From Mustelus asterias (taxonomy: Eukaryota): a DNA stretch of 64,000 bases. Position 1 is the first letter of the stretch; every line of letters starts with the position of its first letter. Shown piece by piece: positions 1 through 64,000 of this stretch. The stretch is taken from contig NC_135808.1 in the NCBI RefSeq assembly GCF_964213995.1, forward strand, positions 23,622,001 to 23,686,000, in the 5' to 3' direction. The position numbers were made by a program, and so were the translations under genes. Below the pieces are notes generated by a model. It saw only the letters and a list, made by a program, of their open reading frames with translations, was not told the origin of the DNA and made no database searches.

Positions 1-620
1 TTTCCCTTCGTCAATGTGTTTAGTCACATTTTCGAAGAACTCCACCAGGCTCGTAAGGCACGATCTGCCTTTGACAAAGCCATGCTGAGTATTCTTGAAC
101 ATACTAAACCTCTCTAAATGCTCATAAATATTGTCCCTCAGGATCTTCTCCGTCAGCTTACCAACCACTGAGGTTAGACTCACCGGTCAGTAATTTCCTT
201 GGCTATCCCTATTGCCCTTCTTGAAAATAGGAACCACATCCGCAATCCTCCAATCCTCCGGCACCTCTCCCGTCTCCATCGACGACGCAAAGATCATCAC
301 CAGAGGCTCTGCAATCTCTTCCCTCGCATCCCACAGTAACCGGCGTACATGCCATCCGGACCCGGCGACTTATCTATCTTGATGCCATTCAAAGATTCCA
401 GCATAACCTCTTTGTTAAAGTCCACATATTCAATCTTTTCAGTCCACCGCAAGCCCGCAGTACATCCACCCAGGTCCTTCTCCTCTGTGAAAACCGAGGC
501 AAAATACTCATTAAGCCCCTCTACCATTTCTACTGGTTCTGTACAGACTTTCCCGCCTTCACCTTTTATAGGCCCTATTCCTTCACGCCTCATCCTTTTA
601 CTCTTCACATATTTATAGAA
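1..620 (-). mobile_element. CR1/HER1-type LINE fragment (ORF2 linker to RT start)
   Basis: ORF 297-716(-) FYKYVKSKRMRREGIGPIKGEGGKVC...KSPGPDGMY closely matches the CR1 ORF2 at 32889-35855. Confidence 0.9.
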
Positions 621-984
621 ATGAGATAATCCTTTGCCAAACCATTTATTCAGTGACTCTTTTACCTGGATAATCTTTAGATCACTCTGATAGGTTTCAC
701 GTGACTCGGCTAACAATTAAGATATTATCACTGTTGAGGTCATGTTTCGATTTAGCTCCTACTTTGTTGTCTTCAAGCAGGATCTTTCTCCTATTCTTTT
801 CATTCTTCTTGATGGGTCACAGTGATTGGATGTTCCTCCCGAAAGTTCACGTTGTTCTCCAGCCATGATGGAACCTTCGGAGACCTGGCACTGGTTCGCA
901 AATGCAAGCCTTCCTGCTCCCAATTACATTGCAGAAAATAATTCGTTTTAGTGGCTCTATTAACTTGTGGGTTCGTGTTAGTTG

Positions 985-1400
985 GAGGGATTGTATTAGT
1001 TTGAGGGTCTGTATTTGAGCATCTATATTACTTTGAGGGGCTATATTGGTTGGAGGGACTGTTCTGATTTGAGGGTCTTTATTCGTTTGATGTCCTTTAT
1101 TAGTTTTAAGGACTGTAGTGTTTGAGGTGCTGTAGTTGATTGAGGGTCTTTATTTTTTGCTGATCTTGCTTCGTTTGAGGGACTGTATCAGATTGAGGTT
1201 CTGTATTCGTTTGAGGGACCATATCAAGATGAGGCAATCTCCCCGTGTGAGGGACTGTATTCGTTGAAATGTTGTCCTGATTTGATCGGCCACTGTAAGT
1301 TTGGGGTATTGTATCCTTTGAACTGCTCCATCATTTCGAGCAATTTCAAGCAATATTAGCTGAAGTTCCTGCATTATATTCAAGTCCTGTATTCGAGTAC
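985..1400. repeat. Degenerate ~18-bp tandem repeat (gagggactgtattcgttt-like)
   Basis: Recurrent tttgaggg-nctgtatt motif at roughly 18-bp spacing. Confidence 0.6.
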
Positions 1401-1850
1401 TGTGTTTGTTAAATTCTGAAACAAAAGACTAAAATTCACACTCCAAAAGCTTGGAAATTGTTGACCAAATGAGCACATCAGAATGAAGGATATCACTGAA
1501 ACAATACGATTTCTAGATATGGGACTGTTGGAGTTTGAAGACATGTACCATCTGCTTTGAAATTACAGATCCCTTTTCCTTTAGCCAGTTAATGTTATCA
1601 AAATTGTCTCGATTTTAGAATTTTCCAACGGGATCTCAGTAGTAAATACATATTGCCATAACAGGAGTGTGACTCAGCTTTCCAAACCTGTTTTTTGTTT
1701 CTTTCTGCGACTTAAAAATAAATGAAAACAACTTGTATAATTTGGTATCCTTAAACTCCCTGTGGGGATTTCATGGGTGTATAATTGAAAGGCACCGAGG
1801 ATGTATCACTCAGAGTTTAATTCAACGGGTAGATCATATCAGAGTATACT

Positions 1851-1914
1851 ATGGAATCATTTGAGATTATCAGAAAAATATACCACATGATTCTTGCTGT
1901 CATCGGTGTCCCGG
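1851..1914 (+). pseudogene. GPR139/GPR142-like GPCR, first coding exon (TM1 start)
   Basis: ATG at 1851 gives MESFEIIRKIYHMILAVIGVP-G followed by a phase-1 GTAAGT donor at 1915, as in the two-exon shark GPR139-like genes. Confidence 0.7.
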
Positions 1915-3469
1915 GTAAGTGAGTATGACCTTTGAAGTTGTGTTTATCTATGAGTATGAGTTTGTCTCTGGTTTTACACTGATTTGATGGTCACCATTAT
2001 ACAAGCACAAAATCAACGATGTTTTAAGTCAAGTGGCCTTGAAGTACCCCAAGGGTTTTATTATTTTATGTCCACTGAAAGTAAGACACCGAGTATTTGC
2101 TCATAGTGGAACACTTTGTACAACACAATAGATTTTAGCACCGTGAATTAGCAAAGTGAAGCAAATACTTGGAGTATCTATCACCGTAGCATTGTACCGA
2201 GTATGATTCTTAACTGGAATAGAACACTTGTCACTAGAGAATTGAACTGTGTGGGTCACTGATTGGAGTGGAACTCCTGACCTCATTTACCATGTAATAC
2301 TGGGAGCATGTTTCATTGTGCAATTGTACTGAGTGTGGTCTCTAACTGGAATGGAACTCCTTACACCAGTAACCACGCACAGCTGGCAATATTTGTCATT
2401 GTGGAACTGTACTGAGTGGGTTACCTTTCTGAGTGGAACCAATTGGTTTCCCTCTTAGAACTGCTGTTTCAGGTGAATGATCTCTCCTTTGCATGGAGAC
2501 GTCTCTATGATTCACAAAGGTAATCGATGACAACGGAGCAAATCTTTGCTGTTGTATTTTCTAATACTTGGATAGAGCAGAATATGTTGATATTGATGAA
2601 AAAAGAGACAGGTGGTGTGTTTTTGTTCTGCATTCCTCAGAACACTTTGCATTAATATCCACGTCAGGAGTATGCCCTGATGTCTGCAAGACAAAAAGCT
2701 GCATCATCTCATTTTATTTCAGCAACACTTTAGTTCTGTACGGCCAGATGACTAATTATATTCGTACTGCTCTGTTCCATTCTGAACTGTATCAACAAGA
2801 GCTCATTGTAACTGTTTACTCAGAGGTTCACAGGAGGGCAGTATTGGCACTATTCCCTATTCTGACGATTATTAATTAACAGATAGCTGAGCCTCCAACT
2901 GATGTTTTACCTTCTCATTATCCATTCATCAAATCTTTCCTCCCTTATCAATATTTAATTATTATTCAGATTTTTCCTTCAATGTATTCACAATTGTTTA
3001 GTGTTGAATTGGAGAAGGTCATCAATTTCAATTTTCCTCCCCTGTCATTTCTGATTGTATGAGTTCAGCACCTACATTCAAAGGATTGCTACCAACCAGT
3101 TACCCTTTACAAATAATGGGCAAAAAGGTTGTTTTCTGATCCAAGACCTGGCATGCATTCCGACAAGACAGTCCAGTTACAACCATTTCTTAAAACCCGC
3201 GGGTGGGAGGCAGTTGATACAGCTGCTAAGGACCTGAGGGCAGGCTTCCCAAATGCATCACTCACCCATGGGTTTGGGATTCTTCCCAGCGTGTTCCCAT
3301 ATAATGCCCCAAAAATTCAACAGGTCAGGATATCCTCGCAAACTTTGAAGTGGTATTAGGCTCCTCAGTGTCATAGAAACCCAATTCCAAATGCAGAGGT
3401 AGTTCAGTCACGGGGCTTCGATTACCACTTAATACTGCAATTGTCAAGGATCTGTTGCTTTTATGTATC

Positions 3470-3559
3470 GTAAACTTCTTATATTACACAATTGCAGGAA
3501 TTAATCCCGAAGAATATAATGATTCTTCATACACCTTTAAGGAAGTTGCATATGTGCTG
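3470..3559 (+). pseudogene. GPR139-like GPCR remnant (TM6-ECL3-TM7 start); rest of exon 2 missing
   Basis: Reads VNFLYYTIAGINPEEYNDSSYTFKEVAYVL, resembling the equivalent region of the minus-strand copy near 9050-9150. Confidence 0.55.
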
Positions 3560-5889
3560 GTTCAAGACCTTAATGAAATACCCAGTTATATGAATTATTC
3601 AATTTACAAGTAAAGAAAGGAAAAGAGGGAAACCCCTCCATACTTCAATCAATTGAATGCTATCAAGAATCGTTTTGAATCAAAAAGTGCCCCTAATAGC
3701 AGTTGTGTCTGTGGGGGAAAAGGGCTTTAATTCATTTTGAAGCCAGATGGTGATTTATGGAACAAGGTGATGTTCTTTCAATCAATAACATATTTGCTTA
3801 CATAATGGAACATTGCATTGTTGTTTTTCCTGAAGGATAACGTACAGTAATGTTAAAATAAATGTCTCTTTGCACAACATAGGTTAACTAATTGACTCAT
3901 GAACTTCCCCCTCAAAGAGGAAATGTTTCTTTGTAATCTTTTGATTCGAGTGATTAAACACGACAACTAACAGACAAATCAAGTCATGTCAGGAAATCCT
4001 GATAATGTGAAAATCAAGGAAATTTAATAATTGAGAATATGTTCCGCTGCCTGTAAGCATTTATTTCTACAGATACGGAAACTGTGCAGTTGCAGAGAAA
4101 TCTTTGCTGATGGAACTAGTGATTTTGTCATGATGATAAATCTAAAAAAAACTTGTAACACACATGTTGAGCAGAAAACTTAGTAACAATGGAGAATAGA
4201 ATGCCAAGGTGTGAATAAACATGTTTGAGGATTAAAGGAGGAGATGAGGTTTGAACTTTACAATTGCATTCGAAATCGTGAACTCATGAGATGAATGTAA
4301 TTTAGAGTGACTTCTGAGGAGGTCAGTTCAGATAAAGGATGATCAAAATGGGAATCAGTATGTTGGGACGCATGCAATTTAGCTGTTGGGAGAACTCAGT
4401 CTGCAGAAGGAAAAGCTGTGTGAACTCCCATCAAACTCTGTCTGTTGGAAAGTCTGTTTGGCAAACTGTTTCTTTTGCCCTACGCCAGAAGAAATCCCAA
4501 AAGTTATAACTGCCTGGTGTGGTAACCATGACTGTATTTTGCCAACAGAAATAGCTCTGAATTTATGGAAGATAGAAGGATTTGGAACTGGATACAGATA
4601 AAAACTTTGTGTGTGGTTATTAAATTCGTGAAGTGTATTTCTCGTTCACTTTCTTGTGTGTTCTGTTATTAAATACACCGTCATTTTATTTAATTTAAAA
4701 TCACTGCAGAGACGTTTAGGGCATCCTTCTTTGATTTTCACATCCTTCCTCACAGTTTGCCAAATAACAAAAAAACAGTTCAGAGCAGGATTTTCAAGCT
4801 TCCCATCTGGAACTTGGAATAATCGTAGGGTCTAACATTAGCTGTGCCGTTAAAAATGAACTAAGTAGCAAATCAAATAAAAACTAGCTACCAGTCCTGT
4901 AAAGGGATACCACAACAAAATGAAACATTTGTAGATAAAAACTATCAACGTAATATTCCTGGAACTGATAATGCACTTCCAGCCTCTGTTCGGGTACTAA
5001 ACAGCAAAACCAAGCGATGTCATAAAGTTCGACTGGACTCCAAGTATTTGTCATTTTGGTATTAATGTGAAAATAAGATGTTTCACACTAGATATGATTC
5101 TATTGATGCTAGGAAGCTATTACCGAAACAACCTTTATTTCACAAATGAATCAGTTAACATTTAACATTTGAACAATACTTAAACGTGGTAGGATAGGTC
5201 TTATACTCGTTCCAATTCAAGCAATATTTGCATTACAGGCTTAAAACACCCTTCAAATAAAACTGGCAAGCAACTCGTACTTATCTCCTGGAACTTGTTA
5301 ACAGTCTGAGATCATTTTGAACACCTCTGAAGAGAGATAGAGAGAGACCTCTCAGTTTTGGTCAGTAATTCTCAATTGTTTGAAAACAAAAATGAAACTA
5401 AAGCACTGGCTTTCCTGCAAGTATAGCTCCTGTCTTTAATTACATGGCTGTCAATCAACCTAATCAAAACCCTTCTCTGAAACTCAAAATGAAACCTAAG
5501 TAAACAAAAATGCATTAGCTGTTTAGGCAAAACACACCATCAGCTAAAATTTGTCATCCTACATTCTCAACATTTGAGCTGCCGGTTGCAGGGGGAGGAA
5601 AATGTGCTCATTCCTGCTGCAAATGAACAGGGACTGCTTTAGTATTTGAGGAGTCATGAGGAGCACTGTGAACTGTTAGCTAACCCATTTAGGTCCCGTG
5701 ATGTCAGGGAAAGTTAACAACGATGCAGTTGAAGATAGTTGGGCCTCGAACATTATGCCTTGAATTCAGTTCTTTTGCCCATATTTGACCGAGGCTGCAT
5801 GAGATGTTAAAGTTTATTTATGATGGTTTATTTATGAGTCACATCTGGTCAAAAATGGTTACTGATAACGGAACCTTAATCTCCTTAAG

Positions 5890-6130
5890 TAATACATTAA
5901 CACTGCAAAGTGAAATTCCCCTTTTCGCCATAGTACAGCACCTGTTCGGGTCAAAGCACCTCACCTGCATGTGTTTTAGAATGTAGATGGTATCCGGAGC
6001 ATCCGGAGGAAACCCATGCAGACACGGGGAGAACTTGAAGTCTCCACACAGACCGTGAACAAAACCCGGGATTCAAACCCGGGTCCCTGGCGCTGTGAAG
6101 CAGCGGTGCTAACCGCTGTGCTACTGTACG
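5890..6130 (-). mobile_element. tRNA-derived shark SINE (HE1-related)
   Basis: Reverse complement of the A/B-box head seen in the full-length copy at 47864. Confidence 0.8.
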
Positions 6131-6444
6131 ACTGCGCTAATTATGTCCGGAGCCGAGTAGTTCTGGCAGAGCAGCAATGAGCAAGAAAATGCTGAGTAAG
6201 TCCTGATTGGTAGTGTTGTCAGAAACATCTTCAATCATTGCTGAGGAGATTGATTAATTGACCGGATTGAATGACGACTGCTCTTTGTGGTCTCCCATCA
6301 AAATTGATCGTTTTTTTTTACAGAACATGTCTTGGAAATTTTCAGTAAAGTTCACTCTTCCCCGATTACCCATGCCTGTGATTGAAAATGAAAACCCTTT
6401 ATATCCCACAACACCCTTTGAGTCATGAGTTCAAAGATCCTACG

Positions 6445-7194
6445 CCCCACCCCCCACCCCCCCCAACAACCTCCCCACCCCCCCACCCCCCTCACCCCCC
6501 TACCTCCACCCCACCGCCAACCCCACCCCCCCACCCCCCCCACACCCCCACCCCCCAACACCCCCACCCCCCCCACCCGCCCCGCCACCACCCCCCCACC
6601 CCCCCAACACCCTAACCCCCCCACCCCACCACCCCCCCAACTCCCAACCCCCCGCACCCCACCCCACCTCCCACCCCACAGCCAACCCCACCCCCCCAAC
6701 ACCCCCCCACCACCCCACCATCCCCCCACCCCACCACCCCCCCACCCCACCACCCCCCCCCACCCCACCACCCCCCCCCACCCCACCACCCCCCCCCACC
6801 CCACCACCCGCCCCACCCCCCCACCCCCCTGCACCCCCCCACCCCCCCAACCCACCCCGCCACCACCCCCACCACCCCACCACGCCCCCACCCCCCCACC
6901 CACCACTCCCCACCCCCCCACTCCCCACCCCCCCCACCCACCCCCCCCACCCACCCCCCACCCACCCCCCCACCCACCCCCCACCCACCCCCCACCACCC
7001 CCCCACCATCCCCCCACCATCCCCCCACCACCCCCCCACCATCCCCCCACCACCCCCCCACCATCCCCCCACCACCCCCCCACCATCCCCCCACCACCCC
7101 CCCACCATCCCCCCACCACCCCCCCACCACCCCCCCACCCTCTCCACCCCCCCACACCCCCCACCCACCCCCCCACCCCCACCCACCCCCCCCC
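6445..7194. repeat. C/A-rich low-complexity tract (ccacccccc-like)
   Basis: About 750 bp of almost pure C and A; source of the spurious Pro-rich and Gly/Trp-rich ORFs. Confidence 0.9.
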
Positions 7195-8920
7195 TTTGCA
7201 GGAGACACGTACCCTTGCAATACCCCAAAACATGTACTGGAGGATCGGAATGCCCCCTCCCCCAAGTTCCCCAGTGTTACAATGTAACAGGTGATAACAT
7301 TATATATGTTGTAATGTGACCTTGGATAACAAGTTGTAAGTGACAGCTGACCCAGTAAACTATATAACTAATAACAGAATGATGTTGTAATCAGCTGACC
7401 AGCTGACTCAGTATAAATAAGAACCTGTTGCAAATTGTCAGATTGCTTGTAAGGGCCCAGGGTAAGGCCTCAAGTTTGGAGTAATGCAGTTTCTTTATTA
7501 AAACTTTTCTTTGATTTATAAGTTGGAGTAAGGAATGTTCTATTTTTTATTGTCTACACAGGAAGAGATCCTTCTGGATCAACACCCAAGAGCTGCTCAG
7601 TATTTTTAAACTCCCAATCGACAATTAGCCCACACCTGGAACCAACCGAATCTCCATTTTGAATCGGAGTCTTCAGTTGGTTCAGGTTTTATGAGCAGAA
7701 TAGTTACCCAGGAAATGTTAGAAGAATCACTACCACTTCCAATTTTCCACCGCAATGGTGATGCGATTACCCCACCTCACAACCCTGTGACAATGTGACT
7801 CCTATTCCCACTGACAACCCCACCTCTCCGTCCCGTCTACATGAGACCCTGATCATCTGACTCCCACGATGTCCCATCTCCCTGTACCTCTAACTTTGCA
7901 AGTCCCTGAACCACAACCCCCTAAATTGCTTGACTAGCCTCCACCACATGTATTCCCTGATGTCCCCCCTAATCAACTGACTCATCACCCTCCCTCTCCC
8001 CCGCCCCCACACTTACTTTACATACTTAAATTCCCACCTGCAAAATGGGTGGAAGATACAGATTTACAGCAGGTGGAACCATAAAATGGGAATATGGATT
8101 CACTCCTCTGATAATGCTCTTCCATACAGAATTGACCCTGCAGCAGCTATGGTGCACATTGGCCGATTTTAAGGAAGGATGGATGGACCATGAAGAGATA
8201 ATCCCATCTACAATATCACATATCAGCTGACATTGAAACCAGGAAGGAATACATTCCTGTCCAGTAATCAGCCATTAAGTTGTGATGCCATGGTTGTCGG
8301 CTACTATGACGTCAACCCCACTGCCTTACCCAAGCTCTTCTGTTTATGTATGGTCCATTCAGCAGGTCTTATGCAGACAGGAACCCACCCCTCCACCCTC
8401 AATGGAGTGATTGGAAAAGAACAAGAGAAATAGAGATAGAAGATGGAGTGTGTGGTGGGGTGGGGATGGAGGGGTGGTGGGGGTGTATGCAGGTTGAATC
8501 AAATATCTCCAAAAGTCAAATATTCAGAATACTGCAAACAAAATGTTGACATTTGCAGCATTCCATCTTTTAAGCAAATATTGTTTCTATCTGAGCCGGT
8601 ATGAGTAGCTGAGTGGAGGTGGAGCAAAGCATGCCCTGGCGATTCTTTTAACCCCCCATTTACATTGTGGGGACTGGAATATCTCACCGGCGGGAAGGGT
8701 GAGAACATTTAGCCACATGGTTGCTCTTCCCATCATGTCCTGTAGGGGACCTTGTAATTCTCTTCCTCCCCACTGTCCGTGTCCAAATATCGACCTCCAC
8801 CCCTCCAACATGACCAGTACCATCACGACAACTGGAGGTATTTTTATATCCTCAGTCATTCAGTTGATTGAATGTTCCAAAGATGAAATCTAAGCTCCAG
8901 TACTCGCCTCTGGTCTGCTA

Positions 8921-9810
8921 TCAGTTGTTTTGTTTATTAAGTTGTTGAATAATGGACGTAAATGGATATTTCACCACACTCTTGAACTGCTCCCTAAACT
9001 TGAACTGAGTCACACCATAAATAAATGAATTTGTACAGCAATTTAAATTCAGAAGCACCACTCCAACTGTGCAAGAATGTACATAAGATTACTGTGATAC
9101 ACATGGTTAATTCCTGTAATAATATAATATCAGAAATGTATAACATATAATAACCACAAAAGTATAAAGCTGCCAGATATGGTGAAGAGTAAGATCATGG
9201 ACTTCCTTCTGCACTCCATCTCTGGGTCACTGCCATTCTCTCCCTTGTTCCAACCCCTCAATGCCTTACGGGCTCGACTGGTCACCAGAATGTACCTGAC
9301 TGTCAGAGCGTTGAGCAACAGTATTAAAACAATGGGATCAATGTGTTTAAAATGTTATCAAACCAACTATATGCCACCCATGCAGGATCGGTCTAATAAC
9401 TAAACTTTTCATTACAGAACCAGGGAACATTGTCAATTATCTCTCCAGGTTCAAATGTAAAGTACATGGTCGTATCTTTTAAACAAAGCAGAATGCAAGT
9501 TTTTGTTCGAATCATGGCTGCTGTTTTCTCAGTGCAGGATTTTATCTTCAACTTCTGATAACAAATGACCACAAATCGATCAAATGAGAACATAACAGTG
9601 AACCAGACTGCAGCTGTATGTCAGGATGAAGGTAATACTACACACGGGGCGATTTCAAGGAAAGATGTGGGGAAATATTAGGAACCAAACCAATATTGTA
9701 TGATTATAGTATGATTGCAGTGATAATTAGCAGTAGATCCGCTGTTGCATGGCAACCAGGTAGCGAGTGGTGCAGGTGGAGAGGCCGCATTTTCCCCGCC
9801 ACTAGATTAA
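8921..9810 (-). pseudogene. GPR139/GPR142-like class A GPCR, large second exon, disrupted
   Basis: Acceptor ttgcag then (V)NLVA..GKCGLSTCTTRYLVAM, FSFDRFVVIC, DPEMECRRKSMILLFTISGSFILLW, CCTNSFIYGVTQFKFREQF, stop at 8921-8923; several frameshifts and stops. Confidence 0.85.
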
Positions 9811-10299
9811 CTGCAAGAGACAGGACAAAAAATACTGATCTGTCTCCATGCCCGATGGTTGGAGGCGAATCTGGTGTTCAGATGCTAATAATTACGTTTC
9901 CAACCTGACGCCATCCACTTTTGGTTATATTGGTGATGGGGAAGAAACAGCCCAAATTGTTCAACTTTTTAATTAGGTTGGCAGGCAGTGATATAATCAG
10001 TTCCACATGTATACGTTGTCATGTTCCCCAGGCCTCATACAATGAAACAGCCCCCACCTTCAATGGCGAAAAGATCAACTTAATATAAGGCAGGTCCATT
10101 CAAAATTCTGATGGCAGCAGGGAAGAAACTGATCTGAAGTCGGTTGGTAAGTGACCTCAGATTTTTGTATCTTTTCCCCGATAGAAGAAGGTGGAAGACA
10201 GCATGTCCGTGGTGCATGGGGTCCTTGATTATGCTGGCTCCTTTTTTCTGAGGCAGCGGGAAGTGTCGACGGAGTTAATGGATGGGAGACTGTTTTCCA

Positions 10300-10530
10300 T
10301 TTGAAAATTGCGCTGAGAAAAATATCTGGTTCACTAATGGCCTTCGTGGGAAGAAATCTGATTTGTTTATTTGTTTGGACTCACATATGACTCCAGAATC
10401 GCAGCAATATTGTTGACTCTTAAAGTGCTCTCGAATGTAGCCTATCAAATCACAGAGTTCAAGTACAATTAGGGATGGGCAATATATACTTACCCAGCCA
10501 ATGAAGCTCACATCCCATAAATGAAATAGA
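10300..10530 (+). mobile_element. Second SINE-like family, 3' part (related copies at 21020-21300 minus and 28570-28770 plus)
   Basis: Shared ggttcactaatg...gactccaga...gcaat-tggttgactct...gggatgggcaataaat motif in three dispersed copies. Confidence 0.6.
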
Positions 10531-10835
10531 AAGACTTCAGCATTAATGGAGCAAGTCCTGGAAGGAGGTTGGGAGGAAATCTAATCAAGAAAGGTGGGGC
10601 AGTCAGTGCATTCATAGTAAACGTTGGTGAACAGCCATTCCGCTGAAATGGAGATGGACAATTCGGGAATCAAATAAGATGAATCACATGAAGATGGGCC
10701 GAGTGTCCTTCTCTGCATTGCAGGGACTCTATAAAATACTAAACGGGTTAGATTAAGAGGGACTAAGAGCCATTCTGCCCATCGTAGGGGGTTTAATTAC
10801 TGACAGAAACAAATTGGACCGGGCAGTTTCAGTAG

Positions 10836-11933
10836 TGTAAATGGATACAACATTGGCCTGCTAACAGAAGACAGAGGGTGGGCGTGGAGGGTTGTTTTTC
10901 AAACTGTGACCAGGGTGTGCCTCAGGGATCAGTTCTGGGTCCACTGTTATTTGTCATTTATATTGATGATTTGGGTGAGAATATAGGAGACACGGTTACT
11001 AAGTTTGCAGATGGCACAAAGATTGGTGGCATAGTGGACAGTGAAGAAACTTATCTCGGATTGCAACAGGATCTTGATCAATTGGGCCAGTGGGCTGACG
11101 AATGGCAGGTGGAGTTTAATTTAGATAAATGCGAGTTGATGCATGTTGGTAGATTGAACCAGGGCAGGACTTGCTCAGTTTTTGGGAGGGCGTTGGGGAG
11201 AGCTACAGAACAACGAGATCTCGGGGTATATGTTCCTGGCTCCTTGAAAGTGGAGTCGCAGGTGGACAGAGTGGTGAAGAAGGCATTCAGGATGTTTGAT
11301 TTCATTGGTCAGAACATTGAATACAGGAGTTGGGACGTCTTGCTAAAGTTGTATAAGACATTGTTAAGGTCACACTTGGAATACTGTGTAGATTTCTGGT
11401 CACCCGATTATAGAAAGGATATTTTTAAACTAGAAAGAGTGCAGAAAAGATCTACTAGGATGCTACCGGGACTTGATGGTTTGCGTTATAAGGAGAGGCT
11501 GTATAGACTGGGACTTTTTTCTCTGGAGCGTAGAAGGCTGAGGGATGATCTTATAGAGGTCTATAAAATAATGAGGCACATAGATCAGCTAAATAGTCAA
11601 TATCTTTTCTCAAAGGTAGGGGAGTCTAAAACTACAGGGCATAGGTGTTAATGTGAGAGGAGAGAGATACAAACGTGTCCAGAGGGGCAATGTTTTCACA
11701 CAGAGGGTGGTGAGTGTCTGGAACAAGCTGCCAGAGGTAGTAGTAGAGGCGGGTACAATCTTGTTTTTTTGAAAGCATTTAGACAGTTACATAGGTGGGA
11801 TAGGTACAGAGGGATATGGGCCAAATGTTGGTCATTGGGACTACCTTCGGGATTTAAAATAAAACGGTGGCATGGACAATTTGGGTTGAAGGTCTTGTTT
11901 CCATGTTGTAGACCTCTATGACCTCTATGACTC
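10836..11933 (+). mobile_element. 5'-truncated CR1 LINE (RT C-terminal half and 3' tail)
   Basis: ORF 10878-11651 with GVPQGSVLGPLLF, KFADGTK, HLEYCV; ends in a ctctatga repeat tail. Confidence 0.92.
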
Positions 11934-12574
11934 CACGTAAGTGCAATTTTGCCCTATGTTGCTGGATTATTAATTACTAAATCAACAGTTCTTTCATAAT
12001 ATTGCAGATATTGAAGTGACTTACTCATGAAGAAGTGCTCTGTTAATCTAATTATTAACATTTTAATAATGTTAATGCTTACTGTCCTCAGACTGATATC
12101 TATGTCTTGAAGGCCGATATCTCTGCTCATCCTGAGAGAAAAAGCCTCATTGAGTTAAGGGTGGAAATTGGTGTTTGTTACATATGTGAAATACAGAATT
12201 ACTAGTCTGTCAAATTAATCCGTAACAGGAATGGATACCCCCAGTCCGATGAATCTGAAAGAAAATCAAATACAACACTCATAACCACAGAAAAATGTTG
12301 GAATAAAAACTACAATTGATACTAAAATGATTAGCACACAGTGTTTGCAGCAACCATACTTACTGGAACCCCAGAATCCCTCTAGTGCAGAAGGAGACCA
12401 TTCAGCCCATTGAGTCTGTACCGACTCTCTGAAGGAACATCTTGTACTCCTCACCCTTCCGCCCTTTCCCCTTAACCCCATTCTCAATGGCCAATTCATC
12501 TCGCTTGCACAGCTTTAGACATGAAGGGGCAATAGAGCGTCGCCAACTCACATAATCAGACCTTTGAGTGGACC

Positions 12575-12755
12575 CACCATATATTAAGCTAATCTTTCTC
12601 GACACCCTAGCTGTGACTATAAGACTACATTCTGCACCCTCTCCTTTCCTTCTCGCCTATGTATTCTATGAATGGTATATTTTGTCCGTATAATACGCAA
12701 GAAAAAAATACCTTTCACTGTATCCAAATACATGTGACAATAATAAATCAAATCA
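12575..12755 (+). mobile_element. 3' end of a Rex1/Babar-like LINE inserted in a SINE (12370-12830, minus)
   Basis: Ends tacatgtgacaataataaatcaaatc and splits a SINE remnant; family assignment from recall only. Confidence 0.45.
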
Positions 12756-13109
12756 GATAAAAACTGGAGCACTGGGATGAAGCGCACACAAACATGGGGA
12801 GAACATGCAAACTCTGCACAGTCAATGTAGCAGCAATTCATTTTGCAAACTGTTGGATTGCATTAAACGTGTTATCCAACAGTTATCTGCTCTTAAATAG
12901 TTGAATCGATTTCTCTTGGTATATTTTGAAATGAGACAGAGCAATATCAATACATTTCAGTGGAAGCATCTCATCAAACAACTGGACAAGTCTCCTATGT
13001 TACCTTTGGTTACATTGATAACTACTAAGATAGATCCATGGAGTAGAGAGAACGATTCGTCACCTCAACCAATGATACAAAAATGAATCAGCTTGTACTG
13101 CTCCAGTCA

Positions 13110-14794
13110 GAGTCATAGAGTCAAAGAGTTTTATAGCATGGAAACAGGCCCTTCGGCCAACTTTCCAATGCCGCCCATTTTTAACTCCTAAAGCTAGTCC
13201 CAATTGCCCGCGTTTGGCCCATACCCCTCTATACTAACCTAACCCATGTAAGTCTCTAAACGCTTTTTAAAAGACAAAATTGTACCCGTCTCTATTACTC
13301 CCTCTGGCAGCTTGTACCAGACACTCACCACCCTCTGGACCCTTTAGTATATCCCCCCTCTCACCATAAATCTATGCCCTTTAGTTTCAGACTCCCCTAC
13401 CTTTGGAAAAGTATATTGACTATCTAGCTGATCTACGCCCCTCATTATTACATAGACGTGGATAAGATCACCCCTCAGCCTCCTACGCTCCAGAGAAAAA
13501 AAGTCGCAGTCTGTCCAGCCTTTCCTTATTACTCAAACCATCAAGTCCCGGTAGCATCCTAGTTAATCTTTTCTGCACTCTTTCTAGTTTAAAAATATCC
13601 TTTCTATAATCGGGTGACCAGAAATGTACACAGTTATCCAAGTGTGGCCTCACCACTCTCTTGTACAACTTCAAAAAGACGTCCCAACTCCTGTATTCAA
13701 TGTTCTGGCCAATTAAACCAAGCATGCCGAATGCATTCTTCACCACTCTGTCCACCTGTGACTTCATTTTCAAGGAGCTATGAACCTGTACTCCGAGATC
13801 TCTGATATATAACTCTCTCAAAGCCCTATCATTAACTGAGTAAGTCCTGCCCTGTTTCGATCAACCAAAATGCATCACCTCGCATTTCCCTAAATTAAAC
13901 TCCATTTGCCATTCATCAGCCCACTGGCCCAATTGATCAAGATCCCGTTGCAATCCTGGATAACCTTCTTCACTGTCCACTGCGTCACCACTCGTGGTGT
14001 CATCTGCAAACTTAGTAACTATGCCTACGAAATTCTCATCTAAATCGTTAATATAAAAGACAAATAACAGTGGACCCAGCAATGATGCCTGAGGCACACC
14101 GCTGGTCACAGGCATCCAGTTTGAGAAACAACGCTCGGCAGCCACCAGCTGTCTTCTGTCAAGTAGACAATTTTGTATCCATTTCGCGACCTCACCCTGG
14201 ATCCCGTGAGATTTAAAATTGTGCAACAACCTACATGTGTTACCTTGTCAAAGGTCTTATTAAATTCCATGTAGATAACATCACCTGCACTGCACTCATC
14301 TACCTTTTTGGTTACCCCCTCCAAAAAACTCAATTAAGTTTGTGAGATATAATTTTCCACTCACAAAGCCATGCTGACCGTCCCTAACCAGTCCTTGCGT
14401 CTCTAAATGCCTTTAGATCCAGTCTTTCCAAATACCTTCTCAAAACTTAACAACTACGTATGTGAGGCTCACCAGCCTGTAGTTCCCAGGCTTTTCCCTG
14501 CAGCCCTTTTTAAACAAAGGCACAACATTGCCACCCTCCAATCTTCAGGCACCTCATCCGTGACTACCAGTGATTCAAATATCTTCGTTAGGAGACCCGC
14601 AATTTCCTCCATGGCCTGGGATACTCTTCGCCAGGTCCCGGGGATTTATCTACCTTGATGCGCTTTAAGACTTCCAGCACCTCCTTCTCTGTTGTAAGTA
14701 CTCCTCAAGACATCACTATTTATTTCCCCAAGTTCCCTAACTTCCATGCTTTTCTCAAAAGTGAATACTGATGAGAAATTTTCTCTTAGGATCT
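13110..14794 (-). mobile_element. CR1 LINE fragment, same subfamily as 10836 and 31705 copies
   Basis: ORFs 13483-14333(-) encode frameshifted RT; tail agagtcatagagtc. Confidence 0.92.
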
Positions 14795-14809
14795 CACCCA
14801 TCTCTTGAC

Positions 14810-15028
14810 GTTAGGGTGTGAACCCCAAAACACCAACACCCAGAGAGAGAGAGAGAGAGAGACATCAGGGTGTGAACCCCAAAACCCAGCACACAGAGAG
14901 AGAGAGACATCAGGGTGTGAACCCCAAAACTCAACACCCAGAGAGAGAGAGAGACATCAGGGTGTGAACCCCAAAACCCAACACCCAGAGAGAGAGAGAC
15001 ATCAGGGTGTGAACCCCCAAACACGAAA

Positions 15029-15061
<33 letters not shown>

Positions 15062-15170
15062 GACATTTAGGTATGAACCCAAAATATCAACACCACAGAG
15101 AGAGACATCAAGCCATGAACCCCAAAACACCCACTGTCACACATAGAGAAACATCAGGGTATGAATCCCA
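14810..15170. repeat. ~35-40-bp minisatellite (gagagagacatcagggtgtgaaccccaaaa), about 9 copies
   Basis: Visible tandem units; a single-copy homologue abuts MHC exon 2 at 45355-45392. Confidence 0.85.
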
Positions 15171-15204
15171 AAATGTGAATTCTAAACTGAGAGCAAGAGC
15201 TCCA

Positions 15205-15872
15205 CCGAGCTTGACATTGCCCCTCTTGCACTCCATCACTCACTGACCCAGGGTTAATGCCCCAGTACCCAGCCTGGCATTGCCCCTCTCATACCCCATC
15301 ACTCACTGACCAAGGGCTAATGCCCCAGTACCCAGCCTGGCATTGCCCCTCTCACACCCCATCACTCACTGACTCAGGGTTAATGCCCCAATACCCAGTC
15401 TGACATTGCCCCTCTCACACCCCATCACTCACTGACCCAGGGTTAATGCCCCAGTATCCAGCCTGGCATTGCCCCTCTCACACCCCATCACTCACTGACC
15501 CAGGGTTAATGCCCCAGTACCCAGTCTGACATTGCCCCTCTCACACCCCATCACTCACTGACCCAGGATTAATGCCCCAGTACCCAGTCTGACATTGCCC
15601 CTCTCACACCCCATCACTCGCTGACCCAGGGTTAATGCCCCAGTACCCAGCCTGGCATTGCCCCTCTCACACCCCATCACTCACTGACCCAGGGTTAATG
15701 CCCCAGTACCCAGCCTGACATTGCCCCTCTCACACCCCATCTCTCAGTGATCCAGGGTTAATGCCCAGTGCCCAGCCTGGCATTGCCCCTCTCACACCCC
15801 ATCACTCACTGACCCAGGGTTAATGCCCCAGTACCCAGCCTGGCATTGCCACTCTCGCACCCCATCACTCAC
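15205..15872. repeat. 63-bp tandem repeat, about 10.5 copies (intron 1 of MHC copy A)
   Basis: Unit ctgacccagggttaatgccccagtacccagcctggcattgcccctctcacaccccatcactca; about 2.5 copies at 45425-45587. Confidence 0.95.
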
Positions 15873-15915
15873 CTGCAGACACCTCTCCACACAGAAGGAC
15901 CATCAGTCCAATCAT
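15873..15915 (-). pseudogene. MHC class I leader exon of truncated copy A (no downstream exons)
   Basis: MIGLMVLLCGEVSA-G|GTGAGT; paralogous to 45588-45636 with a 6-bp deletion. Confidence 0.85.
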
Positions 15916-16346
15916 TGCTGCATCCTTCAGATTGGAAGAAACCTTTGGAGGAAACTCTTTTTCAAAGAAAGGGGATCTTCTCAACTTGTTCCTTCTGTCT
16001 TTTTCTGTTCACCCGAAGCCGCAATCGGATTAGACACAAAACAGGTTGGCAAACTTCCTCAATATTCAGAATTCTCCAAACAGGGAAATACAACTGGTTA
16101 TATTATGTTTGCTCAGTGGTTAGCACTGCTGCCTCACAGCGCCAGGGACCCAGGTTCAATTTCAGCCTTGGGTGACTGTCTGTGTGGAGTTTGTACATTC
16201 TCCCTGTGTCTGTGTGGGCTTCCTCCGGGTACTCCTGCTTCCTCCTGCACTCCAAAGATGTGCAGGTTAGGTGGACTGGCCAAGCTAAATTGCCCCTTAC
16301 TGTCCAAAGATGTGTGTGATAGAGGATTAGCCATGGTAAATATGTA

Positions 16347-17634
16347 ACACACGCATCTCCATTAAGGACGGTCACCTCAGCACCTCACTGTACCGCAAAC
16401 CCACGGATAACCTCATGATGCTCCACTTCTCCAGCTTCCCCCCAAACACGTAAAAGAAGTCATCCCCTACGGAAAAGCCCTCCGAATACACAGGATCTGC
16501 TCGGATGAGGAGGATTGCAACAGACACCTCCAGATGCTGAAAGATGCCCTCATAAGAACAGGATATGGCGCTCGACTCATCGATCAACAGTTCCGTTGCG
16601 CCACAGCGAAAAACCGCACCGACCTCCTCAGAAGACAAACACGGGACACGGTGGACAGAATATCCTTCGTCGTCCAGTACTTCCCCGGAGCGGAGAAGCT
16701 ACGGCATCTCCTCCGGAGCCTTCAACATGTCATTGATGAAGATGAACATCTCGCAAGGCCATCCCCACACCCCCACTTCTTGCCTTCAAACAACCGCACA
16801 ACCTCAAACAGACCATTGTCTGCAGCAAACTACCCAGCCTTCAGGAGAACAGTGACCACGACACCACACAACCCTGCCACAGCAACCTCTGCAAGACGTG
16901 CCGGATCATCAACACGGATGCCATCATCTCACGTGAGAACACCATCTACCAGGTACATGGTACCTACTCTTGCAACTCAGCCAACATTGTCTACCTGATA
17001 CGCTGCAGGAAAGGATGTCCCGAGGCATGGTACATTGGGGAGACCATGCAGACGCTACGACAACGGATGAATGAACACCGCTCGACAATCACCAGGCAAG
17101 ACTGTTCTCTTCCTGTGGGGGAGCACTTCAGCAGTCACGGGCATTCAGCCTTGGATCTTCAGGTAAGCGTTCTCCAAGGCGGCCTTCACGACACACGACA
17201 GCGCAGAGTCGCTGAGCAGAATCTGATAGCCAAATTCCGCACACATGAGGATGGCCTAAACCGGGATGTTGGATTTACGTCACATTATCAGTAACCCCCA
17301 CAGCTTTCCCCCTGATCTTGCAGAATCTCACTAGCTGTTCTGTCTGGAGACAATACACATCTCTTTAACCTGTGTTGAATGCTCCCTCCACCCACATGGT
17401 CTGTACCTTTAAGACCTGGCTGGCTGTAGAGATTTGCATTCTAATTAGTATTCTGTAACTTGATTTCTGTGTCTGTGCATTGTTGGAGAACAGATATCCA
17501 CTCCATCTGACGAAGGGGCAGCGCTCCGAAAGCTTATGGTATTTGCTACCAAATAAACCTGTTGGACTTTAACCTGGTGTTGTGAGACTTCTTACTGTGC
17601 TTACCCCAGTCCAACGCCGGCATCTCCACATCAC
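16347..17634 (+). mobile_element. 5'-truncated Penelope-like element (Neptune type; RT end, GIY-YIG, pLTR)
   Basis: Near-identical to 41120-42070; TSD aaatatgta at 16338-16346 and 17635-17643. Confidence 0.92.
17503..17539 (+). ncRNA. Minimal type I hammerhead ribozyme candidate in Penelope pLTR
   Basis: CCAU-CUGACGA-A-GGGGC/agc/GCUCC-GAAAGCUU-AUGG: core boxes, stem I, stem II and palindromic AAGCUU stem III. Confidence 0.7.
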
Positions 17635-18654
17635 AAATATGTAGGGTTACAGGGATGGGGCCTGGGTAAAGATGCTCTGTCTGAGATTTGGTGCTGACTT
17701 GAATGGGCTCATTCTATGATTCTAACATCATCAGTTGCCGGATAGAATAAGCCAAAATGAGTTTAATACAGTGACAGAGGGAAGGACATGAAGAAGAGCA
17801 GCAGATCTGAGCTAACCATTCAATTAGATCACTACTGATCTCAACCCCAGCTTCTGACTATAAAATTATTACCCAATAAAAATCTATCACTCTTACATTT
17901 GAAAGCTCCAATTGTTCACATTTTTTTGTGCAGAGACTGGATGTGGATTTCACACTGCTGAATCATTTTAACATTATAAACATATCGATCAGATCATCCC
18001 TCAACATTCTAAACCCGAGGGAATAAGTTTTTACATGCTGTCAAACTTTATACTTTATTGTGAAAAGCCGATCCTCTAAAGCACGTCTCTGCAGACTGAA
18101 TTGTTCTGTTTGCCCTTTGTCAGTGCTCAGGAGTTGGGGCTAATATTGTTGCATGAACAGAGGATTGGTTAATGGACAAGAAACATTGATTTGGCATAAA
18201 TGGGCCCATTTCAAGTTGGCCAACTGTGACTAGTGGATTGTCACGAGGATCAGTGCTGGGACAATCAGCCATTTACAATCTTTATTCGTGACTCAGACCA
18301 AGAGGCCAAGTGTAATGTATCTAAATTTACAGCAGCTACAAAGCTAGGTGGAAATGAGGAGAGATTGACTCAGTTAGGATTGTGTTCGTTGGAGTTTAGA
18401 AGAATGAGGAGGATCTCATCAAAACCTATAAAATTCTAACAGGAAGAGACAGGCTAGATGCAGAAGGATGTTCCCGATGGCAGGGGAGTCCAGAACCAGG
18501 GGGCCTATTTGAAGTATATGCGGAAAACCATTGAGGACTGATTATGAACATCCTGGGGATTACCATTGACCAGAAATTGAACTGAACCAGCCATATAAAC
18601 ACTGTAGCTACAACAGTGGGTTAGAGGCTGGGAATTTTGTGGATAGTTTAAATT

Positions 18655-18925
18655 TTAAGTTTCTGTTTCACTATCACAAATAGGCTTATATTAATACTGT
18701 AATGACGTTACTGTGAAAGTCCTCCAGTTGCCACACTCCAGTGTCTGTTCGGGTACACTGAGGGAGAATATAGCATGGCCAGTGCATCCAACCAGCACGT
18801 CTTTCAGACTGTGGGAGGGAAACGGAGCTCCCGGAAGAATCTCATGCAAATACGGGGAGAACATGCAGACTCCGCACAAACAGTGACCCAAACAAGGAAT
18901 CGAAGCAGGGTCCCTGGCGTTGTGC
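18655..18925 (-). mobile_element. tRNA-derived SINE (alternative-tail subfamily)
   Basis: Reverse complement of the element at 39043-39352. Confidence 0.8.
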
Positions 18926-19320
18926 CACCAACCCCAGTAACTCACCTCTTATGCAAGATGCTCTTTTGGAGGGTTGGTGCAAGTGGTGCAGCCGATGGGC
19001 CGAATGGCCTCCTTCTGCACTGTAGGATTGAGTTGTGTTGAGACAACCAATAAAGAGAGACGGGGGGAAGGCGCGGGCGCGGTTGTTGATGTTCTGTGAA
19101 TTCCGTGTTGAAGTTAGAAAATTCTGGGTGAAGTGAGGCAGTTTGATGCTGTTGTCCGGATTGTAACCGCGGGGAGACAGACCTGGGGCAATGCCATTGG
19201 GATGATGGAAAATGAGCTGCGGAATTGACTGTTGTCGGAAAGAGAGAAAGTTAAAATAAGTTTCAAATCAAAATCGTGACTGAAGCGAATCCTCGGCTTC
19301 CGGGTGGGAAAAATTAAACA

Positions 19321-19365
19321 GGAAAATTCCAGTGAAATAGAAATTAGAGTGAGTGAAAGGAAATT
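19321..19365. promoter_or_regulatory. Candidate NF-kB plus double ISRE enhancer upstream of MHC copy A
   Basis: GGAAAATTCC immediately followed by GAAAtaGAAA and GAAAgGAAA, next to a CpG-containing stretch (19060-19310). Confidence 0.4.
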
Positions 19366-19399
19366 CAGATTGTGTCCCCAGAATTGAGAAAATAAAACA

Positions 19400-20850
19400 A
19401 GTTGCACTTTTTAGGTTGAGAAAGTTTGTAGAAGTTTTGGAATTGAAACACACTCTGTTGGAAACTCCGCCCTCTGTTGTTTCAATGTAACAATCTTCAA
19501 TGTTTCCTTTTCTGTTATTTGTGAAACGCGATTTTCCCTTAATTTCAACAACAGACATTGGTGAAGAAAGAAGATGTGGTGGAATTTATTTTATCCCCTT
19601 TTAAAAGACACGTTTTTAACGTTGAAAAGATCCAGAGTGAAACTTGAAGTGATGTGAGGAAAAATTGTGTGTACAGATGTGTGTGTGTAAATGTCCTGTT
19701 AGTGAATGAGGAAAGGCTGTGTGAATGCTCTGCATTGCTGTTCCTTCAGACCGGCTCCAACTCTGATGTGTTTTCCTGAAAGTGGTTAGGTCGAAAGGGG
19801 AAATAACAGTTAAAAGTTTTGAAACTGGAAACTTGTTGCCGCTCCAATGAAACTCTATTGAAGCTGGTGAAGCATGTGGGATTTCTAATCCAGATACAAA
19901 TTCACATCTGTCAGAGTAGAGTCGTTTCTTAAATTGTGACGGTGTAATTTTGAATTGAGGAGTGGAATTTAAGGTGATTGTTGATGGATTATTCTTGTGT
20001 TTAAAATCTACATAAAACTCACCCTGGGGAACAATCGGGACTTTATCTTCTAATCCATTTTGCTCCAAGGTTTTTATTCGGAAGTATCCAGTTTGAAATG
20101 GTGAATCCACAAGATTTGAAGAAATATCTTTGTTCTGCTGAAACCGCCATTTCTCTGAGAACATTGTAACCCAGTCACTTTTTGAAATCGCGGTGACAGT
20201 GAATTCCTTCACCGAAAATGTTTTAATTTAGAATTAACGCATTCAACTCCAAGCAGGATGAACCTTTTGTGTTGGTTTTATAAACACACACACACACACG
20301 CAGGTGACAATTGCGTCCAGTACTGAAAAATGTAACAATATTTCCAGCAGCTACAAGAATTTGGAAACATTTGCAGACACCGATTTGATACAAAGGCTCT
20401 GATATTTCAAAGATGTTTATTATTTCCCGAGAGTGCTCGGGAATGGGAGATCTTGACGTCAACACACTAACCAATTAAGTTTAAGTTTGTTTATTAGTGT
20501 CACAAGTAGGCTTATATTTACACTGCAATGTGGTTCCTATGAAAACCCCCTGATCGACACACTCTGGCGCCTGTTGGGGTACACTGAGGGAGAATTTAGC
20601 ATGACCAATACACTTTACCAGCTTGTCTTTCAGACTGTGGGAGGAAAACCGGATAGCCGGAGGAAACCCTTGCACTCACAGGGAGAACATAGAGACTCTG
20701 CACAGTGATCCAAGGCGGAAAAAGAAGCCGGGTCCCTGGTGCTGTGAGGCAGCAGTGCCATTCACTGTGCCACCTTGCCGTCCCATAGCACTAATTTCGA
20801 GAAACATGAAAGGGCAGACAAAATTGGAATTGATCAATTCAATACATATG
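19400..20850 (+). repeat. Segmental duplication of MHC upstream region (paralogues 54580-55730 and, partially, 61720-61835)
   Basis: Long collinear matches, e.g. gttttggaattgaaacacactctgttggaaactccgccctc at both 19434 and 54602. Confidence 0.9.
20478..20783 (-). mobile_element. tRNA-derived SINE, absent from the 55650 paralogue
   Basis: Reverse complement of the 39043-type SINE. Confidence 0.8.
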
Positions 20851-22619
20851 AATTAATACTTTAAAACATTAAAGGAGAATTAAAATACATCTTAGCTCCT
20901 TTCACTGAATATTAAGAAATAAACAATACAGTGGGCTGTCTGGGCAAGGCTACAGTTATGCAGAAGAATTGGGAACATGAACATTGCACGGCCTCCACCT
21001 CGATCCTGCTGGGTCATTTCAGAAGACATTTAATGGTCAACCACATTGCTGTGGGTCTGTAGGCCAGACCAGATAGAGACCGCAGATTTCCTTCCCTAAA
21101 GAACATTAAACAAGATAGGTTTTTACAGCAATCAACAATGGCTTCATAGTCATCATTAGACTTTTAATTCCAGATTTTATTCTTTATTGACTTCAAATTC
21201 CACCCTCTGCCTTGGTGGGATTCAAATCCAGGTTCCCAGAGCTTTCTCCTGTGTCTCTGGATTCCTAGTCCACTGACAATACCTCTACACCGCCGACAGC
21301 CCAAACTCCACATGGACGTACTGGACATGTGTCACGCACCTGGATGTGTGGTGGGTTATCAAAATCAGGAATTACTCCTTGGGGAGGTGGAACTGGACAG
21401 GACCATGAAAGTTACTTGTTGTCACCTTCCTGCATCTTCCAGGTCTTAATCTGGAATGAGAGGCTGGAATGGTAAAAGAACATTGTGATCCAGCTAAAGA
21501 GATGTGCAAAGTATTCGTTTAATCTTAACTAATAAACCCCCATGTGGTAACTTTTTTCTAAAGTCCATGAAAGTATATCTATCACATTTTCCCATCACCA
21601 TGTCTGTTACCATCTCAACGAATACTCGGAGCTTTGACAAGCACCATCTTCCCTTTTAAAATATGTGTTTACTGCTAATTTATTGCTATTAATTCCTCTT
21701 GATGTGCATTTTTAGTAAAACGTTTTTAAAAGTCTTAAAATGTTCCCCATTGCAGTGGTGTTACCCTACCCCATTGATAGTTTTGTACTGAAGACTTTAC
21801 AGAGGCAGGAAGTGAAAAAATAAATCACATTTATTGTAGAAATTGCAGCAATGTTACAGACTGCAGTAACAGGTGACTGAGTTGGCAGTGAACCAGACAG
21901 ATTCCTAGAGTCTGTATAAACAGGGCAGATCAGAATAGCTTACAAAGTGCAGATCACAACAGCTTAAAAAGTGCAGCTCCAGATAGAGTAATTCCTGAAA
22001 AACAATCGCCACAGTTCCATTTACACAGCGTCACATATGTAGTGTTTAAATGAGTCAGCCGCTGTCATCTCGATGAAATCACATCCTTCCTGATTCTCTC
22101 ATCCACTCCTGCTGCTGATCTTGGGGACTGGTGTCCCTGGGGCACTGGAGAACACTGGGGATGAGAAAGAAATATATCACTATCGAGGGAGGCAAACCCA
22201 GCAGAGCTGGAACATCCCCCAACAAAACCCATCAGATCCACCTGACCCCCACAAATACCAGCAGCCAAATCCATCAGACCCCTCATGCCTAATACTGCAG
22301 AAACCTGGAAGAGTACAGAGAGAGTAGGGGTGAAATTGAAAGAGAAACCAGGAAAGTAAAGAAAGGCATAAAAAACGCTGCCAAGAAAAAACAAAGAACC
22401 TCCAAGGATGCACATGTAGAGAAAAGGATAAGGAAAGAGTAAGGCCTTGTGGAGACCAATAAGAAGTGCATGTGAGAGGGTGGGGAATGTGGTGAGGTTG
22501 TGAATAAATACATTGCCCCTGTCTTTGGGAAACATGGGGCAATGCTGACATTGCAATGAAGGAAGAAGTGTGTGAATTACTGCATAAGAGATTACATATT
22601 AATGGATTTTACAACTTTG

Positions 22620-24090
22620 AAAGATGGTAAATCACCGGGATAAAAGAAACAAGGGAGGAAATTGCAGAGGCTCTGACCATCAGAATCATTCCTCCCGGGC
22701 TACATGAGTGTGGAAGAAGGTTAAAGGACTGTCAATATCACACGATGGATTGAAAAGGGAAGAAGGGGCAATCTGAGTCATGATACACCAGTTAGTGTAA
22801 CTTCGATGGACATACCGAAATCAATTGTGAGGAACAGTGTAAAGCTTCATTGAGAAAGGCACAGATTAGCGTGGATTTAAGGGGCGTTCATCTCAGGCTA
22901 AACTGATTGAAAATTTGGAAGAGGTGAGAAGGATGGGTTGATGAGGACAGTGAGGTGGATGTGGTCAACATAGATTTTAATGTTTTAGACAAGGTCCCAC
23001 ATGGCAGGCTGGTCAGAAATATGAAAACACATTGAGATCCAAGAGACAATGACAAATCAGACCCCAAATTAGCTCAGTGGCAGGAAGCAAAGGGTTAAGG
23101 GGTTTATTGCGACTGGAATGATGTTACCAGTGGGGGTTCCATGGGGCCCAGCTCTCACTCCCTCGCATTTTGTGGTTCAGGTGAATGATTCAGATTTAAA
23201 TGTAGGGAGAATGATGAAGAAGTTTAGAGATTTAGAAATATTGTCCGTATGGGTGACAATGAGGAGGAAAGCTTCAGACTGCAGGAAGATCGAGATGGTC
23301 TGGGCAGTTGGGAAGAACAGTGGAAAATGGAGTTCAATCCGGAGCAGTGAGAGGTGATGGATTTCAGGAGGATTAACAAGGCAAGGGAATCCCCAATAAA
23401 TGGGAGGATAATGAGTAATGTGGAGGAACAGAGGGACCCAGGAGTGTATGTCCACAGATTGGGAAAGGTGTCAGGACAGGTTGATAATGTAATTAAGAAG
23501 GTATATTACATGCTTTCCTTTATTAGCCAAGGCACAGAACAGAGTGGTTTTGCTACAACTGCAAATAACGCCAGAGAGACGACAGCTGAAGCATTGCAAA
23601 CAGTCTGGTCAGCACATTACACAAAAGATGTGATTGTATTGGAGAGAATGCAGAGGAGGTTGTTTAATATGGACAGGACTGGAGAATGTTCACTGTGAGG
23701 AAAGAGTGGATAGGCTGGAATAGGATTCTGTAGAATAGAGGAGGCCGAGGGGAGATTTAATTGGGGTGGATATAATTATGAGGAGCCATGGTAAATAGAG
23801 ATGACACGTTTCCCTTAGCAGAGGGTCAAAAACCAAGGGCCACAGATTTAAAGTAATTGGTAGAAAGATCGGGGGGAAATGTGGAAAGAGTTTTTCACCC
23901 AGAGGGTGGGAGGGACCCGGAACTCACTGTCTGAAAGGATGGTAGAGGCAGAAACTCTCACCACATTGAATCAATTCTTGGATGTCGAGTTGAGGAGCTG
24001 TGACCTACAGAGCTGCAGACCGAGTACAGGAAGGTGAGATTAGGCTGGAGAGCTCTTCGCGAACAGGCAGGGACATGGTGAGTTGAATGA
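22620..24090 (+). mobile_element. Old degenerate CR1 LINE (RT region)
   Basis: Remnants DKVPHGRL, RDPGVYVHR, KDVIVLERMQRR and a 3' FFTQRV-like region. Confidence 0.75.
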
Positions 24091-24632
24091 GCTTGCTGTC
24101 AAACATAAATTTTATATCATTCAACTTTCCACTCATTCAACACCAACTAAACCCATCAGAGCTCCAAACACCAGCTAAACCCATCAGACCCCCAATCACC
24201 AACTAAACCCCTAAGATTCACTCCACTTCCCAAACATTCAGAAAAAGATCAAACCCATCACAAAAAGTTAAATGATAAATCCTGTGGGAGTGACACAGCT
24301 CAGTGACCAACTTCAGAGAAAACTCTTGGGAATTCCGACTTCCTTATGGAAATTGAGCAGCTGAGCGGAGGCTGTCCAGGGTGAGATGTTTCCGGATGTC
24401 TCGACACCTCAACACCCACAATGTCTCCACCCTCAGACTGTACAGGAGCAGCCGTCTCCAGAAGGCCAGTCTCAAAGCTCAGTGTTGGATTGGATGAGCT
24501 GCTCTTTAGTGATGATACAGCGAGAGACAGACACGGAGCTCACATCCCACCCACCCGATTGTACAGTTAAATCCAGCGGGAATATCCCAGTTAGAAGGGT
24601 CAACTCCCAATATTTATTCACACAATTCATAC

Positions 24633-24680
24633 CTCAGGAACCTGTGGAGGAGATGGTTGTGGAATCCCCTTTATCAGAAG
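24633..24680 (-). pseudogene. MHC class I exon 7 (cytoplasmic, stop)
   Basis: 48 bp, TSDKGDSTTISSTGS* then G|GTATGA; acceptor reads caa instead of cag. Confidence 0.75.
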
Positions 24681-24946
24681 TTGTCAAAGGAAGGAGAGGC
24701 ATTAAAAATACTGTTTGTCATCAGACAGAATCAGTGCATGAGATATGGAGAGATAAAGATGGAGAGAGAGAGTGAGAGAAAGGAGAGAGAGAGAGAGAGA
24801 GAAAAAGAGAGAAAGAGAAAGCAATTTCTAAGTTATAAGTTCATTTATTGGTGTCACAAGTAGGCTTACATTAACATTGCAATTAAATTACTGTGAAAAT
24901 CCCCGAGCTGCCTGTTCGGGTCGATACAGAGAAAGAGTCATACAGA

Positions 24947-25309
24947 NNNNNNNNNNNNNNNNNNNNNNNNNNNNNNNNNNNNNNNNNNNNNNNNNNNNNN
25001 NNNNNNNNNNNNNNNNNNNNNNNNNNNNNNNNNNNNNNNNNNNNNNNNNNNNNNNNNNNNNNNNNNNNNNNNNNNNNNNNNNNNNNNNNNNNNNNNNNNN
25101 NNNNNNNNNNNNNNNNNNNNNNNNNNNNNNNNNNNNNNNNNNNNNNNNNNNNNNNNNNNNNNNNNNNNNNNNNNNNNNNNNNNNNNNNNNNNNNNNNNNN
25201 NNNNNNNNNNNNNNNNNNNNNNNNNNNNNNNNNNNNNNNNNNNNNNNNNNNNNNNNNNNNNNNNNNNNNNNNNNNNNNNNNNNNNNNNNNNNNNNNNNNN
25301 NNNNNNNNN
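24947..25309. other. Assembly gap (363 N) in MHC intron 6
   Basis: Run of N. Confidence 1.
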
Positions 25310-25361
25310 TCAATGGTGATTCACACAGTTACGCAGAGATGATGTTTGATGATCAGCTTAC

Positions 25362-25394
25362 TATTTGCAGGATTGTAGCCACTCTTCCCTCTCC
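25362..25394 (-). pseudogene. MHC class I exon 6 (cytoplasmic, Tyr motif)
   Basis: 33 bp, GRGKSGYNPAN then GTAAGC donor; acceptor reads ccg instead of cag. Confidence 0.75.
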
Positions 25395-25499
25395 CGGTAA
25401 AACAAGGAATGTTCAGTGAGTGACGAGACTGAGAGGAAATCAGAGACAGAGGCTGGAACTCTCGCTCGCACTGAGCCCCTCCAACACAATTCTGAAATC

Positions 25500-25660
25500 C
25501 TCACTCTCACCCTGACCGGGACCCTCACTCCCACAGTGAACCGGGACCCTCACTCCCCCTCTGACCCGGGGCCCTGACTCCCCTCTGACCCGGGACCCTC
25601 ACTCCCGCACTGACTGAAGACCCTCACTCCCGCACTGACCCGGGACCCTCACTGATACCC
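25500..25660. repeat. ~24-bp minisatellite (ctgacccgggaccctcactcccc) in intron 5
   Basis: About 6 imperfect copies. Confidence 0.75.
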
Positions 25661-25881
25661 TGAACTCGTCATTCAATCTGAGACCCTTCCCACAATTCAC
25701 AGACACTCCCCCTTTATCTTGAGCCCCTTACCCTCCCTATCCCAATCCTGCGACTCTCCCACCCACTCTGCGCCCCCCCACACCAACCTGAGACCCACAG
25801 CCTGAGCCACCCCCACCCTGGAATACTCTCCCACAATCCCTCCCCCCAGTGAGGAGCTGCTCTTTTCCCTCCAATTCCTAC

Positions 25882-25986
25882 CTTTCTTGTTGTAGATGAT
25901 GACAGCCACAATGATGAGAGCGATGAGCACGAGGACCCCGACCACAATCCCGACAGAAACAGCAACCTGGGAGCGAGACTTTGGTT
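25882..25986 (-). pseudogene. MHC class I exon 5 (connecting peptide and transmembrane)
   Basis: aacag acceptor, EPKSRSQVAVSVGIVVGVLVLIALIIVAVIIYNKK, GTAGGA donor; 105 bp. Confidence 0.85.
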
Positions 25987-26464
25987 CTGTTAGAGAGAGA
26001 GAATCAGAGAGACTGAGTGAATCAGGGAGAGGGAAAAGTGAGAATCAGAGAGAGAGAGAGAATGTGAGAGGAAGAGAGGAGAGAGAATGAGAGAGGAAGA
26101 GAGGAGAGAGAACCTGAGAATGATGGAGAGAGAGTGAATTAGAGAGCGAGAGAGACAATCAGAAAACATAGAATACCTGACTCAGAACCTGGCCATTTGG
26201 CCCATCTAGTTGATGCTGGTGTTTATGCTCCATTTGATCCTCCTCCCATCATCCCTCATCGAAACTGACCATCTTAACTACATATTTCCTCCTCATTCAT
26301 TCCCCTTAAACTATACTGTTCACTTCAACCACTCCCTGTGGCAGCGAGCTCCACATTCACATCACTCTTTGAGTAAAGAAGTTTCTCTTGAATTCCCTAT
26401 TGGGTTTCTTGGTGACCATCTTGTATTGCTGACCCCGAGTTACATTCTTCCCACAAGACCATCA

Positions 26465-27440
26465 TCATAGAAACCCTACAGTGCAGAAGGAGGCCATTCG
26501 GCCCATCGAGTCTGCACCGACCACAATCCCACCCAGGACCTACCCCCACATACTTACCCGCTAATCCCTCTAACTACGCATCTCAGGGACAATTTTTAAC
26601 CTGGCCAATCAACCTAACCTGCACATCTTTGGACTGTGGGAGGAAACTGGAGCACCCAGAGGAAACCCACGCAGACCATAAGACCATAAGACCATAAGAC
26701 ATAGGAGCGGAAGTAAGGCCATTCGGCCCATCAAGTCCACTCCACCATTCAATCATGGTTGATTTCAACTCCATTTACCCGCTCTCTCCCCATAGCCCTT
26801 AATTCCTCGAGAAATCAAGAATTTATCAATTTCTGTCTTGAAGACGCTCAACGTCTCGGCCTCCACAGCCCTCTGTGGCAATGAATTCCACAGACCCACC
26901 ACTCTCTGGCTGAAGAAATTTCTCCTCATCTCTGTTCTAAAGTGACTCCCTTTTATTCTAAGGCTGTGCCCCCGCGTCCTAGTCTCCCCTGTTAATGGAA
27001 ACAACTTCCCTACGTCCATCCTATCTAAGCCGTTCATTATCTTGTAAGTTTCTATCAGATCTCCCCTCAACCTCCTAAACTCCAATGAATATAATCCCAC
27101 GATCCTCAGACGTTCATCGTATGTCAGGCCTACCATTCCTGGGATCATCCGTGTGAATCTCCGCTGGACCTGCTCCAGTGCCAGTATGTCCTTCCTGAGG
27201 TGTGGGGCCCAAAATTGCTCACAGTACTCCAAATGGGGCCTAACCAGTGCTTTATAAAGCCTCAGAAGTACATCCCTGCTTTTGTATTCCAAGCCTCTTG
27301 AGATAAATGACAACATTACATTTGCAGACATGAGGAGAATGTGCAAACTCCACACAGACAGTGACCCGAGCCGGGAATCGAACCCAGGATCCTGGAGCTG
27401 TGAAGCAGCAGTGCTAACCACTGTGCTACCGTGCCGCCCA
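26465..27440 (-). mobile_element. HE1 SINE interrupted by a young CR1 3' fragment (26678-27322)
   Basis: SINE halves flank CR1 RT C-terminus (RPHLEYCEQFW); gcagac duplicated at both junctions; (ccataaga)n tail. Confidence 0.88.
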
Positions 27441-28560
27441 AGAGGAAACATTCTTTCTGTGTCCAGTCTATAAAAACCTTTCCTAATTTTAAATCTTCGA
27501 TTAGGTCAACCCTCAGCCCTCTGTTTTCCTGAGAGCAGAGACCCAGCCAGTCAATCCTTCACTGAGATGTCCACCCACTCATTCCTTGAATCATCTCTGT
27601 AAATCTTCTCTATGTCCTCTCCTGTGAGTAAAAACCCTTCTGTAAAATGGTGACTGGAACTGCACACAGTCTGTAAATGTGGTCTAATCATGATTTGATA
27701 ACGGTTTAGCAATAACTTCCGTGCTTTACAATTCTATCCCTCCAGAAATAAAGACTGATTTTCCATTTATTTTGTTCATGGCCTTGCCTAACCTGTTGCG
27801 GATTGGTTTAGCTTAAACAGAAATCCCTTTGTTCCTCAACCCCATCCAGCCCGGCACCTCCCAAGTAATAAGTGACCTCCCTATTCACCCCTAATAGAAA
27901 ACTACCTCATGTTTATCTGTGCTGAACTCCATTCACCAATTATTTGCCCATTCTACAAGTTTATTAATGTTCTATTATTTTGTAGCATATCGAATGATTC
28001 ATCCCAATTTGGTGACCTGAGCAAATTGAGAAATTGTGTTTCGATTCCAATGTCCAAATAAGTGAGTGTAAAGTGTGAACAGCGGTGATTCCAGCATTGA
28101 TCACTGCGGAACACCATTTCCCACCTTCTGTCACTCCTGGTGAACCTTCCTTGCACTCTCTCCAAAGCTTCTACGTCCTTCCGATAGGGTGGTGACCAGA
28201 ACAGCACAAAATACTCCAAATACGGCCTAATCAAGGTTTTATATGGCTGCAACATGATTTCCCAACTCTTGGACTCAATGCCCCAGCTGATAAAGGCAAG
28301 CATGCCAAATGATTTCTTAATCACCTTGGCCATTTGTGTTGCCACTTTTAGGTAACTGTGGACCTGCACACCCAGATCCCTCTGTATGTTAATGTACCGA
28401 AGAGTTCTACTATTTACAGTATAATTCACACCTACATTTGAACCTCCAAAATGCATCACCTCGTATCAATCCAGATTAAACTCCATCTCCCATTTTTGTG
28501 CCCAAGTCTCCAATCTATCTATATCCTGTTGTATCCTCTGACAATCCCCGGCACTATCAC
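27440..28560 (-). mobile_element. Older CR1 fragments
   Basis: ORF 27953-28459(-) MHFGGSN...RPYLEYFVLFWSP. Confidence 0.75.
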
Positions 28561-28774
28561 TGTCAATTGTCAGAAAAAAAATCATCTGGGTTCAATAATG
28601 TCCTTTGGGAAAATAATCTGCCGTCCTTACCTGGTCTGGCCTACATGTCACTTCAGATCCACAGCAATGTGGTTGACTCTCAAATGCCCTCCGGACAAGG
28701 GCAACTAGGGGTGGGCAATAAATGCTGGCCAGTCAGCAACACCCACGTCCCACAAATGAATTTTTAAAATTTAG

Positions 28775-31700
28775 CAAGGACTGGTCCTTCTTAAGTCCAC
28801 GGTCAAATCTTTTTTTGTGGCACTGGGAGAGTCTCGAAAAAAAAATCATTGTCATTACAGACTCTTCCACTGGGGATCCCACCGATCGGATATCTGCTAA
28901 TGATAGTCGGCTCAAGGCCGCCTGGACAGTGTTCCAATTGGTAATTGTAGGCGGTCAGTAATAAAGCCCACTGCTGGATTCGGGCTGATGTTATGGGCAA
29001 CACTGCCTTGTCCTCTTTAAACAGTCCCAGGAGTGGCTTGTGGTCTGTGTCTTAATGACAAATTTCTGCCCATAATGGCGCTGGTGGAATCTTTTCACTC
29101 CTAATATCACCGCCAACCCTTCTTTTTCGACATAGGCTTTTTTGCAATAGTCAAGGTCCTGGGAGCATAAGCAATTCCACTCTGTTTGGCTACCGATGTG
29201 CCAAAGCCACCATGAAGCCAGACAAGGATGTGTCGCAGGTCAGTAATAGTTCTTTCCTGGGATCATAATGCGCCAGAATATTAAAAGAGGAAAGTTGTTG
29301 CTTTACTTTATTGAAAGCCAAGGATTGACTGGAAGACGACTCTCAAGGCTGATCTTTTTTTAGTAGGTGGTGTAATGGAGCCAGGATGGAGGCAAGATTG
29401 GGTTTAAATTTCCCAAATAGGTTATTGTTATGAAGCAGAGGTTGATCCCCCTCTGAGAACTAAGGCCCAACCACTCAAAGAGGAGCACCTCGCCATAATC
29501 TGTAAAAGTGAGTGTGAAGTGGTACAATCTGCTCTTCAGCAACTTTTACTGGTTCAATCAAAATAACTCCCTGACACACACTCTCAAAAATCAACAAGTA
29601 ACAATTTATTTATCTAACTAACAGTGAACAAGTTAACTAAACTATTAACAAACTGAATAAAATGATTCAAATGGAATGCTGTTCAGGTGAATACAATTCC
29701 CACTTATTAACAAAGTTTTTGTGTCTTCCAGAATATTTGGGCTTTCTCTGTTGATTCTTCTGCCTGGAACTTCTTTCTTCTTTGTACCTTTGCTATTGAG
29801 ATGGAGCTTTCTCTTGGGGGAACCTGGATTACACATTTTTTCCCTTCGTAGGCGTACACCTGCCTTGAAAAATTGACTGAGAACTTCCTCAAGGTTCTTT
29901 AAGTGTTCCTTTTTTTTCCAGTTAAGAGGATGTCATCCAGATATGTAGCAAACTGAGGTAGACTTTGCAAAATGTTCTCCATCGTTCGCTGGAAGGTTGA
30001 ACAGGGTGACTATACCCCAAATGGCAGACAAGTGGATCGCTCAGGGCCCTTCTGAGGATGAATTGTTGAATATCTCTGGGAATCGTCATCTAGTTGTAAT
30101 TGTAAGTAAGCGTGACTCATATCAAGTTTCACAAACAAGAGTCATCCTTCCAACCAGCTGCAAGAAACAGTTTACCGTTTGTTTAGGATCCCCGCAAACA
30201 TGGAATGATCCATCTGGCTTCAAAATTGGTAAGACTGGTGCTGCCCATTCCACAAATTGGACTGGTTTGATGATCCCTTCACGTTCCAGTCTTTGGATTT
30301 CTGCTTCAACTTTTACCCGTAAGTCAAATGGTGCTGGGCGGGCCTTGCAAAATTGTGGAATCACTTCCTCGTCAACAGGTAAGGTCGCCTTGGCTCCTTT
30401 GATTGTCCCAAGACCTTCCTCGAAAGCTTTAGCGTACTTAGGCAGGACTTCACTAAGGCAGCCTTTCTCTGGCTGAAGATGTTGAGCCAAGGTGGATTTC
30501 TTGCAACCAATTTCACACCATTAGGCTTCCCCATGCCCTCACTACAATCATTGGTAACCGAACCAGCTGCCTTTCATGGGAGACAGGGTCAGAGGTTCCA
30601 CTCAAAATTCAGAAAGTTACCCCTATACAGGTTCCCTATCTTGCTGAGGTCTTCAGTAACAATAAACACTCGAGTCCATAGTGAATTTTATGGAACGCTG
30701 ATTCTCTGAACACTGATACTGCCGCACCGATATCAACCTCCATTAGTACCAGATGTCCACTTAACCAGACGTTAATCTTGATTTGATCTGATTTGGACGT
30801 CGATATGCAATTTAATTGCTCTAAATCAGATGTAGGTGGATCTTCCCAGGGTGTGAACACTCCTGGATACCGGACTGCAAGTTGCTTTACTAATTCTAAG
30901 TCCTGTAGGACACCTTTGCTGTTGCTATCAGGTAGGACTTGTGACTGTTTGGTCGAAGTTTGGCTTTGCTTTGGGCAGACCTGGAGTTACGTGTATCTGG
31001 ATACTCCCTGAGGGAGGCTATGTAATTGCCTGCTCTCAAATAGTGAACTCAGCCGGACTGGCGTGGGTGTCCTCTTCGGGATAGGTTGCAACTCATATGT
31101 TCCACATGCAGCATTTTCCAATGGTAAAACCTGCTGTAGCACCTGTTTGAAGTCCAGTTGTGCTTCAGCTAATAGGCATTCTTGAATAGTCACATTATTA
31201 ATACCGCACACCAGACAGTCTCTAAGCATCTTAAGAGTTAAAATAAATTCACATCCTTTCGTCAGTTGTCTTAACCTAGTTACGAAACCCGTAACAGATT
31301 GTTTAGTATAAACAATACTGTTTCAAAATTAGAGGTGGCTTGGGGTTGTAGCATTCTCCAACTACCTCAGGCAATTCTTGAAAGGTTTTGGTATCTGGTG
31401 CCTCAGGGAAAGTTTAACTCCAAATGACAGCAAACGCTCAAGCACCACAGCATTCACAGCACCCTTTGTTTTTCATCTGCCATAATGTCATTTGCCCGAA
31501 AAAAATAATGCATGTGATCCACACCTTGGGCCCAGTTCTCGACAGCAGGGTTGAACGAGACTAGTTTTCCAAACAAAGGAATGATGCAGAAGAATGGCTT
31601 ATCCCAACTTCGGCCAAATTTTACAAGTTCCATCAGGGTCGTCACTCAAATAACTCCCACAAGGCTGGTGTCCCTTCACCAAATTTAGATTCATTAACAT
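28775..31700 (-). mobile_element. Degenerate Ty3/Gypsy (Mag-like) LTR retrotransposon: gag, protease, RT, RNase H remnants
   Basis: MLRDCLVCGIN (gag), MEVDIGAAVS (protease), FCKARPAPF...WAAPVLPILKPDGSFHVCGD (RT), ARIQQWALLLTAYNY (RNase H); LTR-like sequence appears to resume near 38995-39495. Confidence 0.85.
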
Positions 31701-31704
31701 AGCG

Positions 31705-32817
31705 TCATAGAGTCATAGAGGTTTACAGCATGGAAACAGGCCCTTCGGCCCAACTTGTCCATGCCGCCCCTTTTTTAAAAATCTCCTAAACTAATCCCAA
31801 TTGTCCGCATTTGGCCCATATCCCGCTATACCCATCGTACCTATGGAACTATCTAAATGCTTTTTAAAAGACAAAATTGTACCCGCCTGTATACTACCTC
31901 TGGCAGCTTGTTCCAGACACTCACCACCCTCTGTGTGAAAACATTGCCCCTCTGGACACTTTTGTATCTCTCCCCGCTCACCTTAAACCTATGCCCTCTA
32001 GTTTTAGATTCCCCTACATTTGGGAAAAGATATTGACTATCACCTTGTCTCTGCCCCTCATTATTTTATAGACTCTATAAGATCACCCCTCAGCCTCCTA
32101 CGCTCCAGAGAAAAAAGTCCCAGTCTATCCAAACTCTCCTTATAACTCAATCCATCAAGTCCTGGTAGCATCCTAGTAAATCTTTTCTGCACGCTTTCTA
32201 GTTTCATAATATCCTTTCTATAATAGGGTGACCAGAATTGCACACAGTATTCCAAGTGTGGCCTTACGAATGTCTTATGTAACTTCAACAAGACATTCCA
32301 ACTCCTGTATTCAATGTTTTGACCGATGAAACCAAGCATGCCGAATGCTTTCTTCACCACTCTGTCCACCTGTGACTCCACTTTCAAGGAGCTATGAACA
32401 TGTACCCCAAGATGACTTTGTTCTGTAACTCTCCCCAATGCCCTACCATTAACTGAGTAAGTCCTGCCCTGGTTCAATCTACCAAAATGCATCAGCTTGC
32501 ATTTGTATAAATTAAACACCATCTGCCATTCGTCAGCCCACTGGCCCAATTGATCAAGATCCCGTTGCAATTGGAGATAACTTTCTTCACTGTCCACTAT
32601 GCCACCAATCTTCATGTCATCTGCAAACTTACTAACCACGCCTCCAATATTCTCATCCAAATCATTAATATCAATGACAAATAACAGTGGACCCAGCACT
32701 GATCCCTGAGGCACACCGCTGATCACAGGCCTCCAGTTTGAAAAACAATTCTCTACAACCATCCTCTGGCTTCTGTCAAGAAGCCAATTTTGTGTCCATT
32801 TAGATACCTCACCCTAG
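31705..32817 (-). mobile_element. CR1 LINE 3' fragment (continues at 38921-38990)
   Basis: ORF 32061-32762(-) RT; ctcaccctaga|tctcgtgag is restored when 32820-38920 is removed. Confidence 0.9.
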
Positions 32818-32819
32818 AA

Positions 32820-35800
32820 TCCCAGGGGGACCAATATCCTGGCGGGAAGGTTGGCTAAGGCTACTGGAGAGACTTTAAACTAGAAAGATTGGGGGGAGGG
32901 AATCGAAATGAGGGGACTGAGAGCGAGGAGGTTAGCTCGCAAATAGATAAGGAATGTAGACAGGGTAAGAGGGAGGTTAGACGAGTGATGGAGAAGGGAA
33001 GTGCTCAGGCTGAAGGTCTGAGATGTGTCTATTTTAATGCCAGGAGTGTAGTGAATAAAGTGGATGAGCTTAGAGCGTGGATTGCTGCTTCGAATTGTGA
33101 TGTGGTGGCCATTACGGAGACTTGGATGTCTCAGGGACAGGACTGGGTGCTTCAGGTGCCGGGTTTTAGATGTTTCAAGAAGGACAGGGAGGGAGGCAAG
33201 AGAGGGGGGGGAGTGGCACTGTTGATCAGGGATAGTGTCACGGCTGTAGAGAAGGTGGACGCCGTGGAGGGATTGACTACGGAGTCTCTGTGGGTGGAGG
33301 TTAGGAACAGGAAGGGGTCGGTAACTTTGCTGGGTGTTTTCTATAGGCCGCCCAATAGTAACAGAGATGTTGAGGAGCAGATGGGGAAACAGATCCTGGA
33401 GAGATGTAGGAATAACAGAGTTGTCGTGATGGGAGATTTTAATTTCCCAAACATAGATTGGAATATCCCTAGGGCTAGGGGTTTGGATGGAGAGGAGTTT
33501 GTTAGGTGTGTCCAGGAGAGTTTCCTGACACAGTATGTGGATAAGCCTACTAGAGGAGAGGCTGTACTTGATCTGGTGCTGGCTAATGAATCTGGACAGG
33601 TGGAGGATCTCTCGGTGGGTGAGCATCTTGGGGATAGCGATCATAATTCTATCTCCTTCACGATAGCATTGGAAAGAGATAGGATCAGGCAGGCTAGGAA
33701 AGTGTTTCTCTGGAGTAAAGGGAAATACAGTGTCATCAGGGAGGAAATTAGACGGGTAAATTGGAAGGAGGCATTCTTGGGGAAAAGTACCGAAGGAAAG
33801 TGGAGGATTTTCAAGGAATGTTTGTCTGGAGCTCTGCATGACAACGTTCCGATGAGACAGGGGGGTGTTGGTAGGGTACGGGAACCGTGGTGCACGAAGG
33901 TTGTGATGAACCTGGTGAATAAGAAAAGAGAGGCGTACAGAAGGTTCAGAGAGCTAGGAGGTGTTAAGGATTTAGAGGAGTATACGGGATGTAGGAAGGA
34001 GCTTAAGAAGGAAATTAGGAGAGCAAGAAGGGGTCATGAGAAGACCTTGGCGGGTAAGATTAAAGAGAATCCCAAGGCTTTCTACAAATATGTCAAGAGT
34101 AAAAGGATGAGATGTGAAGGCATAGGACCCTTAAAAGGTGAAGGGGGAAAAGTTTGTGCGGAACCGTTAGAAATGGCGGAGGTGCTTAATGAATACTTTA
34201 CCTCGGTATTCAAGGTGGAAAGGGATCTGGGTGGTTGTACTGCTGGTTTGCGGTGGACAGAAAGGATCGAGCATGTGGACATAAAGAAAGAGGATGTGTT
34301 GGAACTATTGAATGGCATCAAGGTTGGTAAGTCGCCGGGACCGGATGGGATGTACCCCAGGTTACTGTGGGAGGCGAGGGAGGAGATTGCGGAGCCTTTG
34401 GCGATGATCTTTGCATCGTCGATGGAGACGGGAGAGGTTCCGGAGGATTGGAGGATTGCAGATGTGGTCCCTATAGTCAAGAAAGGGAACAGGGACAGCC
34501 CGGGAAATTACCGACCGGTGAGTCTAACCTCAGTGGTTGGTAAGTTGATGGAGAGGATCCTGAGAGACAGGATTTATGATAATCTAGAGAAGTTTAGTAT
34601 GATCAAAAGTAGTCAGCACGGCTTTGTCAAGGGCAGGTCGTGCCTTACGAGCCTGGTTGAGTTCTTTGAAAATGTGACCAAACACATTGACGAAGGAAGA
34701 GCGGTGGATGTGGTCTATATGGACTTCAGCAAGGCGTTCGATAAGGTCCCCCATGCAAGACTTCTTGAGAAAGTGAGAGGGCATGGGATCCAAGGGGCTG
34801 TTGCCTTGTGGATCCAGAACTGGCTTGCCTGCAGAAGGCAGAGAGTGGCTGTGGAGGGGTCTTTCTCTGCATGGAGGTCAGTGACCAGTGGAGTGCCCCA
34901 GGGATCTGTTCTGGGACCCTTGCTGTTTGTCATTTTCATAAATGACCTGGATGAGGAAGTGGAGGGATGGGTTGGTAAGTTTGCTGACGACACCAAGGTA
35001 GGTGGTGTTGTGGATAGTTTGGAGGGATGTCAGAAGTTGCAGCGAGACATAGATAGAATGCAAGACTGGGCGGAGAAGTGGCAGATGGACTTCAACCCGG
35101 ATAAGTGTGTAGTGATCCATTTTGGCAGATCCAATGGGATGAAGCAGCAGTATAATATGAAGGGTACCATTCTTAGCAGTGTAGAGGATCAGAAGGACCT
35201 TGGGGTCCGGGTCCATAGGACTCTTAAATCGGCCTCGCAGGTGGAGGATGCGGTCAAGAAGGCGTACGGCGTACTAGCCTTCATTAATCGAGGGATTGAG
35301 TTTAGGAGTCGGGAGATAATGCTGCAGCTTTATAGGACCCTGGTTAGACCCCACTTGGAGTACTGCGCGCAGTTCTGGTCACCTCATTACAGGAAAGATG
35401 TTGAAGCCATTGAAAGGGTGCAGAGGAGATTTACAAGGATGTTGCCTGGATTGGGGGGCATGCCTTATGAGGATAGGTTGAGGGAGCTTGGTCTCTTCTC
35501 CCTGGAGAGACGAAGGATGAGAGGTGACCTGATAGAGGTTTACAAGATGTTGAGAGGTCTGGATAGGGTAGACTATCAGAGGCTATTTCCAAGGGCTGAA
35601 ATGGTTGCTACGAGAGGACACAGGTTTAAGGTGCTGGGGGGTAGGTACAGAGGAGATGTCAGGGGTAAGTTTTTCACTCAGAGGGTGGTGGGTGAGCGGA
35701 ATCGGCTGACAAAGAACAAAGAACAAAGAACAGTACAGCACAGGAAACAGGCCCTTCGGCCCTCCAAGCCTGTGCCGCTCCTTGGTCCAACTAGACCAAT

Positions 35801-38800
35801 CGTTTGTATCCCTCCATTCCCAGGCTGCTCATGTGACTATCCAGGTAAGTCTTAAACGATGTCAGCGTGCCTGCCTCCACCACCCTACTTGGCAGCGCAT
35901 TCCAGGCCCCCACCACCCTCTGTGTAAAAAACGTCCCTCTGATGTCTGAGTTATACTTCGCCCCTCTCAGCTTGAGCCCATGACCCCTCGTGATCGTCAC
36001 CTCCGACCTGGGAAAAAGCTTCCCACTGTTCACCCTATCTATACCCTTCATAATCTTGTATACCTCTATTAGATCTCCCCTCATTCTCCGTCTTTCCAAG
36101 GAGAACAACCCCAGTCTACCCAATCTCTCCTCATAGCTAAGACCCTGGCAACATCCTGGTAAACCTTCTCTGCACTCTCTCCAATGCCTCCACGTCCTTC
36201 TGGTAGTGCGGCGACCAGAACTGGACGCAGTATTCCAAATGCGGCCTAACCAGCGTTCTATACAGCTGCATCATCAGACTCCAGCTTTTATACTCTATAC
36301 CCCGTCCTATAAAGGCAAGCATACCATATGCCTTCTTCACCACCTTCTCCACCTGTGTTGCCACCTTCAAGGATTTGTGGACTTGCACACCTAGGTCCCT
36401 CTGTGTTTCTATACTCCTGATGACTCTGCCATTTATTGCATAACTCCTCCCTACATTATTTCTTCCAAAATGCATCACTTCGCATTTATCCGGATTAAAT
36501 TCCATCTGCCACCTCTCCGCCCAATTTTCCAGCCTATCTATATCCTGCTGTATTGCCCAACAATGCTCTTCGCTATCCGCAATTCCAGCCATCTTTGTGT
36601 CATCCGCAAACTTGCTGATTACACCAGTTACACCTTCTTCCAAATCATTTATATATATCACAAATAGCAGAGGTCCCAGTACAGAGCCCTGCGGAACACC
36701 ACTGGTCACAGACCTCCAGCCGGAAAAAGACCCTTCGACCACTACCCTCTGTCTCCTATGGCCAAGCCAGTTCTCCACCCATCGAGCCACTTCTCCTTGT
36801 ATTCCATGAGCCTTAACCTTCTTAACCAACCTGCCATGTGGGACTTTGTCAAATGCCTTACTGAAATCCATATAGACGACATCCACGGCCCTTCCTTCAT
36901 CAACCGTTTTTGTCACTTCCTCAAAAAACTCCACCAAATTTGTAAGGCACGACCTCCCTCTTACAAAACCATGCTGTCTGTCACTAATGAGATTGTTCCG
37001 TTCTAAATGCACATACATCCTGTCTCTAAGAATCCTCTCCAACAACTTCCCTACCACGGACGTCAAGCTCACCGGCCTATAATTTCCTGGGTTATCCCTG
37101 CTACCCTTCTTAAACAACGGGACCACATTCGCTATCCTCCAATCCTCAGGGACCTCACCCGTGTCCAAAGAAGCGACAAAGATTTCCGTCAGAGGCCCAG
37201 CAATTTCCTCTCTCGTCTCCCTGAGCAGTCGAGGATAGATGCCATCAGGCCCTGGGGCTTTGTCAGTTTTAATGTTCCCTAAAAAACCTAACACTTCCTC
37301 TCTCGTAATGGAGATTTTCTCTAACGGGTCAACACCTCCCTCCAAGACACGCCCGGTTAACACGCCCCTCTCCTTCGTGAATACCGATGCAAAGTATTCA
37401 TTTAGGATCTCCCCTATTCCCTTGGGTTCTAAGCATAATTCCCCTCCTTTGTCCCTGAGAGGTCCGATTTTCTCCCTGACAACTCTTTTGTTCCTAACGT
37501 ATGAATAGAATGCCTTAGGATTCTCCTTAATCCTGCCTGCCAAGAACATCTCGTGCCCTCTTTTTGCCCTTCTAACTCCCCGTTTGAGATCTTTCCTACT
37601 CTCTCTGTATTCCTCCAGAGCTCCATCTGTTTTCAGTTGCCTGGACCTAACGTACGCCTCCCTTTTCATTTTAATCAGATCCTCAATTTCCCTGGTTATC
37701 CACGGCTCTCGAATCCTACCTTTCCTATCTTTCCTTTTTACAGGCACATGCCTATCCTGCAGCTTTATCAATAGTTCCTTAAAAGACTCCCACATGCCAG
37801 ACGCGGACTTACCCTCGAACATCCTCTCCCAATCAACATCCACCAATTCCTGCCTAATCCGGCTATAGTCAGCCTTCCCCCAATTTAGCACCCTGCCCGT
37901 AGGACAGCACTCATCCTTGTCCATTACTATCCTAAAGTTAACAGAGTTGTGGTCACTATTTGCCACATGTTCCCCTACCGAAACTTTGACGACCTGACCG
38001 GGCTCATTTCCCAGAACTAGGTCCAGTATAGCCCCCTCTCTAGTCGGGCTATCTACATACTGTTCCAAAGAACCTTCCAGTACGCATTTTACAAATTCCT
38101 CCCCGTCCGGTCCCCCAGCTCTAAGCACTTTCCAGTCTGTGCCAGGGAAATTAAAGTCCCCCACTCCAACAACCCTATTTTTTCTGCACCTATCCAGAAT
38201 CTCCTGACATATCCTTTCCTCCACTTCCCGTGGGCTGTTGGGTGGTCTGTAGTACACCCCCAGCATAGTGACTGCACCCTTCCTGTTTCTGAGTTCCACC
38301 CACAGCGACTCAGTACATGACCCCTCTAAGTTGTCTACCCTCTGCACCACGGTAATATGCTCCTTAACTAATATCGCTACTCCCCCACCTTTTTTAGCCC
38401 CTCCTCTGTCTCGCCTAAAACACTGATACCCCGGAATATTCAGCTGCCAGTCCTGTCCTTCTTTTAACCAAGTTTCCGTCACCGCAACCACATTCAAATT
38501 CCGCACAAGCATTAAGGCCCTAAGTTCGTCTGTTTTACCCGTTACACTCCTCGCATTGAAGCAGATGCACTCCAGACCTCCAGGCCCAGTCAGGTCCTCC
38601 TCCTCCAGAGTGCTCCTCTTCTTAGCTAGCCTTGCCCTGGCCCCCAGCTCGACCCCAGCCTCAGTATTTACTGACCTCCTGTTTTGTTCCCCACCCCCCT
38701 GCCACACTAGTTTAAATCCTGCCGAAACACTCGAGCAGGACGTCGGTGGTGGTGGAGGCAAACTCGTTGGGGTCTTTTAAGAGACTTCTGGATGAGTACA

Positions 38801-38920
38801 TGGGATTTAATGGGATTGAGGGCTATAGATAGGCCGAGAGGTAGGGATATGATCGGCGCAACTTGTGGGCCGAAGGGCCTGTTTGTGCTGTGGCTTTCTA
38901 TGTTCTATGTTCTATGTTCT
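32820..38920 (+). mobile_element. Young CR1 LINE with almost intact ORF2 (APE endonuclease and RT), split near its 3' end
   Basis: ORF 32889-35855: YFNARS, ITETW, GDFN, SDH, KFADDTK; native 3' end resumes near 38739 and ends in (ttctatg)n. Confidence 0.95.
35711..38738 (-). mobile_element. Young CR1 LINE (ORF1 end plus ORF2), one small deletion near 36140
   Basis: ORFs 36137-38761 and 35791-36123 with APE and RT motifs; (ttctttg)n tail. Confidence 0.95.
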
Positions 38921-39042
38921 AGATCTCGTGAGATTTAACCTTATGCAATAACCTACCATGCGGTACCTTGTCAAAGGCCTTGTCAAAGGCCTTTGTAAGC
39001 AACAAAGTAAGCAACTCTCAGACAGGTACTTCCTCATACTGG

Positions 39043-39352
39043 TGGCATGGTGGCACAGTGGTTAGCACTGCTGCCTAACAGCACCAGGGACCTGGGTTCA
39101 ATTACCGCTTGGATCACTGTCTGTGCAGAGTCTGCACATTCTCCCCGTGTCTGTGTGGGTTTCCTCCACGTGCTCCGCTTTCCTCCCACAGTCCAAACGT
39201 TGTGCTGGTTAGGTGCATTAGAAATGCTAAATTCTCCCTCAGTATACCCGAACAGGTGCCAGAATGTGGCGACTCGGGGATTTTCACAGTAACTTCATTG
39301 CAGTGTTAATGTAAGCCTACTTGTAACACTAATAAATAAACTTCAAACTTTA
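39043..39352 (+). mobile_element. tRNA-derived SINE with non-HER1 tail
   Basis: tggcacagtggttagc (A box), ggttcaatt (B box); tail gtaagcctacttgt...aataaataaact. Confidence 0.85.
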
Positions 39353-39914
39353 AACCCAGAGTGCGAGTAACGCTGACACTCCACATTATGAACACATGCA
39401 GGGCTCCCTGATTGGACAATCCATTACTGGCTTAATTTGGGAGCGAGTATTCTAAGAGGTCCACATCGTGGGCCTTGTTAAAGTCACTGCAGGTGGACCA
39501 CCCTATAATCCATCAACCTCCCCTTGAAAGAAACCTTCCATTAGACTGCTCATTCTGGACACATGTAAAACCCTCACATTTTTTTTATTGTGATCGGGCC
39601 CTGAACCCTCTTCCTTCTCCTTATCCCCCGTTCATTGTGTGAGTGCAGAGGGGTCAATGTTGTGAAACTTTTCTCATGTGTGTATTTTCATCTTACCTCA
39701 GGTTTACTGTGCAAGTTATTCACAGAGAATAGGAACACTCCAAATTTATGGGTTGGGGAAAAGATGCCACCATTTATAAAGAGGGAGCTCAGAATTTAAA
39801 ACAAAACTGACTGTTAGTGGACGAGTCATGAGGGGGGAAATCAGGGCAGTTTATACTGACAACCCCCCACCGCCTGTAACACAGGATTCACTGGGTCCTG
39901 CCATATTGTAATAT

Positions 39915-42376
39915 TGATGTGGAGATGCCGGCGTTGGACTGGGGTAAACACAGTAAGAAGTTTAACAACACCAGGTTAAAGTCCAACAGGTTTATTTGGT
40001 AGCAAAAGCCACACAAGCTTTCGGGAACACAATGAGACAGCCAATGAACCGGAACAGCCGACAGAGAGATCCGCAGTGCATCCGAAGAGGAAAGAGTCGA
40101 ATTGGACTCCTCCGGAAGGCCGCTGCCCTCGACTTGACATGTATGCCCAAGCCGTCAGGAGGTGCGTCAACACCAAATTCATCAGCCGCACTCACAAGAC
40201 AGCCCCGAACATCACCCAAGCACAACGTAACGCCATCCACGCTCTCAAGACCAACCGCAACATTGTCATCAAACCAGCAGACAAAGGAGGGGCCATCGTC
40301 ATACTGAACAGAACGGATTACTGCAAAGAAGTGTACCAACAACTCAACAACGAGGAACACTACAGACAGTTACCTGCAGATCCGACCAAAGAACACACCC
40401 GTCAACTCAACACTCTGATCAAGACCTTTGATCCGGACCTTCAGAACACCCTCCGTGCTCTCATCCCACGTACTCCCCGCGTTGGAGATCTCTACTGCCT
40501 CCCGAAGATACACAAGGCAAACACACCCGGCCGTCCCATCGTATCGGGCAATGGGACCCTGTGCGAGAACCTCTCCGGCTATGTCGAGGGCATCCTGAAA
40601 CCCATTGTACAAAGAACCCCCAGCTTTTGTCGCGACACGACGGACTTCCTACAGAAACTCGGCACACATGGAGCAGTTGAACCAGGAGCGCTCCTCGTCA
40701 CAATGGATGTCTCAGCACTCTACACCAGCATCCCCCATGACGATGGCATTGCTGCAACGGACTCAGTGCTCAGCGCCAACAACTGCCAGTTTCCAGATGC
40801 AATTTTACATCTCATCCGCTTCATCCTGGACCACAATATCTTCACCTTCAACAGCCAGTTCTTCATCCAGACACACGGAACAGCCATGGGGACCAAATAT
40901 GCACCTCAATAAGCCAACATCTTCATGCACAGGTTCGAACAAGACTTCTTCACCGCACGGGACCTTCAACCGATGCTATACACTAGATACATCGATGACA
41001 TTTTCTTCCTTTGGACTCATGGTGAACAATCACTGAAACAACTCTATGATGACATCAACAAGTTCCATCCCACCATTAGGCTCACCATAGACTACTCTCC
41101 GGAATCGGTTGCATTCTCGGACACGCGCATCTCCATTAAGGACGGTCACCTCAGCACCTCACTGTACCGCAAGCCCACGGATAACCTCACGATGCTCCAC
41201 TACTCCAGCTTCCACCCTAAACACGTTAAAGAAGCCATTCCCTACGGACAAGCCCTCCGTATACAGAGGATCTGCTCAGATGAGGAGGATCGCAACAGAC
41301 ACCTCCAGACGCTGAAAGATGCCCTCATAAGAACAGGATATGGCGCTAGACTCATTGATCAACAGTTCCAACGCGCCACAGCGAAAAACCGCACCGACCT
41401 CCTCAGAAGACAAACACGGGACACAGTGGACAGAGTACCCTTCGTCGTCCAGTACTTCCCCGGAGCGGAGAAGCTAGGGCATCTCCTCCGGAGCCTTCAA
41501 CATGTCATTGATGAAGACGAACATCTCGCCAAGGCCATCCCCACACCCCCACTTCTTGCCTTCAAACAACCGCACAACCTCAAACAGACCATTGTCCGCA
41601 GCAAACTACCCAGCCTTCAGGAGAACAGTGACCAAGACACCACACAACCCTGCCACAGCAACCTCTGCAAGACGTGCCGGATCATCGACACAGATGCCAT
41701 CATCTCATGTGAGAACACCATCCACCAGGTACACGGTACATACTTTTGCAACTCGGCCAACGTTGTCTACCTGATACGCTGCAAGAAAGGATGTCCCGAG
41801 GCATGGTACATTGGGGAAACTATGCAGACGCTGCGACAACGGATGAATGAACACCGCTCGACAATCACCAGGCAAGACTGTTCTCTTCCTGTTGGGGAGC
41901 ACTTCAGCGGTCACGGGCATTCGGCCTCTGATATTCGGGTAAGCGTTCTCCAAGGCGGCCTTCGCGACACACGACAGCGCAGAGTCGCTGAGCAGAAACT
42001 GATAGCCAAGTTCCGCACACACAGGGACGGCCTCAACCGGGATATTGGGTTCATGTCACAATATTTGTAACTCCCACAGTTGCGTGGACCTGCAGAGTTT
42101 CACTGGCTGTCTTGTCTGGAGACAATACACATCTTTTTAGCCTGTCTTGATGCTCTCTCCACTCCCATTGTTTTGTTTCTTAAAGACTGGATTAGTTGTA
42201 AGTATTCGCATTCCAACCATTATTCATGTAAATTGAGTCTGTGTCTTTATAAATTCTGTTTGTGAACAGAATTCCCACTCACCTGAAGAAGGGGCTTAGA
42301 GCCTCGAAAGCTTGTGTGGCTTTTGCTACCAAATAAACCTGTTGGACTTTAACCTGGTGTTGTTAAACTTCTTACG
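39915..42376 (+). mobile_element. Penelope-like element (Neptune type) with inverted partial pLTR; RT and GIY-YIG, one premature stop at 40910-40912
   Basis: IKPADKG, GTAMG, RYIDDIF, Cys motif PCHSNLCKTC, VVYLIRC...WYIGET; 39915-40023 is an inverted copy of the pLTR end; TSD atattgtaatat at 39903-39914 and 42377-42388. Confidence 0.95.
42280..42316 (+). ncRNA. Minimal type I hammerhead ribozyme candidate
   Basis: CAC-CUGAAGA-A-GGGGC/uuaga/GCCUC-GAAAGCUU-GUG. Confidence 0.7.
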
Positions 42377-42579
42377 ATATTGTAATATCCCAGGATAAAC
42401 TGGGCCCATTCGTACTATAATATCCCAGGAGACAATGGGGCCTGTGGCACAGTAAAATCCCAGTAATCCCAATTCCTGTCCCCAAATGGTGGCACCATGG
42501 TATATAATGTATTGAAGATTAATATATCTTTCCCTTGCTCTGGATCCTGGGCCTCAGGCTGTCAGAGAATCAGAGAAAT

Positions 42580-42892
42580 ATAGAATCCATTCAGTACAGA
42601 AAGAAAGATGCCAATCAGCCCATCGAGCCTGCACCAACAACAATCCCACCCAGGCTCTATCCACGTGACCCCATGTGTTTACCCTGCTAATCCCCCTGAC
42701 ACTAACAGGCAATTTAGCATGGCCACTCTACCAAACCTGCACATCTTTGGACTGCGAGAGGAACCGGAGAACCTAGAGGAAACCCATGCAGGCACGGGGA
42801 GAATGTGCAAACTCCACATAGACAGCGGCCCAGGGCTGGAATTGAACCCGGATCCCTGGCGCTGTGAGGCAGCAGCGCTAATCACTGTGCCT
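42580..42892 (-). mobile_element. HE1-type SINE
   Basis: Reverse complement of the 47864 element. Confidence 0.85.
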
Positions 42893-42989
42893 CAAAGCCC
42901 TGTCCTCGGCTGACAGCTCAGCACTGACCCTCACTCCTGTGATCCTGGTCTGAGGCTGGGTCCTCTCTAACAGTGAGAAACAATCTTAC

Positions 42990-43253
42990 CGTAAATCACC
43001 ACAAGTGTCTCCTCCACCCCGCTGTGTTCCACCCGACAGGAATACTCGGCCTGGTCCTCTGGATCAAACTCTACCCATTTCCGGATCTGGTAGGTGCTGT
43101 CGTGATTGGGTAAGATCCCACTGCACAGAGTCTCATCAATCACCACTCCGTCTCTCCACAGATTCACCTCGATGGCCTGAGGGTAAAACCCGGTGACAGC
43201 ACAGGAAAGCCGGTTAGAATCACCCAGACGGGTAAAGGACACGACGGGGGCAA
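42990..43253 (-). pseudogene. MHC class I exon 4 (alpha3, C1-set Ig domain)
   Basis: 264 bp open: VAPVVSF...LSCAVTGFYPQAIEVNLW...ILPNHDSTYQ...YSCRVEHSG; canonical ag/gt. Confidence 0.95.
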
Positions 43254-43319
43254 CTGAGAGAGAAAGAAAGAGGAGTCAGTACAGGAACCTCGAGATAGAG
43301 AGTCCCGGCATCACCCCCT

Positions 43320-44488
43320 TCACGGACTCTCACTCCCCCCTCACCCACCGACTCTCACTCCCCACCTCACTCACTGACTCTCGCTTCCCCCCTCACTCAC
43401 CGACTCTCACTCCCCCCTCACTCACCGACTCTCACTCCCCCCTCACTCACCGACTCTCACTCCCCCCTCACTCACCGACTCGCACTCCCCCTCACTCACC
43501 GACTCTCACTCCCCCCTCACTCACCGACTCTCACTCCCCCCTCACTCACCGACTCTCACTCCCCCCTCACTCACCGACTCGCACTCCCCCCTCACTCACC
43601 GACTCGCACTCCCCCCTCACTCACCGACTCGCACTCCCCCCTCACTCACCGACTCGCACTCCCCCCTCACTCACCGACTCGCACTCCCCCCTCACTCACC
43701 GACTCGCACTCCCCGCTCACTCACCGACTCTCACTCCCGACTCTCACTCCCCCCTCACTCACCGACTCTCACTCCCCCATCACTCACCGACTCTCACTCC
43801 CACCTCACTCACCGACTCTCACTCCCCCCTCACTCACCGACTCTCACTCCCCCCTCACTCACCGACTCTCACTCCCCCCTCCCTCACCGACTCTCAATCC
43901 GCCCTCTCACTCACCGACTCTCACTCCCTCCTCACTCACCGACTCTCACTCCCTCCCTCACTCACCGACTCTCACTCCCCCCTCACTCACCGACTCTCAC
44001 TCCCCCCTCACTCACTGACTCTCACTCCCCCCCTCACTCACCGACTCTCACTCCCCCCTCACTCACTGACTCTCACTCCTCCCTCACTCACTGACTCTCA
44101 CTCCTCCCTCACTCACCGACTCTCACTCTCCCCTCACTCACCGACTCTCACTCTCCCCTCACTCACCGGCTCTCACTCCCCCCTCACTCACCCCCCCCTC
44201 ACTCACCGACTCTCACTCCCCCCTCACTCAGCGACTCTTGCTCCCCCCTCACTCACCGACTCTCACTCCCCCCTCATCACCGACTCTCACTCCCCCCTCA
44301 CTCACCGACTCTTACTCCCCCCTCACTCACCGACTCTCACTCCCTCCTCACTCACCGACTCTCACTCCCCCCCCTCACTCACCGACTCTCACTCCCTCCT
44401 CACTCACCGACTCTCACTCTCCCCCTCACTCACCGACTCTCACTCCCCCCTCACTCACCGACTCTCACTCCCCCCTCACTCACCGACT
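43320..44488. repeat. 25-bp minisatellite, about 46 copies, filling MHC intron 3
   Basis: Unit ctcactcccccctcactcaccgact. Confidence 0.95.
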
Positions 44489-44754
44489 GTCAGTAATTTT
44501 TGTCCGTACTCCAGATATTTCCTCAGCCACTCGATACACTCCACTTCCAGGTAACGTTTCCATCACTGGTTAATGCCCGTGCTGCCCTCCCACTTTTGTT
44601 TGGTGATCTCTCCCCAAGGGACGGGGGTCACCCACACCAGAAGATCCTTATCAAAACTGATAAAATCTCGTCCATCCCACCCGTACTGGTTGAATCCAGT
44701 CGTATTCCCATCATCACAGGTCACAGCCGGTCATCAGCTGGTGTATGTGGATCC
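44484..44754 (-). pseudogene. MHC class I exon 3 (alpha2), inactivated
   Basis: GIHIHQLMTGCDL/DDGNTTGFNQYGWDGRDFISFD...WGEITKQKW...Q*WKRYLEVECIEWLRKYLEYG; 271 bp (2-bp deletion) plus an in-frame TGA. Confidence 0.95.
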
Positions 44755-45090
44755 CTGTGGATTAGAAAGATAACCTGCCAATCAGGGCCAGTCCCAATAA
44801 AAGCTGCACTCACCATGAAACAACCCAAATAGATCCGTTCCCACTGGAGGTCCAGCCACCACACACACACACACACACACACACACAGCCAATCCGGCCC
44901 CATCCAACTGGAGGCAAAGCCACCAAACACACACAATCAGATTCAGTCGACCAACAGACCTTACAGAGCCATGCACAACCTCAGTTAATCAGACCCCAGT
45001 CCCAGATCCTGATCCGCTCCCAGTTTCTCCCACTCTGACCCAGACGCCCTGCATCCTGAGAAAGAGGCTGAGTGCTGGGAGTTTGAAGAC

Positions 45091-45351
45091 CTCCCGACTG
45101 GTTGGTTCGATACATGAGGGTCTGAATATTATCTTTGAAACATCGTTCCACCTCCTGTGCGAGCTTCTTCTTCTGTTCCCAGGACTCAAACCCCTCGCTC
45201 TCCACCATCCACTGCTCCCGGGGGATCAGCTCCCTCCGATCGCTGTCGTACACAACAAACTGGACACCGTCCACATAACCGACACCCACAAACTCCGGGA
45301 AATCCGGGATCGGAGTCATTCCCGTGAAGAAATACCGGAGAGAGTGAGAGC
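45091..45351 (-). pseudogene. MHC class I exon 2 (alpha1)
   Basis: 261 bp open: GSHSLRYFFTGMT...FVGVGYVDGVQFVVYDSD...RTNQSG; weak donor GTCTTC. Confidence 0.95.
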
Positions 45352-45587
45352 CTGAAATAGAGAGAGAGACATCATGGTATGTACCCCAAAACATTAATTT
45401 TAAACTGAGAGCAAGATCTCCACCCAGCCTGGCATTGCCCCTCTCACACCCCATCACTCACTGACCCAGGGTTAATGCCCCAGTACCCAGCCAGGCATTG
45501 CCCCTCTCACACCCCATCACTCACTGACCCAGGGTTCATGCCCCAGTACCCAGCCAGGCATTGCCCCTCTCACACCCCATCACTCAC

Positions 45588-45636
45588 CTGCAGACACCTC
45601 TCCACACAAAAGGACCAGCTCTATCAGTCCAATCAT
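45588..45636 (-). pseudogene. MHC class I exon 1 (signal peptide)
   Basis: MIGLIELVLLCGEVSA-G|GTGAGT, phase 1, splices in frame to SHSLRY. Confidence 0.9.
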
Positions 45637-45745
45637 TGCTGCTTCCCTCATGTTGGGGAAACATTTGGAGGAAACTCTTTTTCAAAGAAAGGCCATTTTC
45701 TCAACTCACTCCTTCTGTCTTTCCCTGTTTACACTGAGCCTCAAT

Positions 45746-45812
45746 CTGATTGGACACAAAATAGGGCTGAACCAATCAGAATAAAGAGATTCAGTGAGTC
45801 ATCAGTCTCCGG
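45746..45812 (-). promoter_or_regulatory. Proximal MHC X1-X2-Y module plus CCAAT box
   Basis: Minus strand CCGGAGACTGATG/TGACTCA, 20 nt, CTGATTGGTT, then CCAAT; matches MHC X-Y consensus and spacing. Confidence 0.8.
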
Positions 45813-45826
45813 CAGAATAGACACAA

Positions 45827-46001
45827 TGTGGAGATGCCGGCGTTGGACTGGGGTGAACACAGTAAGAAGTCTCACAACACCAGGTTAAAGTCCAACAGGT
45901 TTATTTGGGAGCAAATATCATAAGCTTTCGGAGCGCTGCTCCTTCGTCAGACGGAGTGACCACTGTTGGACTTTAACCTGGTGTTGTGAGACTTCTTACT
46001 G
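45827..46001. mobile_element. 175-bp Penelope pLTR-only insertion with inverted arms
   Basis: Inverted pLTR pieces; 13-bp TSD agaatagacacaa at 45814-45826 and 46002-46014. Confidence 0.9.
45919..45953 (-). ncRNA. Minimal type I hammerhead ribozyme candidate
   Basis: Minus strand CGU-CUGACGA-A-GGAGC/agc/GCUCC-GAAAGCUU-AUG. Confidence 0.68.
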
Positions 46002-46016
46002 AGAATAGACACAAAC

Positions 46017-46022
46017 AGGTTG
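46017..46022 (-). promoter_or_regulatory. Class I-type S box (CAACCT), displaced by the Penelope insertion
   Basis: Removing the insert and one TSD places CAACCT 16 nt from the X1 box. Confidence 0.65.
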
Positions 46023-46049
46023 CGAAACTGCCTCAAGGTTTAGAACTGT

Positions 46050-46091
46050 CCAATCAGATAAATACAGCTGCTGACATCATCAGTTGCCGGG
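46050..46091 (-). promoter_or_regulatory. Second (distal) X1-X2-Y module
   Basis: CCGGCAACTGATG/TGATGTCA, 20 nt, CTGATTGG. Confidence 0.75.
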
Positions 46092-46282
46092 TCGAATCAG
46101 CTGAAAGGAGTTTGATCCAGTGACAGAGGGAAGGACATTAAGAACAGCAGCAGGTCTGAGCGAACCATTCAGTGAGATCACTGCTGATCTGGACCCCAGT
46201 TTCTGACTATAAACCATATCCTCAGATATCATTACCCAATAAAAATCTGTCACTCTGAGATTGAAAAGCTCCAATTGTTAAA

Positions 46283-46630
46283 TCTTAGAATCTTAGAATC
46301 TTAGAAACCCTACAGCACAGAGAGAGGCCATTCGGCCCATTGAGTCTGCACCGACCACAATCCCACCCAGGCCCTACCCCCATATCCCTACATATTTACC
46401 CACTAATCCCTCTAACCTACGCATCCCAGGATACTAAGGGCAATTTTAGCATGGCCAATCAACCTAACCTGCACATCTTTGGGCTGTGGGAGGAAACCGG
46501 AGCACCCGGAGGAAACCCACGCAGACACGAAGAGAATGTGCAAACTCCACACAGACAGCGACCCGAGCCGGGAATCGAACCCAGGTCCCTGGAGCTGTGA
46601 AGCAGCAGTGCTAACCACTGTGCTACCGTG
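46283..46630 (-). mobile_element. HE1 SINE, absent from the copy A paralogue
   Basis: Near-full SINE with (ttctaaga)n tail; flanks match 17880-17960 once it is removed. Confidence 0.88.
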
Positions 46631-47863
46631 AAAATAACTTTTTATTGTGGAGAGACTGGATGTGGATTCCACACTGCTGAATTATTTTAGCATTCTAAAC
46701 AGATCGATCAGATCACCCATCAACATTCTAAAAGCTGGGGAATAAAAACCCCTTTTATTTCACCTCCTTTTATTATTCTGGTGATCAGAACTGCACCCCC
46801 TCCAAGACCAATCTCCCCTTCCTGAGGTGTGGTGTCCAGAACTGAACACACTGACTCCAGAAAGTGTCTGACCAAGACTCTGTTAAACTGAAGCTTCACT
46901 TCCATCACTTTATATACCAGCCCCCTCCAGATAAAGTTCAATGTGCCCTTAGAGAGAATGGTGAAATGGGCAGACACAAATACAATGCAGAGAAGCGTTT
47001 TAAGTGATGCAGTTTGAAGGGAAGAAAATAAACAGTTAATCTAAACTGAATGGGACGGTTATAAAGGGATTGTGGGAACAGAGAGACCTGAGTGAATATG
47101 ATGGTGGCAGGAAGGTGTGATAAGACTATTAAAGAAGCATCTGGACCCCATTGCTTTATAAATAGCAGCACAGATTACAAAAGCAAGGAGGTTGTGGAAT
47201 TGCATGAACTAAAGAATAGCATGATGGGAAAATTGGTACAATATAAGAAAGACTGACTCTGCAGAACATAAAACATGACTGACCTCCATGTAAATCTGAT
47301 AAAGCTGACTTCATATAACTTATGACGTGAATGAGATCAGTGAAGGTCAAGCTCTTCCAATTTCCTGACCTCTAAGGCCCGATAAGATTGATTCCTCATA
47401 GCCTAAGACTAGAGGAGTAAATAAAACAAGATAAGGTCAGGGATGACAGAAATCACCGAACTTCGTCTGTTACATCAATGGGCAAGATAAGGGTTTGAAT
47501 GATGCGACAAAAGGTTCTGGGAGGTCAACAGGTTATAACATGATTAATGGTATTGCTTATACTTCTATTAATGATCGAATTCCTGAATAAGCTGTGGTCA
47601 CGCTAACTGATAATGATTATGTATAAATACTGAACTGTTTCTTTCTGTAAGCGTGGACTTGGGGAGGAATTAGCATGTTATAATAACTGCTCTCTGAACC
47701 CAAATTTCAGCCAAAAACTGCATGCAGTCTTTTCGTAAATAAAGGCTTGTTATTTTGTCTGAACTAACATTGTTGAGTTTTTCTATCACAGTCAAGAAGC
47801 AGGAAAGTTTCCACTTCAACAAGGTCACGCTGAACATTAATGAACTATTGGTTAGATTGATTG

Positions 47864-48203
47864 GGGCGGCACGGTAGCACAGTGGTTAGCACTGCTGCTT
47901 CACAGCTCCAGGGTCCCGGGTTCGATTCCCGGCTCGGGTCACTGTCTGTGTGGAGTTTGCACATTCTCCTTGTGTCTGCGTGGGTTTCCTCCGGGTGCTC
48001 CGGTTTCCTCCCACAGTCCAAAGATGTGCGGGTTAGGTTGATTGGCCAGGTTAAAAATTGTCCCTTAGAGTCCTGAGATGCGTAGGTTAGAGGGATTAGC
48101 GGGTAAATGTGTGGGGGTAGGGCCTGGGTGGGATTGTGGTCGGTGCAGACTCGATGGGCCGAATGGCCTCCTTCTGCACTGTAGGGTTTCTATGATTCTA
48201 TGA
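47864..48203 (+). mobile_element. Full-length HE1 SINE (tRNA head, CR1/HER1-derived tail)
   Basis: A box tagcacagtgg, B box ggttcgattcc, tail gggccgaatggcctccttctgcactgt...(ttctatga)n. Confidence 0.92.
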
Positions 48204-49237
48204 TCCCAGCTGAAGCATTGTGTCCACTTCTGGTCACAATGTTTCAGGAAGGATGTCGAGGCCTTGGAGAGGGTGCAGAGGAAATTTGGTGAAATATTGG
48301 AGATGAGAAACTTCTGACTGACAGTAGGAGTAATTCAATGTGTTGAGACAATCATATCTTCCAAAAACAAACGTGGAAAGGCATTGCATTATCTGGGTAA
48401 TGGATAATGACCTGCATTTTTTTTTAAGAAGGCCATAGGTTCTCCTTGGACAGGGAGCCAGCCTGTCTTCACCTGAGCTGTGTGGTACTTGAGGAAGAGA
48501 TGTTTGTTTGTTCTGAACTGGAATCACTTTAATTGATGGGGAATAAAATGGAAAAACAGAGGCTCGTGATGATCTGGAAATCACATGGCAGGGACAGACT
48601 TTAAGTTTTGAACCTGTTGGTTTTGAACTCAGTCTCTTTGGGGAATAAGTTGAGAAATTGAGACAGCCCGACCTGATTCTCTCTCTGCCTTGCCTCAAGT
48701 TGTGTCTGGTTCACAACCTGCTGCCAGAGAATCCTCATCTGAGTGTCACCTGTCTGCATTTTGGGCCTGCAAAGCTGAAACAGGAAGAATTGGTCCAGAT
48801 CCATATTCTCCTCCGCGCCAATGCTCTGTTGGTGTGAAACTCCAGACATCCACTGGTCTTCAGATGAGTGAACACCAGCTCAACAGCATTGAACCCTTTC
48901 AAACTTTATTCTTCATTTTAAAAAAGCCTATCCTCCAAAGGCCGTCTCTGCATAGAGACCCGATCTGGTTGTTCTTTAATTGCACAGAAGTTGAGAGCAA
49001 TGTATTTGCATGAATAGAGGATTGGCTAATGGACAGGAAACATTGATTTGGCATAAATGGGGCATTTACAAGTTGGCCAACTGTGACTAGTGGAGTGTCA
49101 CTAGGATCAGTGCTGGGACAATTAGTCATTTACAATCTTTATGTGTGACTCAGACCAAGAGACAGAGTGTGATGGATCTAAATTTGCAGCAGCTACAAAG
49201 TTAGGTGGAAATGAGGAGAGATTGAGTCGGTTGGGAT

Positions 49238-50098
49238 TGTGATGTTAGTGTACCTTTAAGAAAGTTTTTTTTAAAATCATGATCTCTGCAACTCTTACAT
49301 CTTCAATATTTTCTCAGCTCACAGCCTCAGCTGATGTCATTTGCTGCTGGTTTGATTGGAGATGTCCTTTTATTGCTACTTCAATTGCTTAAATGGGTCT
49401 GTTTATTTTAACTCTGGGTTGTTTTGTGATTCTGCATTGCTAGGAGGATGGTCATGTGTTTTTGGACAGTTATTTTTCTTTCCAGTGAATTTAAGGTTTC
49501 ATTTTCTGTTTGGCTGCAGTGAGAGTTGAGTTTTAGAAGGGGAGCAAGCTGAAAAGAAGTGTCTCTCTCTCTCTCTCTGGTTTTGGAAATTCTGCTTGTC
49601 AGCTGAAAGCAAGGTCTTGTCTTTCTGAAGGGGGGAAATCAGCTGTTGGTGGCTTGCCGAGAGTCCCTGGTGTTTGTGGAAGCTGTTCAGACTTCAAACT
49701 GTTTTGAGTCTATCCAGGGAACTGCAGACTTCATCCAAAGGACTCAAGTCCAGTATCACATGAGCATTAGACTTTGCTGTGTTAACCCCGTGAACAGGGT
49801 ATTTTGTCTACGGGATTGGTTTGATTGGAACACATTCGATATATTTGTTAAGGATGATATATTATAGTGGTTGTTTTGTTTCTTGTTTGTAACTGATGAG
49901 TTCTTGCTAATTTTCTGACTGTACAGATTAACTATATTCTTAAATAAACGTTGTTTGATAAAAGCTCCCCAGTGGGTCATTTGAATCATATCTGAAGGGA
50001 AGCCTATCATGATTTTCCTTGCCAAGTTGATGATGCAAAACTTATGATCCAGGTGAGCTCCATAAATCCCTTTCTAGTTTCTGACCTCAAGCATAACA
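49238..50098 (+). mobile_element. Solo-LTR-like insertion within an old CR1 fragment
   Basis: TGT...ACA ends, AATAAA near 49943; absent from the paralogous sequence at ~18380. Confidence 0.6.
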
Positions 50099-50949
50099 GA
50101 TTTGCTAGAGTTAAGAAGAATGAGGGGCATCTCATAGAAACCTATCAAATTGTAACAGGAAGAGACAGAGCAGGTGCAGGAAGGATGGTGGGGGAGTCCA
50201 GAACCATGGGTTGTCCTCTAAAGATAAAGGGTAAACCATTGAGGACTGAGATGAAGAGAAATATCTTCACCCAGATAGCGATAAGCCTGTGGAATTCATT
50301 ACCACAACAAGCAATTGAGGCTAAAACATTGTTTATTTTCAAGAAGGAAGGGCGAAGGGGATCAATGGTGGAGACTGGATCAGGCTATTAAGTTGGAAGA
50401 TCAGCCATGATAATAATCAATGGCAGAGCAGGATTGTAGGGCCGAATGGCCTACTCCTGTTCCTCTTTTCTATGTTTCTATGAAACGCAAACTGTATGGA
50501 GGACATGGAGAGAGCTGCAAAGTGATGTGGAGAAGTTAATCAAATGGGCTGCAAGGTGGTAGATGGAGTGTAATGTGGGTGGATGTGGGGGTTAGACTGT
50601 GTCCCCGTACGGATGTCACTCTGCTAAACCAGCCTGCTAGTAGACCTTTACATTGAAGCAAGCCCATCCTTCACCAAGAGCGTCCCACTTTGCTACACCA
50701 TGCAAGGGAGAAATAAAGAGAGGGCAGAGTGAGAAACAGAGTCAGAGTGAGTCTTGACTGTGAGGCACAGATGATCAAACAAAGTATTGGTTCCAGGAAA
50801 CCTTGTAAAGTCTGTTTCTTACCTAAAAAAAAGTTCTATCGAAGAGGCAGTCGCATCTCTTTGTGATATTGTTTCGGAGACAAGCACAGTATTAATCTCA
50901 CACTCAGCCTCCCTAACCTGTTGAAATATCTGCAGGTTTGAAATGTTTT

Positions 50950-51254
50950 TTAAAGTTTATTTTAAAGTTAGTTATTAGTCACAAGTATGCTTCCATTAAC
51001 ACTGCAATGAAGTTACTGTGAAAATCCTCTAGTTGCCACACTGCGGTGCATGTTCGGGTACACTGAGGGAGAATTTAGCATGGCCAATGCACCTGAGCAG
51101 CACATCTTTCAGACTGTGGGAGGAAACCAGAGCACCCGGAGGAAACCCACGCAGACACGTGCAAACTCCGCACAGACAATGACCCGAAGCCGGAATTGAA
51201 TCCCGGACCCTTGCGCTATGAGGCAGCGCTAACCACTTGCCATCATGCTGCCCA
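50950..51254 (-). mobile_element. tRNA-derived SINE (39043 subfamily)
   Basis: Reverse complement match. Confidence 0.85.
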
Positions 51255-51679
51255 TAACTGATTCTGTGTAAGGATATTTCTGAGACCAGGGCTCATTTAT
51301 TTACTCATTAATTCAGGTAAATGAAGTCAAACAGTTTTGTCTGTGGGTTCAGTGAATGCACATGGCATAATGACTGTGTCTTTGAGTTGAAATGTGGCTT
51401 CCTGTTTCACACAGTTGGAAAGCACTCAAACTGCCTGTATGTGGCAGAGGACACAGCTGTGGGGGCTATTCAACTTTGCTAGCAAGGATGGAAAAGTAGA
51501 ACACTTCTTTTAAAATGAGACACTTGCATGCACTCTACAAGGAACACAGAAACTCCTCCAGGTAGAATCATAGAGGGAGAATGTGCAAACTCCACATAGA
51601 GTCATGTAAACTCGGATTGGACCCGGGTCCCTGGTGCTGTGAGGCAGCAATGTGCCACCGTGCCATGCCTTTAAAGCAC

Positions 51680-52270
51680 AACCAGGAAAGCAAATGGTAC
51701 TTTGGTCTTTATTGTAAAGGGATTACAGAACAGAATAAATCAGCCTTGTGACAAATGTACAGACCATTGTTAACACCACACCTGTAATTTGTGTCAGTGT
51801 TTTTCTGGCAGATGTACAGAGAATGTTTATTTGGAATGATTGGGATTTGTTTTATGAGGAAAAGTTGAGCAGGTTGGGGATTTTTTCATTAGAGTTTAGA
51901 ACAATGAGAGGTAATCTCACTGGAAAAGGTTAGACTCTGACAGGGCTTGATAGGGTCGATAGTGAAAGATTCTTTCTGTTGGTGGGCAATAAAACATGAG
52001 GGCAAAGCCTCAGGGTAAGAGGTGAATCATTTAAGATGAGGAGAAATTTCTTCACTCAAAGGGTTGTGAACCTTTGATTCTCTACCCCAGAGAATTGTGG
52101 ATGCTTCATTACTGAAGATATTGAAGAGAGACAGATTTGTGGTGTCTCGGGGAATGGAGGTGTCCAGAGAGTAGGACTGAAATTGAGATGAGGCAGGAGA
52201 TTAGCCATGATTGTGTTGAATGATGGGACAGTCTCATGAGGATGAACGGTCTATTCCTGCTGTTATCCCT
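51680..52270 (+). mobile_element. Degenerate CR1 3' fragment
   Basis: YEEKLSRLGIFSLEFRTMRGNL and a downstream FFTQRVV-like sequence. Confidence 0.7.
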
Positions 52271-52284
52271 CATGTTCTCTCCTG

Positions 52285-52440
52285 ACTGAGGGTTAATATC
52301 TAACCCCGGCACTCCCTGCTCACACCCCATCATCGATCGAAATCACTGCACACAGAGGGACCATCACATTCCGTCCAAAAATTGTTGCTTCCTTCACCAG
52401 GTTGGGAGGGGAAATCTGTGGAAAAAAATTTCCAAGTGAG
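52285..52440 (-). pseudogene. Highly degenerate relic of a third MHC class I leader/intron 1
   Basis: gggttaat...ctcacaccccatc (63-bp unit) followed by cacacagagggacca...gtccaa...ttgttgcttcc, collinear with 45570-45660. Confidence 0.55.
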
Positions 52441-52484
52441 TGTCTCCCAGCTGCATCCTGTACTGCTTCTGTGGCTCTCAGTCT

Positions 52485-53078
52485 GAGCTGTGTCCTGTAC
52501 TGATACTGTCCCTCTCAGCCGGTGATCTGTGTCCTGTACTGATACTGCCCCTCTCAGTCTGAGCTGTGTCCTGTACTGATACTGTCCCTCTCAGTCTGAG
52601 CTGTGTCCTGTACTGATACTGTCCCTCTCAGTCTGTGAGCTGTGTCCTGTACTGATACTGTCCCTCTCAGTCTGAGCTGTGTCCTGTACTGATACTGTCC
52701 CTCTCAATGTGTGAGCTGTGTCCTGTACTGATACTGTCCCTCCCAGTGTGTGAGCTGTGCCCTGTACTGATACTGTCCCTCTCAGTCTGTGAGCTGTGTC
52801 CTGTACTGATACTGTCCCACTCAGTCTGAGCTGTGTCCTGTACTGATACTGTCTCTCTCAGTGTGTGCATTGTGTCCTGTACTGATACTGTCCCTCCAGT
52901 GTGTGAGCTGTGTCCTGTACTGATACTGTCTCTCTCAGTGTGTGAGCTGTGTCCTGTACTGATACTGTCCCTCTCAGTCTGTGAGCTGTGTCCTGTACTG
53001 ATACTGTCCCATTCAGTCTGACCTGTGTCCTGTACTGATACTGTCCCTCTCAGCCTGTGAGCAGTGTCCTGTCCTGAT
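52485..53078. repeat. 33-35-bp minisatellite (gagctgtgtcctgtactgatactgtccctctcagtct), about 17 copies
   Basis: Visible tandem units. Confidence 0.93.
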
Positions 53079-53144
53079 CTCAATTCCTGTTCCTGTTAAA
53101 TTATGTAAATAGTAACTGGACACCAAATACCATTGAAGAATTCA

Positions 53145-53708
53145 GGGCCGCAATTCTCCCAAAAAATGTTAAGTTTAGACTTTGCGGGAAAACTGGTGCA
53201 GATCACGCCAGTTTTTTCAGTGCAACTTCAAACTTGACTCTCCCACACTCTGTGCAATGCAGAGGTCCCAATCGGGAATATCATTAAAAGCTCGGGGGGG
53301 CGGGGCATAGTCACACCGGAGGCTGACAATTCCGGAACTCTGCGCATGCGCAGTGGCCCCTATCTGTCATTCTCCCAATCACTGGCTGTCCCGGGACCCT
53401 CGCAGTGCTGCCCCTCCAGCTGATGCCCCCCTCCAGCAGCGATGATAACCCCACCCCAGCAGACCTCCTCCCCAGCACACACCCAGACTGATCCCTCCCC
53501 AGCACACACCCAGACTGATCCCTCAGGCCACCTTGATCGCTAACCTCCCTCTGGCCTCCCTCACGGCTCAGATGGTGCTGCATATCTGACGCTGGGAGAT
53601 GTGTGCACGGCGGAACGCATGCGCGAATCCCGTGAGTCGACCAACAAGCAATTCTCTCAATCCGCTGTGCTAAACATTAGTGTGGCGGGATGGGAGAATC
53701 ACCCCCCC
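53145..53708. mobile_element. MITE-like non-autonomous DNA element
   Basis: Imperfect terminal inverted repeats gggccgcaattctccca / tgggagaatcacccccc around a GC-rich core. Confidence 0.5.
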
Positions 53709-56397
53709 TGGATACAAACAGTTCACAGCTTGTCCAGTCCTGTTTGAAAAGTTACTGTGCTTGTTCAGGAATGAATCGATTTGAAAAAGTGAAGAGTTGA
53801 TCGGGCAGAGTTCAATTGAAAGGTAAAATGGTGCACAAAGAAACAGTATTTGGAGATTTGATGCTTGGATCAGAGTAGGGAAATTGGAATGTTTGGGAGA
53901 AAGTCGACAGGAAGAAACAAATAGTGAGAGATCACGGAGATGTGAGACCAAAGATTAGATTATTGAATCAGGATGAAGAAATGGATCTCGCTGCTTTTCA
54001 GAAATGGGCTGTTGATGTCTGGTTGGTGGAATATCAGAAGCAGGTTCGAAAAAGAAATTTAAGAAACTCAAGGTAAAGTTTAAAATACTGTGTGAACAAC
54101 CGGGTTGTTTATGTTCAGAGATATCCTGATTTGTAAACAAACAACTGTTCCTTTTACTTTAAGAATATTTCTCCATTCTGTGCACAGATCTAAAGGATAT
54201 GAAGCAACCTGTGTCCATGTGGGTGAAACGGTGGCACGGTAGTTAGCACTGCTGCCTCACTGTACCAGGGACCAAGGTTCGATTCCGGCTTTGGCCAACT
54301 GTCAGTTTGGATAAGATGCTCTTTCGGAGAGTCAGCTTGGAGGTGAAGGGCTAAACGGCCTCCTTCTGCACTGTAGGAATTCTGTGGATTCTATGTGATG
54401 TAAGAGGTGAACAAAATTCAGGCTCAGGCTGATAAGTGGAAGATTACATTCACACCCACAACTGCCAGGCAATGGCCATCTCTAACATTAGTGAAGCAAA
54501 CTATCTCTTCTTGACATTTGGAGTTACAGAATTGTTCTGGTATTGACAGAGGCTATTTAGCCCATTGTCCTATAATTTTCAAGTTGAAGAAGTTTGTAAA
54601 AGTTTTGGAATTGAAACACACTCTGTTGGAAACTCCGCCCTCTGTTGTTTCAATGTAACAATCTTCAATGTTTCCTTTTCTGTTATTTGTGAAACGCGGT
54701 TTTCCCTTAATTTCAACAACAGACATTAGTGAAGAAAGAAGATGTGGTGGAATTTATTTTATCCCATTTTAAAAGGCACGTGCTGCGTTTTTAAGGTTTA
54801 AAAGTTCCACAGTGAAACTTGAAGTGATGTGAGAAAGAATTGTGTGGACAGATGTGTGTGTGTAAACGTCCTGTTAGTGAATGAGGAAAGGCTGTGTGAA
54901 TGCTCTGTGTTGCTGTTCCTTCAGACCGGCTCCAACTCTGATGTGTTTTCCTGAAAATGGTCAGGTCTCAAGGGGGAGAACAGTTTAAAAGTTTTGAAAC
55001 TGGGAGGTTGTTGCCGCTACAATGAAACGGGTGAAACATGTGGGATTTCTAATCCAGATACAAATTCACAACTGTCAGAGTGGGATCGTTTTTTTAAGCT
55101 TTGATGGTGTAATTTCAAATTCAGGAGCTGAATTTAAAGTGATTGTTCATGGATTATTCTTGTGTTTAAAATCTTCATAAAAATCAACCTGGGGAACATT
55201 TGGGACTTTATCTTCTAATCCATTTTTCTCCAAGATTTTTATTCGGAAATATCCAGTTTGAAATGGTGAATCCACAAGACTTGAAGAAATATCTTTGTTC
55301 TGCTGAAACCGCCATTACTCTGAGAACATTGTAACCCAGTCACTTTTTGAAACTGCGGTGACAGTGAATTCCTTCACCAAACGTGTTTTAATTTAGAATT
55401 AACCCATTCGGCTCCGAGCAGAATAAACCTTTTCTGTTGTTTTCATAAAACACACACACACACACACAGCTAACAATTGTGTCCAATATTGCAGGGAATA
55501 TTTCCAACAGTGACAAGAATTGGAAACTTATCTGCAGCTCCAAATGTCAGATCGCGGTGACGGTTTGATACAAAGGCTCTGATATTTCCATGATGTTTGT
55601 TATTTCCCCAGACAGAGTGCTTGGGAAGGGGGGATGTGACATAAACACACTCACCAATGAATAGCGGAGATTAAAAGAAAAATCAGGAACGGGTAGAAGA
55701 TATTGGAATTCATGAGTTCAATGCAGATGAGATTCGCACCCGATTTCTCACACATTCCAGCGCGAGGCTGAATAAAATACTTGACTACATTCAAAACCTG
55801 TTTTAAACAAAATGAGCGAGCCCGCGGCGCAATCATCTGGGCTCTCGTCTCTGTGGCCTCACGGGAGAGGTTCTTTCCAGCGAGAATCACAACAGGGACC
55901 AGACCCGATGCCTCGCTCGTGGATCCAGATGCCATTGAAGCCACCCCGAGAAGTTGGGGGGAGTGCCTAGCGGACTGTGCCAGCCTGGTATCTTGGAAGT
56001 GCCCACCAGGCAGTGGGTAGTGGGAAGGGTGTGGAGCCTGATTATTCGGGAGGGCGGGGGGGGGCTGCTCTACTGGGGTGGGACCAAACTGTGGTGATGG
56101 GGGGTTGGGTGCGCTGCACACTCTGCATTTGCAAATTGGGGTGTGTGGGGTCTACTGCCACTCAGTATTTGCCATCAGTGAGGGAAGTAGCGGGGGCTAC
56201 TGCATTGCGATCGGTGCTGGATGGACAGGGAAATTCGGTCCAAATGGTGGGGTGGGGGTGGGTCACGGGGTTCAATCTGTCCGGGCATGTGGGGTGTCGC
56301 GGGGTCAATTGGTCTGACCATCAGGGGTCGTATTAGGCCACAGACCGCCGTGGCAGCTGGGGAGGTCCGTGTTTAGGCCATGGAGGTCTGGTGAAAG

Positions 56398-56967
56398 TGT
56401 GGATGTGGATATATGTGTAGTGATGCTTGGATCGTGATGTCTTCCTCAATTGTAGAAACTATTAATAATCTAATGCTTACAGTATTGTAGTATAAGTGAG
56501 TATAAACTATTGCCTGGCTTCTGGCGGCTGGGTGAGGTGATGTGATGGTATGGCCTTGTTCTGCAGACAACTGCCTACCAAGATAAGCTGAATGCAGCTG
56601 CAATCACTTGTTATCACACAAGTGTTCTGTGTTGCAGCAGACGGCACAGAATGTGACTGGCCAGTGAAGGTCAGCACGAGGAGTGCACGAAGCATTATTA
56701 TCCTCTGATTGGTAACGAGTATATTGGGGCTATAGCTGGTAGGCTATCGGGCCGCTTGCATGTGTTGGAAAAAAAGTATTTGTATTGTACCAAAACAAAG
56801 CAGTGTGTTCAGTCTCCCCTGAGGACTGCAGGCTTTGTTAGCCTGCATCATTAAGGAAGACTGACCCAACGTCGTAACAGAATGAAATAAAGAGGTTGAT
56901 TAAACACCCGGAGTTGAATCGATCTGTTGTCGAAGCAAGTTTGATAGAGTGTAAATTGAGGTTATCA
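56398..56967 (+). repeat. 5' LTR (570 bp)
   Basis: TG...CA; direct repeat of 60739-61309; AATAAA near 56886. Confidence 0.95.
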
Positions 56968-56969
56968 TT

Positions 56970-56987
56970 TGGTGTCAAAAGTGGGAT
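56970..56987 (+). promoter_or_regulatory. Primer-binding site, tRNA-Leu type
   Basis: TGGTGTCAAAAGTGGGAT, one mismatch to the recalled tRNA-Leu PBS TGGTGTCAGAAGTGGGAT. Confidence 0.85.
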
Positions 56988-57399
56988 TCCAATGGTCGGC
57001 AGACGACAGAAAACGGCGTTAGAGTCAGCAGCACCAAGTTCGGGACTGAGGAATTGGCCACCCAAGTGTATGAGTACCGTTGATACAACCACTTGGCTTT
57101 CCTCTGCCCTGTAATTCTGGTGTTTGTTGACCTTTTGTTTGTTGTCGCCAGCCGCCCTGACAGAATAGCCTGTGATTTCATCAGCTTGTGCAACTCCAGG
57201 TCGGTTGTTATTCCGGTCACTGTGGAAACGGTGAGGTATAAAATAAGTGGTCAGTGAATAATTGGCCAGAACTGTAATTCTCTGAGGGTCGCTGTTGATC
57301 GGCGAGGGTCACCAGGGAACTGGTGAGTTGGTGATAGAATTGTTCGAGCTCGAATTGAATTTACCGGGGTATTGAGTGAATACAACAGTTTGTTTTAAA

Positions 57400-57930
57400 A
57401 TGGGGAACTATTGGGATACAATCAATCAGACAAATTCAGCCTTACAAATGCTTTGCGAGAAATATCCGGATAAAGCCACCAAAATGAGACAATTGTCGGG
57501 GGCATTGACCCATAAATTAGGGCCATCGAATGGCCCCCAGGAGGGACCAAAAATATCCAACTTGTTAAAGCTGCACAGCAACAAATTTGGCTAAAAGAAT
57601 ATGGGAAGGAAGACGAAGGAGCTCATAGGGCTATGGTTGCAACGTTGTCAGGAGTTAAAGGAGCAGAGTCTCCTATCCAGCTGGCAGGACAATGCTGTTA
57701 AGTTGGGAATAGAATTAATGGAGGGAGGGACTCCAAAACCGGTTGAGGTGTTGAAAAGGGAATGCTTACATAAGAAACGCTCTCTTCAGGATTGTGAGGC
57801 TTCTGAGATAGGGAACATGATGGATGGCATTAAGGTCACTGATAATGATACAGATGAGGATCTGCACCATTGGATGACGGGGGCAACTACACCTCTTCCG
57901 CCTCACCCGCCTCAAGAGCAGCCCTTACAG
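57400..57930 (+). pseudogene. gag: ERV gag N-terminus (matrix and Pro-rich region), frameshifted and truncated
   Basis: MGNYW start with Gly2; WPPGGT matrix-like motif in a shifted frame. Confidence 0.7.
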
Positions 57931-59280
57931 TGATTAAGTGCGCCGCCCATACCGCTGGTAAAGACCCTGTCACTTTAGGGAACCATAGGGCAGATGAGGC
58001 GGCCAAATTGGTTTCTAAAACTTGTCAGATGATTGTGCCCCGAATGATGAGGCAGGGGAAAAGTCCGGACGCGGATGGCCCTGCCTCTGAGAAACCCATG
58101 CCAACCATCGGTGATGTTCTTAGATTGCAACAGGAAGCCTTGCCTTGTGATAAAGATTTATGGAATGTATTGGGCTGTAGGGTGGACCCAGAATCCAGAG
58201 TCTGGATCACCCCTGCTAACCAAACCTGTATGTCTGATACTTTGGCTCTCTGGGTAATTGATTGTGTACTTTGCAACTCACTGTGGCGCAAGGTCTCTTA
58301 GTGATTTACTCCTCACTTCCTGGTGGCATCCTTGCCTACAGGACATGGCACAAAGTCTAAGCCTCCGCTGTTTGATCTGCCAACAGCATAATTCGGGCAA
58401 GGGTGCGCCCTGTGATCTGGGTAAGACTCCCCTGCCGGCAGGCCCCTTCGAGACCCTGCAGATGGACTTCATTGAGTTGCAGAGATGTCAGGGGTATAAA
58501 TATGTCTTAGTAATCGTGGATGTCTTTAGGAAGTGGATTGAAGCATATCCTACATCGGACAACAAAGTGACAACTGTCGTCTGGATTTTACTGCGCGGAA
58601 TTGTGCCTCGATTTGGCGTCCCGACCTGCCTGAGTTCTGACAATGGCCCACATTTTATTGCATCGGTCAATAAGGAGCTGTGCACCCAGCTGAATATTCG
58701 CCAACAACTCCATTGCGCTCACCATCCCCAAGCTGCTGGTGTAGTCGAACGCTCCAATCAAACGCTCAAAACCAAGCTGGCTAAACTTGTAGAAACTTCA
58801 GGTCTGTCTTGGGTCAGACTACTCCCTGTAGCTTTATTTCAAATACGAACCACCCCTGCAGGACCGCCCCGTCTCTCACCCGCGGAGGTCTTGTATGGTC
58901 GACCCCTGCAGACCCCTTGGGATGATGGGTCAATGACGCCCATTCATTTCCATCATATGACGGATGAAATGACCTCATATATCCTCTCCCTTGCCCACTC
59001 CTTGCGCCATCTCCATTCGCAAGTCCGAGCTGCTTACGGTAAACCACCTACCTTATCTACTCCCACTAAAGTAAAACCGGGCTCATTTGTCCTTATCAGA
59101 AATTGGACTCGCAAGCATTTAGAGCCGCAGTGGGAGGGCCCCATGCCAAGTCTTGTTAACCACCCCTACATCGGCTAAGGTGGCGGGTCGCGATGCTTGG
59201 GTCCACCTCCACCACTGTGAATTGATCGGGCAAGCCGATCCCAAAAAGGGGGGAATTGAGGATGACAGGGAGGAGGATTT
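57930..59280 (+). pseudogene. pol: ERV pol C-terminus: RNase H end and integrase
   Basis: VIKCAAH...GNHRADEAAK; THCG...CLIC; QMDFIEL, SDNGPHF, GVVERSNQTLK; LEPQWEGP. Confidence 0.92.
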
Positions 59281-59294
59281 TATGGATGATTAGT

Positions 59295-60678
59295 ATGAGA
59301 GGCTGTATCGGGTGACATGCTCTTTACTCTGTGGTTGTTATGCTTGTCATTATGTTTTTGTCCCGTCCAGGTGGTGGTCAAGTGTGGACAAACCAGCATG
59401 CAATCGGCAAAAATAGTCTTGGGGCTCATCAGCTTGGTGTTGTAAGAAGGGAGGGATTGGGGTGCTCCACAGTTTATGTGTGCCAGGATCACCCCTGCCT
59501 GAGTAAGCATTGCCATCAGCATAAATGTGGGTACGAAGCCCAGAGAAATGAGGTAATCTGTAAGTGTTTGCATTCGACCTGCATAGACTTGGAAAAAGGG
59601 GAAAATATAATTTGTGGCCATATGAATGGCACCCACCTTCATGTTTACGGTAGGGACTTTTCGATAGTACAGATTAATGCAGAAGGAAGACAGTCGGCAC
59701 CAGCATGAAAGGGTTCCGGATCCCAGAATTTGGGAACCGATGATACCTATTACCGGGTTCAAGCCAACGGGGAATGGCAAAAGTGTTCAGAGACCATGTA
59801 CACTGAAACAGGGTATTTCTTCTTTTTCAATGGTTCGGCCACCAATTATTTGTCCTACCCTTACCCCCGTTCAGTGGCAATAGGGACCATGCTTCCCAGT
59901 ATGGTTCCTTGTCCGAGCCGTTGGGGGCCCTCACGTCATCACCATAGGAGGCCAGAGCGGGAGTTATCGGAGGATTTTTGCGCTGACTCCAAGGAAATCA
60001 CTGCCCTCACTCCTGGTCAGGCTGCTGGCTATGGAGCGGCGGGTTTCTTTTCCTTTGGAGCCGTCCCAGGGCGAATGGCTGCAGATAATCGTAATTACAT
60101 TGCTTGCAGCCTTACCACCTTGGGGAACGCGACAAGAGGAGCCCTCCGGGTCATCACCGCCCAACTAGAGAAACTCAGGCTGTATGCCCAGCAGAATAGA
60201 TATGCCTCGGATTAGCTGCTGGCTCGACAAGGAGGCCTGTGTGCCATAGCGAAGGATAACTGCGTACTGGAACTAGATAAGGTCACTACTAATCTCACTA
60301 ATTACCTGAACCAAATTGACCAGCAGCTAGGGTCTATTAGAGAGGGCGAGGGGATTAGGGGAATGGGAACTGTCAGGATGGCTTGGTTGGTTAAGGAATG
60401 TGGGATTATATGCCATACTTTTGGTTCTGTGTATAAGTATTGGAATTGGAATTGTAAAGTGTCTCATCGCACGGGTGATGACCACCTTGGAATCGATAGG
60501 ATCACGACCAACTCAACCGATGATGTTCACCGCGAGTGAGGAGGAAGAGGACAAGGAATACAAACCCATACTGGACGACGAGGTGCTGGAAGAAACTCGA
60601 CGAGAAGTGGAGGCAGAATTGTATGCGGAGGTTGAGAGAGATAAAGTAATATTGGACTTGATGAAAATACAATTGTAA
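59295..60678 (+). pseudogene. env: ERV env (short SU, TM with internal fusion loop); three in-frame stops and one frameshift near 60350
   Basis: Signal peptide, RRPER cleavage site ending at 59960, QNRYASD*LLARQGGLC immunosuppressive-like domain, CX6C, membrane anchor GLYAILLVLCISIGIGIV. Confidence 0.9.
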
Positions 60679-60726
60679 CCTGAATTGAACAACCTACGAC
60701 AATGTCAGTGGTTATCACAGAGTGAT

Positions 60727-60738
60727 AAAAGGGGGGAA
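60727..60738 (+). promoter_or_regulatory. Polypurine tract
   Basis: AAAAGGGGGGAA directly before the 3' LTR. Confidence 0.9.
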
Positions 60739-61309
60739 TGTGGATGTGGATATATGTGTAGTGATGCTTGGATCGTGATGTCTTCCTTAATTGTCGAAAC
60801 TATTAATAATCTAATGCTTACAGTTTTATAGTATAAGTGAGTATAAACTATTGCCTGGCTCCTGGCGGCTGGGTGAGGTCATGTGATGGTATGGCCTTGT
60901 TCTGCAGACAACTGCCTACTAAGATAAGCTGAATGCAGCTGCGATCACTTGTTATCACACAAGTGTTCTGTGTTGCAGCGTACGTGCACAGAATGTGACT
61001 GGCCAGTGAAGGTCAGCACGAGGAGTGCACGAAGCATTATTATCCTCTGATTGGTAACGGGTATATTGGGGCTATAGCTGGTAGGCTATCGGGCCGCTTG
61101 CATGTGTTAGAAAAAAAGTATTTGTATTGTACCAAAACAAAGAAGTGTGTTCAGTCTCCCCTGAGGGCTGCAGGCTTTGTTAGCCTGCATCATTAAGGAA
61201 GACTGACCCGACGTCGTAACATAATGAAATAAAGAGGTTGATTAAACACCTGGAGTTGAATCGATTTGTTGTCGAAGCAAGTTTGATAGAGTGTAATTTG
61301 AGATTATCA
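60739..61309 (+). repeat. 3' LTR (571 bp)
   Basis: About 20 substitutions and 1 indel versus the 5' LTR by manual count. Confidence 0.95.
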
Positions 61310-61835
61310 AATATTTCTCCATTCTGTGCACAGATCTATAGAATGTGAAGCTATCTGTGTCCATGAGGGTGGCAGTGGTTAGCACTGCTGCCTCACAGTG
61401 CCGGGGACGCGGGTTCAATTCCGGCCTTGGCCCACTGTCAGTTTAGAGTCTGGATAAGATGCTCTTTCATTAGAATAGGAATGGATGTGATGGGCTAAAT
61501 GGCCTTATGCACAGTAGGAATTCGATGCATTCTATGTGATGCAAGAGGTGAATGGAATTCAGGCTTTGGCTGATAAGTGGAAGATTACATTCACACCCAC
61601 AAAAGTGCCAGGCAATGGCTATCCCTAACAATAGTGAAGCTAACTATCTCTCCTTGACATTTGGAGTTACAGAATTGTTCTGGTGTTGACAGAGGCTATT
61701 TGGCCCATTGTCTCATAATTTTTAGATTGAAAAAGTTTGTAAAAGTTTTGGAATTGGAAACTCTGCCCTCTGGTTTCAATGTAACAATCTTCAAGGTTTC
61801 CTTTTCTGTTATTTGTGAAATGCAATTTTCCCTTA
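61310..61835 (+). repeat. Duplicate of 54163-54710
   Basis: Both begin aatatttctccattctgtgcacagatcta and share the same SINE and LINE remnants. Confidence 0.88.
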
Positions 61836-62586
61836 GAACAAAGGAAGTCACAGCACAGGAACAGGCCCTTTGGCCCTTCAAGCCTGTACCGACCATGCTG
61901 CCCGACTTAACTAAAACCCCCTACCCTTTCGGGGACCATATCCCTCTATTCCTATCCTATTCATGTATTTGTCAAGAAGCCCCTTAAAAGTCACGACTGT
62001 ACCCGCTTCCACTACCCCCCCCCCCCCCCCCACCCACCCCCGAGAACGAGTTCCAGGCACCCACTACTCTCTGTCTAAAAAAAAAACCTGCCTGGTACAT
62101 CTCTTGTAAACCTTGCCCCTCACACATTTAACCTGTGCCCCCAAGTAATTGACTCTTCCACCCCGGGAAAAAGCTTCTGACTATCCACTGTCCATGCCTC
62201 TCATAATCTTGTAGACTTCTATCAGGTCGCCCCTCAACCTCCGTCACTCCAGTGAAAACAAACCAAGTTTCTCCAACCTCTCCTCATAGCTAATGCCCTC
62301 CATACCAGGCAACATCTTGGTAAATCTTTTCTGTACCCTCTCCAAAGCCTCCACATCCTTCTGGTAGTGTGGCGACCAGAATCGAACACTATATTCCAAG
62401 TGCCGATGAAGGTAAGCATGCCATATGCCTTCTTGACTACCTTCTCCACCTGCATTGCCACTTTCAGTGACCTGTGTACCTGTACAGCCAGATCCCTTTT
62501 CCTATCAATACTCTGAAGGGTTCTGCCATTTACTGGATATTTCCTATCTGTATTAGACCTTCCAAAATGCATTACCTCACATTTCA
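61835..62586 (-). mobile_element. CR1 3' fragment
   Basis: ORF 62234-62587(-) KCEVMHFGRSN...KKAYGML. Confidence 0.88.
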
Positions 62587-62589
62587 TAG

Positions 62590-62825
62590 AAATGAATCAT
62601 AGAAACCCTACAATGCAGAAGGAGGCCATTCGGCCCATCGAGTCTGCACCGACCACAATCCCACCCAGGCCCTGCCCCCCACATATTTACCCGCTAATCC
62701 CTCTAACCTACGCATCTCAGGGGCAATTTTAACCTGGCCAATCAACCTAAGCCGCACATCTTTGGACTGTGGGAGGAAACCGGAGCACCCGGAGGAAACC
62801 CACGCAAACCCACGCAAACCCACGT
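62590..62825 (-). mobile_element. HE1 SINE 3' part
   Basis: Reverse complement of 47975-48200. Confidence 0.85.
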
Positions 62826-64000
62826 ATGTCAAGAACAGAAGGTTGGTTAGGGCAAGTTTAGGGCCAGTTATAGACGGCAGAGGGAAGTTATGTGTGGAAC
62901 CGGAGGAGATTGGTGAAGCATTGAACCAATATTTCTCTTCGGTGTTCACGCAAGGGGACATGAATATAGCTGAGGAGGACACTGGGTTGCAGGGGAGTAG
63001 AATAGACAGTATTACAGTTGATAAGGAGGATGTGCAGGATATTCTGGAGGGTCTGAAAATAGATAAATCCCCTGGTCCGGATGGGATTTATCCAAGGATT
63101 CTCTGGGAGGCAAGAGAAGTGATTGCAGAGCCTCTGGCTCTGATCTTCAGGTCGTCGTTGGCCTCTGGTATAGTACCAGAAGATTGGAGGTTAGCGAATG
63201 TTGTCCCATTGTTTAAGAAGGGGAACAGAGACTTCCCCGGGAATTATAGACCGGTGAGTCTCACTTCTGTTGTCGGCAAGATGTTGGAAAAAATTATAAG
63301 GGATAGGATTTATAGTTATTTGGAGAGTAATGAATTGATAGGTGATAGTCAGCATGGTTTTGTGGCAGGTAGGTCGTGCCTTACTAACCTTATTGAGTTT
63401 TTTGAGAAAGTGACCAAGGAGGTGGATGGGGGCAAGGCAGTGGACGTGGTATATATGGATTTTAGTAAGGCGTTTGATAAGGTTCACCATGGTAGGCTTC
63501 TGCAGAAAATGCAGATGTATGGGATTGGGGGTGATCTAGGAAATTGGATCAGGAATTGGCTAGCGGATAGGAAACAGAGGGTGGTGGTTGATAGTAAATA
63601 TTCATCATGGAGTGCGGTTACAAGTGGTGTACCTCAGGGATCTGTTTTGGGGCCACTGCTGTTTGTAATATTTATTAATGATCTGGATGAGGGTATAGTT
63701 GGGTGGATTAGCAAATTTGCTGATGACACCAAAGTCGGTGGTGTGGTAGACAGTGAGGAAGGGTGTCGTAGTTTGCAGGAAGACTTAGACAGGTTGCAAA
63801 GTTGGGCCGAGAGGTGGCGGATGGAGTTTAATGCGGAGAAGTGTGAGGTAATTCACTTTGGTCGGAATAACAGATGTGTTGAGTATAGGGCTAACGGGAG
63901 GACTTTGAATAGTGTGGAGGAGCAGAGGGATCTAGGTGTATGTGTGCATAGATCCCTGAAAGTTGGGAATCAAGTAGATAAGGTTGTTAAGAAGGCATAT
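62826..64000 (+). mobile_element. CR1 LINE ORF2 (RT), running off the window
   Basis: KSPGPDGIYPR, NYRPVSLTS, GVPQGSVLGPLLF, KFADDTK. Confidence 0.92.

Follow-up and report, generated by a model that had tools for sequence, protein, structure and literature searches.

The window analyzed here, a 64,000-nt stretch of contig C8 (NC_135808.1, positions 23622001-23686000), carries an MHC class I gene on its minus strand with promoter modules upstream of it. Exon 1 (leader, positions 45588-45651 of the window), exon 2 (alpha 1, 45091-45351), exon 3 (alpha 2, 44483-44753) and exon 4 (alpha 3, 42990-43253) were located on the minus strand, and no transmembrane exon was found by tblastn in the 64-kb window. 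The frames of exons 2 and 4 are open. In exon 3, two lesions occur in this copy alone, the loss of 2 bp near 44716 and a stop codon at 44563-44565, and the donor site of exon 2 (45089-45090) lacks 4 bases in all three copies that carry the insert described below. The alpha 1 exon matches the shark class I structure 6LUP (E = 5e-24), and identity with the horn shark class I protein O19480, which we take to be of the UBA lineage, is 68-85% per exon. A preliminary description of this DNA had recognized that the gene is broken in exon 3, and this holds; it was silent on the exon-2 donor deletion, on the distal promoter module and on the membership of the gene in a group of ∼45 near-identical paralogues.

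The paralogues of the gene, ∼45 near-identical copies, form one cluster. At least ∼40 near-identical promoters were placed at 21.7-24.65 Mb on C8 by DNA search (best 40 of 2818 candidates scored), and a class I family search revealed further class I genes in the same region, giving a cluster span of 21.6-24.7 Mb. Class II alpha genes lie on C8 at 34.3 and 34.5 Mb, and ABC-domain exons, which scored under the family cut-off and may be TAP-like, at 41.1-42.2 Mb. From its position on C8, the multicopy class I cluster sits apart from the class Ia region. Position, copy number and similarity to O19480 make it likely that the window gene belongs to the UBA lineage. Loci and gene copies are denoted by L numbers, and a copy termed intact is intact in exons 2-4 and their splice sites, the only parts that the term covers.

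Tandem X-Y modules in the promoter

Two X-Y modules stand in tandem upstream of exon 1, with all boxes on the minus strand. In the proximal module, an S box reading CAACCT (46017-46022), whose last bases and the following G make up a CCTG half-site 14 nt ahead of the Penelope junction, precedes an X1 box (45800-45813), an X2 box reading TGACTCA (45795-45801), a Y box CTGATTGG (45772-45779) 20 nt after X1, and a CCAAT box (45746-45753) that is the inverted twin of the Y box and is shared with the divergent class I promoters L073, L075, L093 and L098. A second intact X-Y module (46050-46091) was found ∼60 bp upstream of S. It consists of an X1 box (46078-46091), an X2 box TGATGTCA (46072-46079) and a Y box (46050-46057), again 20 nt after X1 and lying within a perfect CTG-N16-CAG Penelope target. 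By eye, 11 of the 14 bases of the proximal X1 box are those of the mouse H2-K X box, and 11 of the 14 bases of the distal X1 box are those of the H2-Eb X box. The proximal X2 (TGACTCA) is presumably AP-1-like and the distal X2 (TGATGTCA) presumably CRE-like. A weak and uncertain candidate for a distal S, the off-consensus hexamer CAAACT, lies 17 nt before the distal X1 (46109-46114).

The S, X1, TGACTCA, Y (20 nt past X1) and CCAAT elements of the preliminary description were all confirmed on the minus strand, and its 16-nt S-X spacing had to be corrected. The spacer was measured up to where the 14-nt X box begins, with the bounds of that box taken from the H2-K/H2-Eb hybrid primers of PMC4374748. 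In this H2-K register it is 15 nt in the window copy after removal of the insert, and 15 nt across the cluster; the earlier count had run to CCGG. The hexamer at the place of S in the 36 insert-free promoter rows was CAACCT (15), CACCCT (7), CATCCT (4) or CAAACT (3), and was absent or shifted in the remaining 7. The sister carriers L032 and L033 have CAACTT, vs. CAACCT in the window. The distal module was recognizable in 21 of the 44 promoter rows, and the distance between the two modules is 90 bp in empty copies vs. 278 bp in the window copy.

An X-20-Y pattern matched twice in the window, against 0.01 matches expected, and none of 100 shuffles reached 2. Genome-wide, this pattern, which was derived from these same modules, gave 54 exact matches, none of them off C8 (50 fall in the cluster and two each at 41.60 and 43.33 Mb), and the reversed control gave 1. 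An initial 19-nt pattern overlooked the proximal box because the proximal X2 is one base shorter. Judged from its sequence, the window promoter is a set of tandem X-Y modules of mammalian MHC type upstream of a broken class I gene, and these modules are likely bound by RFX, CREB/AP-1 and NF-Y.

Rearranged relatives of this promoter were also observed. A second class I exon-1 fragment without a start codon is present on the minus strand of the window (15871-16060 and 17727-17741). Its promoter has lost the proximal X-Y between the spacer and the CCAAT box, and a SINE together with 1.3 kb of Penelope sequence severs its distal X. Promoters of this type, with the proximal X-Y deleted, also precede the genes of L106-L108, in which exons 2-3 are open. 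In L069 (about 2265-2295) and in L099, the stretch from the Y box to the inverted CCAAT is flipped, a micro-inversion between inverted boxes. In the window, a SINE (46271-46632) lies upstream of the distal module and is missing in sisters L032 and L033.

The Penelope insert and its target

The proximal S box is separated from X1 by an insert of 175 bp (45827-46001), which with one copy of the duplicated target shifts S by 188 bp. The insert, the 13-bp duplication and the 188-bp shift of the preliminary description are real, since insert-free paralogues hold the 13-mer once. The upstream copy of the duplication (12 bp and a further, ambiguous base) is at 46002-46014 and the downstream copy at 45814-45826, both given on the minus strand. 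Between them lie an inverted 39-bp pseudo-LTR piece of Penelope (45963-46001), a minimal type I hammerhead on the gene's strand (minus, 45914-45956), the other arm of the 39-bp inverted repeat (45860-45898) and a one-sided 33-bp Penelope tail (45827-45859). Loose ends of sequencing-run contigs accumulate at 45826 and 45859-45861. Inverted truncated copies, a pseudo-LTR and a one-sided tail have been described for Penelope-like elements (PMC8557442, PMC3846280; PMC11167929). The marks of a Penelope insertion are present here: a duplication with an empty site, a one-sided tail in the 30-40 bp range (33 bp) and an inverted truncated pseudo-LTR.

The preliminary description had called the insert ribozyme-bearing. 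The minimal hammerhead motif is indeed there; two changes weaken its stem I in the window copy, whereas stem I is intact in L032 and L033. An Rfam scan of the 64-kb window gave no match at the gathering score, hammerhead included. Among 80 hammerhead motifs of the element family the first stem I pair covaries (U-A in 45, C-G in 34 and U-G in 1); stem II was within the search pattern, and only the stem I pairing is a free test. The single hammerhead of the window is predicted to be inactive, and a ribozyme role is improbable because a single minimal motif of this type failed to cleave in vitro (PMC4209133).

A near full-length Penelope relative occupies intron 4 of the same gene (39915-42375), with RT-like and GIY-YIG frames and one stop between them. 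It occupies a CCTG-N16-CAGG site and has a duplication of 12 bp. The segment 39980-42070 shares the ends of the insert; its GIY-YIG match (E = 3.6e-4, 21.2 bits) is just below the cut-off of 22.6, and its RT motif was recognized by eye, with no Pfam RT match in that segment. The family is abundant, with 11 hammerhead cores per 200 kb in random stretches. C8 stretches off the class I genes (L129-L148) hold 3 Penelope ends per 200 kb, vs. 22 per 200 kb on other contigs.

CCTG was found 14 nt before the element tail 2370 times, vs. 328 times at 9 nt. The 32 insertion sites with a usable far end among 49 tails, which were otherwise unselected, showed a CTG-N16/17-CAG dyad, perfect in 11 and with one mismatch in 14 (0.27% and 3.8% at random); the dyad is present with at most one mismatch in 25/32 sites vs. 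∼4% at random. CAG was present at the far side in 15 of 23 loci that had been selected solely by the left CCTG, and the duplications of the family are ∼12 bp. CCG was tried as a favored half-site and rejected, as it occurred just 66 times at 14 nt although background CCG is nearly as common as CCTG. The Penelope element of the anole prefers AT-rich DNA and an ATT motif, and its protein, a predicted dimer, cuts and extends both strands in vitro (PMC11167929). An ATT preference of that kind was not evident at 81 non-redundant ends of the family studied here.

In the window gene, the dyad is perfect at the distal Y site and has one mismatch at the S-X site, where X1 supplies CGG. The insert likely landed in the S-X spacer because a half-site preferred by the endonuclease is present where the S box ends. 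The S box and the following G would act as the left half-site, with the element entering 14 nt after CCTG. A dimer of the GIY-YIG endonuclease would nick both strands, staggered, ∼14 nt from each half-site, and two such nicks would leave duplications of 12-13 bp. Nicking of both strands by a dimer, as proposed here, accords with the both-strand cutting by the anole protein (PMC11167929). Module, insert and hammerhead are of known kinds; what is new is the proposed connection of the S box with the Penelope target. The Penelope literature that we consulted by text search, available in part, gave no account of a CTG-N16/17-CAG dyad target. The dyad yields a concrete prediction of how Penelope endonucleases cut.

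The site was hit repeatedly. Inserts in the S-X spacer were found in 7 of the 44 promoter rows, and amount to four events with the same cut points, that of L034/L035 without its left junction. Opposite orientation, different subfamily ends and placement in trees indicate that the four are independent; the trees join L069 with the empty L099, and L046 with L040 (support 100/99). Insertions at the distal Y site are seen in L040, with two elements, in L067 and, uncertainly, in L066, giving at least three events. A Penelope tail also lies 11 nt ahead of X1 in L076, a divergent class I promoter at a distance of 20 Mb. The intron-4 dyad sites of the paralogues have likewise been hit repeatedly, as judged by eye. 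For the S-X site in 40 copies, a rough rate model, built on six bases and 32 sites, predicts 0.09 insertions, and 4 were observed; at the distal Y site the excess is weak (0.9 expected vs. 3 observed, p = 0.06). The target sequence sets the position of insertion, not its full frequency. Accessibility, a longer motif or tolerance must contribute, because the S-X site was hit far above the modeled rate. The locus offers a case of conserved regulatory geometry attracting a mobile element in the birth and death of a gene family.

Fate of the gene

Expression was inspected in assembled contigs from four sequencing runs, which carry no start site, strand or level. Run X12 (type unrecorded) contains the exon 1-2 joint. 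One of its contigs (45587-45852) extends from exon 1 through the duplication and enters the insert by 26 bases (31 needed for bridging), and another crosses the shortened donor with 29 exon bases, below the 31-base rule. These contigs give a weak hint that insert carriers are transcribed; absent cover in intron 1 and upstream was not counted as proof.

The preliminary description held that the insertion, by moving S 188 bp away, may have silenced the gene; on such a reading the donor deletion and the exon-3 lesions would be later events. This would fit reporter data, in which the S box is essential to NLRC5 activation in mouse (PMC4374748) and an altered W/S-X distance reduces an HLA-DRA reporter's expression (PMC4381081), and the insert would uncouple S from the proximal X-Y, lowering NLRC5-type activation. 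The check that the description had suggested, on relative age, was run: the same insert is present in three copies (window, L032 and L033), of which only the window copy has the exon-3 frameshift and stop, which makes the insert older than these lesions. Five of the seven carriers of S-X inserts are broken or truncated. However, the loss of 4 bases at the exon-2 donor is present in 3/3 carriers and has the same apparent age as the insert, and the nine closest insert-free sisters (L036-L039 and L041-L045) are all broken, by other lesions. L046 and L069 (exons in L088) have independent, larger inserts at the same spot, yet exons 2-4 and their splice sites are open. Both X-Y modules of the window remain intact, and the X12 contig that enters the insert hints weakly at transcription. 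Exons 2-4 are open in 2 of the 7 carriers vs. 22 of the 35 other copies (Fisher p = 0.12; copies non-independent, L057 excluded), a split that leans to some cost of the insert; counted by insertion event, they are open in 2 of 4. We consider silencing by the insert, with the other lesions following, quite improbable, and it is unlikely that the insert by itself switched the gene off. It is also unlikely, if slightly less so, that the insert re-routes expression, with a start further upstream, in the distal module or the pseudo-LTR, and a transcript that takes in both hammerhead and proximal module. The intact distal X-20-Y, the orientation of the hammerhead on the gene's strand and the reach of the X12 contig upstream of the proximal module are in keeping with such a start. 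Against it, a contig of run X2, from another organism and without the insert, also passes upstream through the proximal module, which makes this reach unspecific; contigs cannot show where transcription starts, and the single minimal hammerhead of PMC4209133 remained uncleaved in vitro.

The S box of the cluster could instead be a decaying relic, with X-Y alone mattering and inserts in the S-X spacer neutral. The spacer of 15 rather than 16 nt throughout the cluster, the variable hexamer (CAACCT in 15 of 36 rows) and the open exons of genes with an altered S are consistent with such decay, which we hold to be a serious possibility though short of an even chance. Against it stands the fact that CAACCT is the commonest state and agrees with modules in which spacer identity is down to 0.34. 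A related question is whether the repeated hits stem mainly from open, unmethylated germ-line chromatin, or from tolerated or favored damping of surplus copies, with the sequence fixing only the base at which the element enters. The surplus of S-X events over the modeled number, the sparse element ends on the other C8 stretches (3 vs. 22 per 200 kb elsewhere) and the tail before X1 in distant L076 speak for such an origin. Conversely, intron-4 dyad sites of the same genes were hit many times (by eye), the rate model rests on six bases and 32 sites, and the excess at the distal Y is weak; we consider chromatin or tolerance less likely than not to be the main cause. Most likely, the gene was lost to the deletion at the exon-2 donor that the three carriers share and to ordinary birth-and-death decay, the insert being a tolerated passenger. 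We are reasonably confident of the whole formed by tandem X-Y modules, a Penelope element at a half-site supplied by S, and a passenger insert in a gene lost through donor deletion and decay.

Comparison with other promoters and known systems

In the mouse, the H2-K primer reads TAACCT, 16 nt, X, 20 nt, Y, and the corresponding spacings of H2-Eb are 16 and 19 nt (PMC4374748); the class I S consensus used here comes solely from that H2-K primer. Four shark loci outside the cluster, in the region of the TAP-like exons (L075, L093, L096 and L147), have an S of YAACCT type (TAACCT, CAACTT or CAACCT), a 16-nt S-X spacer and a 20-nt X-Y gap. L075 (41.60 Mb) and L093 (43.33 Mb) carry two modules each. 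The first reads TAACCT-16-X1-20-Y and has an ISRE-like site immediately ahead of its S; the second reads CAACTT- or CAACCT-16-X1-20-Y, and a CCAAT box follows its Y. L075 has, by eye, classical-type peptide anchor residues. CAACCT-16-X1-20-Y modules without an assigned gene were found in L096 (1116-1180; C8 42.41 Mb) and L147 (C8 41.70 Mb), and are candidate distal enhancers of the class Ia region. Over six modules, from a scan that picked on X1 and Y alone, mean identity is 0.66 in S and 0.34 in the neighboring spacer.

Three features of these loci were noted in passing. In exon 2 of L075 (C8 41.594 Mb), the assembly shows two extra bases within a GC run, a lesion or an assembly error. L096 contains, at 7224-9998, long frames resembling gag/pol that belong to an LTR-type element. 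L093 (C8 43.33 Mb) has its tandem-module promoter and a leader exon, and no class I exon 2 within the next 40 kb.

Both class II alpha promoters have X1-19-Y, with TTGCGA or TTGAGA at S; the family search for class II beta gave no match, and the class II comparison covers the alpha promoters. No module was found upstream of the L072 leader, L073 has AGAAAC at S with a 21-nt gap, and no module was detected in 160 kb around the TAP-like exons. One exon in the genome encodes an atypical CARD of NLRC5 type above the cut-off (44 bits vs. 28.6).

The idea that the geometry is conserved across jawed vertebrates, advanced in the preliminary description, gains from L075, L093, L096 and L147, which are like H2-K; it does not extend unmodified to the window, where the spacer is one base short, or to the cluster, where CAACCT occurs in 15/36 rows. 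These comparisons make it likely that the S-X-Y geometry, including an S box of class I type, is ancient. A bolder version would hold that two modules, a class I one with an S read by NLRC5 (YAACCT-16-X-20-Y) and a class II one with another S, read by CIITA (X-19-Y), have been distinct for as long as there have been jawed vertebrates. In sharks the class I geometry would double as a landing pad for the abundant Penelope element, recurrent insertions at one pair of cut points stripping individual paralogues of S and retuning their expression through the distal module without abolishing it; we think this version rather doubtful. Sharks are the oldest living group having an MHC. If true, a class I-specific S and a class-specific X-Y gap would trace the two-transactivator system back to the base of the jawed vertebrates. 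The cluster provides a natural promoter series (15- or 16-nt spacer, one or two modules, with and without the insert, S variants) that makes the reading of the S box testable.

W/S, X2 and Y motifs are known from many teleost class I promoters, and for salmon cells the authors prefer IRF1/STAT1 to the enhanceosome (PMC7573153). We found no account of an S-X-Y module in class I promoters of cartilaginous fish in the literature within reach, most subscription papers lying beyond it. A nonclassical UBA class I cluster has been described in sharks (PMC10751288, PMC12562908), and the window cluster is likewise multicopy, UAA-like and located away from the class Ia region.

The window insert has the same anatomy as EN+ Penelope-like insertions (PMC8557442, PMC3846280, PMC11167929). 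Unlike the anole element, with its preference for ATT (PMC11167929), this family shows the CTG-N16/17-CAG dyad. The hammerhead shares its core, stem II, short stem I and a palindromic stub replacing helix III with the minimal hammerheads of Penelope pseudo-LTRs; unlike those, it is present as a single copy with a weakened stem I (PMC4209133).

Compared with the NLRC5-type module of mouse H2-K, the window promoter shares the YAACCT S, 11 of 14 X1 bases and the 20-nt X-Y gap, and L075, L093, L096 and L147 share the 16-nt S-X spacer as well. Unlike H2-K, the cluster has two tandem modules, S-X spacers of 15 nt (proximal) and ∼17 nt (distal), and an AP-1-like proximal X2 (PMC4374748). The CIITA-type module of H2-Eb is matched at 11 of 14 bases by the distal shark X1, and its 19-nt X-Y gap is shared by the shark class II alpha promoters, which unlike H2-Eb have TTGCGA or TTGAGA as S (PMC4374748).

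Follow-up and report, generated by a model that had tools for sequence, protein, structure and literature searches.

The 64,000-nucleotide stretch of Mustelus asterias DNA analyzed here (hereafter the window) probably holds the broken env of a deleted class I-like ERV, whose TM carries an internal hydrophobic stretch between two cysteines that is likely a filovirus-style fusion loop and whose SU is predicted to have been held to TM non-covalently. The kinship of shark envelopes with filoviruses is already known, and the window env is another member of the chondrichthyan clade reported by Nino Barreat and Katzourakis, 2024 (PMC11521997), who list 14 loci from Amblyraja, Scyliorhinus, Chiloscyllium, Rhincodon, and Leucoraja. 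In these, as in the window, env occupies the 3' end of an LTR element that carries retroviral domains and has filovirus or CAS virus GP as its best viral matches; we infer that the window family belongs to the same clade from these matches and from the shared genera. The broad inference of the first-pass annotation, that a cartilaginous-fish retrovirus carried this class of fusogen, is correct, though the link between shark ERVs and filoviruses that it offered as new was already in print (PMC11521997). What we add is the loop, the predicted non-covalent SU-TM association, the homology of the shark SU to that of lizard Mab-Env2, a weak grouping with Tapajos virus GP and Mab-Env2, and the occurrence of one env clade on two types of pol; this anatomical detail may define a variant of the known clade. 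The terms fusion loop, fusion peptide, cysteine, disulfide, and CX6CC have no occurrences in the main text of PMC11521997, and our literature search turned up no account of the loop, or of the missing cysteine, in shark envs (the percomORF, Mabuya Mab-Env2, and Chen et al. journal papers lay beyond its reach).

The provirus that holds the env spans 4.9 kb, with all features on the forward strand. It is bounded by a 5' LTR (56398..56967, TG...CA) and a 3' LTR (60739..61309, delimited by alignment to the 5' LTR and to other copies), which are identical at 550 of 570 aligned bases. The primer binding site (56970..56987) is of the tRNA-Leu type: 16 of its 18 bases match a tRNA-Leu(CAG) gene of the same genome at its 3' end, counting the added CCA, and the match is exact in two other family copies. 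Reading frames and comparison with longer copies revealed a 5' remnant of gag (57400..57927) that starts with MG and has an internal stop at 57592. It ends at a deletion junction (57925..57927), placed by blastn against two longer copies (L031 and L034), at which about 4.0 kb comprising the rest of gag, protease, RT, and most of RNase H is gone. The 3' remnant of pol (57925..59293) consists of the end of RNase H and the integrase and is frameshifted (Pfam rve, E = 4e-18; MLVIN_C, E = 0.003). The env start had been placed at 59295 in the first-pass annotation, but the frame of that ATG stops at codon 7; the ATG at 59398, in another frame, fits the N-terminus of a longer copy (L047), and 59398..59441 is the probable true env start with a remnant of the signal peptide. 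Comparison with longer copies shows a further junction (59441..59447), where about 520 nt of the N-terminal half of SU is missing; both this deletion and that in gag-pol had been overlooked. The remaining C-terminal half of SU (59447..59945; SU profile match, 168 bits) is cysteine-rich, contains a stop at 59706-59708, and ends in a conserved VPCP motif. It is followed by a probable furin site, RRPER (59946..59960; minimal R-X-X-R), recognized by comparison of copies, and by TM: a Cys-x41-Cys segment with an internal hydrophobic stretch rich in Gly and aromatic residues (59979..60107), which is the predicted internal fusion loop; HR1 with a sequon at 60126, an ISD-like stretch, and a stop at 60213-60215 (60108..60239; PDB and Pfam profile alignments); a CX6C-V chain-reversal motif (60240..60266); HR2 with a sequon at 60291 and a frameshift near 60340-60355 (60267..60350; reading frames and Ebola alignment); and, as an open reading frame in the shifted frame, the membrane anchor and acidic cytoplasmic tail (60400..60678, stop at 60676-60678). 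A polypurine tract (60727..60738) precedes the 3' LTR.

With these breaks, the full Env cannot come from the window copy, and the locus is a dead copy; co-option of this env copy was considered and rejected. The shortened form of the provirus recurs at L048, which is 92.6% identical over 4.9 kb, so the deleted form was itself copied. The stop at 60213 is common to two near-identical copies on the same contig, which would point to a segmental duplication. We found no target-site duplication at the window provirus when comparing the 3' LTR side with the 5' flank, and 4-base duplications are present at two other family copies. In addition, the 3' flank (61310-61835) is repeated about 7.1 kb upstream (54164-54709) at 85-91% identity; together with the missing target duplication, this repeat suggests a local rearrangement. 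Elsewhere in the window, the long frames at 32859-38776, 39980-42070, and 62603-64000 are presumably of LINE (CR1-like) and Penelope-like elements, judging by their motifs.

To place the pol of this family, we turned to a longer copy that is 90-93% identical to the window copy, in which RT is deleted. The RT of the longer copy scored 164 bits against MLV, 109 against foamy virus, and 80 against HIV-2. Because this RT is closest to that of MLV and the C-terminus of the integrase is of the MLV type (MLVIN_C), the family is class I-like, as the first-pass annotation had proposed. A second family in the same genome has a TM that is about 45% identical and an RT that is 37% identical to that of the first family and scores 137 bits against foamy virus versus 123 against MLV; going by these scores rather than by a tree, this RT appears to be class III-like. 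Since class I-like and class III-like families both occur in one genome, a single env clade sits on two distant pol backbones. A swap of this kind between env and pol has been reported for anamniotes by Chen et al. (bioRxiv 10.1101/2021.11.23.469661), whose anamniote gamma-type classes resemble the shark families in the CXnC subtype, in occurring in cartilaginous-fish lineages, and in the pairing of a class III pol with a class I env; the S1 figure of that preprint maps an 'Alpha_FP (flanked by a pair of cysteines)'. The families with class III-like RT (matches of 44-47% identity) are young and multi-copy: of the 150 matches listed, more than 30 fall in open frames some 500 codons long, the LTR pairs that were sampled share 97-99.9% identity, and some copies have long open gag, pol, and env. 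A second, very young provirus (LTRs 99.9% identical), whose env belongs to the same clade, sits in reverse orientation inside the env of two duplicate copies of the window provirus on the same contig (L041:1148-8117 and L042:1130-8099), at a point equivalent to window 59752-59755; the insertion is absent from the window.

The main feature of TM that had been noted, a C-x41-C segment after RRPER and ahead of HR1, was borne out: the peptide reads in one frame at 59946-60305, interrupted by the TAG at 60213-60215. TM does not start with a hydrophobic peptide. The 20 residues that follow RRPER have polar character (mean Kyte-Doolittle -0.45), so that a strict gamma-type Env's N-terminal fusion peptide is absent, and the best hydrophobic 13-mer falls within the loop in both the shark TM (1.10) and Ebola GP2 (1.23). 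Using Ebola GP2 (5JQ3 chain B, P0207; cysteines at 511, 556, 601, 608, and 609) as reference, the loop spacing is 41 residues in the shark TM versus 44 in Ebola. We reproduced the gap-free fit to C556-C601 with 19 of 46 residues identical, and both sequons lie at the same distance from the closing cysteine in the two proteins, 7 residues for the sequon at the start of HR1 (the N563 offset) and 62 for the other (the N618 offset). We scored 150 genomic matches, drawn from 3366 candidates, and assessed conservation in the best 30 of them. The first loop cysteine is kept in 29 of 30 and the second in 29 of 30, with both kept in 28, an outcome that the first-pass annotation had named beforehand as a test; the Asn of each sequon is kept in all 30. 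In the same set, the cleavage site reads RRPER in 23, RRLER in 3, and RRLKR in 2, with a canonical furin site in only 2 of the 30. A gamma-type ISD-like stretch precedes the chain-reversal cysteines (TLV_coat, E = 3e-4, under the curated cut-off). The chain-reversal motif itself is CX6C and not CX6CC, a point missed by the first-pass annotation: the residue after the second cysteine is V in the window copy and I, T, V, or R among the 30 best matches, never Cys (0 of 30). The same CX6C without a third cysteine is found in named relatives from Pristiophorus, Mobula, Heterodontus, Hemiscyllium, Rhincodon, and Leucoraja, and the third cysteine is absent from every shark-clade, Mab-Env2, and Tapajos protein with a readable TM motif.

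It is this third cysteine that links TM to SU in envelopes of the gamma type and in those of ASLV and filoviruses, as described in part in PMC3758190. The shark TM ectodomain has only four cysteines, which would form two internal pairs with none to spare, so SU is predicted to be held without a disulfide throughout the shark clade. On the SU side, a pattern search found one Cys motif near each end in all 10 shark-clade proteins examined, as well as in Mab-Env2 and Tapajos GP, and we predict that these terminal cysteines pair with each other. No CXXC isomerase motif was found in SU in the frames of families A and A2 that we examined, and families B and C have CGXC in mid-SU. By the same kind of pattern search, neither SU-terminal Cys motif is present in four squamate ERV envs, which are also without the third cysteine. 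A clade of squamate ERV envs (P0028, P0030, P0050, P0068, and P0111, from Anolis, Ahaetulla, Phrynocephalus, and others; support 100/100) has a Cys-flanked stretch of 42-49 residues and no third cysteine. In family A, as seen at L047:7149-7480, env is extended at its N-terminus; the extension, which bears a second basic motif (RRRS) ahead of the SU core, is absent from families B and C.

We then compared the shark env to named proteins. Searching 1.84 billion proteins with a 9-row TM profile returned 837 at E ≤ 0.001 and 11 at E ≤ 1e-30. The top named matches were chondrichthyan (the six genera listed above for CX6C), and Tapajos GP was the top named virus among the matches that we looked up. 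With the shark TM profile, a loop-less fish-type env scored 71.6 bits, Tapajos GP 69.9, and Sudan GP2 65.6. None of the 492 candidates of a word-indexed protein search proved to match the TM region; because the profile search did recover close relatives, we attribute this null result to a limit of the tool. The best PDB matches, beyond what chance would give, were filovirus GP2 (E = 1e-11), with a ranking by bits of filovirus 66, post-fusion Ebola core 49.6, CAS virus 41.6, syncytin-2 35, MLV 25-29, and ASLV 18, an order that partly reflects the content of the PDB. The 19 of 46 identities had been taken as a sign of closeness to Ebola, but over the C556-C601 stretch loop-less envs reach 14-21 of 45, compared to 17-20 for filoviruses and 25 for Tapajos virus GP. 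Against the GP2 of Ebola, Sudan, Marburg, Lloviu, and Mengla viruses, the shark TM shares the Cys-flanked loop, a gap-free register from HR1 through the ISD to CX6C, and the N563 and N618 sequon offsets, whereas the filovirus proteins have CX6CC, only 8-11 of 35 loop positions are alike, and no sequence similarity is seen in SU. The reptarenavirus CAS virus gave the best non-shark match to the loop core (14 of 43 identical), but its GP2 has CX7CC, only 15 of 45 HR1-ISD residues are identical, and its SU is unrelated by profile. The label 'alpharetrovirus-type' also does not hold. The alpharetrovirus (avian gamma-type) TM has a Cys-flanked internal fusion peptide and an HR1 glycan, as set out in PMC3758190, but it differs from the shark env in its CX6CC, covalently bound SU, and class II pol, and the ASLV TM core in the PDB scored only 18 bits. 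The whole env is nearer to Mab-Env2 (ATY46612.1) and Tapajos GP (YP_010798909.1) than to Ebola. Both have the Cys-flanked internal stretch, Cys motifs at both ends of SU, and no third cysteine, and Mab-Env2 aligns with the shark env over 328 columns of SU and TM; they differ in having CX7C, versus CX6C in sharks, and a loop spacing of 37.

This relationship extends to SU. An SU-only shark profile gave 42.7 bits for Mab-Env2; the SU of Marburg, Mengla, Lloviu, and other filoviruses, like that of CAS virus, did not rise above noise. Mab-Env2 SU matched Tapajos SU at 50 bits, while the direct score of shark SU against Tapajos SU was not significant. By these profile comparisons, the shark SU is homologous to that of the lizard Mab-Env2 and, via Mab-Env2, to Tapajos virus GP. 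AlphaFold models of env had a mean pLDDT of 27.6 (9-row alignment) and 46.8 (46-row alignment), with TM below 50. The second model, of an env from a related family, was built on 46 rows that included no filovirus or CAS virus protein with a solved structure and is usable only in parts of SU. When its SU was compared with 48,161 chains, filovirus GP1 took five of the top six places, with a weak Z of 3.9 (rmsd 3.8, 93 residues aligned); syncytin-2 (Z 3.2) and gp120 (Z 2.9) scored lower, and nothing reached Z ≥ 5. A proximal-domain beta-sandwich shared by orthoretroviral SU and filovirus GP1 has been proposed in a preprint by Hotzel (bioRxiv 10.1101/2021.11.05.467493); the modeled ranking fits this proposal but, with all Z below 4, is inconclusive. 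Foldseek gave no match in the PDB at E ≤ 0.001, and its sole match at that threshold in BFVD was a chelonid herpesvirus F-env (5.6e-4), followed by EAV-HP env.

We built one tree with 117 rows (after removal of 39 that were short and of 18 members of near-duplicate clusters), one with 47 chosen rows, and later ones with 35 rows; rows for ASLV, percomORF, tarsier, and Varanus are absent from all of them. The shark envs form a single clade (98/97 with 47 rows, 93/97 with 35 rows). The expected grouping of their TM with loop-bearing TMs was recovered in that the branch to which they belong (99/94 with 47 rows, 86/91 with 35 rows) includes squamate ERVs, Tapajos/Mab-Env2, CAS virus, and mammalian filoviruses, but one or two loop-less turtle envs also fall inside it. 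When the loop columns were removed (35 rows), the shark clade split, the squamate envs fell outside the loop branch, and support for the branch dropped to 84/86. Within it, the group nearest to the sharks is Tapajos/Mab-Env2 (82/75 with 47 rows; 80/72 with 35 rows; 88/60 with loop columns removed and a turtle env included). We therefore group the shark envs with Tapajos/Mab-Env2 rather than with Ebola/Marburg, although weakly. The published tree instead makes cartilaginous-fish ERV ectodomains sister to Ebola, Cueva, Marburg, and Dianlo viruses (posterior 0.83) and places Tapajos virus with lizard elements, reporting a match in two segments between Mab-Env2 and Tapajos (PMC11521997). If the shark envs are the true sister of Ebola/Marburg GP2, the loss of the third cysteine in sharks, Mab-Env2, Tapajos, and squamate ERVs would be convergent or ancestral, and the loop mechanism would stand all the same. 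An AU test does not speak against joining sharks with mammalian filoviruses (p = 0.133), both share the exact CX6C spacing, the sequon register, and an N-x-N-x-x-x-C before the closing cysteine, and filovirus GP1 comes out on top, weakly, for SU in the second model. The three careful trees given above and the SU profile, which finds Mab-Env2 and no filovirus SU, argue the other way, and we regard the sister relationship to Ebola as a plausible reading that is nonetheless less likely than not to be the true one.

The missing third cysteine would also be explained if the two loop cysteines bonded to cysteines of SU, such as that of VPCP just upstream of the cut, so that SU and TM were covalently joined after all. 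Gamma-type Envs are otherwise covalently linked, and SU-terminal cysteines accompany the absence of the third cysteine in the shark, Mab-Env2, and Tapajos proteins. However, the squamate envs retain both loop cysteines without either SU-terminal motif, the closing cysteine sits at the exact register of Ebola C556, and for ASLV a bond between the two corresponding cysteines is described (PMC3758190); we consider a bond to SU unlikely. Even less probable, in our view, is that an ordinary gamma-type fish Env acquired a loop independently and resembles Ebola only through the conserved HR1-ISD region. Over C556-C601, filoviruses are no closer in identity than loop-less envs are, which agrees with this, and holding sharks together with loop-less envs was not rejected (p = 0.20), although that split only sets the sharks first within the loop group. 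Yet the loop core is visibly homologous to those of CAS virus GP2 and Mab-Env2, the SU is homologous to that of Mab-Env2, and the ingroup in the published tree leaves out other retroviral ectodomains (PMC11521997).

The Env was, most probably, a class I fusogen that worked by an internal loop; from its sequence features, which are shown, it would be expected to have undergone cleavage, disulfide formation, triggering, and fusion. In the original virus, furin would cut Env at R-X-X-R, and a predicted disulfide between the two flanking cysteines would clamp the fusion loop. The trigger would be receptor binding, likely followed by endosomal acid as in ASLV and filoviruses, a dependence on pH that we propose by analogy only. 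HR1 would then extend, the loop insert, and HR2 fold back to give a six-helix bundle.

The distribution of the loop bears on the origin of filovirus glycoproteins. Henzy and Johnson, 2013 (PMC3758190) describe a Cys-flanked fusion peptide as unseen in retroviral TMs outside birds and suggest from this an avian origin of Ebola/Marburg GP; because the feature occurs in sharks and squamates, this argument falls, and cartilaginous fish had already come into focus with the 2024 tree (PMC11521997). The HR1 glycan, for its part, is reported in many non-mammalian envs (Hogan and Johnson, 2023; PMC9967133). The ISD and the intersubunit disulfide have been said always to co-occur. If SU and TM are indeed non-covalently associated in the shark clade, it separates the two and offers a natural test of the role of the ISD. 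Structural work is possible on the young multi-copy relatives, whose env frames are open. We tentatively raise one further reading, which we think doubtful: that shark ERVs, Mab-Env2, and Tapajos GP represent an undescribed fourth type of retroviral envelope, with an internal loop, with SU and TM not joined by a disulfide, and with the two ends of SU stapled together, which moved between class I and class III shark retroviruses and was taken whole (SU and TM) by a filovirus. This reading, if true, would call for revision of the avian-origin argument and also of the sister grouping of sharks and Ebola that is in print. Two further frames were observed among the other copies in this genome. At L032:2224-4665, a frame that we take, from its motifs, to be a gypsy-like pol lies inside a family A provirus. 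At L035:607-2826, a 740-codon frame located a few kb upstream of an env that belongs to the shark clade resembles a different class I fusion protein, with a basic cleavage motif, a long helical region, and a C-terminal anchor.
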